From Spirochaetae bacterium HGW-Spirochaetae-3 (GTDB lineage Bacteria; Spirochaetota; Spirochaetia; Treponematales; UBA12059): DNA of 64,000 nt. Position 1 is the first letter of the stretch. Each line of letters starts with the position of its first letter. Shown here one piece after another: positions 1 through 64,000 of this stretch. The stretch lies in assembly GCA_002839315.1 (NCBI GenBank), contig PGXV01000009.1, forward strand, positions 130,202-194,201. The letters are read 5' to 3'. A model generated the notes under the pieces. That model worked only from the letters and a program-made list of their open reading frames with translations, was not told the origin of the DNA and searched no databases. The position numbers and the translations under genes were made by a program.

Positions 1-803
1 AGGACGGCCGTCTCGCGAGCCTCCCTCTCCGCCTTGTTGGACTCCGAGAGCATGAGGTTCTGCGCCTCGAGGGAGGATACCATTACGTTGAAGCGGCTCG
101 CGAGGCCTCCGATCTCGTCCTTGGATTCAACGGTAGCGCGAAGCGAGAGGTCCCCGGTATCGGCGATGCGCGAGATCGCGCCCGATAGCCGCTCGAGCGG
201 GCCTATGAGGCGCCGCAGGTACGCGGCCGTGAGGATAGCCGCGCACAATAGCGCGACGGCGAGCATGAGGACGTTCCCGCGAAGGATGCCGTCCACGTCC
301 GAGAAGAACCGGGCGCTAAGCTCCGAGATAGCGATGGTCCACCCGAAGGGCTCGAAGGAGAACGATATACCGACGCGGTCCTCTCCGAGCACCTCCCGGG
401 AGAACCATCCCGCGGGTAGGCTGACGCGCGTCTCCGTCGCCCCGTCCGCGAACGGCTCTTCCCTCGCGCCGCGCGCCTCGATCCGGTACGCCGGAACCCC
501 CGAGGCGTCGATGACGAGGACCTGCTCCGTATCGCTCCGCAGCAGCGAATACGCGTACGAGCGGAAGGATTCCTCCTGGGCCTCGCGGTAGGCTTCCTCT
601 CCGGCGAGGCCGAGGGAGTTTATGACCTCCCACTCGTTGTTTATATAGTCGCGGAGCTGCTCGGCCTTGTATGCAAGGTGCCTGTTGGCGAGGCGGGTCA
701 GGGCGACGCGCGACTCGAGGAACGTCGAGTATCCGCTGACGACGACCGCCGCGACGACGACGGGAAGAAGTGTGAGGTAGGTCCTAAGCCGTAGACTTTT
801 CAT
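1..803 (-). CDS. Membrane sensor protein with periplasmic domain and HAMP linker (partial; runs off window start)
   Basis: Not in the ORF track. Manual translation from ATG 803 gives MKSLRLRTYLTLLPVVVAAVVV (TM1) ... VLMLAVALLCAAILTAAYL (TM2) ... PLERLSGAISRIADTGDLSLRATVESKDEIGGLASRFNVM (HAMP). The output domain lies outside the window. Confidence 0.8.
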   Translation of the reverse strand, partial: MKSLRLRTYLTLLPVVVAAVVVSGYSTFLESRVALTRLANRHLAYKAEQLRDYINNEWEVINSLGLAGEEAYREAQEESFRSYAYSLLRSDTEQVLVIDASGVPAYRIEARGAREEPFADGATETRVSLPAGWFSREVLGEDRVGISFSFEPFGWTIAISELSARFFSDVDGILRGNVLMLAVALLCAAILTAAYLRRLIGPLERLSGAISRIADTGDLSLRATVESKDEIGGLASRFNVMVSSLEAQNLMLSESNKAEREARETAV

Positions 804-868
804 CGTGTTCCTAGTCTATACTACAAGACGTTCGTAACCAATATCCGGCAAGGAATGAGCGGAGACGC

Positions 869-1783
869 ATGGGGAAACCAAAAGTAGCGGGGCGCAGGCT
901 CTACGCTCCTCTTATCGCTATCAATATCGTGATCCTCGCCGGCGCGGCGCTGTTCCTCGCCTCGTCCGACATGTCCTATAAGAACCGTGTTAAGGCCGAG
1001 ACCCTCAGGGATAGCAAGTTCCTTACTACCGAGTGGCGCCTTATGAAGGAGCTCAAGGAGAGGACGGACCGCGAGTTGCTGGACAAGGATCGCGAGATCG
1101 CGGAGTTGCGATCGCGCTACCTAAGCCTGAAAGGTTCCGGATCGCCGACCGAGCTTATCGCCGCCATAGAGAAAGAGATGAGGAAGGCCGAGGACGAGCG
1201 CGAGGCCCTCCTTACGGCTCGTCTCGAGGCGACGGTCAACCCGCCATCCGCGACGTCGACTCCCGCCTCCCCCGCGCGACGGACGCCTCCCGCGGGTTCG
1301 GCGCTCCCCGCGGGCAAGGATACCGCCCTGAGCGCGTTGCTGAGGGAGCGGATAACGGGCCTCGAGGCGGCGCTACTGGCGAGTCGGGAGGGCGCGTCCG
1401 CAATAGAGGACGAGCTCGAGAGCCTCAGGCGGAGCGCGGCGTTCGCCGGCATCCCCGCTACGGCCCCCCCGCAGGCGGCCGTAGCCCCCGGGCCGATAGG
1501 CGACGAGGCGTTCACGCTCATACTCGACTCGCTCGCGCGGGAACGGGACGCCCTCGACGACCCTGACGCGGTGCTCGGCATCGCCGACCTCAAGACCCGC
1601 GCCCTCCTGCGAGCCATCGTCCGCACGCCCGCCATACGCGCCGAGTACCCCGAGCTCCTCGAGTCCCTCGACCGCTACCTGGCGCTCGCGGGCCGGGAGG
1701 AATACCTCCGCGGCAAGCGGGCGGCCTACGACGAGCTTATCGGGAACCTGGAGGCGCTCAAGGCAAAGGCGGAAGAGAAATAA
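869..1783 (+). CDS. Hypothetical membrane-anchored coiled-coil protein
   Basis: N-terminal TM helix, heptad-rich segments, Pro/Ala linker, GGAG RBS upstream. Confidence 0.7.
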   Translation: MGKPKVAGRRLYAPLIAINIVILAGAALFLASSDMSYKNRVKAETLRDSKFLTTEWRLMKELKERTDRELLDKDREIAELRSRYLSLKGSGSPTELIAAIEKEMRKAEDEREALLTARLEATVNPPSATSTPASPARRTPPAGSALPAGKDTALSALLRERITGLEAALLASREGASAIEDELESLRRSAAFAGIPATAPPQAAVAPGPIGDEAFTLILDSLARERDALDDPDAVLGIADLKTRALLRAIVRTPAIRAEYPELLESLDRYLALAGREEYLRGKRAAYDELIGNLEALKAKAEEK

Positions 1784-2399
1784 AGGCGGGAACTGACTCG
1801 TAGGACCCCGAGACGGCATAAAGCATATAGCTGTAGGTTGAAGCAGGAATTAAATCATTATCCGGGTTGCTGTATGCGGTCTCTGATGCATTCGGTTCTT
1901 TTGTAATCGTATACGCTTGTCCGTCTACGGAGCATTCGAGACGGTACTTGTCAATGATCGTCGTGTCAGCATAGGACCATTCGAGTTGCACTGTATTGCC
2001 GGAGCCCGTTCTTGTCCCGCTGGTAAAAATCGGCGCGGGCGGCAGTACCGTTACGTAGGCGATTGCGCTCGAACCGGCCGCATCGGTGACGGTGATTCGT
2101 ATCCGGCCTATTGCCCTCCCCGCGGTATAGGTTAATCCGGAGAAGGATCCCGTGTCTTGCGTATTGGTCCCCGAATACAGGTCGTAGCCCGCTTCCTCGA
2201 ACGTGTAGGGCGCCGTCCCGCCGCTCGGCGTCAACCCAACGGTGCCGATCAGCCTCTCGACCGTGGTCCTGTCGACCGCCAGTGTCAGCCTTTCGTCCGG
2301 TAGCGTAAACTGGTCGAGCAGCGAGAACGAGTCGCAGGCCGTCGACGCGAGCGCGCATAGAAGCACGAAGGGCGATAGCCACGATACGGTTCCTCTCAT
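1758..2399 (-). CDS. Putative lipoprotein with C-terminal fibronectin type III-like domain
   Basis: Signal peptide ending LASTAC; PSGGTAPYTF; VQLEW...Y...L.P...YSY.LYAV FN3-like pattern. Confidence 0.65.
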   Translation of the reverse strand: MRGTVSWLSPFVLLCALASTACDSFSLLDQFTLPDERLTLAVDRTTVERLIGTVGLTPSGGTAPYTFEEAGYDLYSGTNTQDTGSFSGLTYTAGRAIGRIRITVTDAAGSSAIAYVTVLPPAPIFTSGTRTGSGNTVQLEWSYADTTIIDKYRLECSVDGQAYTITKEPNASETAYSNPDNDLIPASTYSYMLYAVSGSYESVPAFISLPPLP

Positions 2400-2400
2400 G

Positions 2401-3432
2401 CTAGAATTCCTTGCATAGCGATACGGTCGGGGCTACGGCCATGATGACGACGCTTCCCTCGAAGATAGCGACGAAGCGAAGGTCTCCGCCGAGGAAGAAG
2501 TCCTTGCCCAGCGGGAAGCCAGCCTGCAGTCCTGCGTCGCCGTACGGGACCGTCTTGGTCATGAGCCCCGAGTCTCCGGCGACGGTTATGAATGCCGCGC
2601 CTCCCGAGGCGCAGAACGACAGGCGTTGCGACTGGGCCGCGCCGACCCCGAGTTGCAGGTCGAGGCCGAGGGTGCTCAGATAGATATCGCCGCCCTCGAC
2701 GCCCTCGTTCAGGAAGGCGCGGGTCGTCGTGGCGCGGGGGCCGGCCGAGAGGCTCCAGGATGGCTGTAGGTAGAGTATCCCCGCGTCGAGCGAGGCTCCG
2801 GCCCCGAAGCGGGCGTACGACGAGAAGTCCCCTACGAAGTACAAGCCGCCCCCGTAGGCGAGCGCCTCGACCCTGCGCGTCTTCCTCGTCCTCATGGTGT
2901 CGGCCACGGTGATAAGGTCCGACGAGAAGAGCCCGCCTATATTCGTAGCGGCGTCGCTTCCCGCGGGGCGGTCGAGGGCGGCGAGCTCGAGGAGGCGTAG
3001 CAGCGCGTCGGATAGCTCGGCGTCGAAAGCGAGTCCTAGACTGAGCACCGCGTCGACGGTGGCCAAGGCGGCTCCGTCGCCCTGGGCGGCTACGAGCGAG
3101 AGGCGCACGTCCGCCGAAGATCCGCGGACCGCGTACTTGGTAGTCAGGATATAGTCGGCTCGGGGCGACGACGTGGCGCTCGAGTAGCCCATATCCGCGA
3201 GGGCGACGCCGGCCGTCAGGTACAGCACCGACTCGAGCTCGGCGTCGGGCCGCTCCGACGAGAAGCGCTGCACTATAAGGTCGTCCGCGGCGGCGAGGCC
3301 GGGGAACGCGTACAGGCACGCCAGCGCGAGGACGAGGTGAATAGCGAATCGTCGGGGTAGCGGACCTTGTTCCGCCTCGGTGCGCCGTTGCATTGCGCGA
3401 TGATACTCTTTCGGGAAGCGCTTCCGTGTCAA
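2401..3432 (-). CDS. Hypothetical exported protein, C-terminus resembles an outer-membrane beta-barrel
   Basis: Signal-like hydrophobic stretch, alternating beta-strand pattern and terminal Phe. Abuts the next gene. Start uncertain (possibly ~3393). Confidence 0.55.
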   Translation of the reverse strand: MTRKRFPKEYHRAMQRRTEAEQGPLPRRFAIHLVLALACLYAFPGLAAADDLIVQRFSSERPDAELESVLYLTAGVALADMGYSSATSSPRADYILTTKYAVRGSSADVRLSLVAAQGDGAALATVDAVLSLGLAFDAELSDALLRLLELAALDRPAGSDAATNIGGLFSSDLITVADTMRTRKTRRVEALAYGGGLYFVGDFSSYARFGAGASLDAGILYLQPSWSLSAGPRATTTRAFLNEGVEGGDIYLSTLGLDLQLGVGAAQSQRLSFCASGGAAFITVAGDSGLMTKTVPYGDAGLQAGFPLGKDFFLGGDLRFVAIFEGSVVIMAVAPTVSLCKEF

Positions 3433-3458
3433 TGACGTGACGGAGCCCGAGCCTGAGG

Positions 3459-4619
3459 CTATTTTTTTCGCAGGAGCGCGGCGAAGGGATTGTAGGTGTC
3501 GCTTTCCGCCCCGCTTTCCAGGTACTTCTTCGCCGTTTCATCTTCCTCGAGCGAGGAGGCCTGCTTCAACGAAATCCTTTTTCCAGCGGCGTCGACGTTC
3601 AGGATCTGTACCGTGAGAAGCTGCCCGAGCTTTACGTTTACTCCCGAGTTACCGTACTTGCCCTCGCTCCGCATCGCCGAGACGTGGATAAGCCCGTCCA
3701 AGCCGCTTTCCAGCGAGACGAACGCGCCGAAATCGGTAACGCGGACTACCTTTCCGGTATGCTTCGATCCTTCGGGGTATTTCTCGAGCGCGTGATCCCA
3801 TGGATCCGCTTCCAGGTTCTTCGTGCTCAGCGAGATCCGCTCTTTTTCCCAGTCCATCTTGATTACGGTAGCTTCTATTTCCTGCCCGACCGTCAAGACC
3901 GCGTTGATATCCTCGACGCGGGCCCTGCTGATCTCTGAAATGGGAAGCAACGCCTGAATCCCCTCGATATCGACGAAGGCCCCGAATTCCTGAATCGACG
4001 ATATCGACCCTTTGACGAGCATGCCTTCGCTAAGCGTTTTCTTCAATGCTTCTATTTTTTCTTTGCGGGTTTCTTCGTGTATCGCCCGGTTGGACACTAG
4101 TATATCGCGGCCGTTTGCCTTGAATTCCTGTATTTTAAAGGCGAGGCGCTTCCCGACGTAGACTTCCGCGTTTTCGGTCCGCCTTTGCCCCATCTGGGAA
4201 AAGGGGCAGAACGCACGGATCTCGCCAATCTTCACTTCGTATCCGCCCTTGATTTCTTTTTCGACGACGCCTTCGACGGGGATTCCGTTCCTGTACGCGC
4301 TTTCGAGCATCGCCGGGTCCGCTTTGTCTCCGCTGAGCCTGGTGGTGAAATTCATCTCCCCGTTCTTTGAATTGAGGAAATAGACTTTAACCGTATCGCC
4401 TTCCCTGACGGAGAGCTTCCCGTCCTGGTCCGCGAGTTCCGCCCGTTCGAGCACGCCTTCGCTCTTGCCGCTCAACTGCAGGAAGATAGAGTCCTTTGAA
4501 ATGGAGACGATTTGCGTTTCCACCATTTGCCCGGGCCGCAAGCGTTCCATCCTGGTAAGGGTGCTTTCAAAAAGGGACGCGAAATCGCTAGTGGTTTTAT
4601 CGTTATCGTGTTGCTTCAT
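3459..4619 (-). CDS. rpsA: S1 RNA-binding domain protein (short ribosomal protein S1-like, 4 S1 repeats)
   Basis: Repeated S1 motifs: KSEG, AFCPFSQM, FGAFVDIEGIQALLPISEIS, FGAFVSLESGLDGLIHVS. Confidence 0.8.
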   Translation of the reverse strand: MKQHDNDKTTSDFASLFESTLTRMERLRPGQMVETQIVSISKDSIFLQLSGKSEGVLERAELADQDGKLSVREGDTVKVYFLNSKNGEMNFTTRLSGDKADPAMLESAYRNGIPVEGVVEKEIKGGYEVKIGEIRAFCPFSQMGQRRTENAEVYVGKRLAFKIQEFKANGRDILVSNRAIHEETRKEKIEALKKTLSEGMLVKGSISSIQEFGAFVDIEGIQALLPISEISRARVEDINAVLTVGQEIEATVIKMDWEKERISLSTKNLEADPWDHALEKYPEGSKHTGKVVRVTDFGAFVSLESGLDGLIHVSAMRSEGKYGNSGVNVKLGQLLTVQILNVDAAGKRISLKQASSLEEDETAKKYLESGAESDTYNPFAALLRKK

Positions 4620-4740
4620 GCGTTATCTCCCCGATAGCGAGCAGTATAGCAGGAAATCGCTTGCCGGATCAGGCCCCCGTGAGCGCTACGCGCCCGCGCC
4701 GCGGCCGATCAGTCGCATGGGCGTCATGGGCGGCGCAATA

Positions 4741-4771
4741 AACAAAAGCCGCGCCTCTTGCGAGGCGCGGC
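4741..4771 (-). terminator. Intrinsic terminator of groEL
   Basis: Minus strand reads GCCGCGCCTC-GCAA-GAGGCGCGGC followed by TTTTGTT. Confidence 0.8.
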
Positions 4772-4797
4772 CGCATTAGCGTATATCAGCGCTGGAT

Positions 4798-6636
<1,839 letters not shown>

Positions 6637-6707
6637 TCAACGCTAAAAAGACGAAATACGCCGTCGGCGGTATCCCGAACCGCGTCGGATCGCTATAATA
6701 GTAGCCT

Positions 6708-7421
6708 ATGAACGAAGAAATAACGGTTCTCCATGAAGATGATTCGCTGCTCGCCGTCAACAAACCGTCGGGTATCCTGTCCGCGCCGGATCGCTACGAA
6801 CCCGACGCGAGGGCGGTCTCGCGGGAGCTCGGGATGGAACGGGGCCGACTATGGCCGGTCCATCGCCTGGACGGGGATACGAGCGGCGTCCTCCTGTTCG
6901 CCCGCGACGAGGAGACGTACCGGGCGCTGTCCGTCCTCTTCGAGGAGCGCGAGGTCGAGTCGACGTACCATACGGTCGTAACCGGCCGGCCGTCGTGGAC
7001 CGAGACGGCGTGCGAATTCTCGCTGACCCAGGACGGGGACCGGATGCACCGGACCATCATCGACGGGGCCGGCAAGCCGTCCGTCACCGATTTTACCGTG
7101 CTCGGCTGCCACTCCAAGATGGCCATCGTCGAGGCGCGACCCAGGACGAACCGCGTCCATCAGGTACGCGTCCATCTGGCGGCTCTGGGCTATCCTGTCG
7201 CCTGCGACCCGCTCTACGGCGACGGCAAGCCCGTGTTCCTGTCGAAAATCAAGCGGCGATGGAAGGGCGACGACTCGAAGGAACGTCCGTTGATATCCCG
7301 AACCGCGATACACGCGTTTTCCATCAAGTTCGTCCATCCGTCGACCGGGACCCCGATTCTCATCGAGGCGCCGTATCCTAAGGACTTCAAGGCGCTCGTC
7401 GTGCAGTTGCGCAAGATGTAG
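6708..7421 (+). CDS. RluA-family pseudouridine synthase
   Basis: NKPSG, HRLDGDTSG (catalytic Asp), HQVRVH, DPLYG. Confidence 0.9.
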   Translation: MNEEITVLHEDDSLLAVNKPSGILSAPDRYEPDARAVSRELGMERGRLWPVHRLDGDTSGVLLFARDEETYRALSVLFEEREVESTYHTVVTGRPSWTETACEFSLTQDGDRMHRTIIDGAGKPSVTDFTVLGCHSKMAIVEARPRTNRVHQVRVHLAALGYPVACDPLYGDGKPVFLSKIKRRWKGDDSKERPLISRTAIHAFSIKFVHPSTGTPILIEAPYPKDFKALVVQLRKM

Positions 7422-7549
7422 GCTCGTCTCGCACGCTCGCCCGAGCGGCGTGCTTGTCCTTCGCGCGGCTTGTCTATATCCTAGACCGAGCCCCTGTAGC
7501 GGGCTCGGCGCGCTTTGCGCGCCTATCCAGCAATCCTTTCGGAAGTATC

Positions 7550-8248
7550 ATGAAGAAGACCGTACTTGTAGCCGCCGCCATCGCGGCGATTTCCTTCTCC
7601 ATCGTTTCATGCGGCGCCAAGGACGGCGCCAAGGACGCCGCGACCGGCTCAAAGGCGGACGTGTCCTACGCCTTCGGCGTCGCGATCGGTTCCAGCCTCA
7701 AGGATACCGGCGTAGAGATCGACTACGCCAAGTTCGTCGACGGCATGAAGGACGTCATCGAGAAGGACAAGCCCTCCATTACCATGGAAGACGCCCAGAT
7801 GACCATCCAGGCCGCCATCATGCAGGCCATGCAGGCCGTCGCCGCGAGGAACTCCGAGGCCGAGGCCGCGTTCCTCGCCGAGAACGGCAAGAAGGCCGGC
7901 GTTACCACGACCGCAAGCGGTCTGCAGTACGAGGTGATAAAGGACGGCACGGGTTCCAAGCCCACGCTGGCCGACACCGTTCGCGTTAATTACGTCGGTA
8001 CCTTCATCGACGGCAAGCAGTTCGACAGCTCCGCCGAATCGGAGGAGCCGGTCGTATTCCCCGTGGCGATGGTCATACCCGGCTGGGTCGAGGGAATACA
8101 GCTGATGCCCGTCGGCTCGAAGTACAAGTTCTATATACCGTCCATGCTGGCCTACGGCGAGCAGGGGTCGCAGGGCGGTATCGAGCCTAACAAGACGCTC
8201 ATATTCGAGGTCGAGCTGCTCGCTATCGAGCCCCCCGCGGCCGAATGA
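7550..8248 (+). CDS. FKBP-type peptidyl-prolyl isomerase (FkpA/Mip-like lipoprotein)
   Basis: Lipobox SIVSC; SYAFG; TASGLQY; VIPGWVEG; LIFEVELL. Start moved to MKKTV. Confidence 0.93.
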   Translation: MKKTVLVAAAIAAISFSIVSCGAKDGAKDAATGSKADVSYAFGVAIGSSLKDTGVEIDYAKFVDGMKDVIEKDKPSITMEDAQMTIQAAIMQAMQAVAARNSEAEAAFLAENGKKAGVTTTASGLQYEVIKDGTGSKPTLADTVRVNYVGTFIDGKQFDSSAESEEPVVFPVAMVIPGWVEGIQLMPVGSKYKFYIPSMLAYGEQGSQGGIEPNKTLIFEVELLAIEPPAAE

Positions 8249-8286
8249 CGGCGAGGCGACCCGCTGGAACCTTTCCTGGGGTCGCC

Positions 8287-9009
8287 TTACAGCCTGAATA
8301 TCTTCCGTAGATCGGCGCCGCGCAGGACCCTGCCGTGCAGGTAGAACAGGAAAATGGCTACCGGTACTAAGGCGAGCGCGGCTACGATCGACCAGTATGG
8401 TCGCACGCTGGTGCGTAGGCCTAGTCGAATTATGGCCTCGAGCGCGATCAGGTAGAAGGCCAGTCCGAGAGCGCCTATGCCGAGGGTGTTCAATCCCTTT
8501 ATCGACCTCGCCCGTATGACCGCGGCCGTCGCGAAGATGGCCGCGTAGCTCACCAGCGTTATCGGCGCGCCGAGCGTTAGCGACCAGCCGATACTCCCGT
8601 CCATCACGTCCAGGGCGAACAGGAACGCGACTCCGGCCGTACCGATCGCCGTCAACCACGCCTTGGGCCTGCCGTACAGCACGAGCGGCGCTATCGATGC
8701 GATCCACCCGAGCGCGATCGACGCGACCGCGTAGCGCGACCATCCCAGATGGGCGTCGGGTAACAGGTCGACGAGGAACAGCGCGGCGCTCGCCAGGCAG
8801 CCGGCCAGGGATAGGAGCTCGACGGCGATTCGCCTGCGTTCCGCCCGGGATAGCCGATAGGTATCCTCGGGGTCGATGATGTGCTGCGGGTATGGCCCGC
8901 TACCTCTCTTGGGCGTCGGCGCTTCGAGGCTCTGTATCGGGGCCGCGCACAGCGGGCAGGCCTCGACTCCTTCGTCCGCCTCGACGCCGCACCTACTACA
9001 ATACGGCAT
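8287..9009 (-). CDS. Zinc-ribbon membrane protein (DUF6320-like)
   Basis: N-terminal CxxC...CPLC followed by ~6 TM helices; overlaps the acyltransferase gene. Confidence 0.7.
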   Translation of the reverse strand: MPYCSRCGVEADEGVEACPLCAAPIQSLEAPTPKRGSGPYPQHIIDPEDTYRLSRAERRRIAVELLSLAGCLASAALFLVDLLPDAHLGWSRYAVASIALGWIASIAPLVLYGRPKAWLTAIGTAGVAFLFALDVMDGSIGWSLTLGAPITLVSYAAIFATAAVIRARSIKGLNTLGIGALGLAFYLIALEAIIRLGLRTSVRPYWSIVAALALVPVAIFLFYLHGRVLRGADLRKIFRL

Positions 9010-10381
9010 TCGTATGTTCCTTTCCGTGGCCGAGGGGCAGGTTCGACTCGACCTTGACCCGGAGCCCGTCCTTGACGAGGCGCGTGAAGAACGCGCGCTC
9101 CAGATCGTTTCGCTCTATGACGCTGCCGAAGCTGACGGACAGCGAGTCTCGATGGCTGAGTATGCCGGCTACGGTCTTGAGGCCCGGCGTCGACGGCAGG
9201 ATCACGTCGATGCGCTTCACCCTGTCCGCGAACGATTCGGGTAGCTTGGCCTGCCCGACGTTGGTCGACAGGCTCGTGTATAGGTTCTCTCCGTGCGTCT
9301 TGTAGACGGCGCGCATCATGGGATTCTTTATCGCCAACGGTATGATCCTGATAAAAGGGTTCTTGGTAGTCGTCACGTTCCGCGTGATGGTGCGCCGCAG
9401 TTCCTTGGGATCGAACGCCAGCGTCATCATCGCCTTCACGCGGGTCACGATCTCGCCGAATTCGTAATGACCGAGCCTCGTGTCCAGGTCCGGTAGCGCG
9501 TAGAGGCTGAAGTTGCGCAGCGTCCTCGACGGGAAGAAGTTGCGTAGGTTGGCGGGTACCTGCAATCGGAGTTTCTTCCGCTTCCGCCTGTCGGCGCACT
9601 GGGGGTCGGCGTCCTGGACGTCCTGGAGCGCCGCCAGGTACACCGACGACAGGTAGACGGTCAGCGTCGCGCCGTGCGTCTTGGCCTTCGCGAGCGCGGC
9701 GGACAGCGATAGCTCGCCGGTCGTAACGCGCATGGTATGGATCGGTAGAGCCATCCCGGGCAGGTGCCACGCCGATTTGCCCCTCGTCGGCTTGGGCGCC
9801 CCGGGCGTCGCGTAGCGCGAGAAGGCGTCCTCCCACTCGTAGTCCTCGGGCGCGCCGGCGGGATCGAGCACGCCGTCTCCGTAGGGCGTCGGGATGCCCT
9901 GTAGCCGATAGTATTCCGCCAGCAGCGTCCTGAAGAATATGAGGGCGCCGTACCCGTCCGTAAGGATGTGGCACATCTCGAGGGCGACGCGGTTCTCGTG
10001 CGTCCTGACTCGATACAGGTACACGCCGCGCCGTTTCGTCGACAGCTTCTGCATAGGGAATTTCGAGTCCTGGGCTATCCGCTGCGGCTGGTCGTTGCGC
10101 TCGAAGAAGAACCAGAAGAACCCTTTCCGCAGTTCCGTCTGAAAGTACGGGAAGCGCGGCCTGACGGTATCGAGGGCGGTCTGGAGTAGCTCGGTGTCTA
10201 CCGGTTCGTCGAGCGTCGCCTGTATTCTATAGTATGCGCTTACCCTGTCGGACAGGATTGGCGGATATATCAGGGCCGCGTGGTCGAGCGCGTACCAGGG
10301 ATGAGCGTCCGAGTGCGCACGCTCGTGCGAGTACGCACGCTCGTGCGTCGGTGGAGCTGAATTCGGCCTTTTCTTCGTCAT
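8996..10381 (-). CDS. Alcohol acetyltransferase / condensation-domain acyltransferase
   Basis: HxxxDG motif (CHILTDG), WYALDHAA, VPANLRNFFPSRTLRNFS. Confidence 0.8.
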   Translation of the reverse strand: MTKKRPNSAPPTHERAYSHERAHSDAHPWYALDHAALIYPPILSDRVSAYYRIQATLDEPVDTELLQTALDTVRPRFPYFQTELRKGFFWFFFERNDQPQRIAQDSKFPMQKLSTKRRGVYLYRVRTHENRVALEMCHILTDGYGALIFFRTLLAEYYRLQGIPTPYGDGVLDPAGAPEDYEWEDAFSRYATPGAPKPTRGKSAWHLPGMALPIHTMRVTTGELSLSAALAKAKTHGATLTVYLSSVYLAALQDVQDADPQCADRRKRKKLRLQVPANLRNFFPSRTLRNFSLYALPDLDTRLGHYEFGEIVTRVKAMMTLAFDPKELRRTITRNVTTTKNPFIRIIPLAIKNPMMRAVYKTHGENLYTSLSTNVGQAKLPESFADRVKRIDVILPSTPGLKTVAGILSHRDSLSVSFGSVIERNDLERAFFTRLVKDGLRVKVESNLPLGHGKEHTNAVL

Positions 10382-10474
10382 CAGAGTCGAGTGTAGCGAT
10401 AAATCGACTCTTTGGACATGGCATGAGCCCCCCAACTATGCAAACCGGGCGATAAACGTCACAATGGTATACAC

Positions 10475-11302
10475 ATGATAGACTTGCATACGCATTCTAC
10501 GGCCAGCGACGGGGCGCTATCTCCCTCTGCCCTCGTCGAGAAGGCCGTTTCGAGCGGGCTTACAGCCCTGGCGCTGACGGACCACGACTCGCTCGACGGA
10601 CTGGTCGAGGCCGGGGGCGCCGCGAGTCGCGCGGGGATACGCTTCGTTCCGGGCATCGAGATAGAGATTGCCTTCGAGCCTGGCGAGTTCCACCTGCTCG
10701 GGCTCGACCTCGTGGATATCAAGGATCCGCTTCGCGCGGCCGCGACCCGCCTCGCCGCCTCCCGCGAGGATCGCAACCGCGCCGTCGTCGACCTGCTACG
10801 CGCCGACGACGTCGATATCGACTACGGGGAACTACGGGCCCTGGCCGGGACCGGGATGATAGGTCGGCCCCATATCGCCGAGCTCCTGGTCTCCAAGCGG
10901 GTCGTCAGGACCAAGCAGGCCGCGTTCGACAAGTACCTGGCCAAGGGGCGACCGTATTACGTGCGCAAGGCGTGCATCGAGCTGCCCGAGGCGATACGCG
11001 TAGTGCGCGACTCGGGCGGCCTCGCCTTCGTGGCCCACCCGATGTCGCTGTTCGCCAGCTGGAAGCGGCTCCGTTCGCTTTTCGAGGAATGGAAAGAACT
11101 GGGCATAGACGGAATAGAGGCCTGGCATCCGACGGCGCGGCTCGTCGATTGTACGCGGCTTGACGCGATGGCCCGCGAATTCGGGTTTCGCGTCAGCGCG
11201 GGTAGCGACTACCACGGCGCCGTGCGTCCGGACCGTCGCCTCGGGCATACCGCCGGCAATCGCCCGATAGGCGAGGAATTCCTGGCTTGCCTGGACCGGT
11301 AA
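10475..11302 (+). CDS. PHP-domain phosphoesterase (TrpH/YciV-like)
   Basis: DLHTHSTASDG, LTDHD, GRPHIA, AHP, GSDYHG. Confidence 0.93.
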   Translation: MIDLHTHSTASDGALSPSALVEKAVSSGLTALALTDHDSLDGLVEAGGAASRAGIRFVPGIEIEIAFEPGEFHLLGLDLVDIKDPLRAAATRLAASREDRNRAVVDLLRADDVDIDYGELRALAGTGMIGRPHIAELLVSKRVVRTKQAAFDKYLAKGRPYYVRKACIELPEAIRVVRDSGGLAFVAHPMSLFASWKRLRSLFEEWKELGIDGIEAWHPTARLVDCTRLDAMAREFGFRVSAGSDYHGAVRPDRRLGHTAGNRPIGEEFLACLDR

Positions 11303-11310
11303 GTCCCGTG

Positions 11311-11393
11311 AGTAATCTGTGATCTGTGATCTGTGATCTGTGATCAAGATAGCGTATCTTCCACTGATTACTGATTACTGATTACTGATTACT
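11311..11393. repeat. Two opposed heptamer tandem arrays around a short palindrome
   Basis: (CTGTGAT)x4, then AAGATA-GCG-TATCTT, then (ACTGATT)x4; lies between convergent genes. Confidence 0.85.
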
Positions 11394-11406
11394 TCTCCTT
11401 TCGCGC

Positions 11407-11832
11407 TTACCCCCGCCTGCAGCCTGAGCAGCCCAGTACGTGGACGTGGCGATGGCCGGGTTTCTCGAAGTAGCGCGCAAGGAGGTAGCCGTCGCGCGGT
11501 ACGATCTTCTCGCAGACGGGGCAGACCCTGCGGTACTCGGTGTTCTCAGGCCAGCAGTATGGGCAACCGTAGATCTGCATGACCTTGTCGGGTCCGGAAC
11601 TCTTGAAAACTTTCGACTTGACGAGGGCGCCGGGGCCCAGTTTCTCTCCGCAGACGGGGCAGCTCCTGACGCCGACGCCCTTCTCCCGCATCTCGCCCCG
11701 CCCGTCCGGGACGAAGCGCGGGCTGGTCCTCTCCTTGCGCTCCGCGTACGGGCGGTAGAGGAGGGCCCAGAACAGCCAGAGGAGCACGGCGCCGATGGAG
11801 GCGAGTATCGTCGCGAAGATGAGATCGTCCAT
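11407..11832 (-). CDS. Membrane-anchored multi-CxxC (zinc-binding) hypothetical protein
   Basis: TM helix then CPVC, CPYC, CPVC, CSGC. Start at MDDLIF. Confidence 0.75.
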   Translation of the reverse strand: MDDLIFATILASIGAVLLWLFWALLYRPYAERKERTSPRFVPDGRGEMREKGVGVRSCPVCGEKLGPGALVKSKVFKSSGPDKVMQIYGCPYCWPENTEYRRVCPVCEKIVPRDGYLLARYFEKPGHRHVHVLGCSGCRRG

Positions 11833-11887
11833 CTGCGCAGTATAGCACGACGTTGACGATCGCGGTCGCTCCGGCCATACTAGGGGA

Positions 11888-12568
11888 ATGTCTACGCTAT
11901 TCATGGTCGCGACGCCGATCGGCAACCTCGAGGATATAACGATACGCGCCGTCAGGGTGCTCGGCGAGGTCGACGCCGTCGCTTGCGAGGATACCCGGCA
12001 TACGCTCAAGCTGCTCAACCACCTGAACATCCGGAAACAGCTCGTCGCGTGCTACGCGTACGAGGAGGAGAAGGGGTCCGCGCGCATCCTCGGTCTCCTC
12101 GAGCAAGGCAAGAACGTCGCCTACTGCTCGGATGCGGGCACTCCCTGCCTCTCCGACCCGGGCATCCTCGCGGCGGCCCGCGCTCGGGAGGCCGGCCACG
12201 ATGTCGTGCCGATACCGGGCCCCAGCGCGTTCGCGGCGCTCGTCTCCGCTTCGGGCATCTTCTACAAGGCCGTTACCTTCGACGGGTTCCCGTCGCCCAA
12301 GCCCGGTAGGCGCCGTTCCAGGGCCGCGGAGCTCATGTCGCGCCAGGAAGCCTTCATCATGTACGAATCGCCTCATAGGATAGTCAAACTCCTGACGGAT
12401 ATTGCCGATATTGATCCTGAGAGGCGCCTGTGCGTCGGCCGGGAGATGACGAAGATCCACGAGGAATTCCTCGTGGGGACGGCGGTCGAGGTCAGGGACG
12501 CGCTCGCGGCGAGACCGGAGGTCAAGGGCGAGATCGCGCTACTTGTGTCCGGCGCTAAAAAGGGTTAA
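11888..12568 (+). CDS. rsmI: 16S rRNA (cytidine1402-2'-O)-methyltransferase
   Basis: VATPIGNLEDIT, CEDTR, SDAGTP.LSDPG, YESPHR, REMTKIHEE. Confidence 0.96.
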   Translation: MSTLFMVATPIGNLEDITIRAVRVLGEVDAVACEDTRHTLKLLNHLNIRKQLVACYAYEEEKGSARILGLLEQGKNVAYCSDAGTPCLSDPGILAAARAREAGHDVVPIPGPSAFAALVSASGIFYKAVTFDGFPSPKPGRRRSRAAELMSRQEAFIMYESPHRIVKLLTDIADIDPERRLCVGREMTKIHEEFLVGTAVEVRDALAARPEVKGEIALLVSGAKKG

Positions 12569-12593
12569 ACTAATCCAGAGGCGTTGCCGATAT
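12566..12593 (+). promoter_or_regulatory. Sigma-28 (FliA) promoter of flgM
   Basis: TAAA-N16-GCCGATAT, close to the consensus TAAA-N15-GCCGATAA, directly upstream of flgM. Confidence 0.75.
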
Positions 12594-12620
12594 TGACTAT
12601 GTGAAAGGCAGGGGCCACCG

Positions 12621-12899
12621 ATGACGATTGACAGGCTGAACCCGCTGGATCCGATCCAGCCCAAGAAACCCTCCGGCGTTACCCGCGCCGACAGGAATTC
12701 GGGGAACGATTCCGTGAGCCTGTCCTCGGAGGCGGTAGAGAAAGCCGAGCTCTTCAAGGCGCTCGAGCTGGCCAAGGCCGCGCCGGAGATCAGGATGGAT
12801 CGCGTCGCCGAACTCAAGGCGAAGATAGACGATCCGAACTATATAAACGACGCCATCCTGAACGCCACCGCGGATCGTATCCTCGACCAGCTGCTGTAA
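12621..12899 (+). CDS. flgM: Flagellar anti-sigma-28 factor FlgM
   Basis: DSVSLS, PEIRMDRVAELKAKI..Y motif; sigma-28 promoter upstream. Confidence 0.88.
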   Translation: MTIDRLNPLDPIQPKKPSGVTRADRNSGNDSVSLSSEAVEKAELFKALELAKAAPEIRMDRVAELKAKIDDPNYINDAILNATADRILDQLL

Positions 12900-12918
12900 T
12901 ATCCTATGCGATCGATAC

Positions 12919-12951
12919 AAGGGCGGAGGCGTATACCTCCGTCCTTTTTTT
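12919..12951 (+). terminator. Intrinsic terminator of flgM
   Basis: GGGCGGAGG-loop-CCTCCGTCC followed by T7. Confidence 0.85.
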
Positions 12952-13000
12952 ATTATGGCGAGGCGTTCGCTTCGTCGCGGCGCGAGTAGGAGTACGTCGT

Positions 13001-14161
13001 ATGGCTGATTTCAGGTTCCACGTCCCCGCCGACTGCTTCATCGGGCAGGACGCCCTCTATAAACTACCGCTCGTGCTCGAGGGCGGCCCGGAACGCGCCA
13101 TCCTCGTCGCCGATCCCGGCCTCCGCGAGGCCAAGACGACGGAACGGCTCGTCGCGATACTCGAGGGCCGCGGGATGCAGCTCATCACGTTCGACGATAT
13201 AGCCGAGCGGCCGTCGTCGGCCGCCGTCGAGGACGCCGTGACGCTCGCGAGAGGCTCCAGGGCGCCCCTCGTCATAGGTCTCGGCGGCATCCGCGCCCTG
13301 CACGTCGCCAAGGCGGTCGCGGCGCTCGCTACGAGCGACGCCTCGGGCGAAACCTCCGTGGACGCGTGGATGGACGGAGAGCCGCCCCTTCGGCAGCCTC
13401 TTCCGCTCGTGCTCGTGCCTACCAGCTACCGCGACCCGTTCCTGCTGTCGGGCGGGCTCGTGCTTACCGACGCGCGTACCGGCGGAGCCTCGTTCCTGCA
13501 GGCGCGCCGCGGCGTGGAGACCGCCGTCGTGCTCGACCCCAACGCGCTCGGCGGTATGTCCGCCAAGGCGGCGGCCGCGGCCCTTCTCGACGGCGCGATG
13601 GGCGCGATAGAGGGCTACGCGTCGTCGCGCGAGGGCTTCCTGTCCGATATGGCGCTAAAAGAGGCGGTCGGCCTCTATATCAGGGCGCTCGACGTTACGA
13701 TACAGCGGCCCGAGGATCCACAGGCGAAGATGGACGCCGTGCGCGCCTGCTTCCTGTCCGCCCTCGGCCTCGCCGCGTCGTCGCCGGGGCTCGGCACGGC
13801 CATATCCTTCGCGGTCAACGCCCGCTGGGGCGTGCCCAAGGCCAACCTGGCCGCGGTCATACTGCCGTACCTCCTGGAGTCGCTGTCGCGGTCGCGGCCG
13901 GAGAAGATAGCGGCGCTGGCGCCGCTGTTCTGCGAGGTCGATCCCGAGGAGGGCGCGGCCGGAGCGGCGGCGAGGGCCGTGGAATCGATGCGCACGAGGC
14001 TGGGACTGCTCAAGATACCCAGCCGCCTCAAGGACTTCGAGCTTCCGCTGGAGCGCCTCGTGGAGACGGCCGAGGCCGCGCGTAAATTCGACTTCATGAA
14101 TTTCCTGCCGCGTACGATGACCGTCGACGACGTCTTCGACTTCATAAAAACCGTCTACTGA
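13001..14161 (+). CDS. Iron-containing alcohol dehydrogenase-fold protein (metal ligands degenerate)
   Basis: Family layout is present (VIGLGG, VPTS, VLDP, AIEGY, IPSRLKDF), but the conserved His ligands are absent. Confidence 0.8.
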   Translation: MADFRFHVPADCFIGQDALYKLPLVLEGGPERAILVADPGLREAKTTERLVAILEGRGMQLITFDDIAERPSSAAVEDAVTLARGSRAPLVIGLGGIRALHVAKAVAALATSDASGETSVDAWMDGEPPLRQPLPLVLVPTSYRDPFLLSGGLVLTDARTGGASFLQARRGVETAVVLDPNALGGMSAKAAAAALLDGAMGAIEGYASSREGFLSDMALKEAVGLYIRALDVTIQRPEDPQAKMDAVRACFLSALGLAASSPGLGTAISFAVNARWGVPKANLAAVILPYLLESLSRSRPEKIAALAPLFCEVDPEEGAAGAAARAVESMRTRLGLLKIPSRLKDFELPLERLVETAEAARKFDFMNFLPRTMTVDDVFDFIKTVY

Positions 14162-14165
14162 CCTC

Positions 14166-15002
14166 ATGATAGCCGTACGGAAGTTGATGACGCTCTCGCC
14201 CCTGCACCGGGCGCGCAAGGCGGCCCAAGTACTGGGGCACGCGGAGGCCGATTACCGGCTGGGCGATACGGGCGCGGGCGCGTGGGTCTCCCAGCTCGCC
14301 GCCGCCCTCTCCGCCGACGAGTCCCTGACGGCGGAGCTGCGCGCGCTCGCGGCCGAGGCCTCGGGCGAGGCGGGGCTGGCGGCCCTGTCGTCGCCGGAGG
14401 CGGGAATAAGAATAATAAACAGGCTCGCGAGGGGGCTCGAGGCCCACGCCGGACTCACTCCGGCAGACTGGGACCTGCGAGAACCGCTGGGGCTCTCCCT
14501 CGCCGCCGGCGCGCGGAGAGTCTTCCCCGGCGTCCGCGCCTTCCTCGAGGACCTGCGCTCCCCCTTCAACGTCGGGTCTATATTCAGGAGCGCCGACGCG
14601 TTCGGGGCCGCTGAGATCATACTGTCCGGCTTCACCGCCGACCCCGGGCACCCGAGGGCCGCGCGATCGGCTATGGGCGCCGTCGACATCGTGCCGTGGC
14701 GCCGAGCCGGCCTCGAGGCCCTCGCCGGGGGCGGCGAGGCGTTCGCGCTGGAACTGCGCGGGGAGCCTATCGATACCTTCGTGTTTCCCGAGCGCGGCGT
14801 CGTCGTCGTAGGCTCGGAGGAATTGGGCGTATCGCCCGAGGCGATGGCGCTGTGCTCGCGTACGGTCAGCATACCGATGCTCGGCGCCAAGGGCAGCCTC
14901 AACGCGGGCGTCGCGTTCGGCGTCCTCATGGACGCGTGGAGGCGGTCGCTGGCCGCCAGGGGCGTCGAGCCCGTCCTGCCCGGTAGCGGACGTATCGTTT
15001 GA
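14166..15002 (+). CDS. TrmH/SpoU-family RNA methyltransferase
   Basis: LEDLRSPFNVGSIFRSADAFG, GSEELGV, SIPMLG..SLNAGVA. Confidence 0.92.
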   Translation: MIAVRKLMTLSPLHRARKAAQVLGHAEADYRLGDTGAGAWVSQLAAALSADESLTAELRALAAEASGEAGLAALSSPEAGIRIINRLARGLEAHAGLTPADWDLREPLGLSLAAGARRVFPGVRAFLEDLRSPFNVGSIFRSADAFGAAEIILSGFTADPGHPRAARSAMGAVDIVPWRRAGLEALAGGGEAFALELRGEPIDTFVFPERGVVVVGSEELGVSPEAMALCSRTVSIPMLGAKGSLNAGVAFGVLMDAWRRSLAARGVEPVLPGSGRIV

Positions 15003-15027
15003 CAATTCGGCGTATCGCCCGTAAACT
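14999..15027 (+). promoter_or_regulatory. Sigma-70 promoter of the ABC ATPase gene
   Basis: TTGACA-N17-TAAACT; GAGGAGG RBS downstream. Confidence 0.65.
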
Positions 15028-15066
15028 GGCCCTCATAAGATAAGCTCTGGGAAAGAGGAGGGCCTG

Positions 15067-16191
15067 ATGGCCAAGGTAATTCTCAAGGACGTCACCAAGA
15101 TATACGACGGTGACGTGAAGGCGGTAGATTCCGTCAACATCGAGATCGAGGACAAGGAATTCGTCGTGTTCGTCGGTCCGTCGGGTTGCGGTAAGTCCAC
15201 GACCCTGCGCATGGTCGCCGGGCTCGAGGAGATCTCGGGCGGAGAGATCAGCATCGACGGCCAGGTCGTCAACGACGTACCGCCCAAGGACCGGAACATC
15301 GCGATGGTGTTCCAGAACTACGCGCTGTATCCGCATATGAGCGTATACGACAACATGGCGTTCGGGCTCAAGATCCGCAAGCTGCCCAAGGCCGAGATCG
15401 ATCAGCGCGTCCGCGAGGCCGCGAGGATACTCGATATCGAGAAGTACCTCGACCGCAAGCCCAAGCAGCTTTCCGGCGGCCAGCGCCAGCGCGTCGCCGT
15501 CGGCCGCGCCATCGTGCGGAATCCCAAGGTGTTCCTGTTCGACGAGCCGCTGTCGAACCTGGACGCCAAGCTCCGCGTGCAGATGCGCGCCGAGATCATC
15601 GACCTTCACCAGAGGCTCCAGGCGACGATGATATACGTCACCCACGACCAGGTCGAGGCGATGACGATGGGCGACAAGATCGTCGTTATGAAGGACGGCC
15701 TCGTACAGCAGATCGGTTCGCCTCTGTACCTGTACAACCATCCTATAAACAAGTTCGTCGCGGGCTTCATCGGCTCGCCGCCGATGAATTTCCTCACCGT
15801 CAAGGTCGCGAGCGACGGGAACGGGATCGTCCTGGACGAGGGATCCGGCAAGTTGCGCCCGGCCGAGGTTCACGCGGCGGCCTTGAAGCCCTACGTCGGC
15901 AAGGAAATCATACTCGGCCTCCGCCCCGAGGACATCCCGTACGACGAGACGGCCAAGGGTTTCAAGACGACCATCATCGTCGTCGAGCCCCTCGGCGCAG
16001 AGATACACCTCTGGGCCAAGACGGCTTTCAGCCAGATGGTGTCCAAGGTGCCGCCGCACCATACCTTCAAGATAGGCGACGATGTCTGTTTCGCGCCCGT
16101 CATGGAGAAGGCCAGGTATTTCGAGCTCGATTCCGAGAAGTCCATACTTCCCGTGGCCGTCGTCGAGGGAGACTCCCCCGCGGCGAACTAG
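15067..16191 (+). CDS. Sugar ABC transporter ATP-binding protein (MalK/MsmX/UgpC family)
   Basis: GPSGCGKST, LSGGQRQRV, FDEPLSNLD, VTHDQ, C-terminal TOBE. No adjacent permeases. Confidence 0.95.
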   Translation: MAKVILKDVTKIYDGDVKAVDSVNIEIEDKEFVVFVGPSGCGKSTTLRMVAGLEEISGGEISIDGQVVNDVPPKDRNIAMVFQNYALYPHMSVYDNMAFGLKIRKLPKAEIDQRVREAARILDIEKYLDRKPKQLSGGQRQRVAVGRAIVRNPKVFLFDEPLSNLDAKLRVQMRAEIIDLHQRLQATMIYVTHDQVEAMTMGDKIVVMKDGLVQQIGSPLYLYNHPINKFVAGFIGSPPMNFLTVKVASDGNGIVLDEGSGKLRPAEVHAAALKPYVGKEIILGLRPEDIPYDETAKGFKTTIIVVEPLGAEIHLWAKTAFSQMVSKVPPHHTFKIGDDVCFAPVMEKARYFELDSEKSILPVAVVEGDSPAAN

Positions 16192-16217
16192 GGCGCGTCG
16201 CGCGCCGGGCTATGATG

Positions 16218-16251
16218 AAGAACGGGCCGTCCGAAAGGACGGCCCGTTCTT
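16218..16251. terminator. Perfect 15-bp hairpin (terminator)
   Basis: AAGAACGGGCCGTCC-GAAA-GGACGGCCCGTTCTT. Confidence 0.8.
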
Positions 16252-16285
16252 GTAACGACGGCCCGGATTCTCTATAGTAAATAGT

Positions 16286-18016
16286 ATGATCGAAACCCAT
16301 GCGGCAACTGTGCTGGAACTGGTCGGCAGGATAGACGCTATCGAGCGGGAGACGGAATCCATCTACCTCAGGCTCGGCGAGGTGTTCCGCACGGTCAAGG
16401 CTGCGGTGGATTCCAGTTCCCGTGGCGCTGAAGAGGCCATCTCTGCGATACTAAGCGACTATCGGGGCGGGGTCAGCGCCGATATCGCCAAGCGGCGCTC
16501 GACGGAATTCATCGAGGACTCGATGCGGTATTTCCATAAGGCGTCCGTCATCGAGCGGCAGTTCCTCGACAGCGTCGAGTCCGGCATCCAGAGCCTTTCC
16601 CGGCTCGACGATATTATCGATCGCATCCGCGCCGATTCCGAGGAGATGGAGCTCGTATCGCTGAACGCGATGACGGTAGCTCTCAAGTCGGGCACCGCCG
16701 GCCGGGCGTTCTCGGTAATTACGGACGAGCTGAAACGCCTTTCCGGTCGTACGATAAGGCACGCCGACGATCTGTCCAAGGCCGGCACCACGCTCCTGGA
16801 GCGGCTCGAAGAGCTCAAGGGTACGCTCGGCTCGTTGACGGAGATGCAGTCGTCGTTTTTCGAAGCCGCCAGGGCGGCGCTTGAAAGCGGTTTCATCGCG
16901 CTGGACAGGGAAGTCGAAGAGGCCGCCACTAGTATCAGGACGCTCTCGGAAGGCGCCTCGGGTGTCCGGGCGCCCATCGCGTCGATCATGCAGGAAGTAC
17001 AGCTCCAGGATATCATCAGGCAGTCCCTGGACCACGTGCGGCTGTCGCTGATGGCCGCCAAGCCGGAAGGTTCGGAGCCGAGCGTCGAAGCGATCGATCC
17101 GGAGGAGGAACGGGCCTTCCTCGCCGAGATAAGCCGGCTCTCGGCTTCCCTCCTCGACGACGTCTCCGGTCAGGTCCGCGCCAGCCTCGATCGCTTCAAC
17201 GGCGGTATAGCCGGGGTGAACGACGTCATGGATTCCGTCGAGGTTTCCCGGAGCCAGATAATCGCCGCGAGGAACGGCGACGGCGACGGCGGCGATTACC
17301 GCTCCAAGGCGGATGCATACATAGCGACCAAGGAGAGCGCGTTCTCGAGCGCGTCTACCATATCGGACGGGGTCAAGCGGCTTGACGACCGATTCAAGGA
17401 GATGGATACGATCCTGGCCAGGTTCAAGAGCATCGTGACGGCCTCGCGCATAGAGACCGCGCGGAACAAGGCTCTGGCCATCGTGACCAATACCGTCATG
17501 GGCATGATGGACCTGACGGAGCAGCTAGCCGAGGACGTCGCCTCCGCGGGCGGCGTGACGCGATCGTTCGGCAAGTCCCTGGCCTCGGGTATGTCCGACT
17601 ACCTGTCCGGAGCCGAGCGATACATGGAGGCCCTCAGGGTGCAGACCGACGCGCTCCATGGCAAATTCGTTCATATCGGTGAATCCAGGAAGCAGCTGTG
17701 GTCGACGGAGTCCGATTTCAGGCCCTTCTCCGATGATTTCTCCAAGGCGATCGGCGAGGCCTCCGTATTGGTCGATCGTATAGCGGCGCTCGCCCTCGAG
17801 CTCGAGGACATGCGCGACGACCTGACGGCCTACGCGGATTCCGCGTCGGGCGCGGCCGGCGCCGGCGCGGCATCGAGCATCCATAGCGAGCGCCTGAGGA
17901 CGATAGTAGACCGGTTCACCATATTCGCGCACAAGCAGACCGCCGCGAGGATCACCAGGTTCGAGACCGATACCGACGATGCTACGGCCGAGTCCGGCGA
18001 CGTCACGTTGTTCTGA
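16286..18016 (+). CDS. Soluble methyl-accepting chemotaxis-like protein
   Basis: LVSLNAMTVALKSGTAGRAFSVITDELKRLS signalling hairpin, QLQDIIRQ, a second degenerate hairpin, no TM; followed by cheD. Confidence 0.75.
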   Translation: MIETHAATVLELVGRIDAIERETESIYLRLGEVFRTVKAAVDSSSRGAEEAISAILSDYRGGVSADIAKRRSTEFIEDSMRYFHKASVIERQFLDSVESGIQSLSRLDDIIDRIRADSEEMELVSLNAMTVALKSGTAGRAFSVITDELKRLSGRTIRHADDLSKAGTTLLERLEELKGTLGSLTEMQSSFFEAARAALESGFIALDREVEEAATSIRTLSEGASGVRAPIASIMQEVQLQDIIRQSLDHVRLSLMAAKPEGSEPSVEAIDPEEERAFLAEISRLSASLLDDVSGQVRASLDRFNGGIAGVNDVMDSVEVSRSQIIAARNGDGDGGDYRSKADAYIATKESAFSSASTISDGVKRLDDRFKEMDTILARFKSIVTASRIETARNKALAIVTNTVMGMMDLTEQLAEDVASAGGVTRSFGKSLASGMSDYLSGAERYMEALRVQTDALHGKFVHIGESRKQLWSTESDFRPFSDDFSKAIGEASVLVDRIAALALELEDMRDDLTAYADSASGAAGAGAASSIHSERLRTIVDRFTIFAHKQTAARITRFETDTDDATAESGDVTLF

Positions 18017-18049
18017 CGGCCGAAGGCCGAAAGTTAGCTGGGGAAACCG

Positions 18050-18634
18050 TTGTACGAGCATAAGCTGAGCCTCTTCGAGCAGAGCATCCTGACCATCCAT
18101 CCGGGCGAGTACCATATGTCCGGCGACGACGTCATAATCGCGACGGTACTGGGCTCCTGCGTGTCCGTCGCCTTCTGGGACGCCCGGCTCCGGCAGGGCG
18201 GGCTCAACCACTTCATGCTGCCCGGGGATCTCGACGACGATGACCTGATAAAGAGTCCGAACGCGAAATACGGCATGTTCGCGATAGAGCTGCTATACAA
18301 CGAGCTGCTCAAGGCCGGGTCGAGGAAATGCGATATCGTCGCCAAGGTCTTCGGCGGCGCGTCGGTGCTACGGGTGGCCGGCGGGTCGACGAAGATATCC
18401 AAGGGCAACGTCGACTTCGCCGTCGCGTACCTCCGCAAGGAGAATATCCCCGTCATCGCCAACGATACGGGCGGCATCCTGCCGCGCAAGATATTCTTCT
18501 TCGCCCGGACCGGCAAGGTGCTCCTCAAGCGAATAGCCGGTACGATGGCCAGCTCCGTGGAGCGCGACGAAGAGGCCTACCTCGACAAGATCAAGCGCGC
18601 GGAGAGCGGCAGCGTCACGCTGTTCGACCGGTAG
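18050..18634 (+). CDS. cheD: Chemoreceptor glutamine deamidase CheD
   Basis: TVLGSCVSV, GGLNHFMLP, KYG, AKVFGGA, DTGG..PRKI. Confidence 0.95.
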   Translation: MYEHKLSLFEQSILTIHPGEYHMSGDDVIIATVLGSCVSVAFWDARLRQGGLNHFMLPGDLDDDDLIKSPNAKYGMFAIELLYNELLKAGSRKCDIVAKVFGGASVLRVAGGSTKISKGNVDFAVAYLRKENIPVIANDTGGILPRKIFFFARTGKVLLKRIAGTMASSVERDEEAYLDKIKRAESGSVTLFDR

Positions 18635-18677
18635 GCGCCACCCTGCCCGCGTCGCGCCGTACCGCGCCGCGGCAACG

Positions 18678-19556
18678 TCACTCGGCCGCCGCGTCGCCCT
18701 GCGTCACGTAGATCCGGGATCCGGGCGGCAGGGACGAGGTCAGCCACACGTTGCCGCCCACGACGCAGCCGGAGCCTATCACCGTCTTGCCGCCGAGTAT
18801 CGTCGCCCCTGAATAGATGGTCACGTCGTCCTCTATGGTCGGATGGCGCTTCCTGTCGCTCTCGCTCTTGCGGACGCTCAGCGCCCCTAGCGTGACGCCC
18901 TGGTATATCTTTACGTTATCGCCGATGACGGCGGTCTCGCCTATGACGACGCCGGTGCCGTGGTCTATGAAGAAGCGCTCGCCTATGGTCGCGCCGGGGT
19001 GGATGTCTATGCCGGTCTTCGCGTGCACGTACTCGCTCATCATCCGCGGGATCAGGGGGATGCCGCGCCTCCATAGGAAGTTGGCGCACCGGTGCACGGT
19101 CAGGGCCTCGAGCCCGGGGTAGGAGAGTATTACCTCCTCCGCCGACTTGGCCGCGGGGTCTCCCGCTACCGCCGCCTCGACGTCGCCCATCAGGGTCTTC
19201 CTGATGGAGGGGAACGCGTCGAAGAATTCCTGCACCGCCTCCTTCGCCTCGATGTGGCATGCGGCCGGGCACCCTTTCTTGCCCGCCAGCCGGTACGAGT
19301 ACTCCAGGCTCTTCGAGACCTCGTTAACGAGGGCCCCGGCGCTGCGGTGGGCCAGCTGGCCTATGACGAAGGCGGCGTTCCGGTCGTCTATCCCGTCGGC
19401 CTGCCTGTAGCCAGGGAAGGCCAGCGTCTCGAGGTCGACGACGATGGCGTGGACGGCCTCCTTCGACGGTAGGTTCTGCCCCGTCCGGTGGTTTATGCCG
19501 CCTATCGTGTCGTATGACGATATGATCGCCTCTATAGAACGCGTGAACGCTTCCAT
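18678..19556 (-). CDS. cysE: Serine O-acetyltransferase
   Basis: GDPAA, YPG, GIDIHPGATIG, FIDHGTGVVIGET, KRHPTI. Start at MEAFT. Confidence 0.93.
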   Translation of the reverse strand: MEAFTRSIEAIISSYDTIGGINHRTGQNLPSKEAVHAIVVDLETLAFPGYRQADGIDDRNAAFVIGQLAHRSAGALVNEVSKSLEYSYRLAGKKGCPAACHIEAKEAVQEFFDAFPSIRKTLMGDVEAAVAGDPAAKSAEEVILSYPGLEALTVHRCANFLWRRGIPLIPRMMSEYVHAKTGIDIHPGATIGERFFIDHGTGVVIGETAVIGDNVKIYQGVTLGALSVRKSESDRKRHPTIEDDVTIYSGATILGGKTVIGSGCVVGGNVWLTSSLPPGSRIYVTQGDAAAE

Positions 19557-19564
19557 GGTCGCCT

Positions 19565-20899
19565 TCAGGCCTTGACCTCTTCGTCTGCGGCGTCTCCCGG
19601 CTCGCCCTTGCGAACCTTGGCCATCACGAAGAACGCGGCGACCTGCAATACGCAGGCGAACGCGAATATGCCCGTGTACTGATACTCGGGCGCCGGCTTG
19701 AACAGCATGGTCAGGTCGATGATCAGGCCGGTTATAGGCGGCGCCAGTATGTTGGCCGCCTGCGAGAAGGTATAGTACAGGCCCGTGAAGATGCCTATGT
19801 TGCCGAACGTCGACATCTGCCACAGCATCGGGAACGAGTTCGTTATCACCGAACCCCAGAAGACGCCGTAGACGAGCATCATGCCCATGAACAGGTAGAA
19901 GGCCGGGGCGCCGGTCAGCCCGATCGACGGGCCGAGCAGGTTGATCAGCGTAAAGAGCGCGGTCAGCGTGAAGAGTCCGACGAGGCAGGCGCGTATGGTC
20001 GTTCTTCGTCCGTACTTATGCGCGATGTAGCCCATCGGGATGGCGGTCAGCGCATAGCTGATGCCCGCCACGCCCTGGGGCAGGGCCATCTGGCCGGAAC
20101 TGGCGCCCAGCACGTCCCGGACGTACAGGCCGAGGAACAGCACGACGCCGGCGTGCGCGGAGAACCACAGGAACAGCGACACGAGGATATAGAGGGCGCT
20201 CTTGTCCTCCTGGGCGACGACGGCCTTGATCGACGCTATAACCGGGACGCGTTCCTCTAGTTTCTCGCCGTCGTGGTTACGCTCGTGGACGAAGAAGAAC
20301 AGTACGAATACGGCTAGTATCACGAAGACGCCGGCTATCGGGAACGGCAGCATGTCCTTCGTACGACCGATGATGGGCAACACGACGTCCAGGTCCATGA
20401 GGCGCGCCAGGGCGAGCGTGCCGATTATCGTGCCCACGCCGCCCATCGTATTGATGACGCCGTTGGCCTCGGACCGGAACTCGCCGGGGATCGTATCGGG
20501 CATCAGCGCTACGACCGGTCCGCGGACGCTCGTCTTGAACAGGTTGAGGAGGAATATCATCGTGATCAGGGCTCCGAGCGATACCCCCGCCGACCACGGG
20601 ATGAGCCCGAAGAACACGGCGGACGCCGGTAGCATGACGAGTATGAACGGCATGCGCCGGCCTATCCTCGTACGCGTCCTGTCGCTCCATACGGCGACGA
20701 TCGGGATGAGGAACAGCTGGAGCACGTTGTCCAGCGTCATCACCGCGCCGACGAGCGTCTTGGACGAGATGTACCGCCCCAGGAAGGCGGGCAGGTAGGT
20801 GTCGTACAGCGGATCCATCAGTCCCATCGTGAAGAAGCCGAAGCCGATGAGGAAGGTCAATCCCATGTAGCGCCTGAATCCCTCTTTTTTTACGGTCAT
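19565..20899 (-). CDS. MFS sugar transporter (GPH/SLC45-like)
   Basis: About 12 TM helices; WSDRTRTRIGRRMPF; coupled to galK. Confidence 0.88.
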   Translation of the reverse strand: MTVKKEGFRRYMGLTFLIGFGFFTMGLMDPLYDTYLPAFLGRYISSKTLVGAVMTLDNVLQLFLIPIVAVWSDRTRTRIGRRMPFILVMLPASAVFFGLIPWSAGVSLGALITMIFLLNLFKTSVRGPVVALMPDTIPGEFRSEANGVINTMGGVGTIIGTLALARLMDLDVVLPIIGRTKDMLPFPIAGVFVILAVFVLFFFVHERNHDGEKLEERVPVIASIKAVVAQEDKSALYILVSLFLWFSAHAGVVLFLGLYVRDVLGASSGQMALPQGVAGISYALTAIPMGYIAHKYGRRTTIRACLVGLFTLTALFTLINLLGPSIGLTGAPAFYLFMGMMLVYGVFWGSVITNSFPMLWQMSTFGNIGIFTGLYYTFSQAANILAPPITGLIIDLTMLFKPAPEYQYTGIFAFACVLQVAAFFVMAKVRKGEPGDAADEEVKA

Positions 20900-22179
20900 A
20901 CAGATGCCTCTCCGGCCCCGTCGGGCCTTATATGCAGGATAGTCGTAGCGCCCCGTCCGAATCGGGCGTCCATGAAATCGGCGTATTCCTCGGCCCTGTC
21001 AACCGCGACGTAGGCCTGTATCGTACCCGCGAAGCCGCCGCCGTGCACCCTGGCCGCGCCCTTCTTGCCGATGAAGGCGGTGGACAGCTCTATGGCGACG
21101 GCGAGCGACTGGTCCCTGCCGGCGTTCGGCGGCATCACGTTCTGGAGCAGCCTCCATGAGGAGTCGCCGGAGCGTTTGACCAGCTTCAGGTATTTCTTGA
21201 TCTTGCCGTCGCCGAGGGCCTTGGCCATGGCCTCGGCGCGTTCGTTCTCGTTGACGAAATGGATGGCCCGGAGGAGCGCGCGATCCCCGGCTGCCTCGCG
21301 TATCTCTGACGACTTTCGCATCAGCTTGTCCAGGGACAGCTTGCGGAGGCTCGGCAGGCCGAACAGCTCGGCTACGGCGCGCATCTCCGCGGGTATCGCC
21401 GCGTACGCGTCGGTCAGGTCGGCATGGCTGCCCCCGGCGTTTACCACCGCCAGCGCGTAGCCCGCCTTCTCGAAGTCGAACGGGACGCGGGACCAGCGCG
21501 GCTTTTCGGGCCGTCCGAAGTCTATCGCGGAGATGCCGCCGAGCGCGCAGGCCATCTGGTCCATCAGCCCGCAGGGCTTACCGAAATAGAGGTTCTCAGC
21601 TTCCTTGCCGACCATCGCCATCTCGGCCGGCGGCAAGCCGCCCCGGTTGTACAGCGTATTCTGTATCTGCCCGAAAAGCACCTCGACGGCCGCCGAGCTC
21701 GAGAGGCCCGAGCCGGCGGGCACGGCGGACGTCATCCGGCCGGAGAATCCGCCTATCGCGCCCCCGCGCCGCGATATGGCCGCCGCGACGCCGCGGATAA
21801 GCGCCTCGGGCTTGCCCCGCTCCGAGGGCCGCGGCTCGAGATCGCCCAGGTCGACGCGGAACGGCTCGTCCCAGCCCTCCGAGTACAGCTCGACGGTCGG
21901 CTCGTCGCGGGGCGCCACGCAGGCGAGCGCGTCGAGGTGGACGGCGGCGCAGAGCACCCTGCCGTCGTTATGGTCGGTGTGGTTGCCGCCGAGCTCGGTG
22001 CGTCCGGGACTAGACACGAAGGTCAGCTCGGGGGCGCCGAAGGACGCGAGCGTCAGCTCCGCCAGCCGTTCCCATCTAGCGACCTCCGTAGAGACGCGGG
22101 AATCGCCGTACCAGCGCGCGAGCAGCTTCCTGCCATCCCGCGAGCGGGGGAATTTGAAAAGGGCGTCTGGATCGTGCAC
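20896..22179 (-). CDS. galK: Galactokinase (GHMP kinase)
   Basis: PGRTELGGNHTDHN, GSGLSSSAA, KPCGLMDQ, RVHGGGFAG. Confidence 0.9.
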   Translation of the reverse strand: MHDPDALFKFPRSRDGRKLLARWYGDSRVSTEVARWERLAELTLASFGAPELTFVSSPGRTELGGNHTDHNDGRVLCAAVHLDALACVAPRDEPTVELYSEGWDEPFRVDLGDLEPRPSERGKPEALIRGVAAAISRRGGAIGGFSGRMTSAVPAGSGLSSSAAVEVLFGQIQNTLYNRGGLPPAEMAMVGKEAENLYFGKPCGLMDQMACALGGISAIDFGRPEKPRWSRVPFDFEKAGYALAVVNAGGSHADLTDAYAAIPAEMRAVAELFGLPSLRKLSLDKLMRKSSEIREAAGDRALLRAIHFVNENERAEAMAKALGDGKIKKYLKLVKRSGDSSWRLLQNVMPPNAGRDQSLAVAIELSTAFIGKKGAARVHGGGFAGTIQAYVAVDRAEEYADFMDARFGRGATTILHIRPDGAGEASV

Positions 22180-22262
22180 GGTTCCTCCTGGGACGCGGCG
22201 CGCGGCGCGCGAAGTCGATGAACGATAGCACGGTTTCGTCCCTTGGGAAAGCGATGCGGACG

Positions 22263-22297
22263 CGGAGAGGGCCGCCCCCGCGGGACGGCCCTCTCCG
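22263..22297. terminator. GC-rich hairpin downstream of the small ORF
   Basis: CGGAGAGGGCCG / CGGCCCTCTCCG inverted repeat; no clear U-tract. Confidence 0.55.
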
Positions 22298-22327
22298 TAT
22301 CGACTTTATCTATCAGGCGTTGCGGCT

Positions 22328-22522
22328 CTAGGCGGACTGCTCGTATATGTACCCGGTTCTCATGCAGGTCTCGAACAGTTCGCGAGTCATGAACTCCTCG
22401 CTGACGTCGTCCCAGTCGTCCCGATGCCTGACGATGCGTACGACGTACCCGTCCTCGATCTCGCTCATCAGCTCCAGCATCGAGGGCGTCCGATCCGTGC
22501 TCTTTATTGAAAAGGTCTTCAT
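22328..22522 (-). CDS. Small hypothetical protein (64 aa)
   Basis: GGAGG RBS, host-like codon usage, hairpin downstream. Confidence 0.75.
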   Translation of the reverse strand: MKTFSIKSTDRTPSMLELMSEIEDGYVVRIVRHRDDWDDVSEEFMTRELFETCMRTGYIYEQSA

Positions 22523-22720
22523 CGTGATCCTCCGATCGACGCGCTAGCGTCCATGACTATAGTTTCGGCGTTTCCCGGCGAGGGTTTAGGCTTTGTTGCC
22601 CCGCGCGCACTGGACTATCGCGGCCGCGACGCAGTATAGTCTCCGTATTCCGCGGGACCGGCTCCCCATCGTCGATTCGTTTCCCGCGGGTCCATACGTC
22701 CCCTACTATTAAGGATACCG

Positions 22721-24583
22721 ATGCCTTCTCCTACCTTCGCCGACTTCGGCTTCTCCGCGCCCGTGCTCGAGGCGCTAACCAAAAAGGGCTTCGAAGAGCC
22801 CACGCCCATCCAGGCGCTCGCCATCCCGCTCCTGCTCCATGGCACGGCGCACCTCGTCGCCCGCGCGCGCACCGGCACCGGCAAGACCGCCGCGTTCGGC
22901 CTGCCGCTCGTAGAGAAGCTGTCGACGCCGGGTCCCAAGGTCCGCGCGCTGATACTCGTGCCGACGCGCGAGCTGGCCGTCCAGGTCGCCGGCGAGATAT
23001 CCAGCTTCGCGCCGGGCCCGACGCCGCGCATCGCGACGGTCTACGGCGGCGCGTCGATGGGCGAGCAGCTCCGTCGGCTGTCGCGCGGCGTCGATATCGT
23101 CGTCGGCACGCCCGGCCGCGTCATCGACCATATCGACCGCAAGACCCTCGACCTGTCCGGGCTGGAATGGCTCATCCTCGACGAGGGCGACGAGATGCTC
23201 GACATGGGCTTCATCGAGGATATCGAGAAGGTCATGGACGCCGCCAATCCCGACCGGCGCGTCGTGCTCTTCTCGGCGACCATGCCGTACGCCATAACGC
23301 GCATCGCCCGCGAGCGGCTCGGCACCTTCGAGACCGTCGAGGACACGACCAATCCGGTGCAGGCCGGGCTGACCGACCAGATATGGCTGGAAGTCCGCGA
23401 GCGGGACAAGCTCGAGGCCCTGTGCCGCATCGTCGACGCGGAGGACGAGTTCTACGGGCTCGTGTTCTGCCACACCAAGATAGAGACCGACGCCGTGGCG
23501 CGCGCGCTGTCCGAGCGCGGCTACGCCGCCGAGGCGCTGCACGGCGACGTGTCCCAGGACATGCGCGAGCGCACGCTCGGCCGTTTCCGCGAGAAGAAGA
23601 CGCTCGTCCTCGTGGCGACCGACGTCGCCGCGCGCGGCATAGACGTCGAGCGCCTGACCCACGTCGTCAACTTCAACCTGCCGTTCGATCCGGAATCGTA
23701 TACGCACCGCATCGGCCGTACCGGCCGCGCCGGCAACAAGGGCACGGCGATCACCTTCGTGACGCCCGAGGAGTACCGCCGCCTGTTCGCTCTCAGGCGC
23801 GCGTCGGGCGACGGCCTGCACAAGGGCACCGTGCCCTCCGTCTCCGACGTCATAGACGCCAAGCGTTCCCGCATCATAGCCAAGGCCTCTGAGGCGGCGC
23901 GCGAGGTGCTCGGGTTGGAGCTCCCGTCGCACGTCGACGAGAGCGAGGCTCAAGAGGAAGGATCGACCGAAACCGGCGGATCGTCCGCTGACGAGGCGCC
24001 CGAGAACGAGGCGCCCGAGGGCGATGAGCCCAAAGCCCGGTCGAAACCGAAGGCCGTAAAGAAACCGAATCCCAACGTCGCGGCGTTCTACGCGCTGGCC
24101 GACGAGCTGCTGGTATCGTTGCCTCCCCGGGAAGCGCTCGCGTCGCTGGCCGCCGCCGCGTATTCGGGCGACCTCGATCCCAGCCGCTACGGCGAGGTGC
24201 GCGACGTGTCCGTGGATACGGCCGCCACCGCCCGGCTCTACGTCGGGATAGGCAAGCAGGACGGCGCCTGGCCCAAGGACGTCGCCGCGGTCGTCAAGCG
24301 CCTGACGGGGCTTCCCGACCGGCTCATCGACGACGTCGAGGTCCTAGAGCGCTTCTCGTTCGCCAGCGTGCCGTTCGAGGCGGCGGAGAAGGCGATAGCC
24401 GAGGCCAGGAAGCAGCGGGGCGCGCCGCCGGTGCGCATAGCGACGCCCAAGGGCGGCCCCGGCGGTCCCAAGCGATCGTACGGGCCCAAGGGCGGCTACG
24501 ACAAGCCCCGTCCGTACCGCCCCCGCGGCGTAGGCCTCGGCGATTCCGGCAAGCCGTACCGAAAGCCGCGCCCGGCGAAGTAG
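22721..24583 (+). CDS. DEAD-box RNA helicase (DeaD/CsdA-like, DbpA-type C-terminal domain)
   Basis: Q motif, TGTGKT, PTRELA, TPGR, DEGD, SAT, ARGID, HRIGRTGRAG. Confidence 0.95.
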   Translation: MPSPTFADFGFSAPVLEALTKKGFEEPTPIQALAIPLLLHGTAHLVARARTGTGKTAAFGLPLVEKLSTPGPKVRALILVPTRELAVQVAGEISSFAPGPTPRIATVYGGASMGEQLRRLSRGVDIVVGTPGRVIDHIDRKTLDLSGLEWLILDEGDEMLDMGFIEDIEKVMDAANPDRRVVLFSATMPYAITRIARERLGTFETVEDTTNPVQAGLTDQIWLEVRERDKLEALCRIVDAEDEFYGLVFCHTKIETDAVARALSERGYAAEALHGDVSQDMRERTLGRFREKKTLVLVATDVAARGIDVERLTHVVNFNLPFDPESYTHRIGRTGRAGNKGTAITFVTPEEYRRLFALRRASGDGLHKGTVPSVSDVIDAKRSRIIAKASEAAREVLGLELPSHVDESEAQEEGSTETGGSSADEAPENEAPEGDEPKARSKPKAVKKPNPNVAAFYALADELLVSLPPREALASLAAAAYSGDLDPSRYGEVRDVSVDTAATARLYVGIGKQDGAWPKDVAAVVKRLTGLPDRLIDDVEVLERFSFASVPFEAAEKAIAEARKQRGAPPVRIATPKGGPGGPKRSYGPKGGYDKPRPYRPRGVGLGDSGKPYRKPRPAK

Positions 24584-24621
24584 GATCGAGCCGAGCCGAG
24601 CCGTGCGGGCTCGGCCTGGGC

Positions 24622-25428
24622 CTAGGCCAGGGCGAGCGCCTTGTCCATGGTGGCCTGGAGCGTCTTGCGGATGAAGGCGCGAAGCTTGATCCGCTTGTCG
24701 TCGTTGACGCTCGCCGGTTCGAACATCAGCACGGATATCGACCCTACGCCCTGCACCTCGGTGTTGCCGACGACGACGCCGTTGACGATGACGCGGACGC
24801 CCTTGAGGTTGAGCTGCAGGTCCTTGAGCCTGGAGCCCGCCTTGGGCGTCGCGCACCCGACGAAGACGGCCGACAGGCCCACGGAGCTCAGGTCCCGTAT
24901 CCAGCCGCGCAGTACGCCCTCGTCGGTCGCGCAGCTGAAATCGGTGGCGTCGGGGGGGCAGGCCGCGCGTACGTACCGCCTGCGCCCGCGGGCCTCGTTG
25001 GCCTCCAGCATGCGCAGCAGTATCTCCGTCGTCTTGGCGGCGCCTATCTTGACCACGATGAATCCGCATTCTATGCCGAGGTCCATCAGGTAGTAGCCGC
25101 GCTTGTCCTCGTCGTCAAGCATCGTGATGACGCCGAACGCCGCGGCCCTCGAAGCCTCGTCGTCGCGGATCGACTTGACCCACGCGCGCCAGACGTTCTC
25201 GTCGTCGCCCTCGTCTATGTTGACGAAGGTCAGGCACTCCGGCTCCTTGCGCAGGAACCGGGCCAGCTTCGCGTGGTCGCGCGTGGCGTATACCTCGAAC
25301 TCGGCCTCGGCCAAGGCCGTCGCGACCTCGCCTATTACCGGCGGCGGATTGAGGAAGAATACTTTTTTGCCGAACGCGCTCTTCCCGAGCCCCGTTGGGG
25401 CGGCGGCCCGGCCGGATTCGTTTTCCAT
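24622..25428 (-). CDS. PilZ-domain c-di-GMP receptor
   Basis: RxxxR (RRYVR) and DxSxxG (DLSSVG) motifs. Confidence 0.8.
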   Translation of the reverse strand: MENESGRAAAPTGLGKSAFGKKVFFLNPPPVIGEVATALAEAEFEVYATRDHAKLARFLRKEPECLTFVNIDEGDDENVWRAWVKSIRDDEASRAAAFGVITMLDDEDKRGYYLMDLGIECGFIVVKIGAAKTTEILLRMLEANEARGRRRYVRAACPPDATDFSCATDEGVLRGWIRDLSSVGLSAVFVGCATPKAGSRLKDLQLNLKGVRVIVNGVVVGNTEVQGVGSISVLMFEPASVNDDKRIKLRAFIRKTLQATMDKALALA

Positions 25429-25479
25429 GGGACAAAGAGTATCGCCGCGCGGGACGAAGCGCAAGCGTCGCCCGAGCGC

Positions 25480-25998
25480 CTAATCCAGCCGGCGGTACCC
25501 TCGCGCCTCGCGCGCCAGCCTGACGTACTCGCGCGCGTTCGCGAGGTTGTGCTCGTATTCCTCGTCGCTTACCTCGCGCACGAGCCGGGCCGGGCTGCCC
25601 ATGATCATCGACCTGGCAGGGAATCGCTTGCCCTGGGTGACGAGCGACCCCGCGCCGACGATGGAGCCGGGGCCGATCTCCGAGCCGTTCAGCAGTACGG
25701 CGCCCATGCCTATGAGGCAATCGTCGCCGACGACGCAGCCGTGCAGTATCGCGCGGTGCCCCACCGTGACGTTGTCGCCGACGATGCAGGGGACGTCGAC
25801 GTTAACGTGCACGACCGTACCGTCCTGCAGGTTCGACCCCGCCCCTATCCTGACCTCGGCGATGTCGGCGCGTACGGTCACGCCGAACCAGACCGACGAG
25901 CCCTCGCCAATGACGGCGTCGCCGGCGACCTCCGCGTTCCACGCGACGAACGCGTCCGGGGCCACGACCGGCTCCGCGTCGCCGATAGCGTGTATCAT
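25480..25998 (-). CDS. Gamma carbonic anhydrase family protein
   Basis: Hexapeptide repeats; RAD, NLQDGTVVH, VGHRAILHGC. Confidence 0.93.
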   Translation of the reverse strand: MIHAIGDAEPVVAPDAFVAWNAEVAGDAVIGEGSSVWFGVTVRADIAEVRIGAGSNLQDGTVVHVNVDVPCIVGDNVTVGHRAILHGCVVGDDCLIGMGAVLLNGSEIGPGSIVGAGSLVTQGKRFPARSMIMGSPARLVREVSDEEYEHNLANAREYVRLAREARGYRRLD

Positions 25999-26179
25999 GA
26001 GTCCCTCCTCGCCTCCGGGAGGCGTACCTCCCCGGGCGCTCCAGTATCGCCGCCGTGGCGAACCTTGTCAAAACCCGCGAATTCCGGGATTATCGCGCTA
26101 TGCAAAGAAAAAAAATCTTTTAGGCTACGCATCGACGCCATACGGTCGATAGGATATACTAGGTGCTTAAGGAGAATCG

Positions 26180-27409
26180 ATGTTGTCCGAGGCGAGCGAA
26201 GTACAGCAGATTATCCAGATCGACTCCGAGCTGAACAAGATACGCGACTACGACATCCTGCTCGAGCGCGTCCTCCTGGAGGCGAGGCGGGTCGTCCACG
26301 CCGACGCCGGTTCCATCTACGTTAAAGAGGGCGACGTCATATCGATCAAATTCGCCCATAACGACACCAAGCAGAAGAGCCTGCCCCCGGGCGAGAAGCA
26401 GGCGTATCCGCACTTCAGCATCCCGATAAACGACCAGAGCATCTCCGGCTACGTCGCGATGACCGGCGAGCTCCTGAACATCCCGGACGTCTACAACCTG
26501 CCCGAGGGGTTGCCGTTCAGCTACGCCACCGCGTACGACGCCAAGGTCAACTACAAGACGACGTCGATGCTCACCGTACCGCTCAAGAGCCAGAACAACG
26601 TGGTCCTCGGCGTCATCCAGATCATCAACGCGATGGGGCCCGACGGCGAGGTCGAGGCCTTCACGAAGCAGGACGAGTCGCTCGTCACCCATTTCGCCGC
26701 CAACGCCACGGTCGCCCTGCAGCGGGCGTACATGACCCGCGCGATGATCATACGCATGATACGCATGGCCGAGCTGCGCGATCCCAAGGAGACCGGCGCC
26801 CACGTCAACCGCGTAGCCGGCTACGCCGTCGAGATATACGAACGCTGGGCGTACAAGCACGGCGTCGAGAAGGACGAGCTGGACAAGAACAAGGACCTCC
26901 TCAAGCTGGCCGCGATGCTCCACGACGTGGGCAAGGTGGCCATCAGCGACTTGATACTCAAGAAGCCCGCCAGGTTCACGCCGGAAGAGTACGTCATCAT
27001 GCAGACGCATACCTGCTCCGGCGCGCGGCTCTTCGACGACCCCCAGTCCGACTTCGATACCATAGCCGCCGAGGTCTCGCTGACCCACCACGAGAACTGG
27101 GACGGCACCGGCTATCCCGGCTGGGTAGACCCGGTATCGGGCGAGGTGCTGCGGAAGGACGCGGAGGGCAGGCCGGTCAAGCGCAAGGGCGGCGAGATAC
27201 CCCTGTGGGGCCGCATCGTCGCGATAGCCGACGTCTACGACGCGCTTATGTCGCGTCGCGTCTACAAGGAAGCCTGGGACGAGGACGCCGTGCTCGCCGA
27301 GATACGCTCCTGCTCCGGCACTAAATTCGACCCTGAGCTGATCGAGGCGTTCTTCGACGTGCTGCCGCGCATACACGATATACGCGAGCGCCACCCTGAC
27401 GAGGAATAG
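26180..27409 (+). CDS. GAF + HD-GYP cyclic-dinucleotide phosphodiesterase
   Basis: GAF domain; ETGAHVNRV, LHDVGK, HHENWDGTGYP, AIADVYDAL..RVYK. Confidence 0.92.
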   Translation: MLSEASEVQQIIQIDSELNKIRDYDILLERVLLEARRVVHADAGSIYVKEGDVISIKFAHNDTKQKSLPPGEKQAYPHFSIPINDQSISGYVAMTGELLNIPDVYNLPEGLPFSYATAYDAKVNYKTTSMLTVPLKSQNNVVLGVIQIINAMGPDGEVEAFTKQDESLVTHFAANATVALQRAYMTRAMIIRMIRMAELRDPKETGAHVNRVAGYAVEIYERWAYKHGVEKDELDKNKDLLKLAAMLHDVGKVAISDLILKKPARFTPEEYVIMQTHTCSGARLFDDPQSDFDTIAAEVSLTHHENWDGTGYPGWVDPVSGEVLRKDAEGRPVKRKGGEIPLWGRIVAIADVYDALMSRRVYKEAWDEDAVLAEIRSCSGTKFDPELIEAFFDVLPRIHDIRERHPDEE

Positions 27410-27422
27410 TCGCGCCCTTCGG

Positions 27423-27524
27423 GCACGGCGCGCCAGTAGGCACGTCGCGCCGGTAGGCACGTCGCGCCGGTAGGCACGTCGCGCTAGTAAGCACGTCGCG
27501 CTAGTAAGCACGTCGCGCTAGTAA
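27423..27524. repeat. 17-bp tandem repeat x6
   Basis: GCACGTCGCGCCGGTAG-type x3 then GCACGTCGCGCTAGTAA x3, between convergent genes. Confidence 0.9.
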
Positions 27525-27539
27525 GCGCGGTCGCCTCGG

Positions 27540-28670
27540 CTACTCCGGGAGCCCGCCGTCTTCGTCGTCCGGCGCCCGCCGCCTTGCCTTGCCGTACAGC
27601 TTCCCGAAGATATCGACGCTCGAGAAGAACATGACGATGAGGATAGGGCCCAGGATCAACCCGTTTACCCCGAACGCCTCTATGCCGCCTATTATCGAGA
27701 TGAAGATAAGCAGGGGGTGTAGCTTTATGCGCGAGTGGAGCAGCAGCGGCCGTACGAAGTTATCCAGGCTGGATATGAGGACGGCGCAGAGCGCGAACAA
27801 GAGGACGGCCTGCGCCAACGGCCCGGTGGCCAGGCGCAGCAGCACGACCGGGAACCAGACGATGCTGGCGCCGGCTATGGGCACGATGCTAGCCACGGCG
27901 CACATGAGCGCCAGCGGGATAGGGGCCGGGACGCGCATGATAGAGAACACGATGAACGCCATCACCCCCTGGAACGCGGCCATGAGCGCGTAGCCTATGA
28001 CGAGGTCCCTGCCGGTATCCCTGAACTTGCGCATGAAGCCGACCGTGTACGCGTTGCGCAGCGGTATCGCGTCCATGAGCATCAGCATCAGCTCCTTGCC
28101 GTCTACGTACAGGAAGAACAGCACGAACGCGAAGAACGCCAGCTGCAGCGCTAGCCCGGCGACGTTGCGGATGGCGCCGGCCGACAGGCTTATGATCCGC
28201 TCGGCGTAGCCTCCGAGCAGCGACGACGCCTGTCCGGCCAGGTCGACGCCCCCCGCGTCGATCGCGCCCCCCGATATCTCGGAGAGCCTCGCCGCCATGC
28301 GCGCCGCGCCGTCGCCCCGGAAGAAGCGCTCGCCCTGGGCCAGCAGGTCCATGGCGACGCGGAACAGCTCCTTGAGCTGGCCTATCATGGCCAGGGACAG
28401 CAGCGCGACCGGCAGGACGATCAGCGCCATCGAGCCCACGGCGAAGCCGGCCGCCAGCAGCGAGCGCGCCTTCCTGCCGCGCGGCCCGCCGCCCTTGCGC
28501 GTCGCGGCCATACGGTACAGCGGTTGCGTCAGCCCGTATACGACGCTGGCCCACAGCAGGATAGAGAAGAACGGCCTGACCAGCACGGCTATCATCGCGA
28601 AGAGCGCCGCGAACAGCGCGAGGAAGAGTATTCGCTGGACCTTGATCCCCTCGGAGTTTTCCTTGACCAT
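27540..28670 (-). CDS. AI-2E family transporter
   Basis: Multiple TM helices; IPIAG..IVWFP, DNFVRP, LHPLL, FGVNGLILGP. Confidence 0.9.
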   Translation of the reverse strand: MVKENSEGIKVQRILFLALFAALFAMIAVLVRPFFSILLWASVVYGLTQPLYRMAATRKGGGPRGRKARSLLAAGFAVGSMALIVLPVALLSLAMIGQLKELFRVAMDLLAQGERFFRGDGAARMAARLSEISGGAIDAGGVDLAGQASSLLGGYAERIISLSAGAIRNVAGLALQLAFFAFVLFFLYVDGKELMLMLMDAIPLRNAYTVGFMRKFRDTGRDLVIGYALMAAFQGVMAFIVFSIMRVPAPIPLALMCAVASIVPIAGASIVWFPVVLLRLATGPLAQAVLLFALCAVLISSLDNFVRPLLLHSRIKLHPLLIFISIIGGIEAFGVNGLILGPILIVMFFSSVDIFGKLYGKARRRAPDDEDGGLPE

Positions 28671-28776
28671 CGATATGCCCCCGGTCGACTCTAGCACGAC
28701 TAGCCCCGCCGCGCCATGTTACCGGCGCGACGCGCCATTGACCGACGGCGGGCGTAATTATTACTATCGTCCCACT

Positions 28777-30564
28777 ATGATTACCCCAGACCAGCTACGA
28801 ACCAAATATCTGGACTTCTTCAAGTCGAAGGACCACGCGGTCATCTCCGGCAAGTCGCTGCTGCCCGAGAACGATCCTACCGTGCTGTTCACCACCGCGG
28901 GCATGCACCCGCTGGTGCCGTACCTGCTCGGCGAGAGCCATCCCGCCGGCAAGCGCCTGGTCGACTACCAGAAATGCGTGCGCACCGGCGACATCGACGA
29001 GGTCGGGGATCCCGCGCACCTGACCTGCTTCGAGATGCTCGGCAACTGGTCCCTCGGCGACTACTTCAAGAAGGACTCCATAGCGTACTCGTGGGAATTC
29101 CTGACGTCCGGGGACTGGCTGGCGCTCGACCCGCGCAAGCTGTCCGTGACGGTGTTCATGGGCGACGACAACGCGCCGCGCGACGACGAGTCGGCGACGC
29201 ACTGGAAGTCCGTCGGCATGCCCGATGACCGCATCGCCTACCTGCCCGCCAGCGACAACTGGTGGGCGGCCGGCCCGACGGGTCCATGCGGCCCCGATAC
29301 GGAGATATTCTACTGGGTCGGCGACGGGCTCCCCCCCGCGGGCTCCAACAAGGGTACCGACCCCGCCAACTGGATGGAGATATGGAATAACGTCTTCATG
29401 CAGTTCAACCGCGTCGACGAACGGACCCTGGTCAAGCTACCCGCGCAGAACGTCGACACCGGCATGGGCCTCGAGCGTACCGTCACCGTGCTCAACGGCA
29501 AGACGAGCGTCTACCAGACCGAGATATTCCAGCCCATCATAGCCGCGATCGAGCACGTGTCGGGCTACGCGTACGGGACCGACCCGGCCAAGGACGCTTC
29601 CGTGCGCATCATCGCCGACCACGTCCGCGCGTCTACCTTCATCATAGGCGACCCCAAGGGCGTGTCCCCGTCCAACGTCGGGGCGGGCTACGTCGTCCGC
29701 CGCCTGATACGGCGCGCGGTGCGCCACGGCAAGAAGCTCGGCATAGAGGGCTCCTTCCTCGCCGGCCCCGCGATGATAGTCATCGAGCGCTTCGGCGGCG
29801 CCTACCCCGAGCTCGTGGAGAACCGCGCCCGCGTGCTCAAGGAGCTGGAGCGCGAGGAGGCCAAATTCCTCGAGACCCTGCAGAAGGGCGAGCACGAATT
29901 CGAGAAGATGCTGCCCAACCTGCTGCGCAACCCGCAGAAGATCATGTCGGGCCGGCTCGCGTTCAAGCTGTACGACACCTACGGCTTCCCGATAGAGCTG
30001 ACCGACGAGCTCGCCTCCGAGAACGGCATGAAAGTAAACAGGCCCGAGTTCGACGAGGCCTTCAAGAAGCACCAGGAGCTATCGCGCGCCGGCGCCGAGC
30101 AGACCTTCAAGGGAGGCCTGGCCGACCAGTCCGAGCAGACGACCAAGTACCATACGGCGACCCACCTCCTGCAGAAGGCGCTGCGCATGGTGCTCGGCGA
30201 CCACGTCGCGCAGAAGGGCTCGAATATCACCGTCGAGCGCATGCGCTTCGACTTCGCGCATCCCGCCCCGATGACGGCCGACGAGGTCGCGCGGGTGCAG
30301 GCCATCGTCAACGAGCAGATAGCCCGCGACCTCCCGGTGACGATGGAGATGATGGGCCTCGAGGACGCCAAGGCCTCGGGCGCGACGGCGCTGTTCGGCG
30401 AGAAGTACGAATCCGTCGTCAAGGTATACACGATAGGCGACTTCAGCAAGGAAGTCTGCGGCGGCCCCCACGTGGAGCGCACCGGCCTCCTCGGGAAGTT
30501 CGTCATCCAGAAGGAACAGAGCTCGTCCGCCGGCGTCCGGCGCATACGGGCGGTCCTGGAGTAG
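28777..30564 (+). CDS. alaS: Alanine--tRNA ligase (short form without C-Ala domain)
   Basis: DPTVLFTTAGMHP, FEMLGNWS, DTGMGLER, editing HTATH and CGGPH; 595 aa from MITPDQ. Confidence 0.97.
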   Translation: MITPDQLRTKYLDFFKSKDHAVISGKSLLPENDPTVLFTTAGMHPLVPYLLGESHPAGKRLVDYQKCVRTGDIDEVGDPAHLTCFEMLGNWSLGDYFKKDSIAYSWEFLTSGDWLALDPRKLSVTVFMGDDNAPRDDESATHWKSVGMPDDRIAYLPASDNWWAAGPTGPCGPDTEIFYWVGDGLPPAGSNKGTDPANWMEIWNNVFMQFNRVDERTLVKLPAQNVDTGMGLERTVTVLNGKTSVYQTEIFQPIIAAIEHVSGYAYGTDPAKDASVRIIADHVRASTFIIGDPKGVSPSNVGAGYVVRRLIRRAVRHGKKLGIEGSFLAGPAMIVIERFGGAYPELVENRARVLKELEREEAKFLETLQKGEHEFEKMLPNLLRNPQKIMSGRLAFKLYDTYGFPIELTDELASENGMKVNRPEFDEAFKKHQELSRAGAEQTFKGGLADQSEQTTKYHTATHLLQKALRMVLGDHVAQKGSNITVERMRFDFAHPAPMTADEVARVQAIVNEQIARDLPVTMEMMGLEDAKASGATALFGEKYESVVKVYTIGDFSKEVCGGPHVERTGLLGKFVIQKEQSSSAGVRRIRAVLE

Positions 30565-30570
30565 CGTCAA

Positions 30571-31272
30571 CGACACGACGCCCCGGGACGGGATCCACGA
30601 CACGACGCCCCGGGACGGGTTCGGGAATTCAGAAAGGCCTCGTTAATCATCTCGGAGGGGCCTGACCATGGATAAACGGCCATCGCTGCGCGACGGCGCG
30701 TTTTCCATGGTCACCCTCCTCCGCGTGCATGCGAGGCTTGTTAGGAACAAGGGTTAAGGGGCGTCGTGTCGTGCCTTTGGCGCGGGAAGATAGGGACCCA
30801 CGACGCCTCGGGACGGGTTCGGGATCACTGTAAGGCCTTTGTTAATCATGACGGCGGGGCCTGACCATGGATAAACGGCCATCGCTGCGCGACGGCGCGT
30901 TTTCCATGGTCACCCTCCTCCGCGTGCATGCGGGGCCTGTTAGGAACAAAGGTTAAGGGGCGTCGTGTCGTGCCTTTAGCGCGGGTAAGATAGGGACCCA
31001 CGACGCCCCGGGACGGGTTCGGGAATTCTGAAAGGCCTCGTTAATCATCTCGGGGGGCCTGTCATACGAAAATGGCCTTCGCTGCGCGAAGGTCGATTTT
31101 CTTATGACACCCTCCTCCGCGTGCATGCGAGGGCTTTGGTGCGGAAGATAGGGTATCGGGTGCACTACTGCCGGCTCGCGAGACGCCGCCGTTGACCTGC
31201 GAGCGCAACGAGTCAGGTCGAACGACGGCTAGCGATCGCCGCGCCAGTCGGCGATCGCGGCTTTTGCGCGGG
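30571..31272. repeat. Tandem array of ~200-bp structured repeats (units start at 30601, 30799, 30999) plus trailing hairpin modules
   Basis: Units share CACGACGCCYCGGGACGGGTTCGGGA...GTTAATCAT...CCTG[hairpin]CACCCTCCTCCGCGTGCATGCG...AAGATAGGG. Inverted ends CGACACGACGCCCC / GGGGCGTCGTGTCG. Confidence 0.92.
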
Positions 31273-31390
31273 TGAGTATCAGCTGCGTGGATCAAGGCTC
31301 GGGGGTAGGGGAGAAGCGTATGAAGGATTTAGTGGAACAGGGGACGAGCGGTTCAGCTACCCATCTGTCGATCCGCTAGTCCACTCGGGG

Positions 31391-32338
31391 CTACTGCAAG
31401 CCGCGGTGTGCATCTTTCGCGAACAAGGGCTGCGATTCCCAGTCTCCTGGAAATCCGAGAGATGGCAACTGCCCGGGACGTAGTCTCGCTATGAGCGAAC
31501 GTAGCGTATCGTCGATACGTACTTCTGGCGATGCCGCTCGTAGAAGTTTTACCACGATGCAGAGCGATGCATAGATTCGGTTGTGGTTTGGCCAGTAATC
31601 CACCCATGGCGGGGTGCTTCCGGTCGGGAAGATCGGGGTTACTTTTAGAATCCTGCTGAAAAGCCTGCCATGATGAGCGCAGATATTACGCACGAGATTG
31701 AGGTGGTGGAACCAGTTGACGAGCACCTTGGTCGATGCGCGAGAGAAGCCCCAGAATCCGGCTATTCTCTGCTTGCAGGGCAAGGCGAGATTCAAATTAC
31801 TATAATACCTTGAAAGTATTCCAAGCGATGTCGTCTCAAGGATTTTCCAGGCCGGGGGAGGATCATTATCGTCGTATGTACTCTTATGATGCTCGACGAA
31901 TACTTCCTTGGACCTTTCCCAATCGGCGTAGAGGTCCTTGATATCTCTAGACCATGCCGCGCGATTGAAAAAGAGCGATGAATCCGCATACCACCGCGCT
32001 CCATGATCCAAGGAAACCTGGAGGACGAGCTGGGTTCTCAATGAGACCTCGACTCGCTCTATCGCATCGAATACGAGAGCGCGAAGATCGCGATCGAATT
32101 CGTAGTCATACTGTATCCAGTTCCATTGCGCGCCATCGAAGAATGGCGTGTCGGGGAGGGTATTGTCCTGGTACGGGTAGGTGTAACCTCGCCAGCGATA
32201 GTAGCTTACTCGACCGAGAACGGCGATTAAATCGGGCTTGGCTATGCCTTGAAGTCCCCTGTTAAGTAGGAGGTCGGCTTGCGCTTCTAGAGGAAGCGGC
32301 GGCTTAGCGTAGATCGGCTTTGATGTATTATCAGACAA
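31391..32338 (-). CDS. Abi-like (AbiD/AbiF, Abi_2) HEPN protein
   Basis: KPPL..E.Q..LL..RGL, VSYYR, Y.FDRDLR....AIERVEVSLR, PPAW..LE..SLG, HEPN RxxxxH (RNICAH). TTG start with GAGGA RBS; lower GC than flanks. Confidence 0.9.
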   Translation of the reverse strand: MSDNTSKPIYAKPPLPLEAQADLLLNRGLQGIAKPDLIAVLGRVSYYRWRGYTYPYQDNTLPDTPFFDGAQWNWIQYDYEFDRDLRALVFDAIERVEVSLRTQLVLQVSLDHGARWYADSSLFFNRAAWSRDIKDLYADWERSKEVFVEHHKSTYDDNDPPPAWKILETTSLGILSRYYSNLNLALPCKQRIAGFWGFSRASTKVLVNWFHHLNLVRNICAHHGRLFSRILKVTPIFPTGSTPPWVDYWPNHNRIYASLCIVVKLLRAASPEVRIDDTLRSLIARLRPGQLPSLGFPGDWESQPLFAKDAHRGLQ

Positions 32339-32360
32339 GGGTAGATCCTCGCCTTAGGGC

Positions 32361-32414
32361 AAAAAAAGAACCCCTCTGGGTGCGCTTGCGAGCAGAGGCG
32401 CGAGGGGTCTCGTT
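32361..32414 (-). ncRNA. Candidate abiF-type leader / antitoxin RNA
   Basis: GACCCCTC-GCGCCTCTGCTCGCAAGCGCACCCA-GAGGGGTTC-T7, between the promoter and the abi RBS. The architecture resembles, from memory, the abiF RNA motif. Confidence 0.65.
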
Positions 32415-32420
32415 ACCCAG

Positions 32421-32449
32421 ACTATACAGCATGCCGGAGCTATCTACAA
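32421..32449 (-). promoter_or_regulatory. Sigma-70 promoter for the ncRNA-abi unit
   Basis: Minus strand TTGTAG-N17-TATAGT. Confidence 0.65.
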
Positions 32450-32510
32450 GGCTATTCATACATACTAATAGGGCTAAGTGTAGGCTCATACGGGCTGGTG
32501 TCAAGGAAAA

Positions 32511-32745
32511 GATCCACGACGCGACGCCCCGGGACGGGTTCGGGAATTCAGAAAGGCCTCGTTAATCATCTCGGAGGGGCCTGTCATACGAAAATGGCCT
32601 TCGCTGCGGGCTAGCGATCGCCACGCCAGTCGGCGATCGCGGCTTTTGCGCGGGTAAGATAGGGTGTCGGGTGCCCGATAGTGTAACTGAACCACTGAAC
32701 CCCTTCTTCTAGCCTGGCGTCGTGTCGTACCTATGGCGCGGAGGA
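32511..32745. repeat. Fourth, mosaic copy of the ~200-bp repeat
   Basis: Left half of unit 3 fused to the GCTAGCGATCGCC...GGCGATCGCGGCTTTTGCGCGGGT module; right end GGCGTCGTGTCG at 32716-32727. Confidence 0.88.
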
Positions 32746-32795
32746 AGTGATCCGTTATCTGTAATCAGTGACCACGATACCGTATCTTCCACAGA

Positions 32796-33299
32796 TCACA
32801 GGTCACTCTTCATCTTCCGCAACAGCTGCACGGCGGTCTTGCCGTCCTCGCGGACGAGCCTGAGCGTCAGCTCGCCTTCGCCGGCGGCCTTGGTCCACCA
32901 GGCCTCGCGGGCGAACCACTCTATGGAATCGGCTAGCCAACCGTCGACGGCTGGGCCCTCGACGTCGGCGGGCTTGCGGTCCTGGGTAAAGAGGTACTGG
33001 CCTGGTTCCAGCCGTTCCGCGTCGGAGGTGGCGTCCCCGGAGTCGGCGTCTCCGGGGGGGGCGATGAGGCCGGACGCGGCGATCCTGGCGGGCGGGGGCA
33101 GGGGGCGCCTGGCGGAGGGGCCGTCGTCGCAGGCGGGATCGACGAGCGCGTCCCAGTCCCACGCCATGGTCAGCTCGGAGCCCTCGGGGGCTTTCGCGAT
33201 GGCCTCTATCGCGTCGGTCGGGGAGCGGACGGCGGCGCGTTCGGCTTGGCTACGGTACCATTCCAGCCGTTTGTGCAGGTTGAGCGTCAGTAGTGTCAT
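32796..33299 (-). CDS. Hypothetical protein
   Basis: Host-like codon usage; CATACT box 6 nt before the ATG. Confidence 0.6.
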   Translation of the reverse strand: MTLLTLNLHKRLEWYRSQAERAAVRSPTDAIEAIAKAPEGSELTMAWDWDALVDPACDDGPSARRPLPPPARIAASGLIAPPGDADSGDATSDAERLEPGQYLFTQDRKPADVEGPAVDGWLADSIEWFAREAWWTKAAGEGELTLRLVREDGKTAVQLLRKMKSDL

Positions 33300-33370
33300 T
33301 ACGGCAGTATGTAGGCTTTTGCGGTCCGGGTATAGTCCCGTAGACGTTCAGCGTGATAGACTAGGGCCTC

Positions 33371-35347
33371 ATGTCAATCCTGGAACGCGTCGGGAGCCCC
33401 GACGATATAAAGCGCCTGTCGGTCCGCGAGCTGTATAGGCTCGCCGCCGAGATACGCGGCCTTATCATCTCTACGGTCACCGTCAACGGCGGCCATCTCG
33501 CGTCCAACCTCGGCGTCGTCGAATTGACGCTGGCCCTGCATCGCGTGTTCGATACGCCGCGGGACTCGATCGTGTGGGACGTCGGCCATCAGAGCTATAC
33601 GCACAAGATCATCACGGGCCGATTGGGCTCGTTCCGACAGATCAGGCGTTCCGGGGGCTTGTCCGGCTTCCCGAAGCGTTCGGAGAGCGTCCATGACGCG
33701 TTCGACGCCGGGCACGCGTCGACGTCTATATCGGCGGCGCTCGGCCTGCTGGCCGCGAACGCCAGGCTCGGCGACCCGGGATCGGTCATAGCGGTCATCG
33801 GGGACGGCGCCCTGACCGGCGGCATGGCCTACGAGGCGATGAGCCACGCCGGCCAGCTCGGCCTGCCCTTGATCGTCGTGCTCAACGATAACGCCATGTC
33901 CATATCCCGCAACGTCGGCGCCGTCTCCAGGTACCTCTCGCGCCTGTCCGCGACCGTCCGCTACCAGAAGATCCGGCGCCTCGTCGACAAGGTCATCCTC
34001 GGCGTACCGTACTTCGGCCCGCATCTGCATCCGATAGTGCTGAGGATAAAGCGCGCCGCCAAGGCTATATTCTTCAAGGAGAGCCTGTTCTCCGACCTGG
34101 GCTTCGAGTATGCGGGGCCGATCGACGGTCATAATATACAGGTGCTTACCGACGTATTCGCCCAGGCCAGGGCTATCCGCAAGCCGGTCGTCGTCCACGT
34201 CGTTACCAAGAAGGGCAAGGGGCACCCCGCGGCCGAGCTGAATCCCGCGGCCTTCCATGGCGTGTCGCCTGAAATACAGTCGTCGCCTGCAGTACAGTCG
34301 TCGCCTGAAATACAGTCGTCCGATCCTCTGGATCCGGCCGGGGCCCCCGCGGCGAAGCGCCCGACCTTCACCGCGGCCTTCGGCCGGGCGATGGTCGCGG
34401 CGGCGGCGGCCGATCCTCGGGTCGTCGGCGTGACCGCCGCGATGTCATCCGGCACCGGGCTAGGCGATTTCCAGAGGGCCTATCCGGCGAGGTTCTTCGA
34501 CGTAGGCATTGCCGAGGAGCACGCGGTGACCTTCGCGGCCGGCATGGCCGCCGGCGGCCTCAGGCCCGTCGTCGCCATCTATTCTACCTTTATGCAGCGG
34601 GTCTTCGACCAGGTCCACCACGACGTCGCGCTCGAGGGGCTGCCCGTCGTGTTCGCGCTGGACAGGGCGGGCGCCGTCCCCGACGACGGCGAGACCCACC
34701 AGGGTATATACGATATCCAGGCCTACAGGGCCGTGCCCGGCCTGGCGATCATCGCTCCGGCCAGCGCATCCGAGCTCGATCAGGCGTTGCGATGGGCGCT
34801 CTCCGCGTCCGGTCCGACGATGATTCGCTATCCCAAGGCCGTATGCCCGCCCGAGCGGCCGGTGTACGCGGAACCGTTCGTCGCCGGCAAGGGCGTATTC
34901 GTCCGAAAGAGCGATTCGGCCGCTTCGATACTGTTCGTCGCGTCGGGCGCGCTGGTCGACGAATCCCTGCGCGCCGCCACCGCCTGCGCCTCCTCCGGCG
35001 TCGCTGCCGACGTCTACCACCTGCGCTTCCTGAAGCCGGTAGATACGGCCGCCTTCGTCGAGGTAGCCCGGCGCTACGGCCTCGTCGTGATAGCCGAGGA
35101 AGGCGTGCTGACCGGCAGCGTAGCATCCGATCTCGCCGCCGCGGTTATCGCCGCGGGAGGCGATACCAAGGCTGTCGCGCTCGGCTTCGACGAGCGCCCG
35201 CTGCCCCAGGCCCGGCGCGAGGAACTGCTCTCCGCGGCAGGCCTGTCCGCCTCGGGACTCGCGGTGACGGCGCTTTCGGCCATGGCCGCCAGCGCGATCG
35301 CCATCGGCGCCAGGAACGCCGGAGCCTCCTCGAGGAGCGGCGCCTGA
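33371..35347 (+). CDS. dxs: 1-deoxy-D-xylulose-5-phosphate synthase
   Basis: GGHLASNLG, WDVGHQSY, GDGALTGG, DVGIAEEHA, DGETHQG. Confidence 0.97.
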   Translation: MSILERVGSPDDIKRLSVRELYRLAAEIRGLIISTVTVNGGHLASNLGVVELTLALHRVFDTPRDSIVWDVGHQSYTHKIITGRLGSFRQIRRSGGLSGFPKRSESVHDAFDAGHASTSISAALGLLAANARLGDPGSVIAVIGDGALTGGMAYEAMSHAGQLGLPLIVVLNDNAMSISRNVGAVSRYLSRLSATVRYQKIRRLVDKVILGVPYFGPHLHPIVLRIKRAAKAIFFKESLFSDLGFEYAGPIDGHNIQVLTDVFAQARAIRKPVVVHVVTKKGKGHPAAELNPAAFHGVSPEIQSSPAVQSSPEIQSSDPLDPAGAPAAKRPTFTAAFGRAMVAAAAADPRVVGVTAAMSSGTGLGDFQRAYPARFFDVGIAEEHAVTFAAGMAAGGLRPVVAIYSTFMQRVFDQVHHDVALEGLPVVFALDRAGAVPDDGETHQGIYDIQAYRAVPGLAIIAPASASELDQALRWALSASGPTMIRYPKAVCPPERPVYAEPFVAGKGVFVRKSDSAASILFVASGALVDESLRAATACASSGVAADVYHLRFLKPVDTAAFVEVARRYGLVVIAEEGVLTGSVASDLAAAVIAAGGDTKAVALGFDERPLPQARREELLSAAGLSASGLAVTALSAMAASAIAIGARNAGASSRSGA

Positions 35348-36219
35348 GCCCCCGCGTCCTGACGCTGCCCCGCGGGCGCTCGCTCGACCTGGGCGGGCGC
35401 GCCGTCGTGATGGGCATAGTCAACGCGACCCCCGACTCGTTCTACGCTCCCAGCCGCGTGTCCGGCCCCGACGGGCGCGCGGCTGTCGTCGATACCGTCG
35501 CCGGGATGCTCGACGCGGGCGCGGCCGTCATAGACGTGGGCGGAGAGAGCACGCGGCCGGGCTCGGAGTACGTCGGCGCCGACGAGGAAGCCTCCCGCGT
35601 CGTGCCGGCGATAGAGGCCATCCGCTCGCGCTGGGACGTCGCCGTCTCCATAGACACGCGGAAGGCTTCCGTGGCCACCGCCGCGCTCGACGCGGGCGCC
35701 GATATCGTCAACGACGTCGCGGCACTCGGCGACGACCCCGCGCTGGCGTCGTTGTGCGGCGAGCGTGGCGTCCCGGTCGTGCTGATGCACAAGAAGGGCG
35801 CGCCCGCCGACATGCAGGACTCGCCCTGGTACGTCGACTGCGTCGCCGAGGTCGTCGCCTTCCTCGTCGCCGCGGCCGGTCGCGCAATAGCCGCGGGGGT
35901 CGCGGCCGACCGTATCGTCGTCGACCCGGGCATCGGCTTCGGCAAGCGGCTCGAGGATAACCTGGCGCTACTGTCTCGACTTGATGAAATAGCCTCGTCG
36001 GGCTATCCTGTCCTCGTGGGGCTGTCGCGAAAGTCGTTCATAGGGGCGATAAGCGGTATGGGTCCCGACGGAAGGCTCCCCGGTAGCCTGGCGGCCGCCT
36101 GCGCCGCCCGCGCGAAGGGCGCCGTCATATTCAGGGTGCACGACGTAGCGGAGACGGTCCAGGCGCTGGCCGTATTCGACGCGGCGCGGGGATGGGTCGT
36201 CCCGCCCGCGTCCGCATAG
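35344..36219 (+). CDS. folP: Dihydropteroate synthase
   Basis: MGIVNATPDSF, DVGGESTRPG, DPGIGFGK, SRK, RVHDV. Start uncertain (CTG 35344 or ATG ~35410). Confidence 0.93.
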   Translation: MSPRVLTLPRGRSLDLGGRAVVMGIVNATPDSFYAPSRVSGPDGRAAVVDTVAGMLDAGAAVIDVGGESTRPGSEYVGADEEASRVVPAIEAIRSRWDVAVSIDTRKASVATAALDAGADIVNDVAALGDDPALASLCGERGVPVVLMHKKGAPADMQDSPWYVDCVAEVVAFLVAAAGRAIAAGVAADRIVVDPGIGFGKRLEDNLALLSRLDEIASSGYPVLVGLSRKSFIGAISGMGPDGRLPGSLAAACAARAKGAVIFRVHDVAETVQALAVFDAARGWVVPPASA

Positions 36220-36247
36220 CGACGAGGGAAGGCGGACGGTCGGAACG

Positions 36248-37048
36248 ATGGGCATACAGGCGTTCATAAGCGTTCTCGGTCGTTGGGTCAGCCCCGCGCT
36301 CGACGTCATCATCCTCGCGTACCTCATATACGCCACGTACCGGCTTCTCATAAAGACCCAGGCGGTCCAGCTCGCGAAGGGCGCCGGCCTGCTCGTCGTC
36401 GTCTACGCCGGAGCCTTCTTCTTCAAGCTCGAGACCCTGTCGTGGGTGCTCAACCTGCTGGCCCCCGGCCTCGTCATAGCGCTCGCCATCATCTTCCAGC
36501 CGGAGCTACGCAAGATATTCATAAAGCTCGGCCAGGGCGGCATCTTCAAGCGCGGCCACGGCCCGCGGTCGACGCAGCTCGACGCCATACTGCACGCCGC
36601 CGAGCTGCTCGCCGAGAAGCGGCGGGGCGCCCTCCTGGCGTTCGTCCGCTACGTCGCCCTCGACGAGATCATAGAACGAGGCACGAGGATAGACGGCGAG
36701 GTGAGCTCCGCGCTTATCCTGTCCATATTCGAGTACGATACGCCGCTGCACGACGGCGCGCTCATCATAAAGGAAGGGCGCATCGTCGCCGCCGGCTGCT
36801 TCCTGCCCCTGTCCGAGCAGCGCGACATCAAGCGCAGCTTCGGCACGAGGCACCGAGCCGCGCTCGGCCTGACGGAGGTCGCCGACGCCGTCGTGCTGAT
36901 CGTCTCGGAGGAGACGGGCGCCATATCGCTCGCCCACGACGCCAGGCTGTACTACAACCTCAGCCTGCCGACGCTCCGCAAGCGTCTCGGGCAGCTGCTC
37001 GAGTCGTCGGGAGGTCCGTTGAGCGACGAGGGGGCCTTCGATGACTAA
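36248..37048 (+). CDS. cdaA: Diadenylate cyclase CdaA
   Basis: 3 TM helices, FQPELR, PLHDGA, GTRHRAA, VSEETG. Confidence 0.95.
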   Translation: MGIQAFISVLGRWVSPALDVIILAYLIYATYRLLIKTQAVQLAKGAGLLVVVYAGAFFFKLETLSWVLNLLAPGLVIALAIIFQPELRKIFIKLGQGGIFKRGHGPRSTQLDAILHAAELLAEKRRGALLAFVRYVALDEIIERGTRIDGEVSSALILSIFEYDTPLHDGALIIKEGRIVAAGCFLPLSEQRDIKRSFGTRHRAALGLTEVADAVVLIVSEETGAISLAHDARLYYNLSLPTLRKRLGQLLESSGGPLSDEGAFDD

Positions 37049-38018
37049 GTCGCGGCCGGAGCGCTTCGAGCGCTTCTTCGCCGATTGGCCCGCGAAGGTC
37101 CTGTCCCTCGCGCTCGCCGGCGCGCTCGCGTACTTCTTCCAGATGAACCGGCTCGAGGAGCGCCCGATGTCCGTGCCGCTCACCGTCGTCTCGAACAACG
37201 ACTTCGTGCCCGCGAGCCAATACCCGCGCACGGTCAGGCTCGTGCTACGCGGCGAGTCGAACGCTATATACGCGGTGCTCGAGGGCGATATCGAGGCGAC
37301 GCTCGACCTGCGCGGCTATACGAGCGCCGGCGTCTGGCGGGTGCCGGTGCGCATAGAGAAGCTGGGGAGCGCCCTGGGCATAGATCCTCTGGAGATAAGC
37401 GTCGACCCGTCGGACATAGCGCTGTCGATAGAGCCGCGCGTCGTCAAGGAGGTGCAGGTCGTGCCCAGCTTCCGCGGCTACCTGGAGCCGGGCTACGAGC
37501 TGGCCGGATTCGCGCTGTCGCCGCCCAGGGTGGAGGTCTTCGGCCCCGCCGGCGTCATGGAGAAATTCGTAGACGCCGCCACGGAGCCGATAGAGCTGAC
37601 CGGCCGCTCGGACAACTTCACCGCGAATACGAAGATAGCGTTACGCGATCCCTTCGTCGGTCTCCTGTCCGCCAACTCGATAGAGTTCTCCGCGCAGGTG
37701 AAGAAGGCCATGGTTTTCCGGAACTACCAGGATCTCGAGATCGGCTTCGTAGGCCTCCGCGAAGGGCTCAGGATGAACGCGCCCTCGCTGTCCGGATCGG
37801 CCAGGGTCGCAGCGTCGAGCGCCGAGCTCGAGGCGTTCGTTCCGGCTCCCGGGGCGCTCGAGGTCGACCTGTCGAGCATAGAGGGGCCCGGCGTCTACGT
37901 CGTCGCGGTCGTGCCGCGTTTCCCGGCCGGATTCGACGTGGAGTCGTGGTCGCCGGCGGCCGCCACCGTGACCGTAGAGGCCGAGCAGGCGGAAACCAGG
38001 GCGGAGGCCCGACGGTGA
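37041..38018 (+). CDS. cdaR: CdaR (YbbR-domain) regulator
   Basis: N-terminal TM helix, YbbR-like repeats, overlaps cdaA. Confidence 0.85.
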   Translation: MTKSRPERFERFFADWPAKVLSLALAGALAYFFQMNRLEERPMSVPLTVVSNNDFVPASQYPRTVRLVLRGESNAIYAVLEGDIEATLDLRGYTSAGVWRVPVRIEKLGSALGIDPLEISVDPSDIALSIEPRVVKEVQVVPSFRGYLEPGYELAGFALSPPRVEVFGPAGVMEKFVDAATEPIELTGRSDNFTANTKIALRDPFVGLLSANSIEFSAQVKKAMVFRNYQDLEIGFVGLREGLRMNAPSLSGSARVAASSAELEAFVPAPGALEVDLSSIEGPGVYVVAVVPRFPAGFDVESWSPAAATVTVEAEQAETRAEARR

Positions 38019-38386
38019 TACTCGGCATAGGCGTCGACGTCGTACACGTGCGGCGGATAGCGCACTGGCTGTCCGTGCCCGGCCTCCCGGAGCGGTTCTT
38101 CCATCCCGACGAGCTGTCGTCCGCCCGTTCGAGGGGCACGAGCACCGCCCTGTCGCTGGCCGCGCGCTTCGCGGCCAAGGAGGCCTTCGGCAAGGCCATC
38201 GGTACGGGCCTCCGCGGCGTCAGGCTCGCGGATATCCGCGTCATCAACAATCATAACGGCAGGCCGGATATGAGGCTGTACGGTAGCGCCCTCGAGAAAT
38301 TCAGGGCCCTCGGCTGTTCGTCCATCCATCTTTCGCTGACCCACGAGAGCGACAACGCTATCGCGATGGTCGTCCTGGAGGCCTAG
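38015..38386 (+). CDS. acpS: Holo-ACP synthase
   Basis: GTG start; GIGVDVV, AARFAAKEAFGKA.GTG, HLSLTHE. Confidence 0.95.
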   Translation: MILGIGVDVVHVRRIAHWLSVPGLPERFFHPDELSSARSRGTSTALSLAARFAAKEAFGKAIGTGLRGVRLADIRVINNHNGRPDMRLYGSALEKFRALGCSSIHLSLTHESDNAIAMVVLEA

Positions 38387-38387
38387 C

Positions 38388-39269
38388 GTGTACAAGATAC
38401 AGACGGCGAAGAAACCCGAGAAGGACCGCAAGGTAACGTTCTCCGCCAAGGAAGCGACCCGTTGCCCCGTCTGCGACGCGAGTTTCCATCGCGAGGAGCT
38501 GTTCTCCGGCCGCGTAAGCGCAGACGAGATGACCGACGAGCTCCATCGTACCTATAAGCCGCTCCACGCGTTCGGCGAGGTGCATCCGCTCGTCTACGAG
38601 CTGGAGACCTGCCCGTCGTGCTTCTATTCCGCCTTCAGGCAGGATTTCCTGCCGGCGGGCGCTAAGTTCTCGTCGGAGCTGAGGGATCGCATCGAGTCGA
38701 GGACGGAGGAGGCGGCGAAGGTCTTCACGCCGCTCGACTACCAGTCGCCCCGGGGCCTCCTCTCCGGCGCGGCGAGCTACTACCTGGCGCTGCATTGCTA
38801 CGAGCTGTTCTCCAAGGAATTCGCGCCGACCATCAAGTGCGCCATATCGTCGGTCCGCGCGGCCTGGCTCTGTCACGACCTGCACGCCAGGGCGCCGAAC
38901 GAGAACTGGGACTACGTCACCGGGCTCTTCTACCGCAAGGCGCGCTTCTATTACAAGGCCGCCATAGAGCTCGAGCAGACGGGCAAGGAACCGTACTCGT
39001 CGCAGCGCTACCTGGGGCCCGACACGGACAAGAACTACGGCCACGAGGGCGTGCTGTACATGGCTGCCATACTCGAGCTCAAGTACGGCCCGACGGACGA
39101 CCAGGCGGCGCGGCACGAGCGGCTGAAGGCGGCCAAGGTGTCGGTGGCGAGGATGTTCGGATTCGGCAAGAAGAATAAATCGAAGCCCGGCCCCCTGCTG
39201 GACAAGGCGCGCGACCTCTACGAGCGCCTCAAGACGGAGCTCCAGGAGGGCGACGACGAGAATGAGTGA
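38388..39269 (+). CDS. DUF2225-like zinc-binding protein
   Basis: CPVC and CPSCFY motifs, helical repeats, position between acpS and truA. Confidence 0.75.
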   Translation: MYKIQTAKKPEKDRKVTFSAKEATRCPVCDASFHREELFSGRVSADEMTDELHRTYKPLHAFGEVHPLVYELETCPSCFYSAFRQDFLPAGAKFSSELRDRIESRTEEAAKVFTPLDYQSPRGLLSGAASYYLALHCYELFSKEFAPTIKCAISSVRAAWLCHDLHARAPNENWDYVTGLFYRKARFYYKAAIELEQTGKEPYSSQRYLGPDTDKNYGHEGVLYMAAILELKYGPTDDQAARHERLKAAKVSVARMFGFGKKNKSKPGPLLDKARDLYERLKTELQEGDDENE

Positions 39270-40077
39270 TCGCGTCGTCAGGATCGTAGTCGCGTACGAC
39301 GGGACCGACTTCTGCGGATGGCAGCGGCAGGCCGGGGCGCGGACCGTGCAGCAGGAGATAGAGTCGGCTCTCGCCAGGATGCACGGCCACCCCGTGCCTA
39401 TCGTGGGCGCCGGTCGCACCGACTCCGGGGTGCACGCCGCGGGCCAGGTCGCCCACTTCGTCACCGATATCGCGAGCATCCCGGCCGACCGCTTCGAGCC
39501 GGCGCTTAACAGGCTGATGCCGAGGGACGTCCGCATCGTCCGCGCGGCCGACGCCCATCCGGATTTCCACGCCCGCTTCGACGCGCGGCTGCGCCGCTAC
39601 AAGTACTATATCCGCGTCGGGCCGGCCCAGCTGCCGCACCTCGACCGCTACGCGTGGCACGTATTCAGGCGACCCGATCTCGCGAGGCTCAACCGCCTGG
39701 CGGCATGCCTCCGCGGCGAGATCGACTGCGAGGCGTTCGCCGCCGCGAAGGATCCGAGCGAGAACCGTTTCCGGTACCTGCATCACGCCGCGTTCTACGT
39801 CGAAGGCGACGCCATCGTCTTCGATATAGCCGCCAACGCGTTCCTGTGGCGCATGGTACGGTCGCTCGTCGGGACGCTGGTGGAGCTGGACGCGTCCGGG
39901 GCGCCCGAGACGGCGATGCGCGATATACTGGAATCGCGAGAACGGGGCCGCGCGGGCGTTACCGCGCCGGCCCGCGGCTTGTTCCTGTGGAACGTGGAGT
40001 ATTACGACCCGCCTACGGGGTCGCGCCGCCGGTCCGACGAGGCGACGGCGGCTATGGAGGAACCTGATGATGAATAG
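39262..40077 (+). CDS. truA: tRNA pseudouridine(38-40) synthase
   Basis: YDGTDFCGWQRQ, GRTDSGVHA, FHARF, FLWRMVR. Confidence 0.97.
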   Translation: MSDRVVRIVVAYDGTDFCGWQRQAGARTVQQEIESALARMHGHPVPIVGAGRTDSGVHAAGQVAHFVTDIASIPADRFEPALNRLMPRDVRIVRAADAHPDFHARFDARLRRYKYYIRVGPAQLPHLDRYAWHVFRRPDLARLNRLAACLRGEIDCEAFAAAKDPSENRFRYLHHAAFYVEGDAIVFDIAANAFLWRMVRSLVGTLVELDASGAPETAMRDILESRERGRAGVTAPARGLFLWNVEYYDPPTGSRRRSDEATAAMEEPDDE

Positions 40078-40948
40078 GCGCTCGCTTATGTCGGCCCTCG
40101 CCGTCGTAGCCCTCTCGGCGCTCGGAGCCTCGTGCTCGCGCGCTGAGTACGCCGAGGCGGCGGCGTTCGGGGACGCCGCGCCGGCGTCGATGAAGTCGGC
40201 GGCTCGGGACGCCGGCCCCGCCCGCGGCGAGGCCGTCCCGGCCGACGCCGGCCGCAAGCTGGTATACCGCGCCGACATGACCGTGGAGGTCGACGACCCG
40301 GCCGTGGCGGAGGCCGCCGCGGTCGCGGCGGTCAAGGAGGCCGGCGGCTACGTTTCCGTGCGCCGCGACGAGGCCGATTCCGCGTACCTGGAGCTCCGGG
40401 TGCCTGTCGCCTCGCTCGAAGCGCTGATGGACGCCTTCGCCGGCGCCGGCAAGACGCGTTCTCGCTCGGTGTCCGCGGAGGACGTCACCGACTCCTATTT
40501 CGACCTGGACGGGCGGCTCCGCAACAAGCGCCTCCTCGAGGAACGGTACCGCGACTACCTGCGCAAGGCGCAGAGCGTCGAGGACATGCTCGCCGTCGAG
40601 GCGCGGCTGTCGGAGACCACGAACGACATAGAGCGCCTCGAGGGCGCCTTCCGCGACCTCGGCGATCGCATAGACCTCGCGACGCTGTCCCTGTCCATCA
40701 GGGCGGCGAGATCGGCCGACCCGTCGCGGCCCACCCTGGGCGAGTCGCTCGGGCGCCTGTTCGATGGCGTAGCCGACGCGTTCCGCGTCGCTGTAGTCGC
40801 GCTCGTGGGCCTCGTCGTCTACGGCGTGCCCGCCGCGCTGGCGCTAGCGGCGCTGTGGTGGCTGGCGTTCGGGCGGCTAGGCCTCGTACGCAGGCTGTTC
40901 TCCCTGGTACGGGCCGGGACCGCCCGGAAGGCCGGCTCCGGTGATTGA
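40067..40948 (+). CDS. DUF4349-like lipoprotein
   Basis: Lipobox LGASC; LRVP, EDVT..Y.DL..RL; coiled coil; C-terminal TM helix. Confidence 0.8.
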   Translation: MMNRRSLMSALAVVALSALGASCSRAEYAEAAAFGDAAPASMKSAARDAGPARGEAVPADAGRKLVYRADMTVEVDDPAVAEAAAVAAVKEAGGYVSVRRDEADSAYLELRVPVASLEALMDAFAGAGKTRSRSVSAEDVTDSYFDLDGRLRNKRLLEERYRDYLRKAQSVEDMLAVEARLSETTNDIERLEGAFRDLGDRIDLATLSLSIRAARSADPSRPTLGESLGRLFDGVADAFRVAVVALVGLVVYGVPAALALAALWWLAFGRLGLVRRLFSLVRAGTARKAGSGD

Positions 40949-41666
40949 CGGCGAGCGAACGGCGGCGGCCGCGCGTAGACGGGTCGCCGCCGTGCTCTTC
41001 GACATGGACGGGACCCTGCTCGACTCCGAGCCGGCGTACTACGCGAGCGACCGCGACTTCCTCGCGGGATACGGCATCGACTATACCGAGGAGCTGAACG
41101 CGTCGTTTACCGGGCGCGGCGCGTACGAGATGATGCGCGCGCTCGAACGGATGTATCCCGATAGTCCGATACGCGCCCTTTCCCTGGAGGAGCGTATCAG
41201 GATGAAGGACGAAGCGTACGCGCGCTACGCGCCGTCCCGGGTCAAGGCGTTCCCCGCCGTCGAGGCGTTCGCCCGTGAGTTGTCGCGCCGCGGCGTCGGA
41301 TTGGCGATAGCGTCGGGCTCGTCCCCCGAGGTGATAGAGCTGATGATCAGGGGCAACGGCTTGGACGGGCTGTTCGCCGTTCGCGTGTCTTCCGCCGAGG
41401 TGCCCCGAGGCAAGCCCGAGCCCGACGTGTTCCTCGAGGCGGCGAGGCGACTGGGCGTCGAGCCGGGCTCGTGCCTCGTGCTCGAGGACTCCCGCTACGG
41501 CGTCGCGGCGGCCAGGGCCGCCGGCATGTCCTGCATAGCCCTGCCCGTCGCCGGGTCGCGGGCTATGGAGGAATTCGGATCGGCGGATATCGTCGTCGAG
41601 GGCGGCGCCGTCGCCTTCGATCCGGAGGCGGCGCTGCGCGCGTTCGACTGGGAGCGGAGGGCCTAG
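40941..41666 (+). CDS. HAD-family phosphatase
   Basis: FDMDGTLLDSE, KPEPDVF, EDS..GV.AA. Confidence 0.93.
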   Translation: MIDGERTAAAARRRVAAVLFDMDGTLLDSEPAYYASDRDFLAGYGIDYTEELNASFTGRGAYEMMRALERMYPDSPIRALSLEERIRMKDEAYARYAPSRVKAFPAVEAFARELSRRGVGLAIASGSSPEVIELMIRGNGLDGLFAVRVSSAEVPRGKPEPDVFLEAARRLGVEPGSCLVLEDSRYGVAAARAAGMSCIALPVAGSRAMEEFGSADIVVEGGAVAFDPEAALRAFDWERRA

Positions 41667-42109
41667 GTCCGGACGCCCGAGGCGCCGATCAGCGCGTCGT
41701 TGGTCTCCCTGAAGCGCGTTACGACGATAGGCAGTATGGATATAGCGACCTCGGGGTGGGCCTTCATGAAGGACGTGAACTCCCAGGACGCCAGCACGAG
41801 GCACTTCGTCGCCTCGGTGGCGGTGACGGTGGCCGTGCGCTTGGCGCCGTCCAGCACCGCGAACTCGCCCATCACGTCGCCGGGGCCGTTCGAGGCTATC
41901 TCCACGGACTTCCCCGAGGCGTTCGTCTTCTCGATCTTTACCTTGCCGGAGAGGATGATGAAGAGGCCTATGCCGTCTTCTCCCTGCCTCATCAGCTGGT
42001 CTCCCGCCTTGAAATCCCTCTCGGTGCAGATCTGGGCGATTCCCTTGATATATTTCGCCTCGAGGTTCGAGAACAGGCTTACCTTGGCGAGTTCGTTTTC
42101 GTAGCTCAT
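41663..42109 (-). CDS. Stand-alone cyclic nucleotide-binding domain protein
   Basis: LFIILSGKV, GE.AVLDG..RTATV.A. Confidence 0.9.
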   Translation of the reverse strand: MSYENELAKVSLFSNLEAKYIKGIAQICTERDFKAGDQLMRQGEDGIGLFIILSGKVKIEKTNASGKSVEIASNGPGDVMGEFAVLDGAKRTATVTATEATKCLVLASWEFTSFMKAHPEVAISILPIVVTRFRETNDALIGASGVRT

Positions 42110-42218
42110 GCGGTTCCTCCGTTTTTATCGCCGGACATAGCCGCCGGCGTCAGTCCAAGATACGACGTAGGCGGCGAACCGTCAATAAAAAGAGCCCCGG
42201 CGAGGCGGGACTAATCGC

Positions 42219-43145
42219 CTATGAGCGGTTCTTTCCGCGAGCCGGAGAGGCGTTGGGGACGGGAAGAGCCGGTCTTGGCAGGACGGTCATCGTCGGATAC
42301 GCGAACTCGATGCCCTCGGCGTCGAAGCGCTTCTTCACGGCTATGTACATGTCGTTGTTGCCGTCGAACCACTCGGCCGTGGCGAACCAGACGCCGAAGA
42401 ACAGGCCGATGCCGCTGTCCTTGAAACCGGTCATCATGAATACCGGCTCGGGATTCCTGAGCGCGTTCGGATCCTCGGCCGCGACGTCCATGAGTATGGC
42501 CCTCGCGCGCTCGACGTCGGTGTCGTAGGTCACGAGTATATCCATGTTGAGCCGACGTACCGGGAAGCGCGTGATGTTCGACACGTTGGACTTGATGAGC
42601 GTCTCGTTGGGTATGCGTATCAGCTGGTTGTCGAAGGTCCGCAGCTTCACCGACATCGCGTCGATGGAATAGACGAGGCCCGTTTTTCCGTCGACGTTGA
42701 TGACGTCGCCGTGCGTGAAGGTCTTCTCGGAAACGATGAAGAAGCCGCTTATGAAATTCGACACCGAGGTCTGGGCGGCGAAGCCGATCGCGATGCCGGC
42801 TATGCCCGCGGCGCCCAGCAGCGCCGAGAGGTTGACGTCGGCGGCCTCGAGGGTGCTGATTATGATGAACGCGAATCCCAGGTACTGGGCGACCTTGATG
42901 ACGAGCCCCCCGGTCCTGGGGTCCGTCCGCTTCTTTATCAGGCGCTTGAGCACGGTAATGACGAGACCGACGAGGATGAGGCCCAGGACGAAGGCGAGCG
43001 CTACGCGCGCGGCCTTGATGGCGGCGTCGACGGTGAACAGGCTGTCGAAGATGGCGTTCTTCGGGATGATCTCCCCGAGCCTGGACGAGAACGGGGTCGC
43101 TTCGGTCCTTGCCGCGGTCTCGGCGGCGACGGTGCTAGGGTCCAT
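42219..43145 (-). CDS. MscS-family mechanosensitive channel
   Basis: GIAGIAIGFAAQ..VSNFISG, IPN, GIEFAYP. Confidence 0.92.
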   Translation of the reverse strand: MDPSTVAAETAARTEATPFSSRLGEIIPKNAIFDSLFTVDAAIKAARVALAFVLGLILVGLVITVLKRLIKKRTDPRTGGLVIKVAQYLGFAFIIISTLEAADVNLSALLGAAGIAGIAIGFAAQTSVSNFISGFFIVSEKTFTHGDVINVDGKTGLVYSIDAMSVKLRTFDNQLIRIPNETLIKSNVSNITRFPVRRLNMDILVTYDTDVERARAILMDVAAEDPNALRNPEPVFMMTGFKDSGIGLFFGVWFATAEWFDGNNDMYIAVKKRFDAEGIEFAYPTMTVLPRPALPVPNASPARGKNRS

Positions 43146-43146
43146 G

Positions 43147-43947
43147 TCAGATCCTCGTTATGGTCTTGAACAGCTCGAAGGAGCGTTCTATGAAGCGTTC
43201 CTCCCCGGAGACCGACGGCTTGGCGACGGTCCTCGCCCCCCGGGGCAGGGGAGCCTGTCCGTCGAGGCTCATGCGGACGCCCGAGGAGCTGAACGCGAAC
43301 AGGAGCTTCTCGCTCTGCAGCATCGACTCGACGCCGAAGATGGAGAGCTGCTCGCCGTATATGCACAGGTCGCTGACCACGACGGGCGTCGCCGACACGT
43401 TCTTCAGCCGTACCGGATGCGCGACGAACCGGGGATCGGCGTGGAGCGACGAGACGATGGGCTCGGCCGTCGCGAGGAACTCCGCCTCGTCGTACCTGCA
43501 GACGACGCCTGCGTCGGGCGGGCCGTACAGCGTCTTGGCCGGCCGCGTGAGCGGGTAGGATACGACCGAGGTATCTCCTACCCGTATGCAGGCCTCTATG
43601 CGCGAGAATATCCAGCCCTCGAGCGTAGACCCCGGAGGCAGCGAGAATGGGTCCTTGAGCCGGACGCAGGTAGGGATGGGCGGATAGGCGGGCACGATCT
43701 CGTAGTCGCCCCTGCTGCCCATGTAGAATCGGGTCCACGCCCGATCCGAAAGGGACGGCAGCGCCAGGTTGGCCGGGATCCGGGGCTTCTTCCTGGTCTC
43801 CGTAGGGCGGTCGGGATAGATAGGCAGGGCCGCGAGGATATCTCCGTCGCCCGCCATGTCGACGGCTATGCATATGCGCATGTCGCCGAACTGGTGCAGG
43901 CGGGTTCCTTCGTTCCTGGGCAGATCCCACCGTTTCCACGTTATCAT
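43147..43947 (-). CDS. DUF432-like hypothetical protein
   Basis: TLYGPP..GVVCRY motif; coupled to mscS. Confidence 0.6.
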   Translation of the reverse strand: MITWKRWDLPRNEGTRLHQFGDMRICIAVDMAGDGDILAALPIYPDRPTETRKKPRIPANLALPSLSDRAWTRFYMGSRGDYEIVPAYPPIPTCVRLKDPFSLPPGSTLEGWIFSRIEACIRVGDTSVVSYPLTRPAKTLYGPPDAGVVCRYDEAEFLATAEPIVSSLHADPRFVAHPVRLKNVSATPVVVSDLCIYGEQLSIFGVESMLQSEKLLFAFSSSGVRMSLDGQAPLPRGARTVAKPSVSGEERFIERSFELFKTITRI

Positions 43948-44083
43948 GATCGCTCCCTACGCGCTTCGATTGTACCGTCCCCGCATTATCCGTATACTAC
44001 TGGCGGCCCCGAGGGCGGTCCGCTCCTCGTAGCCAGTATAGACGTTCTGGACGCAGGGGTAAAGCGTACCCCGGAAAAGGCCT

Positions 44084-45010
44084 ATGGAGCGGGTAGAGGG
44101 CACGGTGCAGGCTAAGGGAGCCGTCAGGTTCGACAAGTACGTCTCCGAGGAGATGCGGCTGCTCACGAGGAGCCAGCTCAAGGCCAGGCTCGTCGCGCTG
44201 AGCGTGAACGGCAAGGCCGCCAAGCCGTCCCGGCTCGTGAGCGAAGGCGACCGGTTCGTGGCGGAGCTCCGCGACGAGGAGGACCGTAGCTCGGCGTCGT
44301 TGCCCGAGGCTATACCCCTGTCGGTGCTGTACGAGGACGAGTACGTCATCGTCATGGACAAGCCGCAGGGCATGGTCGTCCATCCGGCCCACGGCAACTG
44401 GTCGGGTACGCTCGCGAACGCGCTGCTCGGCAGGTTCGCGGCCGGTGGGCTCGCCGCGCCATCCAGGGCGGGCATAGTACACAGGCTCGACAAGGATACG
44501 TCAGGCGTCATCATCGCTGGAAAGACCGCCGCCGCGCAGGAATTCCTCTCGGCCCAGTTCCGCGGCAGGACGACGGTGAAAACGTACGTAGCCATAGTCA
44601 GGCGCGCGCCCAAGGCCGACTCGGGGCGGATCGACGGGTGGCTCGCCCGCGATCCCAAGGACCGCAAGCGGTTCGCGCCGTCCGAGGAAGGCGCGGGCAA
44701 GCGCGCGATAAGCGAATGGCGGGTCGTCGCCAAGGCGGGCGGCTACTCCGTGCTGGCGCTGGGATTGCGGACGGGCCGTACCCATCAGCTGCGCGTCCAT
44801 TGCAAGGCGCTAGGCTGCCCGATACTGGGCGACCCTATCTACGGCGAGAAGGACGGCCGGTTCCCGGACGCGACGCTGATGCTCCACGCGCTGGAGCTTC
44901 GCATACGGCTGCCGGGAGCGGAGGCCGAGTCTTCGTTCAGGGCTCCGATCCCCGGGCGGTTCCTGGCTATCGCCTCGGCGCTCGGGATGGAGCCCTTCCC
45001 GTCGGTCTAG
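44084..45010 (+). CDS. RluD-like pseudouridine synthase
   Basis: S4-like N-terminus, KPQGMVVHP, HRLDKDTSG, TGRTHQLRVH, GDPIYG. Confidence 0.93.
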   Translation: MERVEGTVQAKGAVRFDKYVSEEMRLLTRSQLKARLVALSVNGKAAKPSRLVSEGDRFVAELRDEEDRSSASLPEAIPLSVLYEDEYVIVMDKPQGMVVHPAHGNWSGTLANALLGRFAAGGLAAPSRAGIVHRLDKDTSGVIIAGKTAAAQEFLSAQFRGRTTVKTYVAIVRRAPKADSGRIDGWLARDPKDRKRFAPSEEGAGKRAISEWRVVAKAGGYSVLALGLRTGRTHQLRVHCKALGCPILGDPIYGEKDGRFPDATLMLHALELRIRLPGAEAESSFRAPIPGRFLAIASALGMEPFPSV

Positions 45011-45282
45011 TAGCGCCGGGGATCGGAATCCCGCGGTTTTTCCTGCGCTTCGTTGACCCTGAGCTTGCGGCCCTCGAAATCCTGTCCGTCGAGCTTCCCG
45101 ATGGCCGCCATAGCCGCCTCGTCGCTGTCCATCTCTACGAATCCGAAGCCCTTGGCCCGTCCGGTCGCGCGATCCATGATGACCGCGACCGAGTCGACGA
45201 CGCCGAATTGCCCGAACAGTTCCCGGAGGCTGTCCTCCGTCGTCGCGTAATTCATGTTCCCGACATAGATTTTCTTGGACAT
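45007..45282 (-). CDS. RRM RNA-binding protein
   Basis: IYVGNM (RNP2), KGFGFVEM (RNP1), LRVNEA. Confidence 0.95.
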   Translation of the reverse strand: MSKKIYVGNMNYATTEDSLRELFGQFGVVDSVAVIMDRATGRAKGFGFVEMDSDEAAMAAIGKLDGQDFEGRKLRVNEAQEKPRDSDPRRY

Positions 45283-45471
45283 AGTGAAGTCTCCGTGCGT
45301 CGGCTCGCTGGCCGTGTTATATCGCGACCCGCCGATGCGGATCGATGACCGCCGACTCCGGGATCGGAGGTCGACGATTCAAGACGATGATAATACGCGG
45401 CTTCCCAGCCGTCAACGACGATCGGCGGCTATCTATGCCGCCCGTGCCGAGGCGTTCTCCGACATGTTTTC

Positions 45472-45499
45472 TTGACAAAGACCATCCGTTCACTATAAT
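45472..45499 (+). promoter_or_regulatory. Sigma-70 promoter of rny
   Basis: TTGACA-N16-TATAAT; AGGAGG RBS. Confidence 0.8.
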
Positions 45500-45532
45500 G
45501 ATGCTGATATTCTATTAAAACAGGAGGATAGG

Positions 45533-47059
45533 ATGGCTATACTGTACATAGCCCTTCCTCTTGCCGGTCTTTTCCTGGGATGGATGATCCGCTGGCTTTA
45601 CGCCAGATTTCAACTTACGGCCGCTGAGCAGAGGGCGGCGCGTATAACGCAAGAAGCGGTAAAACAGGCCGAGGCGCAGAAGCGCGAGATACTGCTCGAG
45701 GCCAAAGATCAGCTCATCAGGGAGAGAAACCAGCAAGAGCGGGATACCCGCGAACGAAGAGCGGAGATTCAGCGTTACGAACGCCGTCTCGTCCAAAAAG
45801 AAGAGAACCTGGACAAGAAGGTAGAGACTCTCGAGAAGCAGGAAGAGGCCTTGGATGAGCGTAACAAGGTCATAGGCGCCAAGGAAGAATTCCTTTCGGG
45901 CCAAGAGGAACGCTATCGCAAGGAACTCGAACGCATATCCGGACTCAGCCCGGAAGAAGCCAAGCGACTCATCATCCAGGGGCTCGAGAACGAGGCCCGC
46001 CATGACGCGCAGGCGTTGCTGAACAAGATCGAGCAGGAAGCGCAGACGGGCGCCGAGAAGCGTACGCGCGATATCCTCGTTACGACGATGCAGCGCCTGG
46101 CCGCCGACGTCACCGCCGAGGTGACCGTGACCAGCGTGGCGTTGCCCGGCGACGAGATGAAAGGACGCATCATCGGTCGAGAGGGCCGCAATATCCGCAC
46201 CCTCGAGACCCTGACCGGCGTCGACGTGATCATAGACGACACGCCCGAGGCCGTCGTCATCTCGTGCTTCGACCCCGTGCGGAGGGAGATCGCCCGCGTA
46301 TCGCTCGAGCGCCTCATCGTCGACGGTCGCATACACCCGGCCCGCATCGAGGAAGTCGTCCAGAAGGTCAGCCGCGAGATATCGCAGAGGATCTACGAGG
46401 AGGGCGAGAAGGTCGTCTTCGACCTGGGCCTCCACAACATGAACCCGGAGCTTATACGGGCTCTCGGGCGGTTGCATTTCCGCACCAGCTACGGCCAGAA
46501 CGTGCTGTCGCACTCCAAGGAAGTGGCCGTCATCGCGGGCATGCTCGCGGCCGAGATCGGCGCCAACAGGGATCTCGCCAAGCGCGGCGCCCTGCTGCAC
46601 GATATCGGCAAGGGCATAGAGACCGACTCCGACCAGAACCACGCCGAGGTCGGCATGGACCTGGCCCGCAAGCTCGGCGAGGATCCCCGCGTCGTCAACG
46701 CGATCGGGTCCCACCACGCCGATATCGAGCCGATCTGCCTCGAGAGCGTGCTGTGCCAGATCGCCGACGCCATATCCGCCGCGAGGCCGGGAGCCAGGCG
46801 GGAGACGCTCGATAACTACGTGAAGCGCCTCGAGAGCCTCGAGAGCATCGCGGAGAGCTTCTCCGGCGTCGACAAGGCGTTCGCCATCCAGGCCGGGCGT
46901 GAACTGCGCATCATGGTCAACAACGAGAAGGTATCGGACGAAGACGCCAAGGAACTCGGCAAATCCATCGCCAAGAAGATAGAGACCGACATGCGCTATC
47001 CGGGCAGGATCAAGGTAACGATCATCCGCGAGACGCGGATCGTCGAGTACGCGAGATAA
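45533..47059 (+). CDS. rny: Ribonuclease Y
   Basis: TM helix, coiled coil, KH (KGRIIGREGRNIR), HD (LLHDIGK), RPGARRE. Confidence 0.97.
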   Translation: MAILYIALPLAGLFLGWMIRWLYARFQLTAAEQRAARITQEAVKQAEAQKREILLEAKDQLIRERNQQERDTRERRAEIQRYERRLVQKEENLDKKVETLEKQEEALDERNKVIGAKEEFLSGQEERYRKELERISGLSPEEAKRLIIQGLENEARHDAQALLNKIEQEAQTGAEKRTRDILVTTMQRLAADVTAEVTVTSVALPGDEMKGRIIGREGRNIRTLETLTGVDVIIDDTPEAVVISCFDPVRREIARVSLERLIVDGRIHPARIEEVVQKVSREISQRIYEEGEKVVFDLGLHNMNPELIRALGRLHFRTSYGQNVLSHSKEVAVIAGMLAAEIGANRDLAKRGALLHDIGKGIETDSDQNHAEVGMDLARKLGEDPRVVNAIGSHHADIEPICLESVLCQIADAISAARPGARRETLDNYVKRLESLESIAESFSGVDKAFAIQAGRELRIMVNNEKVSDEDAKELGKSIAKKIETDMRYPGRIKVTIIRETRIVEYAR

Positions 47060-47080
47060 GCGTATTTCCGCATACGATAC

Positions 47081-47109
47081 GGGCCGCCCTCCTGGGCGGC
47101 CTTTTTTTT
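47081..47109 (+). terminator. Intrinsic terminator of rny
   Basis: GGCCGCCC-loop-GGGCGGCC followed by T8. Confidence 0.85.
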
Positions 47110-47119
47110 CGCCCGCCGG

Positions 47120-47157
47120 GCGCCAGGCGCGTCTTGCGCCAGGCGCGTCTTGCGCCA
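47120..47157. repeat. 16-bp tandem repeat x2.4
   Basis: GCGCCAGGCGCGTCTT x2 plus GCGCCA. Confidence 0.8.
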
Positions 47158-47201
47158 CCCTACCCGGCGCGGATAGGATAGGGGCGGAAGGCGGATAATC
47201 G

Positions 47202-47978
47202 ATGGCGAAGGTTTTCAGGGTCCTGATGCTCGGGGACGTGATAGGCGATTCCGGCATCAAGGCCATCCGCGAGCGATTGCCGTCGCTGGCGCGGGAACGG
47301 CGGGCCGATCTGGTCGTGGCCAACGGCGAGAACGCCGCGGGAGGCTTCGGCCTGACCGCGGAGAACGCCGACGCGCTGTTCTCGGCCGGCGTCGACGTCA
47401 TAACGAGCGGCAACCATATATGGGAGAAAAAGGGCGCCTCCGAGCTGCTCGACGGCGGACGGCGCGTACTCCGACCGGCCAACTACCCCGCGATGGCCGC
47501 CGGACGCGGCGTAGCGGAGCTGGAGAAGGGCGGCGCCCGTTGGGCCGTCGTCAACCTGCAGGGGCGCGAGGGCATGAGCCCCATAGACTCGCCGTTCGCC
47601 AGGGCGGACGAACTGATCGCGGCGCTGCCCGCGGGTAGCCTGGTCGTCGTCGATTTCCACGCCGAGTCCTTCCCGGAGAAGGAGGCGTTGGCGCTGTACC
47701 TTGACGGCCGCGTCTCGGCCTTCGCCGGTACGCATACCCACGTACAGACCGCCGACGAGAGGATCCTGCCGGCCGGGACGGGGTATATCGGCGACCTGGG
47801 CATGTCCGGGCCGACGGATTCGGTGATAGGCGTCAACGTCGACATATGCCTGCGGCGCAACCTCAGCCAGATGCCCCTGAAGATGGAAGTAGCCGAGGGC
47901 GATTCCGTCATCTCCGGCGCGCTTTTCGAAATAGGCGAAGACGGCCGCTGCGTAGCGATCGCGCGCGTTACGGCCTGA
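47202..47978 (+). CDS. YmdB / TIGR00282 metallophosphoesterase
   Basis: GDVIG, NGENAAGG, SGNH, DFHAE, GTHTHVQTAD; follows rny. Confidence 0.93.
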   Translation: MAKVFRVLMLGDVIGDSGIKAIRERLPSLARERRADLVVANGENAAGGFGLTAENADALFSAGVDVITSGNHIWEKKGASELLDGGRRVLRPANYPAMAAGRGVAELEKGGARWAVVNLQGREGMSPIDSPFARADELIAALPAGSLVVVDFHAESFPEKEALALYLDGRVSAFAGTHTHVQTADERILPAGTGYIGDLGMSGPTDSVIGVNVDICLRRNLSQMPLKMEVAEGDSVISGALFEIGEDGRCVAIARVTA

Positions 47979-47988
47979 CCGGGCGGGC

Positions 47989-48729
47989 TTACGGCCCGAG
48001 CCTCAGGTCGATAAGGGCGACCGTCGACGCGGCCGGGTCGAATCGATCGCGGTTCCACGACGCGTAGACGCCGAGCGCCGAGAAGCCGGCGGCCCCGGCC
48101 GCCGCGAGCGCCTCGTCTACGGTGAACGGCGTCAGGACCGTCTCACCGCGCTCGGGATTCTCGGCGCCGCCCGTTTCCGATAGCTCCGTCGCGAATACGA
48201 CCGAGCCGTCGTCCCCGTACCGGTACGACCGGCGGAAGAGCCACGATCCGGCACGGATGTCCGGCAGCGACGCGGGCCGCTCGGCGAGCAGCTTGGCGTA
48301 GTTGAGCATCTGTACGACGAGGCGCCCCTCCGGTTCCAACGTCTCGGCCGATCGAGAGAAGAACCCGCCGAGCTCCGATCGTCCGAGATGCGGAAGGGTA
48401 TTACCTACGCAGAGTATCATGGACGCGGAACCCGGAGGCGCCAGCCCGTCGACGTCCTGCATCGATCCCGTCGCGAACCGTATTCCCGCCAGGTCGCCGT
48501 GGCGCTCGTTAGCCGCCGCGATCATCGCGGCGGACGGGTCTACGCCGAGCGCCGACCACCCCGTCCCCGCCAGTAGCGCGACGTGCGCGCCGGTAGCGCA
48601 GCCGAGGTCTATGGCCAGCGCGGGGCGCCCGGCCCGCTTCGGCCGAGCGTAGCCGAAGAAGGCTTGCGCGGCCGGGGCCGGCGGAAAGAGTTCGTCATAG
48701 GCCGTAACGAGCGTTTCGTATATTCCCAT
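47989..48729 (-). CDS. Class I SAM-dependent methyltransferase
   Basis: DLGCATG, GVDPSAAMI, CVGNTLPH. Confidence 0.88.
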   Translation of the reverse strand: MGIYETLVTAYDELFPPAPAAQAFFGYARPKRAGRPALAIDLGCATGAHVALLAGTGWSALGVDPSAAMIAAANERHGDLAGIRFATGSMQDVDGLAPPGSASMILCVGNTLPHLGRSELGGFFSRSAETLEPEGRLVVQMLNYAKLLAERPASLPDIRAGSWLFRRSYRYGDDGSVVFATELSETGGAENPERGETVLTPFTVDEALAAAGAAGFSALGVYASWNRDRFDPAASTVALIDLRLGP

Positions 48730-49033
48730 GCTACAGAAGATACTTTGGAATGCGCGTCGCGCAAAACGGCGTGGCGACCTTGCATTCGGCTACGCCCCGA
48801 CTACACCATGCCCATGGCTCGAACGAGGAGGCGAGGCCCAAGGGCGAGGCCGAACCGCGGATTCCGTATGCGCTCTTGGGCGAAGGCGCTTAGAAGGGCG
48901 CCGCGGAGGGATATAATGCGATATAGCGAAAGGCGTTACCTGGGGTTCGCGACGGCGCTAGCCGCCGCTTCGGCCGTTCGCTTCAGTTTGACAAATCGGG
49001 CTTTCCGCGGGGATACTGGTCCCGGAGGCGCCC

Positions 49034-49381
49034 GTGAAATTACTCGTACTCGTGCTTAATGACGAGCGGCACATGGAAGGGGTCCTCGAGGCCTATATCG
49101 AGGCCGGCGTACCGGGAGCCACGATACTCGACTCGGAGGGCATGGGACGGTTCCTCGCCTACAAGGTTCCCCTCTTCGCCGATTTCAAGGAATTCATGAA
49201 GGGAAACAAACCGAAGAACAAGACTATCCTGGCGGTCGTGCGCGACGACGGCGTGCTCGATAGGCTGAGGCCGCTGATAGACGCCGTCATAGGCGGCCTG
49301 TCCGTTCCCGGCAACGGCATCATGTTCACGGTTCCGGTAGACTGGTTCGCGGGCCCCGAACGCGCCGTAGAGGAGGCATAG
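49034..49381 (+). CDS. P-II-like (GlnB-fold) protein
   Basis: GVPGATILDSEGMG, GNGIMFTVPV; TTGACA-N18-GATACT upstream. Confidence 0.75.
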   Translation: MKLLVLVLNDERHMEGVLEAYIEAGVPGATILDSEGMGRFLAYKVPLFADFKEFMKGNKPKNKTILAVVRDDGVLDRLRPLIDAVIGGLSVPGNGIMFTVPVDWFAGPERAVEEA

Positions 49382-49382
49382 C

Positions 49383-49859
49383 GTGCCTACGCTGTCCGCG
49401 TATTTCGGCCCGGATCGATGCGCCGTCGACGTGAGCGCTCCCACCAAGGCCGACGCTGTCGCCGCTCTCGTCGACCTGCTGGCCGCGGCCGGCAAGGCTC
49501 CCGATCGCGACGCCCTCGTGCGTGCCGTCATGGAGCGGGAGGCGCTGGCCCCGACCGGCCTCGGCTCCGATTGCGCCATCCCCCACGCCCAGACCGACGC
49601 CGTCACGGAAACCTCGCTGGCTGCCATCAGGCTCGCGGAACCCCTGGATTTCAGCGCCCCCGATGGCACGCCCGCCCGGCTCGTCTTTCTCATAGCGGGA
49701 CCCAAGGACTCCGCAGCGCTGCACCTCCGGCTCCTGTCCAGGCTTGCGCGCACCTTGTGCGATCCCGCGTTCAGGGCGGCGGCGATCGCCGCTCCTGACG
49801 CGTCCTCGTTCGCGGCGGCCTTCCTGGCGACCGACCCGCCGGAAAACGTCACTGCTTGA
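49383..49859 (+). CDS. PTS EIIA-domain protein (Ntr/fructose type)
   Basis: RE...TGLG...AIPHA phospho-His motif; HLRLLSRLAR. Confidence 0.9.
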   Translation: MPTLSAYFGPDRCAVDVSAPTKADAVAALVDLLAAAGKAPDRDALVRAVMEREALAPTGLGSDCAIPHAQTDAVTETSLAAIRLAEPLDFSAPDGTPARLVFLIAGPKDSAALHLRLLSRLARTLCDPAFRAAAIAAPDASSFAAAFLATDPPENVTA

Positions 49860-49928
49860 CAGATCCGCCTGGTTTCAGGTATAAACTTCCCCGTCGAGCG
49901 ATGCCCAGCGCCGCTCGTCGAACTGCCC

Positions 49929-50010
49929 GCGGCGATGGTGGAATTGGCAGACACGCTAGCTTGAGGTGCTAGTGCCGAGAGGCATGGAGGTTCAAGTCCT
50001 CTTCGCCCTT
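49929..50010 (+). tRNA. tRNA-Leu(GAG); 3' acceptor end altered at the island junction
   Basis: D arm TGGTGGAATTGGCAGACACG, anticodon stem CTAGC-TTGAGGT-GCTAG, long variable arm, T arm GGAGG-TTCAAGT-CCTCT. Upstream TTGACA-N18-TATAAA. Confidence 0.9.
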
Positions 50011-50022
50011 TTTGGGGAGTCG

Positions 50023-50043
50023 ATGTTGACCAAATGTTGACCA
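50023..50043 (+). repeat. Putative integrase arm-type binding sites
   Basis: ATGTTGACCA x2 at 11-bp period, 13 bp inside the att junction. Confidence 0.6.
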
Positions 50044-50190
50044 CTTCCTGCAAGCGTCCTGAATTGCCCTAAAACGCCTCAAAATCCAGAAAAGAGGCGA
50101 AAACGAGCATAGTTAAAGGTGGCGGGCATGATGAACCGTATAAGGTCGTCATTCCTGCCTAAAAACTATGACAAAGAGGGGTGAACGGAC

Positions 50191-51375
50191 ATGGCAAAGT
50201 ACAAAGCACCATTTCGATTGGTGAAACCTACGAAAAAGGGCGGTATCTACTACTATCGGTTGGGTGATGACCCAAAAAGAACAAGACATTCGACTGGTTG
50301 CCGGACAGAGAAAGACGCTCAAGCATACTGCCAGAAGATCACAGCGGTCGATGAAAACGGTGTCAAGGAAGTATTGTTCGGTGATTTCAGTGCTAATATG
50401 TTTATCGTAGGAAAGTGTCCATACCTTGCGAATAAGGTCAGTGATGGGAAACCAGTCACCGCCAAGCTTACTGCTGACTACCGAGCATATATTGAGAACT
50501 ACATCCTTCCGTATTTCAAGGAGATGCTTCTATCGTCAATTACTCCTGCGGAAGTTCGACGCTGGAGGAATTCGATCATGGATGGCTCTTTCAAGCCAAA
50601 ATCACTGAGAGCATCTCCTCCTGCACATGAAACTATGAATAAAGTACGTCGGGTATTTGAGATAGTTATGAATGAGGCAGAAGATGAAGGATTGATAAAA
50701 TCGAATCCAGTGTCCAAAGTGAGTCCACTTTCGAAGCAAGTTTATAAGAAAAGGGACGCTCTAACCAAAGAAGAGGTTGATCTTCTTTTTCCAGATAATG
50801 ATGAAGACCTGCTTAGGATTTGGGGAGATTATGAAAAAGCCTCCATGCTTTACCTTGTTCTTACAAGCGGGATGAGGTCTGGAGAGCTTAGAGCCTTAAA
50901 GTGGTCTGACATTGACTGGAAGAATAAGGGTGTACGAGTTACAAAAGCTATCACCGCAGAGCAAAAGCTTGGTCCGACAAAGGGAAAGAAAGCTCGCGGC
51001 ACTGTCCCTCCCAGTCGTACATTTGAGTTATTGAAGAAGTGGCTTGAGTTAGCAGGTAAAAGTGAACCTGACGCATTCGTGTTTGCTGGAAGTGATGGAT
51101 TTTCTCCATCATCATCTGGAAGGCTGAGGTGTGCTTTACGAAATGCAATGCAACATGCAGGAATCAATACAGATGGTCGCAAAAATATCGTTGTACATTC
51201 ACTTAGGCATACTTATAACACCTTACTCTATACTGTTCTTCCATCCGATGCACTTCGTGGAACAATAGGACATGAATCAGAAGCTATGACCCAACGCTAC
51301 GCTCACTTAACGCCAGATGAAGCGATTAAGCAATACGGGAAGAAGTATCGAAAAGCCATCGAGAAAACATGGTGA
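50191..51375 (+). CDS. Tyrosine recombinase / integrase
   Basis: GMRSGEL (R), HSLRHT (HxxR), GH...MT.RY (catalytic Tyr); arm-binding-like N-terminus. Confidence 0.96.
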   Translation: MAKYKAPFRLVKPTKKGGIYYYRLGDDPKRTRHSTGCRTEKDAQAYCQKITAVDENGVKEVLFGDFSANMFIVGKCPYLANKVSDGKPVTAKLTADYRAYIENYILPYFKEMLLSSITPAEVRRWRNSIMDGSFKPKSLRASPPAHETMNKVRRVFEIVMNEAEDEGLIKSNPVSKVSPLSKQVYKKRDALTKEEVDLLFPDNDEDLLRIWGDYEKASMLYLVLTSGMRSGELRALKWSDIDWKNKGVRVTKAITAEQKLGPTKGKKARGTVPPSRTFELLKKWLELAGKSEPDAFVFAGSDGFSPSSSGRLRCALRNAMQHAGINTDGRKNIVVHSLRHTYNTLLYTVLPSDALRGTIGHESEAMTQRYAHLTPDEAIKQYGKKYRKAIEKTW

Positions 51376-51395
51376 GTAGTTGTTTCTAAACCATG

Positions 51396-51424
51396 AAGGT
51401 GCCGATAAAAACGGCACCTTTTTT
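51396..51424 (+). terminator. Terminator after the integrase
   Basis: AAGGTGCCG-loop-CGGCACCTT followed by TTTT. Confidence 0.75.
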
Positions 51425-51625
51425 CAATGTACCAAGATAATCTATGAACCTTACACCACCCGCCCAACGCTTACTCCTCCGCCTCTGCTTTGAATCAGAA
51501 GCAGGGTTGAACCTCACCTTGGCGTACCTTTCTCTCATTGGTTGACTCTTCGCACCACGACTTAAACAAAAATCGAACGATTTCCAGAAATTTTCGAAAG
51601 ATAACCCATAGGAGGACACGAACCT

Positions 51626-52057
51626 ATGGAGTTTATCAAAGCACTAAAGACAGCCGCAGTTAAAAGCAAGCGGCGGTCTGGCGTCAAAGCCTACTACTCG
51701 GGTGGGCAAGTTCAATTCTCAAGGCTATTCGGGTATCAGCGTGTAGGGGATCGATATGAGCCTGATCCGAAGTTTCAGAAAGCCATTACGATAATATTTG
51801 AACGATTGGCTGAAGGAAAGTCCATTCCAGAAATAAAAGCCGAACTCGACACTTTGAAAGCAAGGGATTCATCAGGTAACCGCTATAGCCATAGCCGAAT
51901 ATGCGGGATTGCTGAACGATCAATCTACGCGGGGTATCTACAACAAGGCTTGAGACTTCGAAAGGTCGAAAACCTGACGCCAATCATAAACCTTGACCTA
52001 TGGCGGAAGGCTCAGAGGCAGGTTAGGATTGAAAAAAAGAAGATGCTTGGTTCATAA
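51626..52057 (+). CDS. Stand-alone 'Recombinase' DNA-binding domain protein (large serine recombinase RD, no catalytic domain)
   Basis: FGY...AITIIFE....GKSI..I...L...Y.G...PII...LW.KAQ pattern; AGGAGG RBS. Confidence 0.75.
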   Translation: MEFIKALKTAAVKSKRRSGVKAYYSGGQVQFSRLFGYQRVGDRYEPDPKFQKAITIIFERLAEGKSIPEIKAELDTLKARDSSGNRYSHSRICGIAERSIYAGYLQQGLRLRKVENLTPIINLDLWRKAQRQVRIEKKKMLGS

Positions 52058-52062
52058 AGCAT

Positions 52063-53727
52063 TCAGTCTATATCTCTATAATCAAATTCTTTCTCAGACT
52101 TCAGCAAGGACAATGCTTCCTCAATACCCATCTCCTTGCGAACTCCCCGAGTCGGTAGTTTATAGGCTTTTACTTTTCCTTCTTCTATGATGAAGGCTAT
52201 TCTTTCATTTCCCACCTTAAAATACTCAAAATTCGCTCCATAAAACCATTCAGGTAGGCGATGGATGTATCGTGAATTAATATAATGCTTGCCAGAGACT
52301 AAAATCGTGAGAACTGTTTTTAAATCATTGACTGTGCTTGTAATGAGTCTTTCACCATTGGAATCTATATAGATACCACCAGCATGGTTCACTTGATAGG
52401 GCAAGGCACCCTTGATTGTGGTTGCTGTATCATCGATATTTATAAAATTGGCTCTTTCATAATAATATTTGTAAGGAGTCTTATGTTTTTCGAAGAAGGC
52501 AAATTGAATCTGGTTTGCCTCCTGTATTATAACGAATTCATCAGCATAGTATTGCTGAGTTGTTTTATACTCTAAAAATGGGATCAGTTCATCAAGAACC
52601 TTTTGAAAGATTTCGAGATCGCCACCAAAGAGTTTTTTTGAAGTATGTGCATTAATTTTCTGTTTCAATTCTAATGTCAGTTTATGCGGATTGATAATTA
52701 CTGTTTGCTGTGTCCCAAGTAAGAAAGTTATACGATTGTTGTATACAGTTATTTCTTCAAATAGACTTCTGACTGCATTAAAGTAATCAGGCTTTTTTCT
52801 TGAAACAATTGCTTGGAATGTTTCCTCGATGTATTTATTGAACTCCTTAATCAATAAAGAATTTGAATCATTTATTTTTTCAAAAAGAGTATCAACTTGT
52901 TCGCCAGATTCTTTGTCAAACGGGTTAAGAAAAAGCTGGTTGATGATGAATCTATAGGGATCAAATAGGTCAAGGAAAATTAAAGATTCATTAGTTTTTT
53001 TGTCGCCCCAAGACCGAAGGTAATTTTGGTAAAAATTATAGTCTTTAATAAGGTCTGCACGATACTTCTTTGATGTCAGCATGTCTATCATGATCATCAT
53101 TGAAATGCGTTCTAAAGGCTCTGCTTTTATATATGTGCTATTGTTGCATTGATGATTAGTGCGTGAATGTTGGTAATACGGAGATAGCGAACTACCGCTC
53201 TTAGTGCTTTTCTTTGGATATTCTCTTGCCTTTCTATAGAAGTCATTACAACATATGGGGCATTTTATAAAACCTGATAATGGGAACTCCAACTGATTCT
53301 TGCTTCCATAACCTTCAAATCGTCTGTAGTTAACGATTGCTACAGCCTTTTGCCAAAGCGTCACATCGATTATCGGATCAGTATACAAAGTAGATTTCTT
53401 CAAAATACCTGAATAATCATATGAAAATCCGCAGTATGCTGGGTTTCTTATGATCCGAAGTAGCATGTAGGCATTGAACTTGAACTCACTAAGATGGTGA
53501 TACTTTTTATCTATTATTTCGGCAAGTATATAAATCGGTTGTTGTTCATCAACCAGCTGTTTAAAAATATCTTCCACACATTCTGCTTCATTATCAGCTT
53601 TAACATTTTTCCCAGTTGCTGGATCAAGTTGATACCCGAAAAACGGTTCTGTAGGTTTTTCTACCACTACAGACATTTTATCAAGAGATATATCCCTGCT
53701 GAGATAATTGAATGGTGGGAATAGCAT
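52063..53727 (-). CDS. Recombinase-domain + zinc-ribbon protein lacking the resolvase catalytic domain, with long unknown C-terminus
   Basis: FFGY...EAECVEDIF...IIRNPAYCG...PIID..LWQKA...LSGFIKCPICC...YY...C. Start reassigned to ATG 53727 (GAGGAAGG RBS; TTGATC-N17-TATTCT). Confidence 0.75.
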   Translation of the reverse strand: MLFPPFNYLSRDISLDKMSVVVEKPTEPFFGYQLDPATGKNVKADNEAECVEDIFKQLVDEQQPIYILAEIIDKKYHHLSEFKFNAYMLLRIIRNPAYCGFSYDYSGILKKSTLYTDPIIDVTLWQKAVAIVNYRRFEGYGSKNQLEFPLSGFIKCPICCNDFYRKAREYPKKSTKSGSSLSPYYQHSRTNHQCNNSTYIKAEPLERISMMIMIDMLTSKKYRADLIKDYNFYQNYLRSWGDKKTNESLIFLDLFDPYRFIINQLFLNPFDKESGEQVDTLFEKINDSNSLLIKEFNKYIEETFQAIVSRKKPDYFNAVRSLFEEITVYNNRITFLLGTQQTVIINPHKLTLELKQKINAHTSKKLFGGDLEIFQKVLDELIPFLEYKTTQQYYADEFVIIQEANQIQFAFFEKHKTPYKYYYERANFINIDDTATTIKGALPYQVNHAGGIYIDSNGERLITSTVNDLKTVLTILVSGKHYINSRYIHRLPEWFYGANFEYFKVGNERIAFIIEEGKVKAYKLPTRGVRKEMGIEEALSLLKSEKEFDYRDID

Positions 53728-53917
53728 ACCTTCCTCATAATTATTCCAATGTGCATAAAGAATAGCTCCTGTCTGGCAAGTGATCAATAAGGTTTCAAAC
53801 ACGATAAATGGCATCAATATGCGTCTTAAAGTGTTGTATAGTAAGCAAATAAATTTTGTTTTTAGTGGATTTTCTGATACAATAGAAAGTATCAAATGGG
53901 CGAGGGAGGAAGCAGGG

Positions 53918-54262
53918 ATGCTGGTAGCAAAACGGATTTACTTATGCTTGCGGAACGAAAATTATAGTATCTCCCTTCCTCTCTCGTTGCAAGTATCTGA
54001 AGGAGAGGTTGAGTTAAAGAGCAGTCTTAGATTGCTTGCCACTCTCATTCGCCACGGTATGGCAAGGAGTGTCCATCTCTCTGCCCATGAGACCATTTTA
54101 GTGATCGCATCTGGAAACAGTCGAATTGGCTTTTTCTGGAAACTGATGCCTTCAGGAAAACTGCTTTTACGGGACATCCAGAATATGGATGAGTTCAAGG
54201 TAGCAGTGGCTTCCACAAAGGTCATTCCCTTTTCGAAGGTTCGAAAAGGAGTAGCCGCATGA
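53918..54262 (+). CDS. Hypothetical protein
   Basis: GGAGG RBS before MLVAKR. Confidence 0.55.
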   Translation: MLVAKRIYLCLRNENYSISLPLSLQVSEGEVELKSSLRLLATLIRHGMARSVHLSAHETILVIASGNSRIGFFWKLMPSGKLLLRDIQNMDEFKVAVASTKVIPFSKVRKGVAA

Positions 54263-54424
54263 TCAGCCAGTCTGCGGCTAACACTAAGCCGCCATAGGCT
54301 AACACCAAACAGGTTCATTTCTCTGCCTTTAAGAAAGATGGTCGTTGACCACCTACAGGCGAGGTCTGTCCAAAGGATTTTACAGATTCCGTATGGGGTC
54401 TGAAGCATGGATGAAGGAGTCTAT

Positions 54425-54820
54425 ATGTCGCGTAAGAATCGTAAGCCTAAGTTCACTAATTCTGGAACCTTGTTATCAGTAACTATTCCAGCTAATCAGA
54501 GTGGTATGGACGCGATAATGCCTTTCTTTCAAATGCTTGAGCAAGCTGGCGTCTATACAAATGAAGAACTCGATAGCCGCACTTTGTCAAATAGGAAAGA
54601 GCGGATCGAGATAGTTCGCTGGATTCAACTGAGGAAATGCTTCCATGAAGTATTTGTCACAAACGAAACTCGTGATGGGTTAACCCGAGTTATCTGGGAT
54701 GGGCAGAAAACAGACGAGCGTTGGATTGACCTTTCTGCTCTGTATGCCTCCGGTCAGATAAATTTTGAGGGGAAACCAACTCTTAACCTTCTGCCGCCGA
54801 GGGGCTGGGAGTTTGATTGA
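54425..54820 (+). CDS. Hypothetical protein
   Basis: AAGGAG RBS before MSRKNR. Confidence 0.65.
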   Translation: MSRKNRKPKFTNSGTLLSVTIPANQSGMDAIMPFFQMLEQAGVYTNEELDSRTLSNRKERIEIVRWIQLRKCFHEVFVTNETRDGLTRVIWDGQKTDERWIDLSALYASGQINFEGKPTLNLLPPRGWEFD

Positions 54821-54949
54821 GCGATCTTTGGTTGGGAACGGCAAGTTATACGAGCAATGCTCGCTGTTGCCCAGCCAAAGTCAGAAATTGGCGTAAGGAA
54901 AGAGTTCTACAGATTCCGTAGGGAATCTGAAAGTTCTTAGGAGGATGCA

Positions 54950-55474
54950 ATGAAAGCTTATCACTACACGGTGTCTGATCGGATTGCTTCGATTAGGAAG
55001 CATGGAATAAAACTGGCTGGGGCTGGTGTTCTTGGCTTAGAAAAGCATGCAGTTTGGTTTTCTACAAACCCCGTCTATGAAACGACGGCATGCAAGGCGG
55101 GGACAAGCTCTCTTCAAGGCATGATCGACTTTGGTTTTACGCCTGTTCGATTTGTCGTTGATCGAGAGATGTTTGATTGGAAGTACCACAAGGCTCACAG
55201 CGGAATCAAATCTGCAATCGCAAGGGGATTGGAAGAAGCAGGAAAGCAAACAAATGCCAATCCATCTGAGTGGTTTGCGGTCTACGAGCCGGTCAAAGAA
55301 TGGTTGGCTATCGAAGTCTACCGTAACGGGCAGTGGGTAGAACTGGAAGAAGACGAGATCGAGAATCTGGCGAAACAGAAGACTCCTTTTCCTCTTCCAA
55401 TCGACGAGGATGAAGGATTCACCATCTCGATGTCTGTTGGGGAGTTCCTCAGCCAGATGAGAAGGGCAGGATAA
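54950..55474 (+). CDS. Hypothetical protein, possible ADP-ribosyltransferase-like fold
   Basis: YHYT...SIRKHGI...VWFS pattern; AGGAGG RBS; hairpin TTGGAGGGACT/AGTCCCTCCAA downstream. Confidence 0.6.
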   Translation: MKAYHYTVSDRIASIRKHGIKLAGAGVLGLEKHAVWFSTNPVYETTACKAGTSSLQGMIDFGFTPVRFVVDREMFDWKYHKAHSGIKSAIARGLEEAGKQTNANPSEWFAVYEPVKEWLAIEVYRNGQWVELEEDEIENLAKQKTPFPLPIDEDEGFTISMSVGEFLSQMRRAG

Positions 55475-55550
55475 GTAGAAGTTGGAGGGACTGTGAATAG
55501 TCCCTCCAATAAATCCCATGGAACCCGACTGTTAGTCGGTCAATGAATTT

Positions 55551-56378
55551 ATGACTTTGGAGGATGATATGGCACAGCTGCTGAAAAACTTTGATGTAGA
55601 GCTGGCGAAGATGCGTTCTTTGAGAAAGTTTGATGAAGGAGTATATAAGAACTTCATAAACTCTTCCTTCAATTCAGGCAACATGGATATAAACGAGACA
55701 CAGTGCAAGCTCGGCTTATATCCATTCATAGCCTTTCCCCGTATTGAGAGTTATGAAGTTGATATGGCAATCCCGCTACCTCAACTCAATCAAGCGGAGT
55801 TTGATGACGTTATCGATCACTATGATTTTCGCCGCCCTTGGTTGATGGAAATGACTGAGCAGAATGGACGAGGAAAACTAATTCTTCACTCAGGCGGAGT
55901 AAAGCATGGTCTTGATTTTACAGAGGTGACGCAACTTCCTAATGGTCGCTTTGCTTACTCCGTTCTCCGCCTTAAAGATAGTGTCGTCAAGATAGCGACG
56001 AGTCAAGGCAATGAAGAGGAACTCTTGGAGACTTTCTACTGGATTGCCAAGCTGTTTCATGCGAAGCACATGAAGGACTATCTCGATGTCTCAGGTGGCA
56101 AGAAGAAGCACAAGTTTTCCGGAAAATCTCAGTTCGGCAATGTGACCATCAAGATTTCTCTCTCTGCGAAGGCAAAGAAATATCATTACCCGCATCAACT
56201 AACACAAAACCCTAACTACACGAATGGAAAATGTGAGATAGAACATCAAGTTCCTTCTCATACGCGTAGGATTCGTTGTGGAAAAGGACGAACGCAAATC
56301 AAGGAAGTTCCAGTCAAGTCGTTTAAGCGGACTTACTGGATCGTTCCAAGGGATAAGGTAACGAAGATTGTCGCGTAA
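55551..56378 (+). CDS. Phage-type hypothetical protein
   Basis: Basic C-terminal H.V..H.RR...G.GR motif typical of uncharacterised phage proteins. Start may be ATG 55569 (GGAGG RBS). Confidence 0.65.
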   Translation: MTLEDDMAQLLKNFDVELAKMRSLRKFDEGVYKNFINSSFNSGNMDINETQCKLGLYPFIAFPRIESYEVDMAIPLPQLNQAEFDDVIDHYDFRRPWLMEMTEQNGRGKLILHSGGVKHGLDFTEVTQLPNGRFAYSVLRLKDSVVKIATSQGNEEELLETFYWIAKLFHAKHMKDYLDVSGGKKKHKFSGKSQFGNVTIKISLSAKAKKYHYPHQLTQNPNYTNGKCEIEHQVPSHTRRIRCGKGRTQIKEVPVKSFKRTYWIVPRDKVTKIVA

Positions 56379-56388
56379 ATGAGCCTGT

Positions 56389-56595
56389 GTGAGCAAGGAG
56401 GTTGTTGTGAATAGAATAGGTATACGAAAGCGATTACAAAGGCATGGCTACATCCTTGCGAAACGGCAAGTTGGGTATGTGATCTTTGATGAGAAGCTCC
56501 GTTGCCTTGCTTTAGGTGGTGTGTTCACTCCTTATGCACTGACTTTGAAAGAAGCAGAGGCTTGGATGCTTGATATGATATGGAGGAACAAATGA
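56389..56595 (+). CDS. Small hypothetical protein
   Basis: In the operon; AAGGAGG inside the 5' end suggests a slightly later GTG start. Confidence 0.5.
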   Translation: MSKEVVVNRIGIRKRLQRHGYILAKRQVGYVIFDEKLRCLALGGVFTPYALTLKEAEAWMLDMIWRNK

Positions 56596-57398
56596 AATTC
56601 CGACCCTACAACGAAGACTGCATTACTGGGGCGAGAAGGATCAAGGCAGAGTCTATCGACTGCATGATTTGTGATTCTCCATTTGGTATTGGCGAAGACA
56701 AGCTTGATGCTGTGTACAATCGTAAGAGCAAGCATGTCATAAAAGGGTATGTCACAGCACCTGTTGACTACTATGATTTCTCTTATCGTTGGCTTAAAGA
56801 AGCCTACAGGATACTCAAACCAACCGGGACGCTCTATGCAGTCTCTGGGACGACTAATCTTGATCACATGATCAAAGCGGCAAAGAACTGTGGATTTAAG
56901 GTCTTGAACCAAATTGTATGGCATTACAATTTCGGTGTTTATACAGAAAAGAAGTTTGTTGCTTCTCATTATGTGATCCTACGACTTGCGAAGTGCAAGT
57001 ACCCAACATTTTACCGAGAATGCCGGTTCAAGGCACATGAGCATGATGATGCTGGTCTCTCTCTTCTTTACCGAGACCTTCAGGACGTTTGGATTATTAA
57101 GAAAGAGTTTTCCCGTGGGAAAACCAAAAATCCAAACAAACTCCCAGATGAGTTGGTCAAGAAGATGATCCAGTACGCAACAAAGGAGGGTGATACTGTC
57201 TGCGATTTCTTCATGGGAAACTTCACCACCGCTTACGTTGCTCGTGGACTGAACCGCAAGGTCATCGGTTTTGAGTTGAATAAGGAGGCGTTTGATTACC
57301 ACGTTCCACGACTGAAAATGCTTAAGGCTGGGTACATGCTGAATCAGGATCGTAAGAAGGATCAGAAGAAGGATGAAGATCAGTTGAAGGCGGCGTGA
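56592..57398 (+). CDS. Orphan beta-class N6-adenine/N4-cytosine DNA methyltransferase
   Basis: EDC..G...I..ESID.MICDSPF (motif IV), IVWHY, DVW, P...P.EL, GDTVCDFFMGNFTT (motif I), IGFEL. Confidence 0.88.
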   Translation: MKFRPYNEDCITGARRIKAESIDCMICDSPFGIGEDKLDAVYNRKSKHVIKGYVTAPVDYYDFSYRWLKEAYRILKPTGTLYAVSGTTNLDHMIKAAKNCGFKVLNQIVWHYNFGVYTEKKFVASHYVILRLAKCKYPTFYRECRFKAHEHDDAGLSLLYRDLQDVWIIKKEFSRGKTKNPNKLPDELVKKMIQYATKEGDTVCDFFMGNFTTAYVARGLNRKVIGFELNKEAFDYHVPRLKMLKAGYMLNQDRKKDQKKDEDQLKAA

Positions 57399-57443
57399 TT
57401 CAGTTCCAATCTGGTTGGACAGCAATATTTATTTGGAGGACAC

Positions 57444-58085
57444 ATGAAAGCGAAGCCGTATGAGTGTTTCGGATGTGAATTAGAATTCACTGGTTCACAA
57501 GAAAATTGGGATTACATCTCTGAAGCACTTGCAAAGCACAAGATCGATGCAGAGAAGGAGCTTGATTTTGCAAAGGCAGAATATGCCAAATCGGTTGAAA
57601 GAGAGGAGCGAGTGAAGTTGCTGATGACAGAAAGGGAGCATAGCGAACACCTTTTCTATAAAATCCATTTATTCTTGACACAATACTTTGAAGAGGCAGA
57701 TGCAGAACGCTTAGCCACAAATATTATATTTCTTCGTAATCCACCTCAATCATTACATGGGATGGTACATCGTACGATCAAGAAAGAAGGGCTAACCCTT
57801 AGCACAAAGAAGGCTTCATATCTATTCGATGATATTAGTGATCACCTTATGCACTGTAAAAGTGTCTTGTGGGTTTCTATCTGCTATCTGCAAGATTATA
57901 CGTTTTTTATGTTTTCTTACTATTATGATATTATTGAAAAGCGTATAGCGAAGGGATATACGAAGCCTTTGTTTAGTATCGTTGATACAGATAAAGCAAT
58001 TCGCATGTTGAAAACCAGACGCTTGCTGAATAAGTTCAAGAAGAGTCATCCGGCTGTCTATGCCGCATATCTCATGGACAAGTAG
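57444..58085 (+). CDS. Hypothetical protein
   Basis: GGAGG RBS; 213-aa ORF. Confidence 0.65.
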   Translation: MKAKPYECFGCELEFTGSQENWDYISEALAKHKIDAEKELDFAKAEYAKSVEREERVKLLMTEREHSEHLFYKIHLFLTQYFEEADAERLATNIIFLRNPPQSLHGMVHRTIKKEGLTLSTKKASYLFDDISDHLMHCKSVLWVSICYLQDYTFFMFSYYYDIIEKRIAKGYTKPLFSIVDTDKAIRMLKTRRLLNKFKKSHPAVYAAYLMDK

Positions 58086-58470
58086 GATGATTCGCTGAAT
58101 GATACTGTTTCTCATATCTAAAAATATGCTAAATCCTCGTCAAATTGACGAGGAGGTTAAAAAAAGTTGGTGTTCATTTGATGAAAAGAGATTCGGTGTT
58201 ACTCTGGGTGAACAGATGCGTTCATCAGGTGAACACCAGAATCAAGAATTTGGCAAATCTGTATCTCTGGGTGAACATATATAGATATTACAACTGTATA
58301 GACATTATTTACATAGAGATAAACAACAAGGGCTGATTTTGATTCCAAATAAAAAATGTGAGAACAAAAATTGATTACATTGGAGCATGGTATGCCCGCC
58401 ACCGATCTATCTCAATAAAATAATCCAGAAGAAAATTGCATCATTTCTACTTTTCGATGCAAGATAGATT

Positions 58471-58644
58471 ATGAAACAAACAAGATCGGTAGAAGATTCA
58501 TACACCAGTATAAAAATACCCGAATCACTGAGACGCCAACTGAGGCTACTTGCCGCACAACGTGATCAATTCATCTATCAAATTATTGCCTCATTGGTCG
58601 TGCAAGAAATCGAGCGGTTGAGCGGGAATAAAACAGAAAGTTAG
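58471..58644 (+). CDS. Ribbon-helix-helix (CopG/ParG-like) regulator, 57 aa, below ORF-track cutoff
   Basis: Manual translation MKQTRSVEDSYTSIKIPESLRRQLRLLAAQRDQFIYQIIASLVVQEIERLSGNKTES; beta-strand TSIKI followed by two helices. Upstream inverted repeat TTGCATC/GATGCAA. Confidence 0.7.
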   Translation: MKQTRSVEDSYTSIKIPESLRRQLRLLAAQRDQFIYQIIASLVVQEIERLSGNKTES

Positions 58645-58655
58645 CATAGTTAAAG

Positions 58656-58776
58656 ATGACTGTTGGTAGCAGTCATGAAAGAGCATCACGCAAGATAAAG
58701 AGTCCATATAGACTGGTGTGACAGCATGTAAATGCTCGCAGGTTGTCACCTACCAACCAGTCTATATGGACTTTTT
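58656..58776 (+). promoter_or_regulatory. Structured RNA leader / attenuator upstream of the Rep-like gene
   Basis: Hairpin ATGACTG-TTGGTAG-CAGTCAT, then a 17-bp perfect stem AGTCCATATAGACTGGT / ACCAGTCTATATGGACT with a U-tract, just before the GGAGG RBS. Confidence 0.7.
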
Positions 58777-58789
58777 AATTGGAGGGCAT

Positions 58790-60325
58790 ATGGATTTAGA
58801 AAGATATGAAGAATTCATTTCTAAAGGTAATTTTACCCAGATTTCAAATTATTTAATGACATCATACTGTGTATTAGGGTTAGAGTCTGAGGAGTATGTA
58901 TTTTTATCTTATATTTTGAAATGGGTCACAAAACCTAAGAGACCAATATATGATTTTGAAATCAGCCGCGATCTTGGCTGGTCTCGAAATATGCTTCTGA
59001 AGCAAAGAAGAACCCTGAAGGAAAAGAAGTATCTTACTTCAAACTACAGTAATGAGTACGATCCAGAATTGGGGTATAGATCGACAGGGTATTATTATTG
59101 CATGCAAGGGCTTTTTGAAAAAATATATTTTTATTCATCAATGCCAGAAGAACAGTATTTGAAAATTAGGCTTGAGGCTGAAGTTGCCGCAGAAAAAAAG
59201 CGTCTAAAAAAGGGAAAGCATCTCAATTTCAAAAAATTAGATGAGGAAAGCACTGGGAAAACAACGCAATCTGGGGGCTCTTCATCACCTACCTTGGAAC
59301 TGGACATCACCTACATAGGTGATGAGGAGCATCGGGGTAGGGCACCTATAAATACAGATATAAATACAATTAAAGACATACAAAATACTGAAGAAGTAGT
59401 TTCTTTGGAACAGAATGAACAATTAGACCAAGAAAAAGAAGTAATGTATCAAGAAGATATAGTTGCGACTGGCGGCGTCGGATGCGAAAATCTGACTGAT
59501 TCTATGGACGAAGAGGAAGCACTCATTGACAACTGTGATGATGAAGATTGGGATAAACTGGCGGCTGAAGAAGACGAAGAATTTAGAAGGCTGGAATATG
59601 AAAAAGAACATCCTGCAAATATTGAGCAGGGCATTATCGATTGGTTTGTTCGAATGAAACTTCCTGCTCCTAAACATTATATTGAGGCATTCAAGAAGAT
59701 GAAGTTTGAGATTCAATCTCTCCAACGATTCTGGTTACTAAAAAACCGATGGATGGAGCATCCAGAAGTTAATGGAACGGATCGCTCTTTGTATATGCTT
59801 TCTCGGAATCTTGAAGGATTTGTTCAAAGGTATTGGGATATATACGAGTACGAACAGCAACAGGAAAATGAGATGAAGGAGCGAATCCAGAAAAGACAAG
59901 AACTCGAAGCATTCCTTGATGCTCATTCGATATGGTGGAAAAAGATGGATATGTCTAATGAAGAGCGGCAGGAGTTACGAAGTGTCTGCCAGCAGATAGA
60001 TGAATTGACCCAAGGAGACAAGTTGCAGGATATGTATTGGAAATGGTCATGTGACACAAAAGGATTTATTCTCGAAGGTGGGAAGTTATTACGAGGTTCA
60101 GTAAAGGTCAGTCCAGCCAATTTTACAAAAGAAGCAATTTATGCTCATATCGAAAAACTTAAACAGGTAAAAAGGGAAAAGAGTGGTCAGATATTGGTAA
60201 CGGAAGAAGAGTTCGAACAATCCCTCATGAAGTCATTGAAGGAGGATGATGCTACTGCAATAGTTCCACCTTGGATGGAGGATCAATACATGGCTGATAT
60301 GCTCAAGTCTCTGACAGAAGAGTAG
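58790..60325 (+). CDS. Winged-HTH replication-initiator-like protein (phage replisome organiser / DnaD-N type)
   Basis: NFTQISNYL...LG...E...LSYIL...EISRDLGWS.N.L......L.EKKYL wHTH; internal iteron-like repeats followed by an N/T/I-rich linker. Confidence 0.7.
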   Translation: MDLERYEEFISKGNFTQISNYLMTSYCVLGLESEEYVFLSYILKWVTKPKRPIYDFEISRDLGWSRNMLLKQRRTLKEKKYLTSNYSNEYDPELGYRSTGYYYCMQGLFEKIYFYSSMPEEQYLKIRLEAEVAAEKKRLKKGKHLNFKKLDEESTGKTTQSGGSSSPTLELDITYIGDEEHRGRAPINTDINTIKDIQNTEEVVSLEQNEQLDQEKEVMYQEDIVATGGVGCENLTDSMDEEEALIDNCDDEDWDKLAAEEDEEFRRLEYEKEHPANIEQGIIDWFVRMKLPAPKHYIEAFKKMKFEIQSLQRFWLLKNRWMEHPEVNGTDRSLYMLSRNLEGFVQRYWDIYEYEQQQENEMKERIQKRQELEAFLDAHSIWWKKMDMSNEERQELRSVCQQIDELTQGDKLQDMYWKWSCDTKGFILEGGKLLRGSVKVSPANFTKEAIYAHIEKLKQVKREKSGQILVTEEEFEQSLMKSLKEDDATAIVPPWMEDQYMADMLKSLTEE

Positions 60326-60541
60326 CAGGAATAAAAATAATGGATATCGGGTCAAATGATAATTTGGGATTTGAGGCTTGTTTAATTTCGTAATTCTTGC
60401 AAAGCCAGAGGTATAGCCTGTTTACCATTGCTGTCAAAAAACTAAATTCATTTCAATAAAGAACATACAGGTGTCAAAATGGAATTGATCTCTTGCGAAA
60501 TCTGTATAATACTATTAAGAAATAATCAAAGTGAGGCGAGC

Positions 60542-61873
60542 ATGACGAAACAGATCAAATTGTCAGATTCACTGAAAGATTTCAACTACCGGCTGTTTGG
60601 TACACTTATCCTGATTTCCTTGCTACCAACCATCTATACAACCGTCAGGATCTACTTTCTTGGTAATCTTCCGGGCGACTGGGGATTCAACATTGCCAGT
60701 CAACTGGCGTGGGTCAACATTTTCTATGAGGTTGTTCAAGAAGCCCTCATCCTTCCTCTCTTCTACCTCATAAGCAAAGTAATCAGCAATCGGGAACAGC
60801 TCTCGAACAGAATCCAAACTGGTCTGGTTTCTTCTTTCTTAGTCTTTCTTGTCATGACGGTCTTGATTCTGATTTTTGTACGACCTCTTCTTGCCTTCAT
60901 GGGACAGAAATCAGAAATTATTACTGCGACATCAGCCTACATTCGATTAGAAGCTATTGCGATCCAGATTTCAGTGCTGTTCAGATTTATCTCGATTGTG
61001 CTGATTATCCTGAACAAGAACAGCAGATTATTGATCCTGCTTGCAATTCAAATGGTGCTAACCATCGTATCTGATACCTTCTTGGTGAGTTCACTATCAA
61101 TATCATTCCAGATAGGAGTGAATGGCATTGCTCTGGGTAATATTATTGTTAATCTGGTATTGGTTGGCATCGGGCTAACAATGCTCAAGCAAGAAGGTCT
61201 GCAAGTATTCTCATATGCTAAAGCAAACTTCTCGTGGCAGAAAGAGTGGATCAAGATTGGCGGATTATCTGGCATAGAATCATTTGTTAGAAACGCGGCT
61301 TTTACCTTGATGATTATTCGTATGATCAATATGATTCAAGAACAGGGCACTTTCTGGGTTGCAAACAACTTCATCTGGGGATGGTTGCTATTACCCATTC
61401 TTGCTCTTGGTGAACTGATCAAGCGAAATACTGCGGAGAGTGCAGAGAGCATTGACAAGAAACTACCTGCCTATTGGGCTTTGACTGGTCTTGTCTGTAT
61501 CCTCTGGCTTGTCACGATTCCATTCTGGAATCTGTTTATTGGTAAGGTAATGAATGTGGCAGATTATACAGCAGTCGTTAGTGTTGCAATAATCTCACTT
61601 GTCTTCTATATCATCTTTGCGTTCAACAATGTGGTAGATAGTATCTTCTATGGCTTAGGACGTACTGACCTCATGCTCTATCAATCGTTGATTGTTAATA
61701 CAGTATATTATGGTGGCATGTTTATAGCATATAGAGTTGGTCTCTTCATCCCGTCCTTGAATGGCATTGCCATCATGTTTGGTACAGGAATGGCGATTGA
61801 TTCAGTAATCACCTTTATCATGTTTATAGTGCTTCGAAGAATAAATCGGTTGGTACTTTCGGAGACGGTATGA
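60542..61873 (+). CDS. MATE-family (Na+-driven efflux) transporter
   Basis: About 12 TM helices; LLPTIYTTVRI.FLG, GVNGIA, SGIESFVRN, DSIFYGLGRT. Confidence 0.8.
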   Translation: MTKQIKLSDSLKDFNYRLFGTLILISLLPTIYTTVRIYFLGNLPGDWGFNIASQLAWVNIFYEVVQEALILPLFYLISKVISNREQLSNRIQTGLVSSFLVFLVMTVLILIFVRPLLAFMGQKSEIITATSAYIRLEAIAIQISVLFRFISIVLIILNKNSRLLILLAIQMVLTIVSDTFLVSSLSISFQIGVNGIALGNIIVNLVLVGIGLTMLKQEGLQVFSYAKANFSWQKEWIKIGGLSGIESFVRNAAFTLMIIRMINMIQEQGTFWVANNFIWGWLLLPILALGELIKRNTAESAESIDKKLPAYWALTGLVCILWLVTIPFWNLFIGKVMNVADYTAVVSVAIISLVFYIIFAFNNVVDSIFYGLGRTDLMLYQSLIVNTVYYGGMFIAYRVGLFIPSLNGIAIMFGTGMAIDSVITFIMFIVLRRINRLVLSETV

Positions 61874-62610
61874 AGTATTTCTATTTAGAATTGAATCCTA
61901 TCATTGTCGCTGGCTCAAAACTAAAGAAGCTGAACTGGAAGAAGGCAGATGTCTATACATCCTCTTGGGCTATTTCTGAACAGTTGATAAATCTGAAGGA
62001 AGAAAACTATCCAACCATTCGAGCATCTTTTAAGTTAATAGATGAATTGAAAATAAGAATCGACTGGGAAAATAATGTTAGTAAGATGTTTTCTGCATTT
62101 GATTTGAAGCACCCAGTGCTTACAGATGAAGCAGCTATCAAAAGTCAATATGAGAGTGTTTTAAAGGCATCGACATTTTCTGACTTGCCTACTCAAGTGT
62201 TAAAAACAATAGGAGAGTTTAAGAAGATGAGGGAAGCCTCGAATTGGCATATGGGTGTCATGAATCATTTTACTCCTGAGATGAAGGAAGTATTAAGAGT
62301 AGGAATAGCTGAAGATGAAATGAAAATGTTGTCTATGACTATGGTCTTAAATTGTATTCAAGGCACGTTTCAAATCAATGAAGATATGTTGTTAAGTCGA
62401 TATACTGGTCGCCTTGATCGTTTTCTCTTTGCACAGGCTAAATACTTCCAGAAGAAAAGTGATATTAAAAAAAATGACTGGTTTGATCTTGAGCATTTTA
62501 AGTATATTCAAAACGAAATTACCTATATGGTTAGTGATGATATATTTGTTAAATGGTTAGATTACAAGAAGGTTTATAGTGTGGATGAGTTTTTAGAGTT
62601 TATGAGTTGA
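61870..62610 (+). CDS. Hypothetical protein
   Basis: ATGA overlap with the MATE gene; 246 aa. Confidence 0.65.
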   Translation: MKYFYLELNPIIVAGSKLKKLNWKKADVYTSSWAISEQLINLKEENYPTIRASFKLIDELKIRIDWENNVSKMFSAFDLKHPVLTDEAAIKSQYESVLKASTFSDLPTQVLKTIGEFKKMREASNWHMGVMNHFTPEMKEVLRVGIAEDEMKMLSMTMVLNCIQGTFQINEDMLLSRYTGRLDRFLFAQAKYFQKKSDIKKNDWFDLEHFKYIQNEITYMVSDDIFVKWLDYKKVYSVDEFLEFMS

Positions 62611-62669
62611 AGTTTTAAAAGAAAGTCTTATATATAGTCTTGGTTAGTTGGCTCCTGTTTGGCTTGTGC

Positions 62670-63401
62670 CTATTTGGCTTTACCAAAAAACCAATTCATA
62701 GCTCTCTTGGCTTCAGCCTTGGTGACATCATTGTATGAAATGTCCCACAGTCCAGATTTGCCAAATAAATCCATTTTCTCTTGTAGACTCTTTACCTTCT
62801 TTACCCTCTCTCCAGAAACACCAAAAGCGGCTTCAAGAACCTTTGTCCAGTTATTATCAAAGAGTGTGGTGTGGAGTATTAGTATCCAGTAGTCTGAGAC
62901 ATCAAAGCGAACTTCCTTGCCATCTTGATAGATCGCCGTGTAGGTTTCATCGCCTGTAAAGGGAATGTCTGTAACGAGCTTGAGACGCTTGCCACCGCAA
63001 ATCTCCTTAAGAGCCTTGTCAAGATTATCAGTGTTCTTCATCTTGCCTGTGCTAATGAGGTAGTCGTAATAGAGGTGGATGTTGCCAAGGAATCGTTTGG
63101 TATTCTTGAGGTTCAGTTCGAATGAGTCGCCAGATAGAATATGTGATTCTACCCATTCAAGGCATGTACTGTATTCCCAGTAGGGAATCTTCTCAAAAGA
63201 TGGATAGCCTTCGAGTCTTCCAAGGTAGGCATTGAAGGCGAAGATATCATCAAAGAGGGAAGATAATGTTTCTTCAGAAAGCGATTCTGATTTTTGCTTG
63301 AAGAAGTTGGTGAGGTCAGTCTTCTTGAAGAGGACAACCTGCATGTCTTTGATTTGAGATAGTATGAGTTTGAGAGGTACGACTGGTGCTTTATATGCCA
63401 T
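62670..63401 (-). CDS. Hypothetical protein (N-terminal half weakly resembles an integrase core-binding/SAM-like domain)
   Basis: Helical ...F.AYL...WV....TKRFL.NI.LYYDYL...G pattern. Confidence 0.6.
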   Translation of the reverse strand: MAYKAPVVPLKLILSQIKDMQVVLFKKTDLTNFFKQKSESLSEETLSSLFDDIFAFNAYLGRLEGYPSFEKIPYWEYSTCLEWVESHILSGDSFELNLKNTKRFLGNIHLYYDYLISTGKMKNTDNLDKALKEICGGKRLKLVTDIPFTGDETYTAIYQDGKEVRFDVSDYWILILHTTLFDNNWTKVLEAAFGVSGERVKKVKSLQEKMDLFGKSGLWDISYNDVTKAEAKRAMNWFFGKAK

Positions 63402-63414
63402 TACTTAACCTGCC

Positions 63415-63849
63415 TTACTTCTTCGGGTTCTTGAACTTTCCGCCCTGCTCTTCTTTCGCCTTCTCAAGCATGAGTCGCTCTTCAGGGGTAATGGCGGCGA
63501 GCCTGACTTCAATGCCATACTCTTTTATTGCTCGGTTCTTCCAGCTTAGATGCTTTTCGTAGGATAGAGCATCTGCTATTTTGCTATCGACTACAATAAT
63601 CACTTTCTGGATGTGTCTGCCGACCATCTTCTCGTACAATACCATTTTCAAAATATCCTGTGAAATCTTATGTTGTTGTCCTGAGCGAAGCCTGTCTATG
63701 CCAGCATAGACTTCATAGATAGTAGCCTCTGACATTCCATCGAATTCAAACTTGATGCCATCCAATACAATTTTTCCATGTGCCACGCCGAGGTCATGGA
63801 GGATGCGTTCTTCAAGTTGCTTTTGGACTGCTGAATTTGAACTGTTCAT
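63415..63849 (-). CDS. Hypothetical protein, possible PD-(D/E)XK nuclease-like
   Basis: E..IL...FEFDG.....YEVYA.......GQ.HKI..DILK pattern. Confidence 0.55.
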   Translation of the reverse strand: MNSSNSAVQKQLEERILHDLGVAHGKIVLDGIKFEFDGMSEATIYEVYAGIDRLRSGQQHKISQDILKMVLYEKMVGRHIQKVIIVVDSKIADALSYEKHLSWKNRAIKEYGIEVRLAAITPEERLMLEKAKEEQGGKFKNPKK

Positions 63850-64000
63850 TCCATCTTCCTCAATTCTTCAATCGTGTAGAATGTTCTCGACTCTATTTCC
63901 CTGAACGGGCAATAAGCATTCCATTGCCCAGAATAAGGGTAGGAAGGTACGGTCGGTATGATTTCACTGCCATCCTTGGAGACGAGTAAATAGTAGCAAT
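63846..64000 (-). CDS. 3' end of a hypothetical gene (partial)
   Basis: Open frame ...CYYLLVSKDGSEIIPTVPSYPYSGQWNAYCPFREIESRTFYTIEELRKME*; its stop overlaps the next ATG (ATGA). Confidence 0.55.
   Translation of the reverse strand, partial: CYYLLVSKDGSEIIPTVPSYPYSGQWNAYCPFREIESRTFYTIEELRKME

Follow-up and report, generated by a model that had tools for sequence, protein, structure and literature searches.

Spirochaetae bacterium HGW-Spirochaetae-3 carries an abi gene amid ~200-bp structured repeats, between alaS and a convergent reading frame, and the question raised by this locus is whether gene and repeats form one system. The original prediction, made for a window of 64,000 nucleotides (the whole stretch of DNA that was analyzed), treated them as one: either a repeat-mediated system for the capture of defense cassettes, or a HEPN effector paired with an array of long structured RNAs. 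We favor, with good but incomplete confidence, two unrelated neighbors, an AbiF cassette and an older repeat patch. It is likewise probable, in our judgment, that the cassette encodes an AbiF type III toxin-antitoxin pair, was gained horizontally, and became inserted in a MITE/ERIC-like patch.

The left border of the site is a short alanyl-tRNA synthetase gene (alaS, 28750-30564, plus strand, start approximate; Pfam tRNA-synt_2c 1e-143, and tRNA_SAD). The gene is kept in 15/15 genomes of the genus, and repeat sequence begins 2 nt past its stop. Convergent with it on the right is ORF167 (32796-33299, minus strand), conserved in 14 of the 15 genus genomes and without a Pfam, PADLOC, or NCBIfam family. 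The remaining neighbors are a GAF/HD protein, an AI-2E transporter, dxs, and folP, and it is correct, as first noted, that no transposase or integrase is adjacent. The length of the alaS-ORF167 gap differs among relatives: 16 to 37 bp in four, 174 to 631 bp in three. In one relative it is 1.2 kb and contains an Lnb-domain gene, in another it spans 8 kb and includes MMPL, TetR, and LolA-like genes, and in four the assemblies break there.

The abi gene (31391-32338, minus strand) has a TTG start and encodes a protein of 315 aa with the HEPN motif RNICAH at residues 217 to 222. The protein matches Pfam Abi_2 (PF07751; 4.9e-43, 148 bits, cut-off 25.6) and PADLOC AbiD (5.9e-55), and its residues 12-306 align with residues 9-299 of the AbiF structure PDB 8vz6_A (E=9.7e-37), which amounts to full-length homology. 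The HEPN Rx4-6H motif is present; RNICAH pairs with RNSCCH of 8vz6_A and is unchanged in the G022 homolog. These matches bear out the identification of the product as an AbiD/AbiF HEPN protein. The background given with it, that such proteins are RNases held in check by small RNAs and related to Cas13, agrees with passages in PMC12737573, in Saunier et al. (bioRxiv 10.1101/2025.04.15.648962), and in PMC13064643, where AbiF is an RNase toxin restrained by a small RNA; the first of these, a review, also describes structured RNAs bound by AbiF proteins and the kinship of AbiF to Cas13. Abi relatives with a similar leader were found in G022 (69% amino acid identity), L103 (70%), and L104 (65%, two copies). 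Three relatives of the same genus also have Abi_2 genes, off the contigs listed with unit matches. A search of genome contigs for related Abi loci gave 64 pattern matches, 0 of which were confirmed, and a metagenome scan gave 142, of which 2 were confirmed, with the 200-bp repeat in neither.

The cassette that holds abi (31332-32467, minus strand) is present as a single copy in the genome by BLAST; its left limit is taken from a second strain and its right limit from the return of repeat homology at 32468. Lower GC content of the cargo had been noted and is confirmed: 0.532 in the cassette and 0.525 in the abi coding sequence, as opposed to 0.648 in alaS, 0.698 in ORF167, and 0.674 in dxs. Abi was found at the alaS site in 0 of 14 genus relatives, and its closest relative lies in another genus, flanked by DUF3780 and DUF1156 genes. 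We take the abi cassette to be a horizontal gain. Contigs of strain X5 are ~96% identical over 31332-31665 and 31852-32515; they have the same abi-to-unit junction on the right side and a different repeat module on the left. Two pairs of direct repeats flank the cassette, 31001-31086 with 32522-32608 (97.7% over 87 nt) and 31227-31276 with 32609-32658 (96% over 50 nt). Joints in X1 and X4 skip 1670, 1545, and 358 nt; these were rejected as abi-less alleles or circle junctions, because other genomic copies of the repeat explain the contigs most simply.

The presumed partner of abi lies in its own leader. An abiF-type hairpin (32370-32407) and a T-rich tract (32361-32370) together occupy 32361-32407 on the minus strand and end 22 nt before the abi start codon; we regard them as a presumed antitoxin RNA and attenuator. 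Rfam RF03085 (abiF) spans 32370-32407 on the minus strand over model positions 1-37 of 37, at 25 bits compared with a gathering score of 37 and with E=0.015 for the 221 nt searched; the match, correct in strand and location, surfaced in this 221-nt search alone and was absent from a 7-kb search (28000-35000, E<=1). An Abi_2 gene of the same genus (G004, L035) has RF03085 at 37.1 bits, that is, at the gathering score. The hairpin and the T-run are common to the Abi upstream regions of G022, L103, and L104 (two copies), and 45 of the 47 columns of the leader alignment (five copies, four sources) are invariant, whereas the proteins are only 65 to 70% identical. Being invariant, the hairpin has no support from covariation, and by itself it folds no better than shuffled sequences (z = -1.30). 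Further upstream, a promoter-like pair of hexamers (32421-32449, minus strand; -35 TTGTAG, 17-nt spacer, -10 TATAGT) was read by eye and was not returned by a promoter scan; equivalent hexamers align in three other loci. The order promoter-ncRNA-terminator-abiF is reported in section 6 of Saunier et al. (bioRxiv 10.1101/2025.04.15.648962), and part of PMC13064643 reports abiF upstream regions to be better conserved than the genes themselves. The leader hairpin is presumed to be the canonical abiF-type partner of the gene and a putative antitoxin RNA.

This arrangement resembles the AbiF/AbiFr modules PbAbiF-ncRNA (PDB 8VZ6) and AbiF_Cd-RCd22 of Clostridioides difficile phi027 in its ~300-aa Abi_2 HEPN protein, homologous over the full length, in the placement of the gene behind a promoter, a short structured RNA, and a U-run of the same strand, and in an RNA better conserved than the protein. 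It differs in that AbiF_Cd-RCd22 has two abiF motifs according to section 6 of Saunier et al., while the leader here has one hairpin, below the Rfam threshold, and in that the putative module sits in a chromosomal repeat patch of an uncultured groundwater spirochaete rather than in a prophage or plasmid. It widens the picture of AbiF by a clean spirochaete case of AbiF with a hairpin RNA, in which the RNA is far better kept than the protein, and the hairpin variant is useful for broadening the abiF RNA model, which misses it at the curated threshold.

By analogy with characterized homologs, from which the toxin-antitoxin mechanism is taken, the predicted promoter would drive a short abi leader made up of the abiF-type hairpin and a U-run. 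Two tasks are most likely for this hairpin: it would attenuate read-through into abi, and as an RNA bound to the HEPN RNase it would keep the enzyme silent. Phage infection would then tip the balance, the RNase would be freed, RNA would be cut, and the infection would be aborted.

All the repeat elements described on both sides of this cassette are present. Three tandem units 3' of abi had been noted; there are two full units and a truncated third, followed by other modules to ~31276. The units lie on the plus strand, head to tail, on the strand opposite to abi, with a spacing of 198 to 200 nt and no spacers between them. They are preceded by a 27-nt partial duplicate of a unit's left end (30567-30593, plus strand; 93% to 30594-30622), which in the strain of run X7 (94% alike) passes directly into the unit (loose end at 30592); this run gives no cover on abi and was not counted as absence of the gene. 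Unit 1 (30594-30792) is a rod-like palindrome of ~175 nt with a 3' tail of ~20 nt, and scores 196.4 bits with the covariance model; unit 2 (30793-30992) is 92% identical to it, and unit 3 (30993-~31135) differs in its central hairpin and has only part of the right arm. Tandem Repeats Finder reports 30601-31134 with period 199, 2.7 copies, and 87% matches. Further dispersed modules follow on the plus strand at 31137-31276, namely, a short 'AAGATAGGG...' module, a ~40-nt hairpin module, and a GC-rich palindrome, with copies in C3, at the end of C5, and in C9, C11, C13, and C18. The mosaic fourth unit expected 5' of abi is also present (32513-32741, plus strand). The left arms of units 3 and 4 share 97.7% identity, and in unit 4 the arm is succeeded by a 96% copy of 31227-31276, by more modules, including the one seen at 31145-31163, and by a right terminal repeat. 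Before it lies a module of the kind that precedes a unit's left end (32468-32512, plus strand; 69% match to C18:98210-98319), whose minus strand contains a promoter-like TTGACA-16-TACACT (32504-32477) aimed at abi. After it, a hairpin with arms of 7-base words (32745-32795) closes the array, as it does several arrays of the genome; the same module follows the C9 and C17 arrays. The inverted ends that were thought to bound the whole islet are real, the 13-nt stretches 30570-30582 and 32716-32728 being 100% complementary, but they are no evidence that the islet is a single element, because every single unit carries the same ends. Recurrent breakpoints are seen in mosaic units, from which it follows that units recombine.

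The folding energy of a single unit is -106.3 kcal/mol (z = -6.42; 0/200 shuffles as good), and these strongly structured units adjoin the gene of a protein whose family binds structured RNAs and is kin to Cas13 (parts of PMC12737573). A HEPN RNase working with long repeat RNAs, as a processed antitoxin or as a Cas13-style, guide-like array, could be read from this. We hold that reading to be very improbable. The units are antisense to abi and head to tail, and they abut without unique spacers, so that a CRISPR-like array was also rejected; many genomes and many places carry units without any Abi; and the abiF-type hairpin accompanies Abi in each of the 4 sources, of which 3 are free of units. 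The pairing of effector and repeat RNAs put forward in the original prediction is not borne out: the gene has a presumed partner in its own leader hairpin, the units are on the other strand, and the repeat is absent from L033, L103, and L104, the three other Abi sources (nhmmer, E<=1).

The distribution of the repeat also speaks for two unrelated neighbors. In this genome the repeat occurs at ~20 places on 7 contigs, and full-length matches to the covariance model were found in 15 of 42 family genomes, representing 5 genera. The genes flanking units are alaS, a uvrA-like ABC ATPase, NUDIX, metallophosphoesterase, DUF362, MFS, RsmE-type, FliW, Rce1-like, and META genes. For the NUDIX gene and the phosphoesterase gene of this genome, PADLOC returned nothing beyond generic domains shared with its candidates PDC-S07 and PDC-S10, and two genes between units in G011 have no family in PADLOC and NCBIfam. 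The places of units are kept at orthologous sites, including those after core genes such as alaS, in several species. A repeat scattered genome-wide with no tie to cargo or defense genes, and an abi gene present at this locus without repeats in relatives, had been named in advance as counting against a single system, and this is in substance what we found: the repeat is genome-wide and beside housekeeping genes, and the three other Abi sources are repeat-free.

The same data bear on repeat-mediated capture, in which the units serve as portable homology, a DNA circle or fragment with abi and one unit enters by homologous (Campbell-type) recombination at a resident unit and leaves direct repeats on either side, and cargo could be excised or swapped. 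We consider this unlikely, although several observations point toward it: the flanking direct repeats (97.7% and 96% identical), the right junction shared by X5 beside a different left module, the mosaic units with recurrent breakpoints, and a gap that varies within the genus between 16 bp and 8 kb and holds different genes in G005, G011, and G006. In G006, a unit stands straight after the alaS stop and no abi is present; between the units after alaS there is another small gene (weak DUF1284 match). The direct repeats, the X5 junction, and this small gene fit a role of the repeat in gene gain better than they fit pure coincidence. Against capture, every other unit neighbor examined is a housekeeping gene, and the donor would have had to carry this family-restricted repeat in spite of a much lower GC content. 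The repeat is missing from the other Abi sources, flanking direct repeats arise from tandem arrays alone, and no circle junction was seen, the X1 and X4 skips being explained by other copies. In the alaS-to-ORF167 interval, the inserts of G005 and G011 are without units. With the repeat beside housekeeping genes throughout genome and family, and with no cognate recombinase found in this genome, the proposed capture system is not upheld. A false lead is thereby removed: the locus offers neither a new Cas13-like pairing of HEPN protein and long RNA nor a new capture machine.

Under the explanation that we prefer, an AbiF cassette beside an older repeat patch, the units would represent a MITE/ERIC-type palindromic repeat that is old, widespread in the family, and present in many copies, and that settled in the promoter-free, convergent alaS/ORF167 gap before abi came. 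The abi cassette would have landed inside the repeat patch, and recombination at or between units is a plausible route. The unit has the terminal inverted repeats, small size, and many dispersed copies of a MITE. Like ERIC/IRU, Correia, RUP, and MITE-type repeats, the units are imperfect palindromes of 100 to 200 nt with dozens of copies, intergenic, probably often in transcripts, mosaic or truncated, and they break short-read assemblies. Unlike these, they show no target-site duplication directly outside the terminal stem (23 of 30 units could be examined, and in these the 10 nt on the two sides differ), and no insertion sequence that shares their ends was found; they are strongly orientation-specific after stops, keep their places between species, and have covarying pairing and a one-sided 3' tail. 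In this genome, a search for a parental insertion sequence or transposase bearing unit ends found none: each of the 31 matches to the 14-nt end (<=1 mismatch) was a unit or a singleton, and no two of them enclose a gene.

Resemblance to REP/BIME elements, which PMC3733652 describes in part as extragenic palindromes in composite mosaics at gene 3' ends, is of the same general kind. The source gives proposed roles in mRNA stability and termination, and reports CGTC-type elements without a dedicated transposase in Spirochaetes. However, REPs are 20 to 40 nt long, whereas the units are ~195 nt with six helices, and no units lie beside the genome's one Y1 transposase gene; a REP/BIME with a GTAG or CGTC tag and an accompanying RAYT was discarded on these grounds.

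The genome also encodes an integron integrase (TIGR02249, 436.6 bits, cut-off 265; G000:C4:1340-2281), on a contig other than that of abi. Since the units are, like attC sites, structured imperfect palindromes right after ORFs in a fixed orientation, they could be taken as attC-like and abi as an integron-type cassette moved by this integrase. Such an origin is extremely improbable: chance 11-mers are all that the units have in common with the attC-like sites beside the integrase, the AAC/GTT core pair is missing from the unit ends, the units follow core genes (alaS) at orthologous places in several species, and abi, being antisense to the units, has the wrong orientation for a cassette. The usual attC range is also shorter than the ~175-nt unit core.

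What the units do, if anything, may be approached through their pairing, which covaries strongly and across genera. The unit core of 169 to 185 nt forms six helices, with perfect 16-nt inverted ends and a conserved, one-sided 3' tail of ~20 nt. Among 29 units, 95.6% of cells are paired, compared with 86.0% in shuffled alignments (0/500 shuffles) and 42 to 50% when slid, and changes on both sides occur at 23 pairs, compared with 4 to 9 when slid. For 17 further units that lay outside model building, pairing reaches 92.7%, against 70.8% and 47 to 52%, and both-side changes occur at 40 of 50 pairs, against 11 to 19, in an alignment fitted to the model structure, which favors pairing. Neither strand of 28000-35000 gave a match to the unit among the Rfam 15 models (E<=1), and a limited search of the literature on spirochaete intergenic repeats returned general MITE/REP papers and none on this repeat family.

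The position of the units is equally regular. Of 32 scorable arrays, 16 begin <=33 nt past the stop of a long ORF on the same strand; in a second set, 12 of 17 arrays are so placed, as compared with 4 of 17 that have an opposite-strand ORF ending at their 3' side. Because a unit sits past a stop codon and is co-oriented with the gene, it is probably transcribed as a 3'-UTR rod. The repeat therefore merits study as a six-helix rod of ~175 nt past stop codons, in the sense orientation, covarying and without an Rfam match; if it is transcribed, this little-known bacterial family would have in it a 3'-UTR element so far missing from the catalogs. The stronger proposal, that the units are more than selfish DNA, namely, a functional, strand-specific 3'-UTR RNA rod in at least 5 genera of an uncultured spirochaete family, and that their arrays are in addition recombination landing pads by which foreign cassettes such as this abiF module come into the chromosome and go from it, strikes us as distinctly unlikely. 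The central hairpin is followed by a T-run, but this run is not conserved in G006 or G009 and pairs within the stem, so that a role as terminator was dropped. On the gene-sense strand, G.U cells outnumber A.C cells by 68 to 19, an excess that could stem from strand-biased mutation instead of selection on RNA.

The low-GC cassette at ~31332-32467 (minus strand), which lies between a truncated and a mosaic unit of a ~200-bp palindromic repeat, contains a single gene, abi (31391-32338, minus strand). Its product is an Abi_2/AbiD protein (Pfam, 4.9e-43; PADLOC, 5.9e-55) whose full length aligns with the AbiF of the solved structure PDB 8VZ6 (E=9.7e-37), HEPN motif RNICAH included, in agreement with the original prediction of an AbiD/AbiF HEPN protein. 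The low GC noted for the cargo was likewise borne out (0.53 versus 0.65-0.70 for adjoining genes), and the cassette is present in one copy in the genome. We conclude that it is a standard AbiF-type module, gained horizontally and now seated where a foldback repeat found across the family had already formed a patch.

AbiF has been described as a type III toxin-antitoxin system, in which a promoter is followed by a ~100-nt RNA with abiF motifs (Rfam RF03085), a terminator, and the toxin gene (Saunier et al., bioRxiv 10.1101/2025.04.15.648962). According to one review, the AbiF RNase is bound and silenced by its RNA (PMC12737573), while another describes abiF upstream regions as better conserved than the genes themselves (PMC13064643). 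The abi locus matches this order on the minus strand: promoter-like hexamers recognized by eye (-35 TTGTAG and -10 TATAGT, 32449-32421), an abiF-type hairpin (32370-32407; RF03085 full-model match of 25 bits, gathering score 37), a T-rich tract continuous with it (32361-32370, with seven consecutive T at 32361-32367), and a ribosome-binding site, GAGGA, before the start codon (TTG, 32338). The closest Abi relatives have this hairpin and T-run at equal distance upstream; one comes from G022, a genome of another genus (69% amino acid identity), and the other two are on metagenome contigs (70% and 65%). Among five copies, 45 of 47 columns are invariant, and the promoter hexamers also line up. Given this layout and the conservation of the hairpin at related loci, the toxin is predicted to have its canonical small-RNA partner already; by analogy with homologues, we infer that the leader RNA would be made and would neutralize the toxin. 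The alternative reading of the original prediction, a HEPN effector paired with an array of long structured RNAs, is not supported in view of this abiF-type hairpin and of the three related abi loci, at which the 200-bp repeat was not found. The long repeats are close to excluded as the RNA partner of the nuclease.

In G022 (C119) the homologous module is flanked by DUF3780 and DUF1156 genes, and a more distant Abi_2 gene, with RF03085 at the gathering score, occurs in G004 of the same genus as the window. One metagenome contig (L104) has a second hairpin copy in its first 47 bases and, by eye, an apparent 5' fragment of a DUF1156 gene upstream of abi, suggesting a local duplication. At least two contigs of X5, a sequencing run from another study, match only 32360-32414 (the hairpin and U-run) with unrelated flanks, which suggests that the same RNA element serves other loci of that community.

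The order of features read in the window, which spans positions 130202-194201 of contig C5, places repeat units both 3' and 5' of abi, as first noted. A 27-nt partial copy of the repeat end (30567-30593), duplicating the left end of the unit, directly follows the stop of alaS (plus strand, ending at 30564). Two full ~199-nt units and a truncated one (30594-31135) and further repeat modules (to ~31276) precede the cassette; beyond it lie a mosaic fourth unit (32513-32741) and, 3' of that, a hairpin made of 7-base words, before ORF167 (32796-33299, minus strand), a genus-conserved protein. The complementary ends thought to bound the islet are present, but do not mark it, since every unit has such terminal inverted repeats.

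Each unit can be drawn as a rod with six helices. In 29 units, 95.6% of cells were paired, versus 86.0% after shuffling (0 of 500 as high) and 42-50% with slid partners, and both sides had changed in 23 of 50 pairs, versus 4-9 when slid. Seventeen further units from 7 genomes and 4 genera, none used in model building, gave 92.7% (versus 70.8% and 47-52%) and 40 of 50 pairs (versus 11-19), although pairing is favored here by an alignment that was fitted to the model. Between species, the two sides of the terminal stem change in concert and remain complementary. This covariation fits a folded RNA, equally a folded single-stranded DNA, or one protein reading both ends; no Rfam match to the unit was found.

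BLAST and nhmmer place the unit at about 20 positions on 7 contigs of the genome, several at contig ends. By BLAST, four of the 14 genomes from the same genus have it and none of the 26 from elsewhere in the comparison. A covariance model built from the 29 units (five genomes) matches 19 of 42 family genomes, with full-length matches in 15 genomes and 5 genera; G021, G047, G048, and G022, with matches confined to the central hairpin, are left out of the full-length count. Arrays start within 33 nt past the stop of a long same-strand ORF in 16 of the 32 scorable cases (9 further arrays were not scorable); in a separately fetched second set, 12 of 17 start there, whereas an ORF on the opposite strand ends at the other side in 4 of 17. 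The genes upstream of or near units are housekeeping genes: alaS and those for a uvrA-like ABC ATPase, NUDIX, metallophosphoesterase, DUF362, MFS transporter, RsmE-type methyltransferase, FliW, Rce1-like, and META proteins. Some positions are common to several species: G006 has a unit after alaS, and G011 and G009 have one after the uvrA-like gene. The excess of G.U over A.C cells on the gene-sense strand (68 versus 19) and the conserved tail on the 3' side only indicate an orientation-specific element, most simply one co-transcribed with the upstream gene, although strand-biased mutation could also be the source of the G.U excess.

The convergent, promoter-free gap between alaS and ORF167 is highly variable, with a different insert in almost every genus genome. 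The gap is empty in G007, G003, G008, and G014 (16-37 bp), holds other repeats or non-coding DNA in G010, G012, and G002 (174-631 bp), an Lnb-domain gene in G011 (1.2 kb), and MMPL, TetR, and LolA-like genes in G005 (8 kb). In G006, where the contig ends and ORF167 was not found, units and a small gene weakly matching DUF1284 follow alaS; in G004, G013, G001, and G009 the gap is broken by the assembly. Abi occupies this site in none of the genus relatives.

Nothing indicates the dedicated defence-cassette capture system that had been proposed. At the units we found no target-site duplication, no insertion sequence with unit-like ends, no link to the genome's single Y1 transposase, and no likeness to the attC-like sites of its integron. 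Given the near-identical direct repeats (97.7% and 96%) on both sides of the cassette and the mosaic make-up of the patch, entry by recombination at the repeats is a reasonable proposal, if in our estimate an improbable one. Other strains were compared through contigs only. In X5 the cassette is ~96% identical and its promoter-side junction to the unit is the same, while the other side, from 31332, holds a different repeat module. In the run X7 (alaS ~94% alike), the unit after alaS lacks the 27-nt duplication and the sequence reads straight through.

The alanyl-tRNA synthetase of the window (~28750-30564) is short, its Pfam domains ending at the C-terminus with tRNA_SAD, and seems to lack the additional C-terminal part of typical bacterial AlaRS; most full-length open frames in genus relatives are about 600-640 aa. 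The low-GC start of contig C4 (1-2839, L131) encodes the integron integrase (TIGR02249, 436.6 bits, cut-off 265). Imperfect attC-like palindromes lie 3' of the gene, and related sites occupy the end of contig C13 (254328-256659); the cassette array was probably split by assembly. Also belonging to this observation are C8:166288-166398 and C3:3219-3261. In G011 (C43; L097:1647-4310), two genes of 395 and 488 aa, without a Pfam, PADLOC, or NCBIfam family, lie between two units after the uvrA-like gene, where the equivalent place in the window's genome holds NUDIX and phosphoesterase genes. At 32477-32504 (minus strand), the module that lies before a unit's left end carries TTGACA-16 nt-TACACT, oriented away from the unit and here towards abi. 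A second copy on contig C18 (98275-98319) keeps both hexamers and their spacing; the motif may be a promoter that the repeat carries and that is directed outwards. The final stretch of the window's own contig (C5:239843-240500) has a tandem run of roughly twenty hairpin units, each ~40 nt, which joins onto repeat units; their module is the one at 31184-31222 of the window.
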